IMG/VR virus record: IMGVR_UViG_2879754190_000005
Reading direction: 5' to 3' (one strand)
Source: a virus
Lineage: Duplodnaviria > Heunggongvirae > Uroviricota > Caudoviricetes
DNA: 46,538 nucleotides
In this document: piece by piece, positions 1 to 46,538 of the stretch
Layout of the letters: each line of letters begins with the position of its first letter
Position numbering within the stretch: the first letter of the stretch is position 1
Translations under genes and position numbers: made by a program
The notes under the pieces: generated by a model
What the model was told of the DNA's origin: nothing
The model's input: only the letters and a program-made list of their open reading frames with translations
Databases searched by the model: none

Positions 1-817
1 TTAAGCAGCCATCTGATGATATTTTTCCCTGAAGGCTGCCGGGGAGATATTCCCCAGACGAGAGTGACGACGCTGACGATTGTAGAAAATCTCAATGTAT
101 TCCCGTATTACTGAGATGGCTTCATCCCGGTTATTAAAACGATAGTGGCTCAGGCTCTCATTTTTCAGCGTTCCCCAGAAGCTTTCCATCGGAGCGTTGT
201 CGTAACAGTTACCTTTACGCGACATTGATGTTTCAGACCAGACTGCTCCTGTATGACCCGGTAATCGTATGCGCAGTACTGTGAACCTCGATCAGAGTGG
301 TGGATTAGCCCGGCAGGTGGGCGCTGGCTCCTGAGCGCCATAAACAGGGCTTTACCTGTCAGCTCTTTTGTCATGCGCTCTCCATGGCGTAGCCGACAAT
401 TTCGCACGTATAAACATCTTTGATGCCAGCGAGGTACAACCATCCCTCCTGTGTGGCAACATACGTCAGGTCCGCCACCCAGACCTGATTTGGTGCTGTA
501 GGAGCGAACGTCTGGTTCAGCAGATTTGGCGCAACTGGCAGATTGTGGTTCGGGTTCGTAGTCGCTCTGAACTTGCGTTTCTGCTTACAGCGTAGCCTCA
601 GCTCCTTACGAAGACGTGCCAGTCGGTCACGACCAACGATGATGCCATTCTCTGCCAGCTCCGTCTGGAGCCGCCGGGTTCCATATGTTTCGCGAGTGCG
701 GATATGTGCCACCTTAATCTCCAGTTTTAGCCGCTCATCACTTTGTTTTCTGTCTGAGGGTTCATGCTGTACCCAGTTGTAATAACCGCTCCTGGATACA
801 CCAAATACCTGACACAT
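1..817 (-). pseudogene. IS600 OrfB transposase, broken into three frames
   Basis: Three overlapping ORF pieces covering one OrfB sequence; carries the GG (not GGG) variant at ...GYAMESA* plus a second frame break near SGLK. Confidence 0.75.
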
Positions 818-865
818 CGCTTCAATGGGAAATTGTTGTCGCCATTGTTCGATTAACGCGTATTT

Positions 866-1153
866 TCAGCGACTCCTGTGCAAAATACGCTGTTGCTTTT
901 TTAATATATCTCGCTCAAGGCGAGCTTCATTTAACGCCTTACGCAGTTGCAGAATTTCAGATTCCAGTTCAGCCAGCGTGCGGGAACCAGGAGTACCGAG
1001 CCCTTTTCTGGCGGCGGTAACCCATTGTCCTAAAGTGCCTTCAGGAAGGGATAATCGGGAAGCGCCTTCACTGATTGAAAGTTGATTTTCAAGAACCGTT
1101 CTGACAGCTTCGGCTTTGAACTCTTTAGAGTAACGTTGGGTTTTTCTGCTCAT
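866..1153 (-). CDS. IS600 OrfA transposase subunit (variant C-terminus)
   Basis: 95 aa [24 protein letters not shown]...; C-terminus differs from the 44852-45154 copy (KKQQRILHRSR vs KKATAYFAQESLKNTR), indicating a local indel. Confidence 0.75.
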   Translation of the reverse strand: MSRKTQRYSKEFKAEAVRTVLENQLSISEGASRLSLPEGTLGQWVTAARKGLGTPGSRTLAELESEILQLRKALNEARLERDILKKQQRILHRSR

Positions 1154-1256
1154 TATTAGCTCCTTCTGATGCCATTCTATTTCAGGAAGGAGTGTCCGTT
1201 AAACTCAGGCTACCTCACTTATTCTAAGCAACCGGGTAGCATCATACGGGGCAATT

Positions 1257-3736
1257 ATGGCCGCATTACCATACATGCAACTGTACATAGCTGATTACCT
1301 GGCTGACACCATGCATTTGTCAGCAGAGGAGCACGGCGCGTATTTGTTGCTGATGTTCAATTACTGGCAAACAGGAAAGCCAATACCCAAAAACAGGTTG
1401 GCAAAAATTGCCCGTCTGACTAACGAGCGATGGGTTGATGTTGAACCATCCTTGCGGGAGTTTTTTTGTGATAACGGCGACGAATGGATGCATCTTCGGA
1501 TTGAGGAAGATCTGGCATCTGTCAGAGAAAAATTAACCAAAAAATCAGCCGCAGGAAAAGCATCTGTTCAGGCCAGAAGAAGCAGAAAGGAAGCAGATGT
1601 TCAAACAAAACAAGAGAGAAATTTAACAGGTGTTCAAACAGATGTTGGAGTGGTGTTCGAACATGATGCTGGATTTGCCCTTATATTTCCAGACATCTGT
1701 TATCACTTAACCCATTACAAGCCCGCTGCCGCAGATATTCCCGTGGCGAGCGATAACCCAGCGCACTATGCGGATGCCATTCGTTATAATGCTCGAACGC
1801 CTCTGCAAGGTTCTTTGCTGCCGTTAACCCGTCTGGTTTGGGCATGATACTGATGTAGTCACGCTTTATCGTTTTCACGAAGCTCTCTGCTATTCCGTTA
1901 CTCTCCGGACTCCGCACCGCCGTGTTCTTCGGTTCAAGTCCCAACATCCGGGCGAACTGGCGTGTTTCATTAGCCCGGTAGCATGAACCATTATCCGTCA
2001 GCCACTCCACTGGAGACGACGGAAGATCGTTGCCGAAGCGGCGTTCCACCGCTCCCAGCATGACGTCCTGTACTGTTTCACTGTTGAAGCCGCCGGTAGT
2101 CACCGCCCAGTGCAGTGCCTCACGATCACAGCAGTCCAGCGCGAACGTGACACGCAGTCTCTCCGTTATCACAGCAGAACTCGAACCCGTCAGAGCACCA
2201 TCGCTGATTGCTTTCTTTCACGGCCACTCTGCCTGTATGTGCCCGTTTCGATGGCGGTACAGCAGGTTTTCGCTCAAGCAACAGCGCATTCTGGCGCATG
2301 AGCCGGTAAACACGTTTGGCATTGATCGCAGGCATACCATCAAGTTCTGCCTGTCTGCGAAGCAGCGCCCATACCCGACGATAACCATACGTGGGCAGCT
2401 CTCCGATAACATGGTGTATACGGAGAAGCACATCCGTATAATCAGTGTGACGACTGCGGCGGCCATCCATCCAGTCATCGGTTCGTCTGAGAATGACGTG
2501 CAACTGCGCACGCGACACCCGGAGACAACGGCTGACTAAGCTTACTCCCCATCCCGGGCAATAAGGGCGCGTGCGCTATCCACTTTTGCCCGTCCATATT
2601 CAACGGCTTCTTTGAGGAGTTCATTTTCCATCGTTTTCTTGCCGAGCAGGCGCTGGAGTTCTTTAATCTGCTTCATGGCGGCAGCAAGTTCAGAGGCAGG
2701 AACAACCTGTTCTCCGGCGGCCACAGCAGTAAGACTTCCTTCACGGTATTGCTTACGCCAGAGAAATAGCTGGCTGGCTGCTACACCATGTTGCCGGGCA
2801 ACGAGGGAGACCGTCATCCCCGGTTCAAAGCTCTGCTGAACAATTGCGATCTTTTCCTGTGTGGTACGCCGTCTGCGTTTCTCCGGCCCTAAGACATCAA
2901 TCATCTGTTCTCCAATGACTAGTCTAAAAACTAGTATTAAGACTATCACTTAAATAAGTGATACTGGTTGTCTGGAGATTCAGGGGGCCAGTCTAGATGC
3001 CAACACAAAGGCAACTAATAAAGATACAGATAAAGATCTAAAAACAGATCTAACCCATCCCAAACCCTTCCCTTCCGGAAGGGAGTTTCGGGATTTTGTG
3101 GCTGGAGTGCTTGAGGGGAGATTATCTGGCGGTACTGCAGCGGAATTTTGTAATTCTGCGGTGGTTGCGTTGCAGGCTGCTGGCCTGGATGTCTGTCGTG
3201 AGTATCCGGTGCCAGAGCGTGGTGACGGTTGCGGAGGGCGGATTGATATCGTCGTGACTGACAGGAACGGTGTCCGGTGTGGGATCGAGCTTGACCGAAA
3301 TTCTCCGCGACAGAAATCACTGCTCAAAATCGGTGCTGTTGAAACCGGGATATGTGTCTTGCGGCGCAGTGATATCGCAAGGCACACCGAGCAGGGAATT
3401 CTGGTTATCGGTGGGGCTGTTCGCCAGAAAAAATTTGACCCGTTGTCAGTTGATCTGCCCGACTGGTTGTCAGAAACACTCTGGCATGAGTGGGTCCAGT
3501 TCAGGCAGGCATTGCGAAAACCGATTCGAACGGAGCTGGGCGCTAACGGGGCGATACGGGAACTGGAAAAATTCCGTCAGCAGGGTTTTACACCTGAGCA
3601 GGTGATTCGACACAGCATCGCCAATGAATACCAGGGTCTGTTCGCGCCGAAAGGTGTTCGGCCTGAGACGTTGCTCCGACAGGTTAACACCGTCTCGTTG
3701 CCGGACAGTGCGATCCCGCCAGGCTTCAGGGGGTAA
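1257..3736 (+). pseudogene. Phage replication protein (DUF1376/YdaU-like N-terminus), interrupted by IS2
   Basis: N-terminal part 1257-1669 (MAALPYMQLYIADYLADTMHLSAEEHGAYLLLMFNYWQ...); reading frame resumes exactly after the IS2 target duplication at 2996 and runs to stop at 3736; gene order replication-initiator then DnaC-like loader. Confidence 0.65.
1670..2995 (-). mobile_element. IS2 copy 1 with 5-bp target duplication GATGC
   Basis: Ends TGGATTTGCCCC (1670) and reverse complement of TAGACTGGCCCCCTGAATCTCC (to 2995); GATGC at 1665-1669 and 2996-3000; orfA 2542-2949, orfB split 2126-2518 and 1681-2172 by a 2-bp (TC) deletion relative to copy 2. Confidence 0.9.
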
Positions 3737-3742
3737 CAGACC

Positions 3743-4486
3743 ATGAAAAATATTGCGACAGGAGGCGTTCTGGAGCGTATCCGCAGACTGACCCCACCAC
3801 ATGTAACCGCCCCATTCAGAACGGTTGCGGAGTGGCGCGAGTGGCAACTTGCTGAAGGCCAGAAACGTTGCGAGGAGATCAACCGCCTGAATCGTCAGTT
3901 GCGGGTGGAAAAAATCCTCCGCTCCGGCATCCAGCCGTTGCACCGGAAGTGTTCGTTTGCGAATTACCGGGCGCAGAACGACGGTCAGCGACATGCACTG
4001 AGTCAGGCGAAATCCATAGCTGACGAACTGATGACAGGCTGTACGAATTTTGTGTTCAGCGGTAAGCCCGGCACCGGAAAAAATCATCTTGCAGCCGCGA
4101 TTGGCAACCGGCTGATGGCGAAGGGGCGTAGCGTGATTATCGTCACCGTGTCCGATGTCATGAGCGTGTTGCATGAGAGCTACGACAACGGCAAATCCGG
4201 TGAAAAATTTTTACAGGAGCTTTGTGGTGTTGACCTGCTGGTCCTGGATGAAATTGGCATGCAGCGGGATACGAAAAACGAGCAGGTGGTACTGAACCAG
4301 ATTGTTGATCGCCGGACGGCATCGTTACGCGGTGTGGGGATGCTGACAAATATTAACCATGCAGCGATGAATACACTTCTCGGCGAGCGGGTGATGGATC
4401 GCATGGTCATGAACGGCGGGCGCTGGGTGAATTTTAACTGGGAGAGCTGGCGTCCGAATGTTAGCCATTCGAGGGTTGTTAAGTAG
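3743..4486 (+). CDS. DnaC/IstB-like replication ATPase (helicase loader)
   Basis: 247 aa with Walker A GKPGTGKNHLAAAIG and Walker B LLVLDEIG; immediately downstream of the replication-initiator gene. Confidence 0.8.
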   Translation: MKNIATGGVLERIRRLTPPHVTAPFRTVAEWREWQLAEGQKRCEEINRLNRQLRVEKILRSGIQPLHRKCSFANYRAQNDGQRHALSQAKSIADELMTGCTNFVFSGKPGTGKNHLAAAIGNRLMAKGRSVIIVTVSDVMSVLHESYDNGKSGEKFLQELCGVDLLVLDEIGMQRDTKNEQVVLNQIVDRRTASLRGVGMLTNINHAAMNTLLGERVMDRMVMNGGRWVNFNWESWRPNVSHSRVVK

Positions 4487-4500
4487 TTTCAGGAGGATTT

Positions 4501-4923
4501 ATGGCGAAACCTTTTACTCCCGAACAGCGGGAAGAACTGAAGACGCGAATTGTGGAACTCGTGCATCAGGACGGTCGGGTCACGATTCGGCAGTTGTCCG
4601 ATGAAACAGGTATCAGTCGTGCGTCTGTCGGTCGCTTATGCATAGAACTGGTCGCAAGTGGTGATGTATATAATTCTGGCTACGGCTTATTCCCGTCTGA
4701 ACAGGCTCGCAAGGACTGGCAAAGCGCCCGCAAAAAACTCTCGAGAGTAAAGGTGAGGAAACCGGTTGTTGTTGATCCGGACCTTATCTGGTCATTACCT
4801 GACAGAGAAATACGCCGCTACGACAGGCGCCTGAATATAATCTGTCGCGAGTGCCGGAAGAGCGAAGCTATGCAGCGTGTACTGGCTTTCTATCAGGGTA
4901 ATTTTCAGGAGGCGATACTGTGA
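4501..4923 (+). CDS. Hypothetical phage protein with probable winged-helix DNA-binding region
   Basis: 140-aa ORF, RBS-like AGGAGG upstream; segment VTIRQLSDETGISRASVGRL resembles an HTH. Confidence 0.5.
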   Translation: MAKPFTPEQREELKTRIVELVHQDGRVTIRQLSDETGISRASVGRLCIELVASGDVYNSGYGLFPSEQARKDWQSARKKLSRVKVRKPVVVDPDLIWSLPDREIRRYDRRLNIICRECRKSEAMQRVLAFYQGNFQEAIL

Positions 4924-5336
4924 ATGAATTAGCTATCAGGCTTCAATTACCGCTGGCATTCGCATCAAAGGAGAGGAGCATGGAAATAAAACCAGAAGAT
5001 GAGTTAAGCAATATCGTTTTATTTCCGATAAAAGAGGATGACCCTCGTAATCAGGTTAATTTTCTTTATAAGCCATCGGAAAGACCATATTGCCATCACG
5101 CCTCTGTACGGGTTGACGAAAAAGAGCGTCAGGTCCGCTGTAAAATCTGCGGTGCGGTTGTGGAGCCGTTTGACTGGATGCTCTCTGTGGCAAAAAGAGA
5201 AACCAGACTGGCAGATGATGTAAGGCTATTGCGCCAGGAGGAACAGGAAAGGCGGAGAAATATAGAAAAGCTGATACAGATTGAGCGTAACGCGAAAGCG
5301 CGGATACGCAGGGCGACAAAATCCAGAACTGAATAA
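4920..5336 (+). CDS. Hypothetical phage protein (Cys/His cluster)
   Basis: 138-aa ORF with TGA/ATG overlap to the upstream gene; CHH...CKIC motif and a basic C-terminus. Confidence 0.45.
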   Translation: MNELAIRLQLPLAFASKERSMEIKPEDELSNIVLFPIKEDDPRNQVNFLYKPSERPYCHHASVRVDEKERQVRCKICGAVVEPFDWMLSVAKRETRLADDVRLLRQEEQERRRNIEKLIQIERNAKARIRRATKSRTE

Positions 5337-5647
5337 TTAAATTTAGCACTGTTAAAAATTTAATCCTTAACCGGAGGGATTTCTGCACCCTCAAATCATC
5401 AGGAGACCGCCCGAAAGGGCGGTAAGAAATGAAACATTATTTAGAAAAAAATATCCGCGAAAGAGTAGAACAACAGAATTCCTGTTTCTCATTCTGTTTA
5501 TCGTGTTGATGACACCGATATCCCCGCAAATTTTTGTCTGGATAATCGGAAAAATAATTGAGCCAGTTATTGAATTGTATAACGACGTGGTATGGGCGTC
5601 ATTCAACACACTGCACAATAAAATTAATCCGTATAAGGAAAGCTGAT

Positions 5648-6013
5648 ATGGCACTGACGAAAAAACAACGTGCAGAACTGCGCATGAAGTTCGGTGGTCG
5701 CTGCGCTTATTGCGGCTGCGAACTTGGCGAAAAGTGGCATGCAGACCATGTAAAACCGGTCATTCGTTTTGATGGAAATATGCTTCACCAGGAACGTGAC
5801 GATATATCCAACATGGTACCAGAATGCCACCCATGCAATCTGCACAAGCATTGCAGTAGCCTGGAAGATTATCGACGAATTATCAGTGATGGTCGTCGTG
5901 AATTCCTTGCGTCCGGGAAAGGCAAAGCGCTGGTTCGTATGGGATTGGTTGAAATGAAATCTGACCCGGTTGTGTTCTGGTTTGAAATATATCAAGAAGG
6001 GGCTACGGCATGA
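5648..6013 (+). CDS. HNH endonuclease
   Basis: MALTKKQRAELRMKFGGRCAYCGCELGEKWHADHVKPV... carries the CxxC...HxDH HNH signature; start chosen at ATG 5648 after AGGAAAG rather than the longer ORF-track start at 5558. Confidence 0.7.
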   Translation: MALTKKQRAELRMKFGGRCAYCGCELGEKWHADHVKPVIRFDGNMLHQERDDISNMVPECHPCNLHKHCSSLEDYRRIISDGRREFLASGKGKALVRMGLVEMKSDPVVFWFEIYQEGATA

Positions 6014-6675
6014 CTACTATTACCAAAGAGCGACTGCAATGGCTGGCTAACATTTCTGGCCGCGATGATATTGACGATATAGACGGCGGTGAAATTCGTG
6101 AACTGGCGCTTATCGCTCTGGCATCACTGGAAGCAGAGCCTGTAGCGGAATGCATTGTTGAAGATGGGGGCATGTGTATTGATGGGTTCGGTGAGTATGT
6201 GGGTCACTCGCTGCCTGATGGAATGCATGAGCTTTATGCTGCCCCGCGAATGCGACAACCTGATGGATGGAAAGCCGTAGCTGTAGCGTGGAAGGTGACG
6301 TTTACTCAAGTTGACCAGGAATCTAATACGTTCACTGCTATATATTTTTACAAAGCGGAAGTTGAGCGTTGGGTACGACTGCATAAAGCATGTGATTTTC
6401 GGGCAGATATAACACCGCTTTACGCAGCGCCGGCAGTGCCGGTTGCAGTAAACGACGACATGGCTTACGCATTCCATCACGCACTGTCAGATTCATCGCT
6501 TGGCTCTGATGAAATCGAAGAAATTAAAACCGGTTTGCGTGCTGCCTTTGCCAACGTCACTATCCAACCAGAGCCGATAGTGCCGGATGAAATCGGGCCA
6601 AACGATAGTAATACGTTTGATTATGTTGATGGCTGGAACGCCTGCCGCGCTGCCATGCTTAAGGGAGATAAATAA
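6010..6675 (+). CDS. Hypothetical phage protein
   Basis: 221-aa ORF, start overlaps the HNH stop; acidic N-terminal region. Confidence 0.5.
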   Translation: MTTITKERLQWLANISGRDDIDDIDGGEIRELALIALASLEAEPVAECIVEDGGMCIDGFGEYVGHSLPDGMHELYAAPRMRQPDGWKAVAVAWKVTFTQVDQESNTFTAIYFYKAEVERWVRLHKACDFRADITPLYAAPAVPVAVNDDMAYAFHHALSDSSLGSDEIEEIKTGLRAAFANVTIQPEPIVPDEIGPNDSNTFDYVDGWNACRAAMLKGDK

Positions 6676-7040
6676 TGATTAATCGAACCAAACTGGAGCA
6701 CATTCTCGAATATGCCAGGCAGCAGAAATGTATTGGGCAACTTTGTAAAATTCCACCAGGAGATATGGTTGAAATCGTGGAAATGGCCATGCGTAAGGCT
6801 GGCAACTCTCCGGTAACTCTGGCTGGCTGGATAAGCTGTAGTGATGCAGTTCCTGCTGAATATTGCGATGTGATTCTTCTCGATGATCTCGGGAATGTAT
6901 TCCCCGGTTCCTGGGATAAGGTTTTTTGCCCCACTCGTGGCGGGAATAAGATGGCTTTTGTGGACAAAGACGGCGTTGAAGTAGAGAGCTCAACTCACTG
7001 GATGCCGCTACCGGAACCACCGCAGGAGGTGAATCAATGA
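6675..7040 (+). CDS. DUF551-like phage protein
   Basis: 121-aa ORF ending ...STHWMPLPEPPQEVNQ, the typical DUF551 C-terminal motif. Confidence 0.5.
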   Translation: MINRTKLEHILEYARQQKCIGQLCKIPPGDMVEIVEMAMRKAGNSPVTLAGWISCSDAVPAEYCDVILLDDLGNVFPGSWDKVFCPTRGGNKMAFVDKDGVEVESSTHWMPLPEPPQEVNQ

Positions 7041-7125
7041 CCTGGCCTGAGGCATTCACCACGGTAGGAATTGCGATGGCGGTGGCGCTGGTGGTGTATT
7101 CGATTTGCCGTTGGGGTTAACAAAC

Positions 7126-7156
7126 AAAAACCCCGGATTGATGGTCCGGGGTTTTT
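7126..7156 (+). terminator. Rho-independent terminator
   Basis: AAAACCCCGG-loop-CCGGGGTTTTT hairpin followed by T run, after the 6675-7040 operon. Confidence 0.6.
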
Positions 7157-7494
7157 GAAGGAAACAAAACAGAAACAGCAATTGCCGTTACCTGTTGTTA
7201 CCATGGCAAGTAAACGTATCTCAGGCGAGCGCATTGCGCCGTTCTGACGCAGATAAATTAGCCTGGATAGAAGGTGCTGGCAATAAAAAATAGCGTTTTC
7301 TTATCGGTATCGGTAAGATTGCTGCGGGTGCTTGAGGCTGTCTGCCTCGGGCATGCCACTGTAAGGCAGACAGAGAAAAGCCCCAGTTAACATTACGCGT
7401 CCTGCAAGACGCTTAACATTAATCTGAGGCCCAATCTATGTCTCACAAATGTAGGTTAGCCTCTTACGTGCCGAAAGGCAAGGAGAAGCAGGCT

Positions 7495-7650
7495 ATGAAG
7501 CAGCAAAAGGCGATGTTAATCGCCCTGATCGTCATCTGTTTAACCGTCATAGTGACGGCACTGGTAACGAGGAAAGACCTCTGCGAGGTACGAATCCGAA
7601 CCGGCCAGACGGAGGTCGCTGTCTTCACAGCTTACGAACCTGAGGAGTAA
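7495..7650 (+). CDS. hokD: Hok/Gef family small membrane toxin
   Basis: MKQQKAMLIALIVICLTVIVTALVTRKDLCEVRIRTGQTEVAVFTAYEPEE (51 aa) matches the Hok/Gef toxin family (RelF/HokD type) as I recall it; long structured leader upstream. Confidence 0.8.
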   Translation: MKQQKAMLIALIVICLTVIVTALVTRKDLCEVRIRTGQTEVAVFTAYEPEE

Positions 7651-7717
7651 GAGACCAGGCGGGGGAGAAATCCCTCGCCACCTCTCATGTGTCAGGCATC
7701 CTCAACGCACCCGCACT

Positions 7718-7742
7718 AAACCCGCTTCGGCGGGTTTTTTGT
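7718..7742 (+). terminator. Rho-independent terminator downstream of hok-like gene
   Basis: AAACCCGC TTCG GCGGGTTTTTT hairpin plus T run. Confidence 0.6.
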
Positions 7743-7886
7743 TGCGTGCTGAATACGCAGGGTGAAAAATAACCATATATTTGATTATATACACAACAAA
7801 AAATAAAAGTCATTGTACTTGCACATTAAACAATCAAATATACGGCGTGAAATAAATATTTATCAGATTAATATTTTTGTCTCTAT

Positions 7887-8138
7887 GTGGATATAACCGT
7901 TTGTACTTATAAACCTGGGGGCATCGTGGAAAAAATAAAGAAACTATTTAGTAGCAAATACGCAGTCATACGTCGTGATGACCTGTCAGTTATAGTCGAA
8001 ATGGATTACTTCCCTGAAACCCCAAAATCAATAATGTATCGTAATGGTCGAAAGGCAATTTTTTTACCGATGAGGGTAAGTGACATTATGGGAAATGATA
8101 AACTGCTGGATGAATTGCGAGTCAGAGCATCCTGTTAG
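7887..8138 (+). CDS. Hypothetical small protein (83 aa) in AT-rich context
   Basis: ORF preceded by a very AT-rich upstream region; its TAG stop lies inside the 9-bp IS1 target duplication, so the ORF is intact. Confidence 0.4.
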   Translation: MDITVCTYKPGGIVEKIKKLFSSKYAVIRRDDLSVIVEMDYFPETPKSIMYRNGRKAIFLPMRVSDIMGNDKLLDELRVRASC

Positions 8139-8140
8139 TA

Positions 8141-8908
8141 GGTAATGACTCCAACTTACTGATAGTGTTTTATGTTCAGATAATGCCCGATGACCTTGTC
8201 ATGCAGCTCCACCGATTTTGAGAACGACAGTGACTTCCGTCCCAGCCTTGCCAGATGTTGTCTCAGATTCAGATTATGTCGCTCAATGCGCTGAGTGTAA
8301 CGCTTGCTGATAACGTGCAGCTTTCCCTTCAGGCGTGATTCATACAGCGGCCAGCCATCCGTCATCCATACCACGACCTCAAAGGCCGACAGCAGGCTCA
8401 GAAGACGCTCCAGTGTGGCCAGAGTGCGTTCACCGAAGACGTGCGCCACAACCGTCCTCCGTATCCTGTCATACGCGTAAAACAGCCAGCGCTGACGTGA
8501 TTTAGCACCGACGTAGCCCCAATGTTCGTCCATTTCAGCGCAGACAATCACATCACTGCCCGGTTGTATGCGCGAGGTTACCGACTGCGGCCTGAGTTTT
8601 TTAAGTGACGTAAAACCGTGTTGAGGCCAACGCCCATAATGCGTGCACTGGCGCGACATCCGACGCCATTCATGGCCATATCAATGATTTTCTGGTGCGT
8701 ACCGGGCTGAGAGGCGGTGTAAGTGAACTGTAGTTGCCATGTTTTACGGCAATGAGAGCAGAGATAGCGCTGATGTCCGGCAGTGCTTTTGCCGTTACGC
8801 ACCACGCCTTCAGTAGCGGAGCAGGAAGGACATCTGATGGAAATGGAAGCCACGCAAGCACCTTAAAATCACCATCATACACTAAATCAGTAAGTTGGCA
8901 GCATTACC
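8141..8908 (-). mobile_element. IS1 copy 1 (768 bp) with 9-bp target duplication CTGTTAGTA
   Basis: InsA 8578-8853 and InsB 8156-8659 ORFs; termini GGTAATGACTCC... and ...GGCAGCATTACC; CTGTTAGTA at 8132-8140 and 8909-8917. Confidence 0.92.
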
Positions 8909-8986
8909 CTGTTAGTATTGGCATTAATTCTGGTATACTACATAACGGGCTGAACACCCATTCTACTGCGCCAGCGGAGAACTACG

Positions 8987-9586
8987 ATGGCGCATATACA
9001 ACTGGTCAAACAAACCTCTTCCGGATTACTTCTCCCGGCGACGCCGGAGAGTTGCGATTTTTTGCATCAAATCAAAATAGGTGAGTGGATACACGCAGAC
9101 TTTAAGCGTGTGCGTAACTACGCATTCCACAAGCGTTTTTTCAAACTCCTGCAACTGGGATTTGATTACTGGACTCCGGTCGGTGGGGCGATCACGCCTC
9201 GCGAACGAAAACTGGTATCAGGCTTCGTTGATTACCTGTGCGAATCAGTAGGTCGGGAACACACTCCAGCCCTGAGTGATGCCGCAGAGCAATACCTTAA
9301 TACAGTTGCGACATGCAGAACCCGGGATACGGCATTGCTAAAGTCGTTTGACGCTTTCCGCGAGTGGGTAACCATTCAGGCCGGATTTTACACCGAGCAT
9401 ATTTATCCTGATGGTAGTCGTGGGCGCAGGGCAAAATCTATCGCATTTGCGAACATGGACGAAACCGAGTTTCAGCAGGTTTATAAATCTGTACTGAATG
9501 TGCTGTGGAACTGGATCCTGTTCCGTAAATTTTCCTCTCCGGAGGAAGTCGAAAATGTGGCCGCGCAGTTACTGGAGTTTGCGTAA
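8987..9586 (+). CDS. DUF1367-type lambdoid phage protein (YbcN-like)
   Basis: 199-aa ORF with GGAG RBS; position and sequence character typical of a nin-region gene upstream of Q; family assignment from memory. Confidence 0.55.
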   Translation: MAHIQLVKQTSSGLLLPATPESCDFLHQIKIGEWIHADFKRVRNYAFHKRFFKLLQLGFDYWTPVGGAITPRERKLVSGFVDYLCESVGREHTPALSDAAEQYLNTVATCRTRDTALLKSFDAFREWVTIQAGFYTEHIYPDGSRGRRAKSIAFANMDETEFQQVYKSVLNVLWNWILFRKFSSPEEVENVAAQLLEFA

Positions 9587-9876
9587 TGGTGGATTTACGT
9601 AAAGCGGCGCGGGGGCAGATGTGCACCGTCAGAATTCCTGGCTACTGCAATCACAATCCCGAAACTTCTGTGCTGGCGCATTACAGGCTGGCGGGGACGT
9701 GCGGAACAGCGACAAAACCACACGATATGCAGGCAGCGATTGCCTGTAGCTCATGCCACGATTTAATCGACGGGCGGGTAAAAACCAGCGATTACACCAA
9801 AGAAGAATTACGCCTGATGCATGCAGAAGGTGTTTTTCGCACACAAGAAATCTGGAGAAAGGAAGGTTATTTATGA
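9586..9876 (+). CDS. DUF1364-type lambdoid phage protein (YbcO-like)
   Basis: MVDLRKAARGQMCTVRIPGYCNHNPETSVLAHYR... with Cys-rich motif; overlaps the next gene by ATGA. Confidence 0.55.
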   Translation: MVDLRKAARGQMCTVRIPGYCNHNPETSVLAHYRLAGTCGTATKPHDMQAAIACSSCHDLIDGRVKTSDYTKEELRLMHAEGVFRTQEIWRKEGYL

Positions 9877-10319
9877 TTTACCCAACAAATACAGGCAAAA
9901 GCGGGGAACACCTTCGTCTCACCACGCTGGAAAGTGTCTGGATTCAGGGAAAACTGCGCATGTGGGGGCGCTGGTCGTATATTGGCGGCGGTAAGACGGG
10001 AAATATGTTTAACCAGTTGCTGGCATCCAAAAAATTGACGAAAACAGCCGTCAATGAAGCCCTGCGCAGGATGAAAAAAGCGGGAATAGAGAAACCTGAG
10101 CTGGAAGCGTTTTTGCGAGAGATGATCAATGGCAAGCAAAAGACCTGGCTGGCGCATTGTACTGATGCAGAGGCGTTATGTATTGATAGAGTCATAAGTG
10201 AGGTGCTGGCAGAGCATCCTGGATTGATTAGTGTCCTCCGGCAACGGTATGAAGGGCGGGGGATGACTAAGCGTAAAATGGCTGAATTGCTGAATGACGC
10301 ACACCCTGAGTGGTGTTTC

Positions 10320-10322
<3 letters not shown>
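9873..10322 (+). pseudogene. Q-like late-gene antiterminator, C-terminus replaced by IS911 terminus
   Basis: MIYPTNTGKSGEHLRLTTLESVWIQGKLRMWGRWSY...; its TGA stop is the first 3 nt of the IS911 end. Joining the IS911 flanks restores about 33 more codons ending in TGA. Confidence 0.5.
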
Positions 10323-11565
<1,243 letters not shown>

Positions 11566-11671
11566 TTCCGGACGTGCTGCAGTCGGGTAGATGTATGGCT
11601 AAATCTTGCTGAATATATGCTCTATCTACCGATGCGTGATGCATTCTCTTCCGGGGATCTAAAAACCGTTT

Positions 11672-11701
11672 GTTGACTCAATCTGTTATCCGGGGCTATA
11701 T
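11672..11701 (+). promoter_or_regulatory. Sigma70-like promoter candidate (possible late promoter downstream of Q)
   Basis: TTGACT - 17 nt - CTATAT/TATATT hexamers at 11672-11677 and 11695-11701, in the position where lambdoid pR' would sit. Confidence 0.35.
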
Positions 11702-11948
11702 TCCTCACGCGCCAGCAAAATCTGGCGTCGGGATTGGCGTCCCGGATGTTTACGGAGCGATATGAGACGCGCCCGCGTCTTTTTTCATATCGTTTGCACA
11801 GTCACATTCGCGATTTATGGCGGGCTGTGTGGGGGAGCCGAAAGGCTCGCCGGTTTCCGTACCCGGTTACGCCAACCCTGCACAGTTCGCCACCAGTTCG
11901 ATTGGCGTCGTCGGTGGCGATAATTTCCAAATGTACGGAGTTATCGTT

Positions 11949-13756
11949 ATGACCACTCAAATCTCTGTTGAAACTCTCTCCCCGATCACCCATAACCAGT
12001 GAGGTAGCCTGAGTTTAACGGACACTCCTTCCTGAAATAGAATGGCATCAGAAGGAGCTAATAATGAGCAGAAAAACCCAACGTTACTCTAAAGAGTTCA
12101 AAGCCGAAGCTGTCAGAACGGTTCTTGAAAATCAACTTTCGATCAGTGAAGGCGCTTCCCGATTATCCCTTCCTGAAGGCACTTTAGGACAATGGGTTAC
12201 CGCCGCCAGAAAAGGGCTCGGTACTCCTGGTTCCCGCACGGTGGCTGAACTGGAATCTGAAATTCTGCAACTGCGTAAGGCGTTAAATGAAGCTCGCCTT
12301 GAGCGAGATATATTAAATTGCACAGGAGTCGCTGAAAAATACGCGTTAATCGAACAATGGCGACAACAATTTCCCATTGAAGCGATGTGTCAGGTATTTG
12401 GTGTATCCAGGAGCGGTTATTACAACTGGGTACAGCATGAACCCTCAGACAGAAAACAAAGTGATGAGCGGCTAAAACTGGAGATTAAGGTGGCACATAT
12501 CCGCACTCGCGAAACATATGGAACCCGGCGGCTCCAGACGGAGCTGGCAGAGAATGGCATCATCGTTGGTCGTGACCGACTGGCACGTCTTCGTAAGGAG
12601 CTGAGGCTACGCTGTAAGCAGAAACGCAAGTTCAGAGCGACTACGAACCCGAACCACAATCTGCCAGTTGCGCCAAATCTGCTGAACCAGACGTTCGCTC
12701 CTACAGCACCAAATCAGGTCTGGGTGGCGGACCTGACGTATGTTGCCACACAGGAGGGATGGTTGTACCTCGCTGGCATCAAAGATGTTTATACGTGTGA
12801 AATTGTCGGCTACGCCATGGAGAGCGCATGACAAAAGAGCTGACAGGTAAAGCCCTGTTTATGGCGCTCAGGAGCCAGCGCCCACCTGCCGGGCTAATCC
12901 ACCACTCTGATCGAGGTTCACAGTACTGCGCATACGAATTACCGGGTCATACAGGAGCAGTCTGGTCTGAAAACATCAATGTCGCGTAAAGGTAACTGTT
13001 ACGACAACGCTCCGATGGAAAGCTTCTGGGGAACGCTGAAAAATGAGAGCCTGAGCCACTATCGTTTTAATAACCGGGATGAAGCCATCTCAGTAATACG
13101 GGAATACATTGAGATTTTCTACAATCGTCAGCGTCGTCACTCTCGTCTGGGGAATATCTCCCCGGCAGCCTTCAGGGAAAAATATCATCAGATGGCTGCT
13201 TAAAAAAAGAACAAATGGTAGTGTCCGCTATTGCCAGTACACCTCACAGATTCCTGTTATTACCACCGAACTTTTGGCGCAGCTTTACGGCACTGAGCCG
13301 GTGCGTATTCGCCAGAATCATCATGAGAACAAAGTACGCTTCGTTGAAGGGAAACACTTTTTCAAAGTTGTTGGTAATGACCTTAAAGAATTGCGGGTCG
13401 CTTTAAACTACTCACAAAATCCAGTTTCACCCAAAGCCCGCTCCCTCATCCTCTGGACAGAACGAGGCGCAGCACGCCACGGCAAAATGCTCGAAACCGA
13501 TCAGGCGTGGGATGTGTTCGAAAAACTGGAAGACTGCTATTTCAGTCAAAGGGATCCGTCAACGCCAGTTTCATGCCAGAAAAGTTACGACACGCGAGTT
13601 CTCTGTTATCAGAGAGGCGGTGTCACTGTTTCCACAATTCAGTTACGGGATGATGATATTGTTATTTCCCTTGAGTCATGGCTGGAACTGGCGAGAGCCA
13701 ATGGTTGGTTTGTTGTTCGCAGAGATAAACTGGTGGAAAGGTTGATGCAGCTTTAA
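11949..13756 (+). pseudogene. ORF6N/Ant-like (KilA-N-related) phage protein, interrupted by IS600
   Basis: Start ATG 11949 after GGAG; frame reads MTTQISVETLSPITHNQ, then IS600; after the duplicated CAG codon it continues IPVITTELLAQLYGTEP...LWTERGAARHGKMLETDQAW... to stop at 13756. Confidence 0.6.
12000..13246 (+). mobile_element. IS600 copy with 3-bp target duplication CAG and a 17-bp deletion of the frameshift window
   Basis: Termini TGAGGTAGCC... and ...CAGTACACCTCA; CAG at 11997-11999 and 13247-13249; relative to the 44788 copy the stretch AAAAGCAACAGCGTATT is missing, fusing orfA and orfB in frame (ORF 12064-12831). Confidence 0.9.
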
Positions 13757-13851
13757 AAAAGTTCTTGCATTTTTGCACATAAACTGCTTCAATTACGGTA
13801 AGCTTCGCAAAGCTGTATCGCGAGGCGAATAGCAGACATGGACACTTGAAA

Positions 13852-13878
13852 GAACCCGCTTTATGCGGGTTTTTTTGT
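13852..13878 (+). terminator. Rho-independent terminator
   Basis: AACCCGC TTTAT GCGGGTTTTTTT. Confidence 0.6.
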
Positions 13879-13926
13879 GCCTGAAAAATGGCACAGGGCG
13901 TTAAACGCGCTGGTGGTCAGATGAGT

Positions 13927-13955
13927 TTGCAGATGTGATGACATATGGTTATTAT
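13927..13955 (+). promoter_or_regulatory. Sigma70 promoter candidate for the tRNA array
   Basis: TTGCAG - 17 nt - TATTAT ending 9 nt before the first tRNA. Confidence 0.4.
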
Positions 13956-13964
13956 TCTGCCTCC

Positions 13965-14041
13965 GGCCCTTTAGCTCAGTTGGTCAGAGCGAGCGACTCA
14001 TAATCGCCAGGTCGCTGGTTCAAGTCCAGCAAGGGCCACCA
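13965..14041 (+). tRNA. tRNA with CAU anticodon (Ile2-type or Met)
   Basis: Cloverleaf with 7-bp acceptor stem GGCCCTT/AAGGGCC, anticodon loop CTCATAA, T-loop TTCAAGT, encoded CCA; resembles E. coli ileX from memory. Confidence 0.8.
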
Positions 14042-14042
14042 A

Positions 14043-14119
14043 CCACCACTAGCTCATCCGGATAGAGCATCAACCTTCTAAGTTGACGGTGCGAGGTTCG
14101 AGTCCTCGGTGGTGGGCCA
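14043..14119 (+). tRNA. tRNA-Arg (UCU anticodon)
   Basis: Acceptor CCACCAC/GTGGTGG, anticodon loop CTTCTAA, T-loop TTCGAGT, CCA end. Confidence 0.8.
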
Positions 14120-14121
14120 GC

Positions 14122-14197
<76 letters not shown>

Positions 14198-14200
14198 TAT

Positions 14201-14275
<75 letters not shown>

Positions 14276-14389
14276 TGACCTTTCTTAAAGTACTCCAACC
14301 TACTGAATCCTAAGGGATACGGCTTTAAGCCTCCTTGCAGAGTTACTTACTGTAACCCACTGTGTAACCCTCTCAGGGCATGCAGACAT

Positions 14390-15994
14390 ATGATTCAGCT
14401 ATCCAGTAGTCACAAACTTCCAGCAGTCTACTATCTCTACCAGCGTAACGGCGTCTACTACTTCCGTCTTAGGGTCAGACAATCAAACAATGATAGAATG
14501 ACCTCAATATCATTACGGACCAAGGATAGACGCACCGCTATGGCTTACTCAAGGCACATAAAGGCAGCACTCAAGGCAATACACGCAGACAGACCCAACG
14601 CTACCTATGAGGAAATGAGGGAACACCTTAAGGACATCGCTGAGTGTGAACTGTCTATGGGCCGTTCAGATCTCTTTGAGCCTGACATGAGGGATATCTA
14701 CCGGGACCAATACGGAGAACTTGGTGAGAGCCTTACCGATGCTCTGGCTAGTGAGCCGCTAAGCATTGACCAGCATCGTTACATCAATGAGGCCCTGAAG
14801 GTGCTAAAAGCCTGTATGAGGCGTATCGAAGCGGGAGACAGTCAGCCTCTGATAGATTACGTCGATCTTTTTAATGATATTGATAGGCAAGATAACCAAG
14901 CAGACTCTGTGTCCCTATCTGTTAATGCTCCAGAAGTAAAACCAGAAGTTACGCCTAGCATTACCATAGCGAGCCTCTTTGAACAATACGAAGCGGAGAA
15001 CTATCAGAACTGGAAGCCTGCAACCTTAAGGGAAAACAAGGCGTCACACGCTGCGTTAATCGAAATATTCGACCATCTGGGTCTCAATGCAGACGCTAAC
15101 AGGGCTGACATGCTTAGGGTCCGTGATGTGCTCCAGCAGTTACCTAGGAACCGTAAGCAGCGCTTCAAGGATGTCCCACTTGCTGACCTGTTGAGCCGTG
15201 AAGATAAGACAGATTGTCTGGATGTCGTTACCATCAACAACAAGTATCTTATTAAGATGGCTGCTGTCTTTAGGTGGGCTGTGCGCAATGACTTGATTAA
15301 AAAGAACATGACTGAGGGTCTGGAGCTTAAAGTCCCTCAGCGTAAAGCCTCAGGGGCCCGTAACGCCTTCTCTACGGAGCAGGTGGGGCAACTACTGGTC
15401 GCAGCTAAGGCATACTCTCAGAAGACCTCTGGTAAGCCGTATCATTATTATGTTACCGCCTTGGCTGCTATCACTGGGGCGAGACTCAATGAAATAGCCC
15501 AACTACAGGTCAAAGACGTCAGGACCACTGAGGCGGGAACCGTTTATATTCATATCAATGAAGACGATAGTAGTCTACCCGGTAAGAGCATCAAGAACGC
15601 TCATAGTGACCGCTGTGTGCCTCTGGTCGATGGGGCCTATGGTTTTATATTGGCTGACTTTATGGCGCTTGTAGAGACCCGTAGAGGCGCTGACGGTGAT
15701 GACGCTATGGTGTTCGATGGTCTGCGTCTCATGAAGAACGGTTACGGTGAGCAGGTGAGTAAATGGTTTAATCGGACGTTGTTGCCTAAAGTCCTCGTAG
15801 ACCGTAGCGGCTTAGCGTTTCACTCGTTTAGACATACAGTTGCGGCCCAGTTAAAACAACATGGGGTCGAGTTGGCGTATGCACAGGCGATCATGGGGCA
15901 TAGTTCAGGGTCTATTACGTACGACCGTTATGCTAAAGAGGTCGAGGTTGATAGGCTGGTCAATGTGATGGCTGATGTTTATAAGGAGACCTAG
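14390..15994 (+). CDS. Tyrosine recombinase / integrase (534 aa)
   Basis: C-terminal catalytic signature ...RLNEIAQL...HSFRHTVAAQL...GHSSGSITYDRY; lies 114 bp downstream of the tRNA-Gly 3' end on the same strand, the classic island-integrase arrangement. Confidence 0.85.
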   Translation: MIQLSSSHKLPAVYYLYQRNGVYYFRLRVRQSNNDRMTSISLRTKDRRTAMAYSRHIKAALKAIHADRPNATYEEMREHLKDIAECELSMGRSDLFEPDMRDIYRDQYGELGESLTDALASEPLSIDQHRYINEALKVLKACMRRIEAGDSQPLIDYVDLFNDIDRQDNQADSVSLSVNAPEVKPEVTPSITIASLFEQYEAENYQNWKPATLRENKASHAALIEIFDHLGLNADANRADMLRVRDVLQQLPRNRKQRFKDVPLADLLSREDKTDCLDVVTINNKYLIKMAAVFRWAVRNDLIKKNMTEGLELKVPQRKASGARNAFSTEQVGQLLVAAKAYSQKTSGKPYHYYVTALAAITGARLNEIAQLQVKDVRTTEAGTVYIHINEDDSSLPGKSIKNAHSDRCVPLVDGAYGFILADFMALVETRRGADGDDAMVFDGLRLMKNGYGEQVSKWFNRTLLPKVLVDRSGLAFHSFRHTVAAQLKQHGVELAYAQAIMGHSSGSITYDRYAKEVEVDRLVNVMADVYKET

Positions 15995-16082
15995 AGGAGA
16001 CCATAGTCTAGGATGACACTTACTACAGACCTGTGTGGTCATGTTTTTGACTCATAGTTTTCTCTACTTGTCAAGGGATAAT

Positions 16083-16105
16083 TAATACGACTCACTATAG
16101 GGAGA
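16083..16105 (+). promoter_or_regulatory. T7 RNA polymerase promoter match, copy 1
   Basis: TAATACGACTCACTATAGGGAGA, 23/23 to the T7 class III consensus; +1 G at 16100. Confidence 0.8.
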
Positions 16106-16203
16106 AGGGACACAAAAAGTTTTCTCTTCTAGGATGACACTTACTACAGACCTGTGCGGTCATGTTTTTGACTCATAGTTTTCTCTGCTTGTCAAGGGGT
16201 AAT

Positions 16204-16226
16204 TAATACGACTCACTATAGGGAGA
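16204..16226 (+). promoter_or_regulatory. T7 RNA polymerase promoter match, copy 2
   Basis: TAATACGACTCACTATAGGGAGA, 23/23; +1 G at 16221. Confidence 0.8.
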
Positions 16227-16322
16227 AGGGACACAAAAGTTTTCTCTTCTAGGATGACACTTACTACAGACCTGTGTGGTCATGTTTTTGACTCATGGTT
16301 TTCTCTACTTGTCAAGGATAAT

Positions 16323-16345
16323 TAATACGACTCACTATAGGGAGA
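16323..16345 (+). promoter_or_regulatory. T7 RNA polymerase promoter match, copy 3
   Basis: TAATACGACTCACTATAGGGAGA, 23/23; +1 G at 16340. Confidence 0.8.
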
Positions 16346-16538
16346 AGGGACACAAAAAGTTTTCTCTTCTAGGACAACTAACCGTAACTTATCGCATCCT
16401 TTCAGGGGCGGGATGACCAATTACAGACACCAAGCGTTCTACTTAAAGTGAATGCTTCCTGTGTGCTCTGGGTCAGTCGATAAGTGAATAGCAATAAGAC
16501 ACAATCATCTTAATTATGGTCTCTAGTCCCTACAGGGG

Positions 16539-16742
16539 CTTAACTTAAAGTTAACTTAAAGACACAATTAAAGATTAACTTATAGTATTACTTAAAGTTA
16601 ACTTAAAGACACAATTAGAGATTAACTTTAAGTATTAAATAAAAGATTTAATTAAAGACCAATTAAAGATTAACTCTAAGGGAATACCTTAAGGGGTGAT
16701 GATATTTATAATAATCAATCACCAAACCTATAGGTCTTCTCT
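16539..16742. repeat. AT-rich tract of TTAACTTAAAG-type short direct repeats
   Basis: CTTAACTTAAAGTTAACTTAAAGACACAATTAAAGATTAACTTATAG... repeated as two imperfect units of about 52 bp, then further TTAAAG variants; no ORF of 60 aa or more on either strand. Confidence 0.7.
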
Positions 16743-17989
<1,247 letters not shown>

Positions 17990-18210
17990 TCTAGGGTCTC
18001 TCTATAGGTCTTCTCTATGGTCTCTCTATAGGTCTCTCTAGGGTCTCCTCTAGGCATTACCCCCAGAAGCTAACTCTATGGCCCTCTATGGTCCTCTATG
18101 GCCCTGTACGTCATTCTTTAGGATGCCCTGTAGTTTCGTATAGCCTGATGCCTAGAGAGACCCTAGAGAGACCCTAGAGAGACCCTAGAGTGGCTCCTAG
18201 AGAGACCCTC
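17990..18210. repeat. Iteron-like arrays with inverted symmetry (TCTCTAGGG / TCTCTATAGG units and their reverse complements)
   Basis: 17990-18053 GGTCTCTCTATAGG/TCTCTAGGG units; 18075-18105 CTCTATGGCCC x3; 18151-18210 CCTAGAGAGACC x4 on the opposite strand sense; continuous with ...CCTATAGGTCTTCTCT at 16725-16742 across the IS911 insertion. Confidence 0.7.
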
Positions 18211-18369
18211 CCAGTAGCTCCGCACAGCTACATCGTCATCATCATAGTATTCAATCTCAAAGTCATTCTGTTTGCATCCTGTTGTCCTGCTGGTCTCCCT
18301 TCGCTTGGGGACTTTGAGTAGGTCAGTGGGGGTGCGACTTCAGGGTGCAAACAAAAAGGAAATCAAGCG

Positions 18370-18525
18370 ATGTCTCAACAACCACAACAACCACAACAAG
18401 AAATCAGCATCATTAACCTCGACCAGCTTGTGTCCATGACCTCAGTTGAAATTGCTGAGCTGACAGGCAAGGAGCACCGAAATGTCCTTCGTGATATTCG
18501 TAAGATGCTCGAAGAACTTAACGCG
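18370..18525 (+). pseudogene. Rha/Ant-family phage regulatory protein, N-terminal stump truncated by IS1
   Basis: ...LVSMTSVEIAELTGKEHRNVLRDIRKMLEEL matches the Rha/antirepressor N-terminal motif; the last 9 codons and stop come from the IS1 terminus. Confidence 0.55.
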
Positions 18526-19293
18526 GGTAATGCTGCCAACTTACTGATTTAGTGTATGATGGTGATTTTAAGGTGCTTGCGTGGCTTCCATTTCCATCAG
18601 ATGTCCTTCCTGCTCCGCTACTGAAGGCGTGGTGCGTAACGGCAAAAGCACTGCCGGACATCAGCGCTATCTCTGCTCTCATTGCCGTAAAACATGGCAA
18701 CTACAGTTCACTTACACCGCCTCTCAGCCCGGTACGCACCAGAAAATCATTGATATGGCCATGAATGGCGTCGGATGTCGCGCCAGTGCACGCATTATGG
18801 GCGTTGGCCTCAACACGGTTTTACGTCACTTAAAAAACTCAGGCCGCAGTCGGTAACCTCGCGCATACAACCGGGCAGTGATGTGATTGTCTGCGCTGAA
18901 ATGGACGAACATTGGGGCTACGTCGGTGCTAAATCACGTCAGCGCTGGCTGTTTTACGCGTATGACAGGATACGGAGGACGGTTGTGGCGCACGTCTTCG
19001 GTGAACGCACTCTGGCCACACTGGAGCGTCTTCTGAGCCTGCTGTCGGCCTTTGAGGTCGTGGTATGGATGACGGATGGCTGGCCGCTGTATGAATCACG
19101 CCTGAAGGGAAAGCTGCACGTTATCAGCAAGCGTTACACTCAGCGCATTGAGCGACATAATCTGAATCTGAGACAACATCTGGCAAGGCTGGTACGGAAG
19201 TCACTGTCGTTCTCAAAATCGGTGGAGCTGCATGACAAGGTCATCGGGCATTATCTGAACATAAAACACTATCAGTAAGTTGGAGTCATTACC
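18526..19293 (+). mobile_element. IS1 copy 2 (no target duplication; abuts IS600 interior)
   Basis: 768 bp, InsA 18581-18856, InsB 18775-19278; left flank is the Rha-like stump, right flank is IS600 internal sequence. Confidence 0.92.
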
Positions 19294-20216
19294 CAGGAGT
19301 CGCTGAAAAATACGCGTTAATCGAACAATGGCGACAACAATTTCCCATTGAAGCGATGTGTCAGGTATTTGGTGTATCCAGGAGCGGTTATTACAACTGG
19401 GTACAGCATGAACCCTCAGACAGAAAACAAAGTGATGAGCGGCTAAAACCGGAGATTAAGGTGGCACATATCCGCACTCGCGAAACATATGGAACCCGGC
19501 GGCTCCAGACGGAGCTGGCAGAGAATGGCATCATCGTTGGTCGTGACCGACTGGCACGTCTTCGTAAGGAGCTGAGGCTACGCTGTAAGCAGAAACGCAA
19601 GTTCAGAGCGACTACGAACCCGAACCACAATCTGCCAGTTGCGCCAAATCTGCTGAACCAGACGTTCGCTCCTACAGCACCAAATCAGGTCTGGGTGGCG
19701 GACCTGACGTATGTTGCCACACAGGAGGGATGGTTGTACCTCGCTGGCATCAAAGATGTTTATACGTGTGAAATTGTCGGCTACGCCATGGAGAGCGCAT
19801 GACAAAAGAGCTGACAGGTAAAGCCCTGTTTATGGCGCTCAGGAGCCAGCGCCCACCTGCCGGGCTAATCCACCACTCTGATCGAGGTTCACAGTACTGC
19901 GCATACGATTACCGGGTCATACAGGAGCAGTCTGGTCTGAAAACATCAATGTCGCGTAAAGGTAACTGTTACGACAACGCTCCGATGGAAAGCTTCTGGG
20001 GAACGCTGAAAAATGAGAGCCTGAGCCACTATCGTTTTAATAACCGGGATGAAGCCATCTCAGTAATACGGGAATACATTGAGATTTTCTACAATCGTCA
20101 GCGTCGTCACTCTCGTCTGGGGAATATCTCCCCGGCAGCCTTCAGGGAAAAATATCATCAGATGACTGCTTAAAAAAAGAACAAATGGTAGTGTCCGCTA
20201 TTGCCAGTACACCTCA
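19294..20216 (+). mobile_element. IS600 3' fragment (orfB region only)
   Basis: Begins inside IS600 at ...CAGGAGTCGCTGAAAAATACGCG and ends at the IS600 right terminus ...CAGTACACCTCA (20216); orfB split 19356-19802 / 19799-20173. Confidence 0.9.
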
Positions 20217-20590
20217 GTAATCCATCCAGGCCTGTTGTTGCAGAGCTTGGCGATGATTCAGGCTGGCATTTTTTCAGCCAGAGAAACCCGGATAACAGCA
20301 TAGTGTTCACTGTTAACGGACAGGTAATTCCGTTAAATTACGGAAACTTCGATGCCCGCTATAAATATCGAACAGAGGGGGTACAGGATGTACGGTATGG
20401 CCATGAAATGTATTACAGCCCCGGCAGTAACACCGTTTCGTGGAGATTTTGCGCACCTTCGGGACACGGGCTGTCAGGGATGGCGATATCGGATACCGGC
20501 CGTAACTCAGCGGATAACGTTGACGGTGTGTATTACCGACCACTGCAAAAACTGATTAATGGCACCTGGTATAACGTAGCGAGTATTTAA
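20217..20590 (+). pseudogene. Tail fibre protein, C-terminal fragment
   Basis: Frame entering from the IS600 end encodes ...GWHFFSQRNPDNSIVFTVNGQ...[11 protein letters not shown] immediately upstream of a tail fibre assembly gene. Confidence 0.45.
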
Positions 20591-20592
20591 CA

Positions 20593-21242
20593 ATGTTGCA
20601 TTTAAAAAATATTACTGCGGGTAATCCGAAAACAGCAGAACAATATCAGATGACAAAACGATATTCGGTCACCTGGCTTTTTTCAGAAGACGGAAAAAAC
20701 TGGTATGAAGAGCTGAAGAATTTCGCCAGGACACAATTAAAATAACTTACACCGGAGACGGTCGCGTGGTGTGGGTCGGTAAGGATGTGACAGGCATTGA
20801 ACCCCGTAACGCCAGTGTTATTGAAGTTCCTGATATTACCGCCAACCGCCGCATTACCGCGCCGGGTTACTGGTTTTACCGCAATGATGAATTTGTCTTT
20901 GACTACAGACTCAAAGCGGAAGATGAGCGTGATGCCCTTCTGGCTCAGGTCAGTGCCCGGACAGGGGAATGGGAAGAAGACCTGCTGCTGGGGTTAATCA
21001 GCGACGAAGATAAAGAAAAGCTGAAAGCCTGTCGTATTTACGCGAAATCGCTGCAGGCGATGGATTTCAGCACCATCACTGATAAATCCTCATACAACGC
21101 CATTGAATGGCCCGCCTCTCGGAAGGTTCTTCCTGATTTAATTTATCGCGAGAAAACAATGTCTGTAGTGATATCAGGTGCGCTGACTGATGGCGCAGGT
21201 ATCCCCATGTCCGGATACCATATTATTCTGAAATCCCGGTAA
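20593..21242 (+). pseudogene. Tail fibre assembly protein (Tfa), frameshifted
   Basis: [44 protein letters not shown]... stops after 50 codons; the Tfa body ([37 protein letters not shown]...IEWPAS) continues in another frame (ORF 20766-21242) and runs into the next gene without its own stop. Confidence 0.55.
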
Positions 21243-22422
21243 ACCCCGGAAGTGGTGATGAACACTGTTGCTGATGTGATGACAGGAAACGATGGTGAAT
21301 ACTGTTTCCATGCGCGGACTGGAAAATATGGTGTGTATCTGAAACAGGACTGGCGCAACGAGTACAACGTTGGCGACATTGCTGTATATGAGGACTCAAA
21401 GCCCGGCACGCTGAATGACTTTCTGATTGCTCCTGATGAGGGCGACCTGAAACCGGATGTCGTCAAACGCTTTGAGGAAATGGTGGCGCAGGCGCAGCAG
21501 AGCGCCGGGGCCGCAGCCGGAAACGCACAGCAGACGGCGCAGGATGTGGCGGCAGCCGCAGGTTATGCCCGCGCAGCAGAGCAGGCCAAAAATGACATTG
21601 ATGCTGCGCTGACCGGCACTCTGAAAACGGCTAACCATCTGTCTGAAATCGCAGCAGCAGGCGAAAAGGCACAACAGAAGTCCTGGATAATCTGGGGCTG
21701 AAAAGTGCGGCCACGATGGAAGCACAGAGCGACATTTACGACCGGACAAAGGCCGTCTGGCGATACCCGGCGCATTCGGCTTTGGGTGTGCTTTTCTGCC
21801 TGAAGATGTTATCCGTTTTGACACTAAGAGTGATTTCCTGGCCTGGGTAAGGAATGCGCTGCCAGGTGAATATTCCGTTGCTGGCCCCTACGGCATCATC
21901 ATACCCGACACACGGTTTGAAGGGGTGCTCAGCATCCGGTGGACTGATGCACGCCCTGAGACAACAGAACCGCGGTACAGAGCCAAATCCCTTACTTTTT
22001 ACGGCATTAACGGCCCCATTTATCACACCCGCTACCGCTACTGGCCCATATCCAGACTGACTGACTGGGTGAAAATAAATATAACCACAGAAGATATTAT
22101 TTACAGAATCGTGGCGAGCTCTGTCCGCAACAGATGGGGAGACCCTGACATTGGCGGGCTGATTATTGCTGCGTACCAGGGAGAAGCTGACGGTGATAAA
22201 GTCATCAGACTTGTCAGGGGGCAGTCATACAGAGGCTCACGACTGGGACCGGTGGGGATTTCAGTGCCCAGTACTCCCACCGGAACGTATATAGCATCCC
22301 CACAATTTTTCATTACGGGATGTTCAGAGCATTCATTACCGGGGTCATATTGCGCCCTGTCCGGGGTGCCGGATGCTCATGTCTCTGGCGCAATGCCCGG
22401 GCTTTTTATTCGCACATCGTGA
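21159..22422 (+). pseudogene. Side tail fibre (Stf-like), in-frame nonsense codon plus later frame break
   Basis: MSVVISGALTDGAGIPMSGYHIILKSR then in-frame TAA at 21240-21242, then ...NTVADVMTGNDGEYCFH...VYEDSKPGTLNDFL...; the C-terminal part (21925-22422) is in a different frame. Confidence 0.55.
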
Positions 22423-22432
22423 GGAATGCACC

Positions 22433-22996
22433 GTGGAAATTAAAAAAATCATTAATCCCCGTTATACCGAAAGTGGCGCAGTAGACTGTGACGTTTTTTT
22501 TGACGACAGGGACCAGGCAGTCCCCTACACAGCCACCGCTGATGATGTCGCTCCGACGGGTCAGCAAATCTGGCAGGAACTGCAAAGCGGCAAATGGGGT
22601 GAGATAGCCCCATTCACTGTGACACCAGAAATGCTGGAAGCGGCCAGAGAGGCCAGACGTCAGGAAATTGAAGCATGGCGCGCAGAACAGGAGGCGAAGC
22701 TGTTCACGTTTGAATGGAACGGTCGTATCTGGAATGCTGGTCCCGACTCACTGGGCCGCCTGTCCCCGGTAGTCATGCTGGCAAAATCTGTCACAGCACA
22801 AACACATATGGCGTGGAGCGATGCCGATAATCAGCAGGTGAAACTGTCGATGCCGGAACTGGAAGAACTGGCGGCAGCAATGGTGCAGGCGCAGGTCGAT
22901 CGCAACGATGAGATTTATCGCCGTCAGCGGGAGCTGAAGGAAGAGCTGAATAGTCTGAAGGATTTGAATTCGGTTAGGAATTTTATCGTGGAATAA
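22433..22996 (+). CDS. Tail fibre assembly/chaperone-like protein
   Basis: GTG start after GAGGA; [25 protein letters not shown]...; sits directly after the tail fibre C-terminus; near-identical copy at 40363-40926. Confidence 0.5.
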   Translation: MEIKKIINPRYTESGAVDCDVFFDDRDQAVPYTATADDVAPTGQQIWQELQSGKWGEIAPFTVTPEMLEAAREARRQEIEAWRAEQEAKLFTFEWNGRIWNAGPDSLGRLSPVVMLAKSVTAQTHMAWSDADNQQVKLSMPELEELAAAMVQAQVDRNDEIYRRQRELKEELNSLKDLNSVRNFIVE

Positions 22997-23196
22997 CAGA
23001 AGCTGCGGCACGTCGTATGCAGGAACGTGCCGCGGTTGGCTGGTAAACTTTCGATAGTGCGAGTATTGAATGATTTCTAGGCGTTATCGATTTTACGTAT
23101 TTTTTGCATGATAGAATTCGTACCTCCTCCCAACGACCTTCCATGGCTTTCCGGACTTCTGTAGGCTGGCGGACGATGCTGTCCTCGGATGTTGTG

Positions 23197-24054
23197 CTAA
23201 TTGGGTGATAACAGATCCTGTGTATGGGCGTTTCCCTTTGTGCGTGCGTTGATGCTGGTAACGGTAAACGTCATGATGAACACGACCGCGAATAAGACGA
23301 CAATCGTCGGAGCTGGTGCGCTGTCGATAAAAAAGGACAGCCAGACACCAGTCATTGACACTATTACCGATATGCCAGTCGCCAGTAGGAGCGCAATATG
23401 AAAGCGTTGTGTCAGGAGTACTGCAATGGCGCCAGGCGCAATGAGCAGAGAAATAGAGAGAATGATACCTACTGCTTTCAGCGTCGCCACAATGGTCAGG
23501 GAAACCATGCACAGCAGCCCATAATGCAGCCATCTCGTATGCAAACCGCTTACCTGCGCCTGTTGATAATCAAAGCTGAACAGCAAAAAATCCCGCCATT
23601 TTACGCTAATAACAAGTGTAACCAGCCCGGCAATAATCACCGTCTGGATTATGTCGCCGATGGTTATCCCGAGCATGTCGCCGAAAAGAATATGGTCAAG
23701 ATGTACGTCTGGTTTAATTGCAATATACAAGATCAGACCTGCGGCAAACATGCCAGAAAAAACAATCCCCATAACTGTATCTTGCTTGATTCGGCTGTTG
23801 TCTTTCAGGTATCCCGTCGCCACCGCGCAGAATACTCCGGCGACGAATGCCCCTGTAGCCAGAGGTAACCCCAGAATCCAGGTAAGCACGATGCCAGGAA
23901 AAACCGCATGACTCATCGCGTCACCCATCAGTGCCCAACCTTTCAGGACCAGAAAGACCGACAGCAGCGCACAGGGTATGGAAACTACCAGTGAAATCAG
24001 CAGTGCGTGACTCATAAAGGTGAACTGCAGTGGCTCCAGTAATAATGCCATCAT
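23197..24054 (-). CDS. sitD: Mn/Fe ABC transporter permease SitD
   Basis: 285-aa polytopic membrane protein, last gene of a four-gene minus-strand operon with overlapping stop/start codons. Confidence 0.9.
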   Translation of the reverse strand: MMALLLEPLQFTFMSHALLISLVVSIPCALLSVFLVLKGWALMGDAMSHAVFPGIVLTWILGLPLATGAFVAGVFCAVATGYLKDNSRIKQDTVMGIVFSGMFAAGLILYIAIKPDVHLDHILFGDMLGITIGDIIQTVIIAGLVTLVISVKWRDFLLFSFDYQQAQVSGLHTRWLHYGLLCMVSLTIVATLKAVGIILSISLLIAPGAIAVLLTQRFHIALLLATGISVIVSMTGVWLSFFIDSAPAPTIVVLFAVVFIMTFTVTSINARTKGNAHTQDLLSPN

Positions 24055-24908
24055 GAGCGATCCTCCAGCGCTTTATGCGCACGCCGACGATTTGCCAAAA
24101 GTCCATGGGTGGGCGCAAATACAAATGCTAAAAGAAACAGCAGTGTCTGCGCCACCACGATGATTCCACCTGTCGCGCCGTCCAGAAAGTAACTGACCCA
24201 CGCGCCGAGGAAACTGGTTACACTGCCAATAGTTACAGCAATTATGAGCAGGCGGGGAAAACGATCGGTTAACAACCATGCTGTTGCACCGGGAGTCACC
24301 ACCAGACAGATCACCAGAAAGGCACCAACCGTTTGCAGCGCCGCAACGGTCGAAACCGACAGCAGGGTGAAGAAGAGGATTTTTAATCTGCCCGGATGTA
24401 ATCCAATAGCACGGGCGTGATTCTCGTCGAAAAAGGTCACCATAAGATCTTTCCATTTGAAAAAAAGCACGATGATCGAGAGAATGCCAATGATAGTGAG
24501 TTGCAGGATATCCGCCGGATCGATTGCCAGAATATTGCCCAGGACGATGGTCTGAATGTTCACGGATGTCGGGTTCAATGACACCATAAACAGCCCCAGG
24601 CCAAAAAAGGACGAGAAGATCAGGCCGATGATGGCATCTTCTTTTAAGCGGGTGCGTTGGTTAAGAAACAGCATGCTGCCCGCTGCCAGTCCGCCGGAAA
24701 AGAAGGCTCCCAGAGAAAACGGAAGCCCCAGCATATATGCCCCCGCAACACCCGGGACAATAGAGTGCGACAGCGCATCGCCAATCAGCGACCAGCCTTT
24801 TAGCATCAGATAGCATGACAGGAAAGCGCAGAGACCGCCGACCATTGCCGAGACCCACATCGCATTGAGCATATATTCATAGCTGAAGGGTTCCAGTAGC
24901 ACGTTCAT
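24051..24908 (-). CDS. sitC: Mn/Fe ABC transporter permease SitC
   Basis: 285-aa membrane permease paralogous to the downstream gene. Confidence 0.9.
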
Positions 24909-25732
24909 CTTGCTTCCCTCTGCACCGCTGACGGTCGATGTGCCACAAAAGGGCGTTCATCGTCAGTAATAATGCTTTCTTCCGAGCCGTTAAGTGTGAC
25001 ATGGCGCAGTACGCCGCTAAAAGCCAGCTCCAGGTTCTCGGCTGTAAAAGTGGTGTCTGTCGGCCCGCTTGCCAGGACGGTGCCTTTGACCATGACCGTA
25101 TAATCGCAAAATGTCGTGACTGAGCCGAGATTGTGCGTTGAGACAAGCATCGTTTTGCCTTCCGCGCGTAACTCCCTCAACAGGCTGATGATTTTCGCTT
25201 CGGTTTTCACATCAACGCCGGTAAAAGGTTCATCCAGCAGGATCACATCACCCTGCTGTGCAATTGCTCTCGCCAGAAAGACGCGTTTCTTTTGTCCACC
25301 GGAAAGCTCGCCGATTTGACGATGGCGAAAATCCACCATATCGACACGTTCCAGCGCATCGGTGACAATCTGACGATCCCTCTTTTTGGCTATACGCAAC
25401 ATACCCATATGCCCATAGCGGCCCATCATCACCACATCTTCCACCAGTACAGGAAATGACCAGTCAACCTCTTCTGACTGAGGGACGTAGGCAACCAGGT
25501 TTTTCTGTAGCGCCTGTCGCGTGGGAATACCCAGAACAGATATCTTTCCGCTGGTCAGACGCACAAATCCCATAATCGCTTTAAACAACGTCGATTTTCC
25601 GGAACCGTTTACCCCAACCAGAGCGGCAATAGATCCACTTGGTACTGTGAAGGATGCATCGCGCAGTGCTGTGTGCCCGTTACGCCAGGTGACAGTAACA
25701 TCATTAACGACAATGCCTGCAGATTGCATCAT
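24905..25732 (-). CDS. sitB: Mn/Fe ABC transporter ATP-binding protein SitB
   Basis: Walker [13 protein letters not shown] signature LSGGQKKR, Walker B ILLDEP. Confidence 0.93.
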
Positions 25733-26646
25733 TATTTCTCCCTTTTCCCGGCTTTAATTCCCTGTACCAGCGTACTGGTAGTAACCTTAAGAAGGTCGAT
25801 ATACGTAGGTACCGGGCCGTTTTCTGTGCTCAGGGAATCGACATAGAGCACACCGCCGTAGTGTGCGCCGGTTTCACGCGCAACCTGACGCGCTGGTTTA
25901 TCGGAAATCGTACTCTCGCTAAAGACTGCCGGGATATGATTTTTCTTAACTATATCAACAACCTTACGTACCTGCTGCGGTGTTCCTTGTTGATCGGCAT
26001 TAATCGGCCACAGATAAAGCTCTTTTAGCCCCAAATCGCGTGCGAGATAAGAAAAAGCCCCTTCACTGGTGACCATCCATCGCTGATTCTCAGGGAGTTC
26101 CGTAATCTGCTTACGCAGGGGGGCAAGGGTTTGGGTAATCTTGGCTTTATAAGTATCGGCATTACGTTGGTAGGTTTGTGCATTTGCCGGATCGTATTTT
26201 ATCAACGCATCACGAATATTATCGACGTAAATCAGAGCATTATCTGGCGACATCCATGCATGGGGATTAGGTTTGCCCTCATAGGGTCCTTCGGTGATCC
26301 CTACTGGCGTCACACCCGAAGAGACAATTACTTCTGGAACCCCATTGAGATGCTGGTAAAAGCGTTGGAACCACAATTCCAGATTCATACCATTGGCGAG
26401 AATCAGTTGTGCCCCCTGCGCACGTTTAATATCGCCAGGGGTAGGCTGATACTCATGAATTTCTGCACCAGGCTTGGTTATGGATGAGACTTCTGCAGCA
26501 TCTCCAGCCACGTTTTTGGCCATATCCGCGATGATGGTAAATGTTGTAATGACCTTGAATTTTTCAGTTGCACTTGCCTGAAATGCGATCGAGCAGGTGA
26601 GGGCGAGGCACCCCAAGAGCATGGTTACTTTTTTTATTGAGTGCAT
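25732..26646 (-). CDS. sitA: Periplasmic Mn/Fe-binding protein SitA
   Basis: 304 aa with signal peptide [26 protein letters not shown] and cluster-9 metal-binding protein character. Confidence 0.93.
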
Positions 26647-26678
26647 AATTTAGTACCTATAGTGAGCAAAATTAGAAC

Positions 26679-26700
26679 AAACATAGCAACGGCTATGTTT
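26679..26700 (-). promoter_or_regulatory. MntR-box-like palindrome upstream of sitA
   Basis: AAACATAGC-AACG-GCTATGTTT perfect 9-bp inverted repeat, 33 bp upstream of the sitA start. Confidence 0.6.
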
Positions 26701-26722
26701 TATAGCATAACCTATACAAAAT

Positions 26723-26741
26723 GAAAATAATTATCATTAAC
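26723..26741 (-). promoter_or_regulatory. Fur-box-like site upstream of sitA
   Basis: GAAAATAATTATCATTAAC, about 15/19 to GATAATGATAATCATTATC. Confidence 0.5.
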
Positions 26742-27077
26742 AGCTTTGAGGCCTAAAACAGGGATTAGGTTGTTTCCTGCTGGCGACATGATATTGAGGA
26801 AAAAAGTAGAGCAGCTATTAGGCTTTGAAATGACTTTATGAGGAAAATTGTTGATGGCAAAAATGGGGCAAAAAAGAGTGGGTTATCGTAGCTTATTGTT
26901 GTCGCTGATAATGTTTAACATATTGAAAAATAAATAAAATACTTATGAGTCAGATAGTTGTGATTTTTGCCCTTACTTGTTCAGGTTGTATTGTTCTTTC
27001 TTTGTAATTTGTTGATTTTCTTGCATTATTTCAGTTCTCTGGTACTAAATGGGGCAAATTGGGGGCAAACTTTGCAA

Positions 27078-27717
27078 CTACGATAACCGCGCATTCAACA
27101 TGGCTATCTGTTCGTCGTTCATGTCATCAATCCACATACCGTAAATTTCATACACCATTTGCGCAGTTTCATGCCCCATCTGGCTGGCTATAAATGCCGG
27201 GTTCGCTCCTGCCGTCAACAGCCAGCAGGCAAAAGTATGTCGCGTATGGTACGGATTACGGCGGCGAATACCAGCACGTTTTACTGCTGCATTCCATCTT
27301 GTACCCAAACTGCTTACCGAGTAATAAGGTTTCTGTTTTTCGTTACACACCCTGGGCATGAAAACAAAATGCAGTTTTTGTTTTTCAGTTCTGCCGTACT
27401 CCCGATGATAAAAAGTGATTTCGCTTTTGCGATGATGCCCGGTCAGTTTGTATTGCTCCTTCAGTGCTTCAAGAGCCGGCTGCAGTAATGCTACCGTCCG
27501 GATCCCGGCATTTGTTTTTGGGGGACCGAACATATCAAGTATCGTCAGGTTTCTTCTGACATTCACAATTCCCTTCTCGAAATCCACATCCTCCCACGCC
27601 AGAGCTGCCAGTTCCCCGTGACGAAGCCCGGAGTAAACGGCAAATTTCCACAAGTTTTGGCTCTGTCCTTTTTCACTTTCCATTAATGCATTGAATTCTG
27701 TTTTAGATAACGGGTCA
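27078..27717 (-). pseudogene. Phage tyrosine integrase, C-terminal fragment (N-terminus removed at the IS1 junction)
   Basis: ...HTRHTFACWLLTAGANPAFIASQMGHETAQMVYEIYG catalytic C-terminus; the upstream part of the reading frame runs into the IS1 end at 27718. Confidence 0.8.
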
Positions 27718-28485
27718 GGTAATGCTGCCAACTTACTGATTTAGTGTATGATGGTGATTTTAAGGTGCTTGCGTGGCTTCCATTTCCATCAGATGTCCTT
27801 CCTGCTCCGCTACTGAAGGCGTGGTGCGTAACGGCAAAAGCACTGCCGGACATCAGCGCTATCTCTGCTCTCATTGCCGTAAAACATGGCAACTACAGTT
27901 CACTTACACCGCCTCTCAGCCCGGTACGCACCAGAAAATCATTGATATGGCCATGAATGGCGTCGGATGTCGCGCCAGTGCACGCATTATGGGCGTTGGC
28001 CTCAACACGGTTTTACGTCACTTAAAAAACTCAGGCCGCAGTCGGTAACCTCGCGCATACAACCGGGCAGTGATGTGATTGTCTGCGCTGAAATGGACGA
28101 ACATTGGGGCTACGTCGGTGCTAAATCACGTCAGCGCTGGCTGTTTTACGCGTATGACAGGATACGGAGGACGGTTGTGGCGCACGTCTTCGGTGAACGC
28201 ACTCTGGCCACACTGGAGCGTCTTCTGAGCCTGCTGTCGGCCTTTGAGGTCGTGGTATGGATGACGGATGGCTGGCCGCTGTATGAATCACGCCTGAAGG
28301 GAAAGCTGCACGTTATCAGCAAGCGTTACACTCAGCGCATTGAGCGACATAATCTGAATCTGAGACAACATCTGGCAAGGCTGGTACGGAAGTCACTGTC
28401 GTTCTCAAAATCGGTGGAGCTGCATGACAAGGTCATCGGGCATTATCTGAACATAAAACACTATCAGTAAGTTGGAGTCATTACC
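27718..28485 (+). mobile_element. IS1 copy 3 (no target duplication)
   Basis: 768 bp; InsA 27773-28048, InsB 27967-28470; flanks AACGGGTCA and CACCGGAAC differ. Confidence 0.92.
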
Positions 28486-28873
28486 CACCGGAACTGATTT
28501 GATGAACTATCAACGCTCTTAAATTCCCGGCCTTTTTAATGTTACTGTTAGTAATCTCCCAGCCTTTCAATGTTTCCCGACATCGTTTTCCTCGAAACAT
28601 GAACCAGATGCGAATGTATTTACCTCGAATCTCGACACCTGTTGGTAATTTAGACATATCATGAGTCTTTGATAAACTGATTTATCTTCGGATAGTTGTA
28701 CCAGATAATCCCTCGCTTACTGTCTGGCTTCCCTAAAGGAGATACTCGTTTGAAGTGGAAGCCTTCCACCCAACAGTTCTGGCGGTATGCTTCAATTTGT
28801 CTGGCACCCAGACCAGTGCGAAGCATCAGGCTGAACCGCCCCGGGTTTCCTGGAGAGTGTTTTATCTGTGAAC

Positions 28874-29758
28874 TCAGGCTGCCAGATCATCGTTTCCGAT
28901 GGAAGCATAATAAGCTTTTTCTGCTTCTGCCGGAGGGATGTGGCCCAGCCTTTCCAGCAATCGTCGATTGTTATACCAGTCCACCCACGTTAGTGTGGCC
29001 AGTTCCACTTCTGCACGGTTTTTCCAGCTCTTACGGTGTATTACCTCCGCTTTGTAAAGACCATTGATGCTCTCCGCCATCGCGTTGTCATACGAGTCGC
29101 CTGTACTTCCTGTTGATGCCAGTAATCCGGCTTCCTTAAGCCGCTGTGTGTAGGCCAGCGATACATACTGAGAACCTTTATCACTGTGATGGACCGTGCC
29201 GGACGGTCGACGGGCCCATAACGCCTGCTCCAGTGCATCCAGCACGAATGTCGTTTCCATGGACGATGAGACCCGCCACCCCACGATGTATCCGGCAAAC
29301 ACATCAATGATGAACGCCACATAGACGAAGCCCCGCCATGTGCTGACGTAAGTAAAATCAGCCACCCACAGCTGGTCAGGTCGTTCTGCCACGAACTGAC
29401 GGTTTACGCGGTCGCCTGCGGCAACGGCTTTCCGGCTGATGGTCGTACGGACCTTTTTACCCCGGAGAACACCGGCAAGTCCCATAACCGCCATGAGACG
29501 CCACAGTGCATCTGGCCACTCTGATACCTTCCCGTAACAACTGACGCCAGACTTTACACCGTATACCTTGTGATTTTCATCGTATACGCGCTGTATCTCT
29601 TTCTTCAGCCAGTCATCGCGCTGCGCACGGGCACTGCGTTTATCCGGATGATGTCGCTGTTGCTGACAGTGGTAATACGTTGACGGGGCAATATGCAGTT
29701 CGCTGCATAGCGGTCCGACCCCGTACTGCTCACGCAGCTTATCCAGCAGTGGCATCAT
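28874..29758 (-). CDS. IS629-like OrfB transposase (DDE), apparently intact
   Basis: 294 aa with the IS3-family integrase-core motifs (...WVADFTYV...HHSDKGSQY...). Confidence 0.85.
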
Positions 29759-30081
29759 TTTTTCCAGAGGCGGTCGAACTCCGCCTTCGCAAAATAAGCG
29801 GAAGCCTGGCGAAGGATATCGTTACTGCGGCGCAGTTCACGATTTTCACGCTCCAGCTCTTTCAGACGCTGACGTTCAGCGGTGGTGAGCCCTCCATCAC
29901 CGCCCCCGGTATCCCGCTCATGCTGGCGAACCCAGACACGCAGAGTCTCCGGCGTACAGCCAATCTTTGGGGCAATGGAACAAATTGTCGCCCATTGTGA
30001 GTCATATTCGCCCTGACTTTCCAGAACCATACGGACTGCCCGTTGACGGACTTCGGGGGAAAAACGAGTATTTTTAGTCAT
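29755..30081 (-). CDS. IS629-like OrfA transposase subunit
   Basis: 108 aa HTH/leucine-zipper protein [21 protein letters not shown]... Confidence 0.85.
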
Positions 30082-30155
30082 CCTGTTTACCTCTTTCTCA
30101 GGAAGTTTAGTCTCCAGGATTCCCGGGGCGGTTCATTCCCAAAATGCACTTGGTT

Positions 30156-31267
30156 TTACACCGGAATATTCTCATCGTATCCTGCTTGTTGCGTTTCGTT
30201 TTGTGTTTGTGGATCCGGGAATGCATATTCAACGCCTTCCAGTTCAATCCATAGTGCATTACGACCAGCTTTGATTGTCGGCCAGTCCATACCTTTGATT
30301 CTTTCCCATGAGCGGGAGGTGAATGTTTTTTCCAGCAAATCAGCTTTTGCGCGTTTGGCGTCGTTACTGGTGCCCCCATGGTGCTTGTTGAGCAACTCGA
30401 TAATTTCATCAAGTTAATTTCATCAAGTGCGATTTCTTTTGCACGCTTTTCTTTTAGCCATGTCGGTGTACCGTCGTTGGCAAATAATTCACTGTTATCC
30501 CGTGAGGTATCGATGCCGGGGTGTTCACCTCCCAGGTTAAGAGACTCGATATGAGGAAGAAAGTTTTTAAATGTTGGGTTTGAAAATACCTGTCCATCAA
30601 TACGGGTGGAGCGATCTTTTAGTATTCTGGCGGTGCGCCACACCTGACCGGTTTCTATGTTCATTTGCTTCTCCATCTGGATCCGGATGGAGGGTTCATA
30701 ACCGGTTTCTGTTTCTGCTTTCATTTTTATACCGGTTTTTGCCAACTGGCGTTTGCCATCATCACCTTCGAAAAAGTCATACTCATATCCTGCACGCCCG
30801 CACATAATAATGTGCGCCTGACTGTTAACAAATCGATCGGTAAAGCGTCGCCACTCCTGTTTGAGCCACGCCCAGTCTGAAAATTCCAGTCCTCGTTTAC
30901 GGTTTCGGCGTCTGGCATACTCGTCGCATAATCCGGTCCAGAAGTGACTGATGGAGTCGATGATCATTACGGAACCGCTGCTTTCCGCTTCATTAATGGC
31001 TTCAAGCAGATCAACAAACGAGCGGGTTTTTGCCGTAAATAATTCGATATTTTCCGCATCAAAGCGGGGTTTAACCCAGTCAGAGCCTGTTTCTGTGTCC
31101 AGAAACATTACCGGGCGGTTACCAGCTTCAATTCCCCGTTGCCGCATAAGCATTACCAGACCAATAGCCAGTTCGCTTGCTGTGTAGGTTTTGCCGTCGC
31201 CAGCAAACCCCATAATTCCTGCTTTTAGATAGGCCTGTGTGTTTATTGCTCGTTGAAAAAGCGCCAT
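30156..31267 (-). pseudogene. Phage RecA-like (Sak4-type) ATPase with frameshift from a 14-bp tandem duplication
   Basis: Walker A GFAGDGKT, Walker B MIIDSIS; tandem AATTTCATCAAGTT / AATTTCATCAAGTG at 30401-30428 shifts the frame; removing one unit restores an ORF ending at 30156. Confidence 0.5.
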
Positions 31268-31272
31268 AGATT

Positions 31273-31567
31273 TTAGTCCTCCAAATCAATATCAACCTGG
31301 TGGTGGGCAATGGTTTCAGCCATGTACCGGATGTGTTCTGCCATGCGCTCCTGAAACTCAACATCATCATCAAATGCGTGGCTGATTGCCTGTTTATTGG
31401 CACCGTGGCGTTGCAAATGGTCGATGCAGAGCGATTCAAACAGGTGCTGAGGCAGACCTTTTTCCAGGTCGTCCGCCAGTTCCGTTTCTTTTTCTTCACG
31501 AACGATCTGCTGGTAGTGACGAGCCCATGCCATTTCTTCAATACGATCAAAAATCGGATAAGCGCTC
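31273..31567 (-). pseudogene. Hypothetical phage protein, N-terminus removed at the IS600 junction
   Basis: ORF 31273-31593 reads in from inside the IS600 left end, so the true start is lost. Confidence 0.4.
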
Positions 31568-34079
<2,512 letters not shown>

Positions 34080-34083
34080 CAGG

Positions 34084-35508
34084 CTACCTCAAGGCAGCCA
34101 GTAATTTGTCTGCATCGACAGGATTTTTGGGCGGAATGTTTTTCCGGGCTTCATGGAGTTCTGCCCGTAGTTCCTGATATTTCTCATCAACAGAATTTAC
34201 CTGTGACTGAGCATCCAGCGGCTGCGTGTTCTGATGATGTTCAGTTGCATCCGGTTCCATTGTTTCAGCCGTTGCCTGTTCATCTGCCATTGCGCCAGAT
34301 GGCTGCGTTTTTTCTTCATCATCCTGTTTTCCTTCTTCTGTTACACGTTGCGGCATCGGGGCAGAGGAGCGACCGCAGGCAATATCCACGATTTCCGGAT
34401 CAGGGTTGGCATGATCGGTTTCAGTCAGTACCTTGTTCAGATATTCAGTGACGTGAGCGGGGATGACCTCGATACCAATCGGTGCTTCTTTCACTGACGC
34501 AACCACGATGGCGCGGGAATAATCCATCCCGCCAGGCATGGTGATGAATTTGTCGCGGAAAACAGAAAAGGGCGGTTTATTTTCAGCGATAATTTCCTCG
34601 ACACGTTTAGCGTGTGCCGGATGAAGGTTATAAATGTCCACGTCCATTGAACGAGCCAGTACGCCAGTGGCTACGTCGCGCGCCAGTGACGTCAGATCGT
34701 GAACGAAACCTTCGCCGCGATCGGTGAGGTTCCCGCCGCCAGCATTAGCGCCGGAAGCCGTGCGCGTGATGCGTGAAACACGATTTCCTTTCATCCACTC
34801 TTTTGTCAGCAGACCGCGATCGGTGTAGTCTGCGTCCATGTATGCTTCGAAAAAAGCAGTCATCAGCCCCAGGCTTGAATTGCCTGGATTAGGGAAAACT
34901 CTGTCAGTATCACGCACCAGTTTGTGGAGATCGCGAATTTCCAGCGGATCGAGCAGGCTGGTTTTGTGGGAAACAGCCAGGGCAGTAACAGCTGGTAGTT
35001 CTTCATCCCGAGCAATGTGTAATGCCTGGAGTTCGTCGCGTGAAACGTGCGTTACTGGTTTTTCGCTGCCGTGTTGCGCAAGCCAGCGAATGGGCAGTTC
35101 CTGACCGGAAACTGGCAGGAGCATGTTCTCCTCAATTTCTGTCATGTCTTCGCCGTTGACGTTGGTATTGTCAGTGCTGGCCGGTTTGTCCTGAACAGAG
35201 GGAGAAGATGCGATAAATACCATTGTGATGCCATCTTCCCCGCCTTTTTCGTAACGGTTGCAGAATTCCGTATCAAATACGCCTTCTGGCGGGAGGTCAT
35301 CAACAACGGGCAAATTGACGCGAACAGGTTTTTTAAAGTCATCTTCATCGTAGCCTGCATCGTCAATCGCAACAGCACCACGGGAGATGGCAATGGATAA
35401 TTTTTTCGCTTCAGCCCAGTAAAAACCGCCTTTAATACCGAGACGTTTTCTTACTTTGTCATTTTTTGCTTCGTAATACAGTGGGTAAACTTGTTTATCG
35501 GTGTTCAT
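34084..35508 (-). CDS. Hypothetical phage protein (474 aa); last codons and stop overlap an IS600 terminus remnant
   Basis: Long ORF with acidic central region; its final codons overlap the inverted IS600-end remnant, so the 3' end may not be native. Confidence 0.45.
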
Positions 35509-35607
35509 TGTTTTTTAACCTCAACTCAGATTAAAATTACTGCGAGTGATGAATAAATGTCCCAGGTTCTTCATTCAGGCCTGCACAGTGTGCAGGCTTT
35601 CTTTTTT

Positions 35608-35883
35608 TCAGATTTCACCTTTTAATTTCATTGCAATCAGAGTTGCCAGAAATTCGGCTTTTTTTTCTGCGGGCAGATTCTTTCCTATGTGCACCAGACA
35701 CATTTTTTTTACACCATCGTTAAGTGTTTTAACGTTGCCTGATGGACCGTCGATATCAACCACAGTGAATGGGGTTTCTTTATTTTCTGTCTTAATCACG
35801 TAGCCAATACGCTTTCCTTCCAGATTAACCTCGTGAACAATGTCATCAGTAGTTACAACAGTGGCTTCATAACTGGTAATCAT
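35608..35883 (-). CDS. Hypothetical small phage protein
   Basis: Internal Met MITSYEATVVTTDDIVHEV... chosen as start within ORF 35608-35931. Confidence 0.35.
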   Translation of the reverse strand: MITSYEATVVTTDDIVHEVNLEGKRIGYVIKTENKETPFTVVDIDGPSGNVKTLNDGVKKMCLVHIGKNLPAEKKAEFLATLIAMKLKGEI

Positions 35884-36127
35884 GTTTTTCTCCTTAATTA
35901 AGGTTGAGCGAATCCCTGCCATTGCTGGCATAAATTCAGTTTCGGATAGTCAGTTAATTAAAGTTCGTGTGCCATCTGGTCTTTTTCGGCACAGATTTCA
36001 CTACAATATTTTTTCATTTCCGTCGTTGGTATAACTCCACGCATGAAATGAAGTGGTCTTGTAATGATTTTGCTTTCTTCAATTTCTTTATTGCAAAGGT
36101 GATAAGCACATTTTATTTTCTTAGTCA

Positions 36128-36349
36128 TTACCATGACTCCGCCTTTACAGGTAAACCATCACGACCGAGGAAGACTTTAATCATGCAGTCAGAAATGCAT
36201 GTTTTTGTAGTCAGGCTACGAATATAAAGTTTTCGCTTTTTAATATTGTTTGCCGAGGCGATATATGTCCGACCTTCATGAAGAATATAATCGCCAGGAG
36301 TCACACACTGACGTGGTATTTCATCAGTTCCGAAGTGATGAGCAATCAT
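36128..36349 (-). CDS. Hypothetical small protein (73 aa)
   Basis: ORF whose TAA stop overlaps the ATG of a downstream 56-aa Cys-rich ORF (35958-36128, minus strand, below the ORF-track cutoff). Confidence 0.3.
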
Positions 36350-36414
36350 GGAAGCCTCCTTAATAAACAGTCTTACAAAGGAAATCTCAGGAAAGTTATT
36401 TAATACTTAGCAGC

Positions 36415-37744
36415 TGGATTTGCCCCTATATTTCCAGACATCTGTTATCACTTAACCCATTACAAGCCCGCTGCCGCAGATATTCCCGTGGCGAGCGATA
36501 ACCCAGCGCACTATGCGGATGCCATTCGTTATAATGCTCGAACGCCTCTGCAAGGTTCTTTGCTGCCGTTAACCCGTCTGGTTTGGGCATGATACTGATG
36601 TAGTCACGCTTTATCGTTTTCACGAAGCTCTCTGCTATTCCGTTACTCTCCGGACTACGCACCGCCGTGTTCTTCGGTTCAAGTCCCAACATCCGGGCGA
36701 ACTGGCGTGTTTCATTAGCCCGGTAGCATGAACCATTATCCGTCAGCCACTCCACTGGAGACGACGGAAGATCGTTGCCGAAGCGGCGTTCCACCGCTCC
36801 CAGCATGACGTCCTGTACTGTTTCACTGTTGAAGCCGCCGGTAGTCACCGCCCAGTGCAGTGCCTCACGATCACAGCAGTCCAGCGCGAACGTGACACGC
36901 AGTCTCTCTCCGTTATCACAGCAGAACTCGAACCCGTCAGAGCACCATCGCTGATTGCTTTCTTTCACGGCCACTCTGCCTGTATGTGCCCGTTTCGATG
37001 GCGGTACAGCAGGTTTTCGCTCAAGCAACAGCGCATTCTGGCGCATGAGCCGGTAAACACGTTTGGCATTGATCGCAGGCATACCATCAAGTTCTGCCTG
37101 TCTGCGAAGCAGCGCCCATACCCGACGATAACCATACGTGGGCAGCTCTCCGATAACATGGTGTATACGGAGAAGCACATCCGTATAATCAGTGTGACGA
37201 CTGCGGCGGCCATCCATCCAGTCATCGGTTCGTCTGAGAATGACGTGCAACTGCGCACGCGACACCCGGAGACAACGGCTGACTAAGCTTACTCCCCATC
37301 CCTGGCAATAAGGGCGCGTGCGCTATCCACTTTTTTGCCCGTCCATATTCAACGGCTTCTTTGAGGAGTTCATTTTCCATCGTTTTCTTGCCGAGCAGGC
37401 GCTGGAGTTCTTTAATCTGCTTCATGGCGGCAGCAAGTTCAGAGGCAGGAACAACCTGTTCTCCGGCGGCCACAGCAGTAAGACTTCCTTCCTGGTATTG
37501 CTTACGCCAGAGAAATAACTGGCTGGCTGCTACACCATGTTGCCGGGCAACGAGGGAGACCGTCATCCCCGGTTCAAAGCTCTGCTGAACAATTGCGATC
37601 TTTTCCTGTGTGGTACGCCGTCTGCGTTTCTCCGGCCCTAAGACATCAATAATCTGTTCTCCAATGACAAGTCTAAAAACTGGTATTAAGACTATCACTT
37701 AAATAAGTGATACTGGTTGTCTGGAGATTCAGGGGGCCAGTCTA
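36415..37744 (-). mobile_element. IS2 copy 2 with 5-bp target duplication GCAGC
   Basis: Termini TGGATTTGCCCC (36415) and ...CAGGGGGCCAGTCTA (37744); GCAGC at 36410-36414 and 37745-37749; orfB 36426-37265 continuous (279 aa). Confidence 0.9.
36426..37265 (-). CDS. IS2 OrfB (InsD-type) transposase segment, continuous
   Basis: 279-aa [22 protein letters not shown]...; the same sequence in copy 1 is split by a 2-bp deletion. Confidence 0.8.
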
Positions 37745-37988
37745 GCAGCTGCTCTACGGTCATATTTTTAATTGCGCTCCGGTTTACAAGAGCCCACCCC
37801 TGTTTTTCCAGATAAAACTGGAAAGTATCCAGGGTACAGACCAGTGCACCGTCAGGAACAGTTTCGGTGAATCTGATATTGCCGTGTTCGTCGAAGTGCA
37901 CAACCAGAGTGCGACCGTTACCCGGAATCATCTTGTCAGCGGACGGGGTATTATTCTGGTGCAGTTCTGCCTCCATGCGGTCGAACAT
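37745..37988 (-). pseudogene. Small phage protein with 3' end interrupted by IS2
   Basis: MFDRMEAELHQNNTPSADKMIPGNGRTLVVHFDEHGNIRF...; joining the IS2 flanks gives ...KNMTVEQLLSIK* so the insertion lies 5 codons before the native stop. Confidence 0.4.

Positions 37989-46538: not shown

Follow-up and report, generated by a model that had tools for sequence, protein, structure and literature searches.

In every Shigella species, IS1 outnumbers all other insertion sequences (ISs) (Hawkey et al. 2020, PMC7373316). Sharing of insertion sites is frequent within S. flexneri, since the expansion took place before diversification, and one third of the sites are common even to different S. flexneri lineages (PMC7373316). 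The ends of IS1 carry an outward -35 box, so that a hybrid promoter may be formed when a -10 box lies at the correct spacing, and IS1 insertions without optimal spacing failed to activate the neighbouring gene (PMC8764528). For these hybrid (fusion) promoters, PMC9330008 and PMC8764528 cite Prentki et al. (1986). The nin region of lambdoid prophages has the gene order hok/sok, small ORF, DUF1367/NinB-like gene, YbcO gene and DUF1133/Q-like gene.

The window, i.e. the whole stretch of DNA analysed, was the 46,538-nt virus record IMGVR_UViG_2879754190_000005. The locus studied belongs to a defective lambdoid prophage of Shigella flexneri, in which it forms the nin region (Table 1). It had the gene order given above, and its sequence identity was 96–99% both with prophages of E. 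coli and with a complete phage record, but it was interrupted by an IS1 element and also by an IS911-like element, the latter solely in this strain. The IS1 almost certainly arrived by simple transposition of a complete element into a 71-nt spacer between the phrog_1813 gene (the small ORF) and the DUF1367/NinB-like gene.

Table 1. Positions of the IS1 insertion, its neighbouring genes and other features of the window
Feature	Position	Strand	Basis or remark
hok/sok type I toxin-antitoxin module	7326–7740		Rfam sok, 118 bits; Hok/Gef, 3e-23
Small phage ORF, 83 aa from GTG 7887	7887–8138	+	phrog_1813 match, phage homologues
Left target-site duplication copy, CTGTTAGTA	8132–8140	.	contains last sense codon TGT and stop TAG of the small ORF
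IS1 element	8141–8908	-	768 bp; inverted repeats, Pfam/NCBIfam domains, similarity to known copies
IRR, insB-distal IS1 terminal inverted repeat	8141–8163	.	adjoins the small ORF
insB frame, 167 aa	8156–8659	-	PF03400 (DDE_Tnp_IS1), 1.1e-73; DDE catalytic part of InsAB'
insA, 91 aa	8578–8853	-	zinc ribbon PF03811, 5.9e-20; helix-turn-helix PF12759, 4.9e-30
A6C motif AAAAAAC, -1 programmed frameshift, insA/insB overlap	8596–8602	-	intact
IRL, insA-proximal IS1 terminal inverted repeat	8886–8908	.	adjoins the DUF1367 gene
Right target-site duplication copy, CTGTTAGTA	8909–8917	.	sequence and repeat search
Extended -10-like TGnTATACT	8931–8939	+	48 nt upstream of the DUF1367 start; outside IS1
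DUF1367 gene, intact	8987–9586	+	PF07105, 4.8e-98; phrog_319
IS3-family element, 1246 bp	10320–11565		ends TGAAGTGG...CCACTTCA; 3-bp duplication TTC
Two IS1 copies, mutually identical, same orientation	18526–19293, 27718–28485		no target-site duplication
ZnuA/ABC-3 (sit-like) transporter operon	~23.2–26.6 kb		between the two duplication-less IS1 copies
Truncated phage integrase	27078–27731		abuts IS1 copy 27718–28485
IpaH-type gene, NEL E3 ligase and LRR_TTSS domains	41106–42821		domain search
Fourth IS1 copy	43309–44076		intact 9-bp duplication GGTTGAATG; ~490 bp from the IpaH-type gene
Further IS3-family copies/fragments	1–1219, 19294–20179, 31568–34042, 44788–46012		match L003 6772–8000; rve/HTH_21

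The small ORF matched phrog_1813 of PHROGs (E 2.8e-34, residues 5–83), and homologues of 29–54% identity were found in Salmonella, Citrobacter, Klebsiella and Aeromonas phages, indicating that it is a real phage gene. It gave no family match in Pfam or NCBIfam and was recognised by PHROGs only. Its RefSeq counterpart in E. coli (WP_000411373.1) is 70 aa long and starts at GTG 7926. The DUF1367 protein was placed by PHROGs with NinB/Orf, and its gene is followed by YbcO and then by the DUF1133/Q-like gene. Upstream of the small ORF, a strong terminator (7718–7737) was detected in the hok/sok module. When Rfam families were searched around the insertion site, only sok (7326–7500) passed the threshold, with nothing at the insertion itself.

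The IS1 was complete and exactly 768 bp long, and its transposase genes were encoded by the minus strand. A repeat finder gave imperfect terminal inverted repeats of 23 nt (87% complementary), and all eight ends of the four IS1 copies in the window started with GGTAATG (CATTACC at the other end). InsA matched Zn_ribbon_InsA and HTH_Tnp_IS1 of Pfam, and the insB frame matched NCBIfam NF033558 (transpos_IS1) with 146 bits against a cut-off of 100. The A6C motif occupied IS1 positions 307–313 and read TTA AAA AAC in the insA frame (context TTAAAAAACTC at 305–315); for the same IS1 copy in related loci (L004, L007 and L013), gene callers predicted a 232-aa fused transposase. Judged from its intact ORFs, frameshift site and ends, this complete copy is apparently functional. 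It was 99.6% identical to a copy annotated as IS1F and ~91% to the IS1 of phage P1, i.e. ~9% diverged from that IS1A-type element. The four copies in the window differed from one another by 0–2 bases, and the present copy by one base from every other copy. Every tested defining feature of IS1 was found in it. The likeness to the IS1 family (IS1F-like isoform) extended over length, inverted repeats, insA/insB, A6C, 9-bp duplication and AT-rich target, and the copy differed in nothing of substance from this isoform, which has expanded in Shigella.

A preliminary description of this DNA had reported an IS1 directly after a stop codon, with the stop inside a 9-bp duplication and the ORF preserved. 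All three statements, and the coordinates given with them, proved to be correct. A perfect 9-bp direct repeat, CTGTTAGTA, flanked the IS1: on the left side the sequence read GAGCATC, CTGTTAGTA and then the IS1 left end GGTAATGACTCC (longer stretch GGTAATGACTCCAACTTACTGAT), and on the right side the IS1 end GCATTACC (longer stretch ATCAGTAAGTTGGCAGCATTACC), CTGTTAGTA and then TTGGC (TTGGCATT). The TAG stop of the small ORF (8136–8138) lay within the left copy, the ORF end reading TGT TAG, and therefore the small ORF ended exactly as in uninterrupted loci; its C-terminus, ...RVRASC*, was identical in three uninterrupted loci (L001, L011 and L014) and in an occupied one (L003). The original 3' flank was indeed displaced, but the 768 bp reported must be raised to 777 bp to include the 9-bp duplication.

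The target region was AT-rich (26–42% GC). Three copies of CTGTTAGTA were counted in the window versus 0.19 expected by chance; the third, at 28545, lay 60 bp past another IS1 copy, was unrelated to the ends of that copy and was set aside as a chance match. A duplication of 10 nt, as given by the repeat finder, was rejected: C8908 is the conserved terminal base of IS1 (CATTACC) and happens to equal C8131, so the duplication is 9 bp. In the mechanism proposed, InsAB', made via a -1 frameshift at A6C, would cut CTGTTAGTA with a 9-bp stagger in the AT-rich stretch, and repair of the stagger would duplicate the 9 bp and so regenerate the flanks, among them the TGT-TAG with which the upstream gene ends, with neither coding sequence altered. 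The locus is a clean illustration of an IS landing on a stop codon and sparing the gene, since the target-site duplication regenerates both flanks.

Comparison with the uninterrupted locus, suggested earlier as a check, was performed with a rebuilt empty site, in which 7640–8140 was joined to 8918–9417 (1001 nt), against 5,426 complete E. coli genomes. The rebuilt site was contiguous from end to end, with 98–99% identity, in 170 of them, where it was annotated as hokD / hypothetical protein / DUF1367, and one complete 47.5-kb phage record (L014, PP818812.1) had the same uninterrupted arrangement. In one such locus (L001), 71 nt separated the stop of the 70-aa hypothetical protein from the DUF1367 start, and the target was present once, as the one-base variant ATGTTAGTA. 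In another (L011, E. coli 214-4), the sequence read GAGCATC-CTGTTAGTA-TTGGC with CTGTTAGTA exactly once, and the DUF1367 protein was identical to that of the window. These data bear on a different origin of the junctions, namely IS1–IS1 recombination or an IS1-mediated rearrangement that joined unrelated segments. Such events did take place nearby, as two IS1 copies in the window (flanks CTTAACGCG/CAGGAGTCG for 18526–19293 and AACGGGTCA/CACCGGAAC for 27718–28485) had no target duplication, which points to IS1-mediated deletion or recombination. At the present site, however, a rearrangement was refuted by the perfect 9-bp duplication and by flanks that were contiguous in the 170 E. coli genomes and the phage genome, and we give it next to no probability.

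Occupied sites were found in two ways. One genome of each species was scanned for exact matches, and the junction was detected in S. flexneri SFBU1023 as well as in a genome of 4.44 Mb that bears the label E. coli ECMA0423; a look-up of the DUF1367 protein added nine further assemblies of 4.4–4.7 Mb. The junctions were identical in 11 of 11 assemblies (L002–L010, L012 and L013), S. flexneri SFBU1023 included. The IS1 copy at these sites varied by 0–3 substitutions between assemblies, except for one masked copy and two with single-base indels, and in the occupied assemblies examined both the small ORF and the DUF1367 ORF were intact and did not differ. High-copy repeats such as IS1 are a classic source of misassembly, and the junction could be thought of as an artefact in which an assembler had misplaced a repeat copy. 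But the 11 genomes were assembled independently, 10 of them on contigs of 4.4–4.7 Mb, and the variation among their IS1 copies also speaks against an artefact, the probability of which we consider negligible.

The same junctions in the occupied assemblies, together with an uninterrupted site in E. coli, indicated a simple transposition that was inherited within a Shigella lineage, the occupied assemblies being assigned to Shigella by their size (4.4–4.7 Mb), by the two titled records L002 and L003 and by the window's ipaH gene. A single insertion was passed on by descent; it is fixed in a Shigella lineage and is not recent. Among the matches listed (up to 40 pieces per record, a number reached in 376 records), a 400-nt query across the left junction was covered to at least 80% by no genome of the 5,426 from E. 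coli. Thus, as all Shigella assemblies examined had the insertion and no E. coli genome among the matches listed did, it may be usable as a lineage marker. It resembled the IS expansion of Shigella (Hawkey et al. 2020, PMC7373316) in being common to all occupied assemblies seen. Given the dominance of IS1 and the shared sites in Shigella, an intergenic IS1 that has become fixed in a prophage remnant is no surprise. The event is already known in kind, one of hundreds of IS1 copies in Shigella genomes, and teaches nothing new about the biology of IS1 or the decay of Shigella genomes; its value lies mainly in correct annotation.

Two of the records retrieved had labels of interest. L002 (CP178302.1), labelled E. 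coli ECMA0423, contained the Shigella-type occupied site with 99.8% identity to the window and may be a Shigella or EIEC strain. L014 (PP818812.1) is named 'Actinobacillus phage vB_Apl-pPE4', a surprising host in view of its 98.5% identity to this E. coli/Shigella prophage region.

The small ORF and the DUF1367 gene were probably co-transcribed formerly. The DUF1367 start now lies 848 nt past the stop of the small ORF, versus 71 nt in the empty site, and in this arrangement the IS1 genes between the two would be antisense to both. The insertion had been supposed to displace any terminator, but a scan revealed no terminator-like site in the original 71-nt spacer, nor anywhere between 8909 and 8987, and the folding of the spacer was not better than that of shuffled sequences (z = -0.58), so no terminator has been displaced. 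A single stable hairpin in its fold (8967–8994) covered the ribosome-binding site and start codon of DUF1367 and had no T-run. Nor did the claim of an outward-reading IS1 end facing the DUF1367 gene hold: both insA and insB are minus-strand genes, and therefore transcription of IS1 runs away from DUF1367, towards the small ORF, while a promoter-like site in the DUF1367-side end reads inward (8901->8874, minus strand).

IRL, which contained part of this inward site, also contained an outward -35-like hexamer, TTGGCA (8895–8900, plus strand), with 5/6 matches to TTGACA and directed at DUF1367. An outward -35-like hexamer facing a downstream gene is shared with the hybrid promoters of Prentki et al. 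(1986), as these are described in the papers citing them (PMC8764528 and PMC9330008), and together with a -10 box in the flank it could in principle switch on DUF1367, YbcO and the Q-like gene. The geometry differed, however: the distance from TTGGCA was 12 nt to TAGTAT (8913–8918) and 33 nt to TATACT (8934–8939), versus the 16–18 nt needed, so no canonical hybrid promoter was formed. No plus-strand promoter was detected at the IS1/DUF1367 junction by a consensus scan or by a relaxed scan (spacers of 15–19 nt). As badly spaced IS1 insertions gave no activation of a neighbour (PMC8764528), a hybrid promoter at this junction is very unlikely.

The best promoter-like feature upstream of DUF1367 was the extended -10-like TGnTATACT, which was unchanged in empty and occupied sites and is, on its sequence, a candidate for the native promoter of DUF1367, untouched by IS1. 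IS1 is polar in either orientation, as found in the classical gal and lac studies. With such polarity, transcription from upstream prophage promoters would probably be attenuated before DUF1367, and efficient read-through into DUF1367, YbcO and the Q-like gene has probably been lost.

Attenuated transcription would hardly matter, because the prophage is a remnant. The insertion was most likely neutral, in a prophage full of IS elements and without late genes nearby. One might suppose instead that the position after the stop was selected, insertions that spared the phrog_1813 and DUF1367 genes being kept as useful to Shigella; this would agree with the two ORFs being intact and identical in the occupied assemblies examined, and with the small ORF belonging to a conserved phage family. 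But these facts are equally accounted for by neutral insertion between two genes of a prophage in decay, the Q-like gene nearby is broken in this strain, and of the more than 100 copies of IS1 in a Shigella genome (PMC7373316) some will adjoin stop codons by chance. We consider selection of the position improbable. Placement could also be non-neutral in that antisense read-through from phrog_1813 would damp the IS1 transposase, or that IS1 would insulate DUF1367-YbcO-Q, either effect being selected. Nothing in the data requires such a role, and we regard it as highly improbable.

Besides the four IS1 copies, the window contained IS3-family elements, the IS-cut DUF1133/Q-like gene, a sit-like ABC transporter and an IpaH-type E3 ligase gene. 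With several IS3-family copies and fragments, IS-derived DNA made up a large share of it, and the downstream region carried integrase fragments, IS copies, the sit-like transporter and ipaH instead of phage late genes. IpaH-type E3 ligases are a hallmark of Shigella/EIEC carried on prophage remnants, and the window matched Shigella loci at 99.8%, which indicates a source genome of the Shigella flexneri type. The DUF1133/Q-like gene was interrupted by the 1246-bp IS3-family element, which from its ends we take to be IS911-like. This element was absent from all related Shigella loci reaching that position (L002–L010, L012 and L013), indicating that it is newer and strain-specific.

Some minor features were seen on either side of the IS1. 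The 3' end of hok (7659–7740) gave a sub-threshold match to isrK (30.6 bits versus a gathering score of 50). The interval between the hok terminator and the small ORF (7750–7900) was very AT-rich (26–29% GC) and contained two minus-strand promoter-like sites facing hok (7813->7784, with 10/12 matches, and 7866->7837). At 8967–8994, a 7-bp GC-rich stem (TGCGCCA/TGGCGCA) enclosed the Shine-Dalgarno sequence GGAG and paired with the ATG of DUF1367; it was also present in the empty-site locus L001 and may be a translational control element of the DUF1367 gene.

Follow-up and report, generated by a model that had tools for sequence, protein, structure and literature searches.

A natural 17-bp deletion allele of IS600 that fuses orfA to orfB, found in a Shigella flexneri prophage gene and at a locus shared with Escherichia coli

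The window analyzed here is the whole 46,538-nucleotide stretch of IMG/VR record IMGVR_UViG_2879754190_000005; it matches CP037996.1 (assembly GCA_002174695.2) at 100% over 21,161 bp. On its plus strand, a prophage gene for an ORF6N/Ant-like protein is interrupted by a 1,247-bp copy of IS600 (copy A, positions 12000 to 13246, delimited by pairwise alignments), which leaves a 5' portion of the gene at 11949 to 11999 and a 3' portion at 13250 to 13756. Copy A begins and ends with terminal imperfect inverted repeats (TGAGG...CCTCA) and is flanked by a 3-bp target-site duplication, CAG, read off the sequence at 11997 to 11999 on the left and at 13247 to 13249, directly ahead of the 3' portion of the gene, on the right. 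These ends, the 3-bp duplication, and the orfA/orfB organization are shared with canonical IS600, a 1,264-bp element of the IS3 family found in Shigella and E. coli, and the length of copy A is accounted for as the canonical 1,264 bp minus 17, minus 1, plus 1. In alignment with the IS600 of pWR501, copy A is 98.3% identical with the gap counted; outside the 17-nt deletion and two 1-bp indels, the two sequences differ by only two substitutions.

Canonical IS600 has two overlapping ORFs, whereas copy A has one and no OrfA. The ORF list gives a fused orfA-orfB' frame of 255 aa at 12064 to 12831 (plus strand), ending ...GYAMESA before the stop, and the sequence upstream of this ORF is unchanged relative to the canonical element. 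Pfam places HTH_Tnp_1 at residues 3 to 75 and HTH_21 at residues 134 to 190, followed by a match to only positions 2 to 44 of the 102-position rve profile; the complete DDE (rve) domain is missing from the ORF of copy A in the window and present in the orthologous copies and in the E. coli allele described below. The stop at 12829 to 12831 results from a GG at 12819 to 12820, where canonical IS600 and the orthologous copies read GGG, and an extra A at 12937 to 12938 (CGAATT versus canonical CGATT) introduces a second frameshift. The rest of orfB lies out of frame at 12832 to 13203; the last two residues of the DDE motif (its second D and its E) and the rve_2/rve_3 regions are encoded there.

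The initial annotation had described a 17-bp gap in copy A relative to the IS600 copy at 44788 (copy B), and alignment of the two confirmed a single 17-nt gap: copy A reads TATTAAA/TTGCAC, with the junction between 12317 and 12318 (feature 12315 to 12320, plus strand), and copy B reads TATTAAA-AAAAGCAACAGCGTATT-TTGCAC. The same gap was seen against the canonical 1,264-bp IS600 of pWR501, in which the missing stretch, AAAAGCAACAGCGTATT, corresponds to nt 319 to 335. Removal of the A7G slippery run was likewise borne out, since the deleted interval takes in four of its seven A's and the G, along with the spacer and the greater part of the hairpin's 5' arm. In canonical RNA this hairpin, GCGUAUUUU/AAAAUACGC, lies a short spacer downstream of the slippery run and has a predicted folding energy of -13.1 kcal/mol (z = -1.8), whereas the region carrying the deletion is predicted to fold at -3.0 kcal/mol. 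Copy A is IS600 by sequence and by its ends, yet it lacks the defining recoding feature of the family: the programmed -1 frameshift cassette of canonical IS600 (slippery A7G, spacer, and 5' hairpin arm) is gone, and in place of an A-AAA-AAG motif with a hairpin and two overlapping ORFs there is a single uninterrupted ORF that starts with orfA and runs on in the frame of orfB, extending to 379 aa in the orthologous copies.

A loss of 17 nt is equal to six codons plus a -1 shift, and the earlier claim that orfA and orfB are joined in this way without ribosomal frameshifting agrees with the frame at 12064 to 12831. The amino acid sequence of OrfAB is not preserved across the junction. The conceptual -1 frameshift product of canonical IS600 is 385 aa long and reads ...DILKKSNSVFCTGVAEKY..., and the fused ORF reads ...DILN-CTGVAEKY..., with KKSNSVF replaced by N and a net loss of six residues. 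This loss takes out the fourth and last heptad (F91/V95 register) of the leucine zipper, the heptad positions L63-L70-A77-L84-F91 becoming ...L84-E91 with a glycine at position 88; in OrfAB of IS911, the zipper motif holds the multimerization function (PMC2909936). By taking away the A-AAA-AAG slippery site, spacer, and hairpin 5' arm and putting orfB in the orfA frame, the deletion (delta17) would leave an element that cannot make the 100-aa OrfA and does not need ribosomal slippage, and its sole possible product would be OrfAB minus six residues at the last zipper heptad. Microhomology-mediated slippage was considered as the origin of delta17 and rejected, as the only nearby repeat (TATT...TATT) predicts a 20-nt loss with another junction; reading of the alignments revealed no microhomology at the delta17 junction.

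Copy A is one of five IS600 copies in the window. Copy c1 (1 to 1217, minus strand) is cut by the window edge and additionally has A6 for A7, A4 for A5, and A3 for A4. Copy c3 (19294 to 20216) has its 5' end cut by IS1, and copy c4 (31568 to 32107 plus 33353 to 34079) is split by an IS911-like element. Copy B (44788 to 46049, plus strand, 1,262 bp), used for comparison above, is located within a prpA-like phosphatase gene and flanked by a GTT duplication; its frameshift window is intact and its orfA stops after 100 aa, and it carries the GG variant as well as CCGG in place of CCAGG. The orthologues of copy B in other assemblies are intact IS600 elements with products of 385 aa or of 100 plus 272 aa.

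The fused frame had initially been described as cut short by the GG variant and the extra A. Both changes are indeed present in the window; however, they are private to it, and the orthologous copies encode the full 379 aa. Comparison of the window with the nearest assemblies (L007 for copy A and L020 for copy B) revealed five 1-bp indels and no substitutions in 11.8 kb: GGG to GG at 12819, A to AA at 12937, an extra T in unique DNA at 42923, CCAGG to CCGG at 45214, and GGG to GG at 45623. Both truncating indels are absent from the orthologous copy A in every other assembly examined. No database record was found for the exact 255-aa protein, a look-up that came back empty because the source record, CP037996.1, treats copy A as a pseudogene and has no protein called for it. 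The GG variant is present in four of the five IS600 copies of the window, and we considered whether it is a common IS600 allele; this was rejected, as a 44-nt GG-variant query matched a single record (one place) in a plasmid collection in which an IS600 query found 2,806 places in 890 records (including 140 Shigella plasmids). From these comparisons, the two 1-bp indels appear private to assembly CP037996.1; errors in the consensus are their most likely cause, and if real they would reflect no more than decay of very recent date. An excess of homopolymer-type indels without substitutions points to such errors, as real decay would bring substitutions too. As a counterpoint, the occurrence of GG in four of five copies could mean that a real variant has been spread by conversion within the strain. 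As judged from the alignments, the 255-aa product should be treated as provisional, and the truncation as a property of neither the allele nor the locus.

We screened for delta17 elsewhere with a 44-nt junction query (window positions 12296 to 12339) that cannot seed on canonical IS600. The junction was found at 100% identity in 461 of 5,426 complete E. coli genomes (~8.5%), with a median of one and a maximum of two copies per positive genome, and in 33 metagenome contigs; together with its presence in many S. flexneri assemblies, this overturns the initial view of the deletion as a one-off and possibly an artefact. The E. coli element is otherwise intact and carries a single 1,140-nt CDS of 379 aa, WP_000088357.1, with no frameshift flag; the allele is thus already in the databases under the generic name "IS3 family transposase," and the exact protein is found on at least 1,000 contigs. 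Pfam gives it the full set of HTH_Tnp_1, HTH_21, rve, rve_2, and rve_3. Copy A and this allele have an identical junction and are three SNPs apart, with the differences P202S and S306F in canonical OrfAB numbering (residues 196 and 300 of the 379-aa protein), and the GG and extra A of the window reduce its ORF to 255 aa. A literature search, incomplete in its coverage, found no published description of the delta17 allele.

All inspected E. coli delta17 places correspond to one locus, in which IS600 lies between capU-virK-lpxM and a BCCT transporter-DUF2254 pair. E. coli "plasmid" hits and second delta17 copies were considered as possible new insertions and rejected, as all of them lie at this same locus, and among the inspected places there was no evidence for mobility of delta17 in E. 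coli. A total of 1,495 genomes carry the IS600/BCCT junction. In an evenly spaced sample of 60 rows for this locus, delta17 accounted for ~6, canonical IS600 for ~11 (including the B-strain derivative NEBExpress), and IS600 interrupted by IS30 for ~3. In several E. coli genomes the delta17 element is the sole IS600, whereas canonical IS600 reaches up to 43 places per genome. Judging from this distribution, delta17 appears to be an old inherited allele that is widespread in E. coli and S. flexneri.

In S. flexneri, copy A with both 1-bp indels repaired in silico is exactly the 379-aa protein P0002 (ASQ63612.1 and others), which is found on 19 S. flexneri contigs and in two contexts, the ORF6N site (L003 and others) and the BCCT locus (L005 and L012). 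The ORF6N context consists of a Q-antiterminator-like DUF1133 gene, a 61-aa ORF, IS600, ORF6N, and an integrase, with the junctions seen in the window and CAG on both sides, and the intact 379-aa protein is present at this site in at least 10 other S. flexneri assemblies. Over ~7.1 kb, the window and L007 are the same except that copy A has its two 1-bp indels and that an IS911-like element is additionally present in the window at 10320 to 11565. When the ORF6N site was reconstructed without IS600 and with a single CAG, it was 100% identical over 241 nt to an intact ORF6N gene in four E. coli genomes; the IS600 at this site is thus a simple transposition product. The junction between the left flank and the IS in the window had no matches in complete E. 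coli genomes, and by this comparison the occupied ORF6N site appears to be Shigella specific.

A survey of the ORF6N site, keyed on the upstream 61-aa ORF (which ends in the IS terminus), revealed that both alleles occur there among S. flexneri strains. The canonical 385-aa form is present in L034, L036 (plus five similar places), L037, L038, and L042 (plus one), and the delta17 form of 379 aa is present in L035 (plus five) and L039 (plus three). Two further 1,247-bp elements at the site have no called protein, namely L041, which is the window's own record, and L040, in which the element is N-masked in the stored sequence and the deletion is not readable. The locus-specific SNPs 169C and 816T of the delta17 copies are also found in the canonical copies L034 and L042, and L036, L037, and L038 have other 169/816 combinations, giving a mosaic pattern. 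Because canonical copies with the same locus-specific SNPs occupy the ORF6N site, the element that inserted there need not have been delta17.

Delta17 is ancestral at the BCCT locus, which is common to E. coli and S. flexneri, and its most likely route into the ORF6N copy is gene conversion of a short patch from one IS600 copy to another. The 169/816 mosaic has the appearance of a signature of patchwise conversion among IS copies, and a delta17 donor at the BCCT locus is available in the species. Against conversion, a single extra locus with a perfect target duplication is equally well suited to a real jump, and transposition of a delta17 element would be the alternative route to the ORF6N copy. 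Metagenome delta17 contigs with novel flanks (e.g., L057, with an AAC duplication) were not counted in favor of transposition, since the interior of a 1.25-kb repeat cannot be phased with its flanks in short-read assemblies. Independent recurrence of the identical 17-nt loss is less likely than conversion because the junction has no microhomology; nevertheless, the alleles delta3, delta13, and delta14 at the same spot show that the site is mutable, and delta17 may have recurred independently.

To assess the state of the fused ORF, we used 22 full-length delta17 copies ascertained by DNA pattern alone, 21 of which keep the 379-aa frame. Their unique changes comprise 19 nonsynonymous and 7 synonymous mutations, corresponding to a dN/dS of ~0.8, a value that rests on 26 mutations from metagenome contigs, which may be chimeric across IS copies. 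Domestication of the 379-aa ORF, or purifying selection on it, is unsupported at this dN/dS. The lack of expansion, the near-neutral evolution, and the damaged zipper argue against high activity or selection, as far as population sequences can indicate. The reading that we consider probable is that copy A represents an insertion of IS600 into a prophage ORF6N gene of S. flexneri and that it carries the inherited delta17 allele, acquired by conversion, as a near-neutral and essentially immobile relic whose two 1-bp indels are private and most likely errors. Such an allele would behave as an inert or weakly active relic, not as a hyperactive or domesticated transposase.

The frameshift window of IS600 is also a hot spot for IS30 and IS1 insertions and for other small deletions. 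IS30 lies in IS600 at nt 326/327 in L023 (the BCCT locus), in L024 (O157:H7, where its orientation is opposite), and in L087 (K-12). Copy c3 of the window is truncated by IS1 5 nt beyond the interval deleted in delta17, and another IS600 copy is interrupted there by IS1 (L045). One enteroinvasive E. coli (EIEC) pINV carries delta14, a frame-restoring deletion annotated as a single 380-aa CDS; this was considered as a second widespread fused allele and rejected, as its junction was found in none of the RefSeq complete E. coli genomes. Delta13 (L044) does not restore the frame. In metagenomes, small alleles at the same place read GCAAC/GTATT (five contigs), GCA/GCG, and GCAAC-TGTT-TTGC.

With respect to origin, delta17 and its smaller relatives may be scars left by imprecise loss of IS30 (or IS1) from the frameshift window. 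The IS30 insertion point, with its AC target-site duplication, falls in the middle of the deleted interval 319 to 335, and IS1 cuts IS600 within a few nucleotides of that interval (window 19293/19294; L045). In the GCAAC/GTATT allele the missing letters are AGC, at precisely the point where IS30 inserts, and in GCAAC-TGTT-TTGC the letters TGT match the 3 nt with which the IS30 end begins. Loss of IS30-family elements proceeds through near-precise deletions that depend on transposase, and IEE stimulates excision of the IS1, IS3, and IS30 families (bioRxiv 10.1101/2023.06.07.543989). However, the reported scars of IS30-family excision vary by only a few nucleotides (SD of 2.4 nt for ISApl1; bioRxiv 10.1101/2023.06.07.543989), and delta17 requires a loss of 7 plus 8 nt of flank; its junction has neither microhomology nor leftover IS30 bases, precise target-restoring excision does not occur for IS30 (PMC9333248), and the co-location may just reflect a fragile AT-rich hairpin region. 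A scar origin is plausible for the small alleles and possible for delta17, and as a common account of them all we regard it as unlikely.

It is less likely still that delta17 is an autonomous, frameshift-independent transposase allele whose fused OrfAB is active and whose ORF6N copy arose by its own transposition. The precedent comes from the laboratory: engineered in-frame orfA-orfB fusions of IS911 yield active transposase on their own (PMC2909936), and fused-frame OrfAB constructs of IS911, IS2, and IS3 (PMC2909936, PMC3219604) resemble delta17 in giving transposase without frameshifting and without OrfA. By analogy with IS911, delta17 should give constitutive OrfAB and no OrfA; its full-length ORF keeps all five Pfam domains and has been retained in 21 of 22 copies ascertained without bias, and at the ORF6N site the ends are intact, the CAG duplication is perfect, and the empty site is known. 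The laboratory constructs, however, had one base inserted and the OrfAB sequence kept, whereas delta17 arose by loss of 17 nt and lacks six residues of the zipper and linker, including the fourth heptad of a motif that carries the multimerization function in IS911 OrfAB (PMC2909936). The population data also argue against high activity, to the extent that sequence comparison can address it: delta17 has not expanded and remains one copy at one locus in E. coli even where it is the sole IS600, its dN/dS is ~0.8, and canonical copies with the same SNPs occupy the ORF6N site.

A combination of the two preceding proposals, to which we assign a low probability, is that a frameshift-independent delta17 was born by imprecise IS30 loss and has been kept since because the OrfA-less, zipper-shortened protein retains a function, as a dominant modulator of canonical IS600 or as a low-level autonomous transposase. 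If this were true, other insertion sequences would repeatedly target the recoding cassette of IS3-family elements and would thereby rewire the regulation of those elements.

That the 255-aa truncated fusion is made, binds IS600 ends, and acts in trans as an inhibitor or regulator of the ~30-plus canonical IS600 copies is, on the analogy available, very unlikely. The model for it is OrfAB[1-149] of IS911, which lacks the catalytic domain and yet outperforms full-length OrfAB in binding and pairing the terminal repeats (PMC2909936). As assembled, the 255-aa ORF would similarly retain the N-terminal part for DNA binding without most of the DDE domain, and its upstream sequence is native; it differs from OrfAB[1-149] in being longer, in keeping HTH_21 and the first D, in having an altered zipper, and in that it may be a mere consensus error. 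The zipper is needed for dimeric binding, the truncating indels are missing from orthologous copies elsewhere, and the exact protein is in no database. The idea rests on a product that may not exist, because the two truncating bases are probably errors. Finally, an artefact of assembly or sequencing can be dismissed as the explanation of the 17-bp deletion in the window's genome: although several IS copies of this assembly contain suspicious 1-bp indels, and its unique DNA contains another, losing 17 nt away from any homopolymer is atypical of consensus error, and the identical junction is found in the 461 E. coli genomes, the 33 metagenome contigs, and at the same site in at least 10 independent S. 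flexneri assemblies.

Annotators and IS-typing tools record a delta17 copy under the generic name "IS3 family transposase" or call it a pseudogene, and the 1-bp indels found here show that what looks like a biologically interesting truncation can be a consensus error within a repeat. That insertions of IS30 and IS1 cluster with small deletions in the frameshift window is a minor, checkable point on the targeting of one insertion sequence by another. IS3-family elements curb their own activity, their transposase being made only via rare ribosomal frameshifting, and a natural allele without frameshift control in hundreds of E. coli and Shigella genomes constitutes a ready-made test of what that control is for. 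The single copy, the fixed locus, and a dN/dS near 1 suggest that losing this control did not unleash the element.

Comparison of 11.8 kb of the window with the nearest S. flexneri assemblies revealed five single-base indels (positions 12819, 12937, 42923, 45214, and 45623) and no substitutions. Most of these indels lie within homopolymers or at a CCAGG Dcm site, a GGG-to-GG change is common to four of the five IS600 copies, and in the copy at 1-1217 the slippery run is A6 instead of A7. The indels look like consensus errors clustered in repeats.

A prpA/pphA-like Ser/Thr phosphatase gene (Metallophos) at 44338-46238 is divided by an IS600 copy (copy B) flanked by a GTT duplication; this insertion was found in many S. 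flexneri assemblies, in which the IS is intact. Another copy (31568-34079) is interrupted by a 1,245-bp IS911-like element at 32108-33352, and two further copies of this element are present at 10320-11565 and 16743-17989. The insertion at 10320 is not present in L003 or L007, two of the S. flexneri assemblies carrying copy A, the IS600 with the 17-bp deletion, at the same ORF6N site. Also on the window are an ipaH-type effector gene (LRR_TTSS and NEL; 41106-42821, minus strand), a four-gene ZnuA/ABC-3 metal-uptake operon (23197-26646, minus strand), and a tandem repeat of approximately 120 bp (16007-16374) downstream of a 534-aa integrase gene, all in surroundings of prophage remnants, with IS1 present four times and a 1.33-kb IS2-like element twice.

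At the E. coli BCCT transporter locus, the sequences flanking the ancestral IS600 differ (CAA on the left and ACA on the right), with no matching 3-bp duplication (L001, 5990-6000 and 7248-7260). The left flank varies between contigs, being IS1 or other sequences, which suggests a rearrangement adjoining the element.

Two other IS600 copies carry deletions at the same place as the 17-bp deletion. One, of 14 bp (L043, 2001-3250; EIEC pINV, CP119444.1), restores the frame and is annotated as a single 380-aa CDS, and its junction had no match among RefSeq complete E. coli genomes; the other, of 13 bp (L044, 2001-3251), does not restore the frame. These are independent events. IS1 elements were also observed nearby: one, within 18525-20216 of the window, truncates IS600 copy c3 at canonical nucleotide 341, 5 nt past the 17-bp deletion interval, and another breaks IS600 near nucleotide 322 in E. 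coli O121 (L045).

IS600 nucleotides 326/327, in the frameshift window, form an IS30 insertion dinucleotide (target site duplication AC) shared by several E. coli lineages, with IS30 seen in both orientations (L023, 270-335 and 1480-1500; L024, 1480-1500; L087, 2066-3542). Among metagenome contigs (L051, L060, L073, L074, L083, and L061), a 3-nt deletion allele, GCAAC|GTATT, is located precisely at the IS30 insertion point, and one allele has TGTT in place of AGCGTATT, with TGT matching the bases at which the IS30 end begins; both alleles may be excision footprints. Since IS30 occupies the same dinucleotide in several E. coli lineages, K-12 and O157:H7 among them, the recoding cassette of one insertion sequence, IS600, is a hot spot for another, IS30.

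Follow-up and report, generated by a model that had tools for sequence, protein, structure and literature searches.

The window analysed here is the whole stretch of DNA, 46,538 nt in length. It contains an open reading frame for a tyrosine integrase (int) and, directly after it, a tandem array in which each unit carries one promoter of bacteriophage T7 (Table 1). The promoter sequence, TAATACGACTCACTATAGGGAGA, is present exactly three times, always on the + strand and with 0 mismatches. There are no further matches in the window, even at ≤3 mismatches, and the number expected by chance is 0.00 (100 shuffles). TAATACGACTCACTATAGGGAGA is the 23-bp T7 class III promoter consensus (positions -17 to +6). 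Comparison with the T7 genome itself shows identity to promoters phi6.5, phi9, phi10, phi13, phi17 and phiOR. When the comparison with T7 promoters is extended, copy 1 is closest to phiOR (36/42).

Tandem Repeats Finder (TRF) gives a unit of 121 bp, 3.1 copies, 95% matches and a score of 694. By this program the array starts 12 nt after the int stop codon, and by the coordinate of an earlier note on this DNA, 15 nt after it. That note had reported three perfect T7 class III 23-mers on the + strand just after an integrase gene, and its promoter coordinates are reproduced. The number of units is polymorphic among genomes (1 to 3), and the three identical promoters of the window arose via tandem duplication of the 121-bp unit. 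Such a duplication would boost firing strength; the primary origin of T7 also has two tandem promoters. Host RNA polymerase does not use T7-group promoters. Scans for sigma-70 promoters and terminators show host signals at background level only.

Table 1. Features of the island copy in the window (positions in nt of the window).
Feature	Position	Strand	Basis or remark
tRNA-Gly(UCC), last gene of a prophage-borne 4-tRNA cluster (13965-14275)	14201-14275	+	ARAGORN
attL core, the 3′ end of tRNA-Gly(UCC)	14253-14275	+	23 nt; 3 mismatches vs the direct repeat of intact islands
Island left arm, with motif ACTGAATCCTAAGGGATACGGCT at about 14302-14324	14276-14389	+	Conservation in about 70 loci
Tyrosine integrase (int), 534 aa	14390-15994, stop included	+	Pfam Phage_integrase 2e-17, DUF6538; PHROG integrase 2e-44
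Copy of concatemer-junction motif, CTCTGTGTCCCTATCTGTTA, within int	14905-14924	+	20/20 identity to T7 149-168
Tandem array, one T7 promoter per unit	16007-16374	+	TRF
T7 class III promoter, copy 1	16083-16105	+	Exact match, -17 to +6; predicted +1 G at 16100
T7 class III promoter, copy 2	16204-16226	+	Exact match
T7 class III promoter, copy 3	16323-16345	+	Exact match
Conserved spacer with small hairpins	16375-16539	+	Kept in clade A islands
AT-rich block with TTAACTTAAAG-type repeats, 79.5% AT	16540-16690	+	TRF, AT content
Inverted repeat GGTGATGATATTTATAATAATCAATCACC	16695-16723	+	Counterpart of the inverted repeat ~100 nt past phiOR in T7, T3 and K11
IS911 insertion, TCT target duplication	16743-17989	+	Read from the sequence; interrupts the island and is foreign to it
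Island resumption: short GGGTC/TGGTC-containing repeats, then leader	17990-18369	+	Homology to the FT130 island
Conserved structured leader	18255-18369	+	Alignment
Rha/Ant-like DNA-binding gene, 5′ part, first cargo gene	18370-18525	+	Pfam Phage_pRha 6e-10; PHROG anti-repressor
IS1, cuts off the Rha/Ant-like gene	18526-19293

The same 23-mer is used in cloning vectors, and this would point to vector contamination or to an assembly chimera. However, the locus is shared by three independent assemblies. Contig L052 comes from another genome and matches window positions 13865-16804 at 99.76% identity, all three units included; L055 shows the locus with a single unit and no IS911. Both contigs support the junctions. 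Of 5426 complete E. coli genomes, 104 carry similar DNA, in every case on the chromosome and never on a plasmid, and the array lies inside a natural island bounded by att sites. A vector or chimeric origin can thus be dismissed with near certainty, and the array is a genuine feature of natural chromosomes, as had been claimed. When the array and its flanks were compared by BLAST with 50,697 phage records, the promoter itself was the only match, therefore the locus is not a captured phage fragment.

Homology to islands at glyU begins within the tRNA-Gly(UCC) gene of the window. The left arm carries the family-wide motif ACTGAATCCTAAGGGATACGGCT, and the spacer after the array displays hairpins CGCATCCTTTCAGGGGCGGGATG (16393-16415) and CCCTACAGGGG (about 16520). 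The leader in front of the first cargo gene shows 20 base pairs in alignment A2, 3 of them with compensatory changes. An Rfam search of a complete island gave the tRNA as the sole match. The window was searched for attR, and neither this site nor the rest of the island after IS1 is present. The island of the window is a decayed copy: it is split by IS911, truncated by IS1 and has lost attR. Because it is disrupted and has no attR, this copy cannot complete the satellite cycle proposed below. The earlier note had correctly read the array as chromosomal, linked to a T7-group RNA polymerase and undescribed; it had missed that the array is a module of a small mobile island, here disrupted by insertion sequences and truncated.

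Intact relatives are 4.3-6.6 kb in length and are bounded by tRNA-Gly direct repeats of 17-27 bp (27 islands sized). The island of E. coli FT130, for example, measures 4.3 kb and has two T7 promoters, and those of strains 52148 and AR_0011 measure 6.4 kb and have a mixture of K11 and T7 promoters. Insertion in tRNA-Gly is found in at least 12 genera of Enterobacterales. Of the 5426 complete E. coli genomes, 385 encode an integrase of this family; further family loci comprise 17 in other genera, 44 metagenome contigs and 7 IMG/VR contigs. Searches with Pfam, PHROG, NCBIfam and PADLOC show the islands to contain an integrase, often RAZR, a Rha/KilA-N-type protein, DUF6971 and a few unknown proteins. 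The same searches detected no replicase, terminase or capsid genes; as in satellites, there are no structural, lysis or packaging-enzyme genes of the islands' own. Int and the cargo proteins have homologues in phage families (PHROG).

The relatives carry 1-4 T7-group promoters on the same strand, either just after int or after RAZR. Strict promoter matches are found at the equivalent position in 35 of the 46 islands with enough sequence, and near variants in most others. The specificity of the promoters varies with the host (T7, K11, K1F-type and SRT7-type) and is often mixed, with several different specificities within single islands. These types correspond to promoters of real phages: K11 phi9/10/13 are matched exactly, Kayfunavirus phi10 and phiOR are matched, and so is the SRT7 promoter, which is present in 8 copies in the SRT7 genome. 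The exact T7 23-mer occurs in at least four flank contexts that are mutually unalignable. It had been argued that such an array makes sense only with a T7-group RNA polymerase, and the relatives bear this out. Promoters of other T7-group phages at the equivalent position in other genera are as predicted by selection for the polymerase of the infecting phage.

An inert relic of a temperate T7-like prophage, or of a recombination event involving a T7-like genome, would account for an integrase adjoining phage-type promoters and a genome-end motif (described below), and the window copy is clearly decaying. Against this, the promoter is the sole similarity found when the non-coding DNA of the islands is compared by BLAST with the 50,697 phage records. 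The compact architecture with both att sites is conserved across the genera, and neither the several specificities in single islands nor the exact 23-mer in unrelated flanks is expected of a remnant. Such an origin is highly improbable.

The promoters of the window are followed, after 195 nt, by 150 bp of DNA with 79.5% AT. This is the order of a T7-type origin, i.e. a promoter and then AT-rich DNA, and the T3 record annotates an origin directly after promoter phi1.05. K-mer sharing of the AT-rich block peaks at T7 positions 5851-6100 and 251-500 (z up to 7.4). The block resembles the AT-rich DNA after the phiOR, phiOL and primary-origin promoters of T7-group phages. A local alignment to the region downstream of phiOR in K11 gives z = 9, and an alignment of sister island L003 with the T3 inverted repeat shows 28/32 identical positions (z = 7). 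In the clade of the window, promoters, AT-rich tract and inverted repeat are colinear with the phage phiOR region (z = 7-10). Clade B islands compared with K1F, T7, T3 and K11 gave no such signal, and the colinearity is therefore claimed for the clade of the window only.

The gene 4 primase of T7 recognizes GGGTC, TGGTC and GTGTC. The window displays 17 of these sites against 2.4 expected, and the non-coding DNA of FT130 displays 32 against 5.6 expected; because these sites occur within tandem repeats, they cannot be counted as independent, and the enrichment is inflated.

A second phage-like motif, CTCTGTGTCCCTATCTGTTA, lies within int, where it encodes the peptide SVSLSV on the same strand as the promoters. 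The matching segment of T7 (149-168, 20/20) spans the boundary of the T7 terminal repeat. The motif is conserved at this boundary in T7, T3, K11 and K1F, and in the K11 record the corresponding site bears the annotation ‘concatemeric junction’. CTCTGTGTCCCTATCTGTTA includes ATCTGTT (window 14917-14923, + strand, the promoter strand), the class II pause signal of T7 RNA polymerase. ATCTGTT on the non-template strand is a class II signal with strict sequence specificity, and the T7 junction contains it (10.1101/2021.01.11.426313). The pause at the T7 junction recruits gp18/gp19 for packaging (PMC3276506, citing Zhang & Studier 2004).

Of 21 family members, 17 have TATCTGT in the same codon phase. 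The variant of the motif co-varies with promoter type, CTATCTGTTA occurring with T7/K11-type and CTATCTGTAT with K1F-type promoters (0 exceptions in about 40 islands), and this co-variation is confounded with integrase clade. Given the peptide, the chance of the codon choice in the motif is about 4e-5. The motif lies within a conserved peptide, and constraint at the protein level may play a part. The motif did not stand out in a scan of nucleotide conservation along int, because the protein aligner mis-registered the SVSLSV repeat between clades; the argument from codon choice takes the place of that scan. T7 maturation normally needs the terminal repeat and the left end. There is no terminal-repeat homology upstream of the motif in the window, which therefore does not mark the boundary of a direct terminal repeat, and matches near it to a mimic of the phage left end (TCTCAYAGT) are at chance level.

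The reading that we favour, with slightly better than even confidence, is that the array is a helper-sensing and helper-hijacking module of a small integrative island that would parasitise T7-group lytic phages and often also defend against them. The module would be silent until a T7-like phage makes its RNA polymerase, because host polymerase ignores these promoters. The phage polymerase would then fire rightwards from the array and open the AT-rich tract as a transcription-activated T7-type origin, with the phage replisome serving it. It would also express the downstream Rha/KilA-N-type gene, whose product may act as an excision or interference factor. In the integrated island the promoters are directed away from both int and the junction motif, so that excision would have to come first; it speaks against the model that no excisionase is recognisable in the islands and that T7 shuts off host transcription. 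Once Int had circularised the island and concatemers had formed, transcription would run round into int and pause at the junction motif, the signal where the T7 polymerase-lysozyme complex recruits terminase. Phage heads would then take up island multimers that approach the length of one phage genome (6-9 units, roughly 37-40 kb), in which the units would be joined head to tail and the ends would fall at or close to the CTATCTGT motif. Island sizes multiplied by 6-9 give 36.8-40.1 kb, a size-multiple argument that is post hoc.

The islands would thus do without regulator, replicase or packaging genes, and would copy the promoters, the origin-like DNA and the junction pause signal of the helper. 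Excision, replication and packaging are proposed from sequence features. The island appears to be triggered by a phage polymerase and is probably a satellite that T7-like phages would mobilise. A broader proposal, put forward tentatively and with a probability just short of half, is that these islands are the first satellites of T7-like (Autographiviridae) lytic phages, that they act almost wholly in cis, that transcription by the phage both replicates them and marks them for packaging as multimers as long as a phage genome, and that swapping or stacking of promoter types sets the helper range.

Mimicry of cis sites only, and the use of the strongest promoter class in tandem-amplified form, would also suit a decoy or sink that titrates phage RNA polymerase, lysozyme or terminase with no transfer benefit. 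A phage, however, brings 17 promoters per genome and hundreds of genome copies. One to four chromosomal promoters would be negligible against these unless the island replicates, and replication would itself amount to the satellite model. Conservation of the integrase and of intact att sites between genera further argues for selection on mobility. A decoy is very unlikely.

The cargo genes bear on a further explanation, i.e. defence. RAZR/PD-T7-4 is found in sister islands (E = 8e-99), including L003, L004, L005, L008 and many metagenome copies, where it directly follows or overlaps int. PMC9519451 states that the PD-T7-4/RAZR locus ‘often overlaps an integrase gene’, and the sister islands agree with this observation of its authors. 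The RAZR source strain, UMB1727, is one of the island bearers. According to PMC13017515, RAZR is experimentally proven to act against T7/T3 by abortive infection. The sister islands are the natural home of RAZR/PD-T7-4 and, in this capacity, are already in the literature; among the passages retrieved by keyword from PMC9519451 and PMC13017515, none deals with promoters in the island. The phage promoters lie downstream of RAZR and are directed away from it. In the window RAZR is absent: no DUF4145/HEPN zinc-finger gene is present next to int, after which the array follows at 12 nt. Of the cargo downstream of the promoters, the KilA-N protein has a weak match to PD-T4-2_B, and no other protein matches a known defence model. 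DUF6971 corresponds to PDB 5EUR, which is uncharacterised, and a 375-aa cargo protein gave no informative match.

The promoters lie upstream of the conserved leader and cargo genes in all islands, with 0.8-2 kb of non-coding DNA before the first gene. The promoters could be an infection-gated switch for the Rha/KilA-N-type and unknown proteins, as toxic or interfering effectors, of a defence cassette that moves by other means and is never packaged by phage. Clusters of mixed specificity would widen the range of phages sensed, and both the RAZR gene of sister islands and the weak PD-T4-2_B match fit such a role. It also agrees with the absence of excised or encapsidated forms from metagenomes and IMG/VR: an exact junction search of metagenomes with an attP-specific 33-mer gave 0 matches, and the 44 metagenome and 7 IMG/VR island contigs are all integrated, with none circular and no attP junction. 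A defence cassette alone, however, does not explain why int holds the phage junction motif and why the motif varies with promoter type. It also leaves unexplained the colinearity of phiOR-type promoter, AT-rich tract and inverted repeat, the long non-coding gap, and the fit of whole numbers of island units to the length of a T7-like genome. Moreover, apart from the KilA-N protein, the cargo behind the promoters matches no defence model. This explanation appears rather unlikely.

Among the closest known systems is PICMI, a phage-inducible minimalist island of Vibrionaceae that is packaged as a concatemer of helper-genome length, 8 x 6.1 kb (PMC10803314). PICMI is similar in size (~6 kb), bears an integrase, has defence cargo, lacks capsid-remodelling genes and depends on a virulent helper phage (PMC10803314), as is predicted here. 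The islands described here would fit 6-9 units per T7-like genome, packaging being demonstrated for PICMI and proposed here. PICMI differs in that it has its own AlpA regulator and primase/replicase and is inserted beside fis, whereas the present islands are in tRNA-Gly, display no recognisable alpA or replicase domains, and carry instead the RNA-polymerase promoters of the helper and a junction motif.

The islands resemble the phiOR/junction region of T7, and the T7 replication origins (promoter plus AT-rich DNA), in having an exact class III promoter continued by phiOR-like bases. The AT-rich tract, the inverted repeat and the 20-nt junction come next, as they do in the phage, with every element on a single strand. 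Unlike T7, the islands have no terminal repeat or left-end sequence. Once circularised, the islands would have 2.4-4.6 kb between promoters and junction, against about 0.7 kb in T7. Beyond these motifs the islands show no extended similarity to phage DNA. P4-like and PICI satellites of E. coli are likewise integrative, tRNA-associated and carriers of defence genes, and they depend on a helper phage, as is predicted here. However, their helpers are temperate (P2-like or lambdoid), which they sense by trans-acting proteins (anti-repressors, Ogr/Delta), and they encode replication and capsid-redirection functions, none of which was found in the present islands.

T7 is a textbook lytic phage, and to our knowledge no satellite and no natural chromosomal use of T7 promoters has been described. 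The view of the earlier note that such an array is undescribed agrees with a full-text search of openly accessible literature, which yielded no prior description of T7-promoter islands. If the satellite reading is correct, roughly 7% of complete E. coli genomes, together with those of many other enterics, listen specifically for T7-group RNA polymerases, and this would be a new way to sense and hijack phages purely in cis. The RAZR/PD-T7-4 defence gene would gain its natural genomic setting, orthogonal phage promoters could be drawn from a natural catalogue, and old questions on the coupling of transcription, junction pausing and T7 DNA packaging could be put to a natural minimal substrate. 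Gene transfer by strictly lytic podophages would also be possible, including therapeutic ones used against E. coli and Klebsiella. In practice, wild strains that bear such arrays would be expected to respond to T7 RNA polymerase expression systems.

Some of the metagenome and IMG/VR islands show odd sequences upstream. These are other elements in tandem at the same att site.

Three exact copies of the 23-mer TAATACGACTCACTATAGGGAGA are present in the window, all on the + strand; no further match with three or fewer mismatches is found in the whole window, and shuffled sequence gives none. Comparison with the T7 genome itself shows the 23-mer to be identical to phi6.5, 9, 10, 13, 17 and OR, in agreement with the earlier note, which had claimed three perfect T7 class III promoters 15 bp after an integrase stop codon (see the Table for the distance).

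Table. Features of the window island
Feature	Window position	Remarks
Tyrosine integrase (int), 534 aa	14390–15994	array starts 12–15 nt past stop codon
Junction motif CTCTGTGTCCCTATCTGTTA	14905–14924	inside int
Tandem repeat, 121-bp unit × 3.1	16007–16374	holds all three promoter copies
Promoters TAATACGACTCACTATAGGGAGA	16083, 16204, 16323	+ strand
IS911	16743–17989	TCT target duplication; splits the island; present in L052, absent from the L055 locus
Leader (alignment A2)	18255–18369	ahead of first cargo gene
Rha/Ant-like gene	start 18370	first cargo gene; interrupted by IS1 at ~18526
IS1	18526–19293	truncates the Rha-like gene in the window and in L055

A contig from a different genome (L052) has 99.76% identity over window positions 13865–16804, the three units included, and contig L055 displays the same locus with one promoter unit. 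DNA like the array locus is found in 104 of 5426 complete E. coli genomes and is chromosomal every time. The previous assertion that the array is a genuine chromosomal feature and not vector contamination is thus borne out; an assembly or vector artefact is ruled out by these occurrences and, being in conflict also with the conserved att-bounded architecture, has practically no probability. The number of promoter units is 1, 2 or 3 among near-identical islands (window 16007–16374; L001 15337–15541; L055; L062; L088), which suggests that units were recently duplicated in tandem or lost. The sequence ACTCATAGTT is present 33 nt upstream of promoters 1 and 2 (16050–16058 and 16171–16179), with ACTCATGGTT in the third unit. 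It agrees in 9/9 positions with the very start of the left end of T3 (TCTCATAGTT); this may be due to chance, as similar matches with one mismatch are found on both strands.

An intact relative is a 4276-bp island in E. coli FT130 (L001), with the tRNA-Gly 3′ end as a 23-bp direct repeat on either side. After int come short tandem repeats, a pair of T7 promoter units and a conserved spacer. An AT-rich block with TTAACTTAAAG-type repeats and an inverted repeat follow, and then the conserved leader, the KilA-N gene and an open reading frame for a small membrane protein; attR closes the island. The window island is a decayed copy, split by IS911 and cut off by IS1 within its first cargo gene, and no attR is left in the window. 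Past IS1 there are IS3-family fragments and prophage tail-fibre remnants. That the locus is a prophage remnant is very improbable, as this conflicts with the conserved att-bounded architecture. The target of the window island is the tRNA-Gly(UCC) gene of a four-tRNA cluster (window 13965–14275; 7852–8161 in contig L004) in a lambdoid/Stx-like prophage, so the element can ride in a prophage; most relatives are instead at the chromosomal glyU (tRNA-Gly CCC). In FT130 the 13-bp GATGACCATAGGC is repeated about 12 times in tandem between int and the promoters (L001 15106–15270), and every copy includes TGGTC, a T7 primase site, as its complement; the window has one unit only. The 10-bp repeats TCCTATGTGG, CTGTATGGCC and CTAGAGAGACC also contain primase-type pentamers. 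A third promoter-like site, of degenerate sequence (AATCAATACGACTTACTAATAGGAGA), is present in FT130 ahead of the KilA-N gene (L001 16056–16101); it follows 10-bp AATCAATACG repeats, whose window counterpart is CCTAGAGAGAC repeats.

The family integrase is found in 385 of 5426 complete E. coli genomes. An integrase search yielded 17 loci outside E. coli, mostly adjoining a tRNA-Gly(CCC) gene (Klebsiella, Citrobacter, Enterobacter, Buttiauxella, Shimwellia, Kluyvera, Proteus, Pectobacterium, Lonsdalea, Rouxiella, Serratia and Edaphovirga), and the conserved left-arm motif as query added 7 IMG/VR and 44 metagenome contigs. Complete islands are 4.3–6.6 kb long. Islands of the family have one to four N10-CACTATAGGGAGA sequences on the same strand and at the same position after int, with varying specificity regions. 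Besides the T7 type there are AATTAGGGCACACTATAGGGAGA, which is exactly K11 phi9/10/13; (A/T)AACTATCACTATAGG, of the Kayfunavirus promoter family (K1F phiOR matches 23/23 in L011); AATTAACCCACACTATAGGGAGA, present in 8 copies in phage SRT7; and types without a matched phage. Mixed types within one island are frequent (L003 has K11-like, T7, K11 and a fourth type), and the exact T7 23-mer is found in at least four mutually unalignable flank contexts. The varied specificities, the mixing and the unalignable flanks argue for selected, functional promoters matched to local T7-like phages, which are very probably used by infecting phage polymerases. The tie to a T7-group RNA polymerase proposed in the earlier note likewise appears upheld, since relatives bear promoters of other T7-like phages at the same position and strand. 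The T3 GenBank record (L048 32757–32779) annotates a T7-type promoter left unused by T3 polymerase, so that foreign-specificity promoters in T7-group genomes have a natural precedent. In metagenome contigs L065, L080, L086 and L089 the left arm follows another element, whose right end finishes in the same att core, and the tRNA body is not there; the tRNA-Gly site therefore takes up different elements in tandem.

In the window clade, the DNA past the promoters and the phage region past phiOR are colinear; no such arrangement was seen in clade B islands. The bases downstream of the promoter match phiOR best (36/42), the AT-rich repeats match the K11 tract downstream of phiOR (z = 9–10), and the inverted repeat matches the T3 repeat downstream of phiOR (28/32, z = 7) as well as its T7 counterpart. 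By shared 8-mers, the T7 parts nearest to the non-coding DNA are 5851–6100 (AT-rich part, primary origin) and 251–500 (left-end repeats, phiOL). T7 primase recognition pentamers are 5–7-fold over-represented, but are located in tandem repeats. The T3 record annotates an origin directly past phi1.05.

BLAST of whole islands against T7 yielded, besides the promoters, the motif CTCTGTGTCCCTATCTGTTA inside int, identical (20/20) to T7 149–168, which straddles the right boundary of the terminal repeat. The motif is at that boundary also in T3 and K11, where the K11 record reads "concatemeric junction". It includes ATCTGTT, which on the non-template strand is a class II signal of T7 RNA polymerase with strict sequence specificity (10.1101/2021.01.11.426313); the polymerase–lysozyme pause there is reported to recruit gp18/gp19 for DNA maturation and packaging (PMC3276506, citing Zhang & Studier 2004). 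At this spot 17 of 21 family integrases have TATCTGT on the promoter strand, within the peptide SVSLSV; given the peptide and the codon usage of the family itself, the codon choice has p ~4e-5. The Kayfunavirus repeat boundary has the variant ...CTCTATCTGTAT. Islands with K1F-type promoters show ...CCCTATCTGTAT and those with T7/K11-type promoters ...CCCTATCTGTTA, with no exception in about 40 islands. Such co-variation is confounded with integrase clade, but would be expected if island and helper phage were functionally linked. No mimic of a phage terminal repeat or left end was found beside the island junction motif.

These comparisons establish a set of conserved cis sites that match those of real phages, in a compact mobile architecture. 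On balance they favor an island triggered by phage polymerase, a probable satellite of T7-like phages. The module would be silent until a T7-like phage brings its polymerase; firing of the array would then drive transcription across the AT-rich tract, which may serve as a T7-type origin, given that promoters followed by AT-rich DNA make up the origins of T7, and the same transcription would allow the downstream DNA-binding protein to be made. In the integrated state the promoters are directed away from int, a relation reversed only after circularization. With Int-mediated circularization and multimer formation, transcription would arrive at the junction motif, and a pause there would recruit terminase and lead to packaging of island multimers. 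Multiples of the island sizes (4.28–4.45 kb × 9, 4.77 kb × 8, 5.45 kb × 7, 6.13–6.61 kb × 6) give 36.8–40.1 kb, to be compared with 38.2–41.2 kb for T7-like genomes; the sizes fit multimer packaging, in a post hoc argument. The model is weakened by the missing terminal-repeat and left-end mimics, by the direction of the integrated promoters and by two further negatives: metagenomes and IMG/VR yielded no excised or encapsidated island, and no excisionase was identified in the islands. A pure decoy is improbable, being quantitatively implausible unless the island replicates.

The satellite reading has its closest parallel in the PICMI, which are packaged as concatemers of helper-genome length (PMC10803314). 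The likeness is in a minimal island, a virulent helper and putative concatemer packaging, but the island lacks the defining gene set and integration site of PICMI. It shares promoter, origin and junction features with T7, yet its DNA is not phage DNA. In kind it would be a phage satellite or phage-inducible island; the helper group and the proposed mechanism, mainly in cis, would be new.

A KilA-N, Rha or Ant-type DNA-binding protein is always the first gene past the non-coding module. The leader of ~110 nt ahead of it is kept in both island clades despite the differing gene (KilA-N, Rha-like). It is probably structured, with a predicted nested stem of 20 pairs, among which 3 show compensatory changes, and matches no Rfam family. 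PD-T7-4 (RAZR) adjoins int in many relatives (E = 8e-99) and is absent from the window island; it is reported to be a HEPN RNase that acts by abortive infection once the portal protein of T7 or T3 activates it (PMC13017515). A cassette for infection-gated defence and nothing else would account for promoters, leader, cargo and the RAZR neighbourhood, but leaves the junction motif, the origin/pac-like DNA and the size classes unexplained; it is possible, though rather unlikely. The published RAZR locus overlaps the island family. In the matched text Vassallo et al. say of PD-T7-4 that it "often overlaps an integrase gene", and no more (PMC9519451); promoters, junction motif and island concept are absent from the keyword-matched text of PMC9519451 and PMC13017515. 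Full-text literature searches, with subscription-only papers outside their scope, yielded no prior description of the islands or, as the earlier note had supposed, of the array.

Searches with Pfam, PHROG, NCBIfam and PADLOC detected no replicase, AlpA, terminase or capsid genes in the islands. Extra genes of the larger islands encode a small protein, DUF6971 (PDB 5EUR) and a 330–400-aa protein without known function. DUF6971 (L003 10370–10777 and homologues in 6.4-kb islands) is of the same family as 5EUR, an uncharacterised structural-genomics entry, and displays a faint sequence similarity to PC4/Sub1 single-stranded-DNA-binding proteins.
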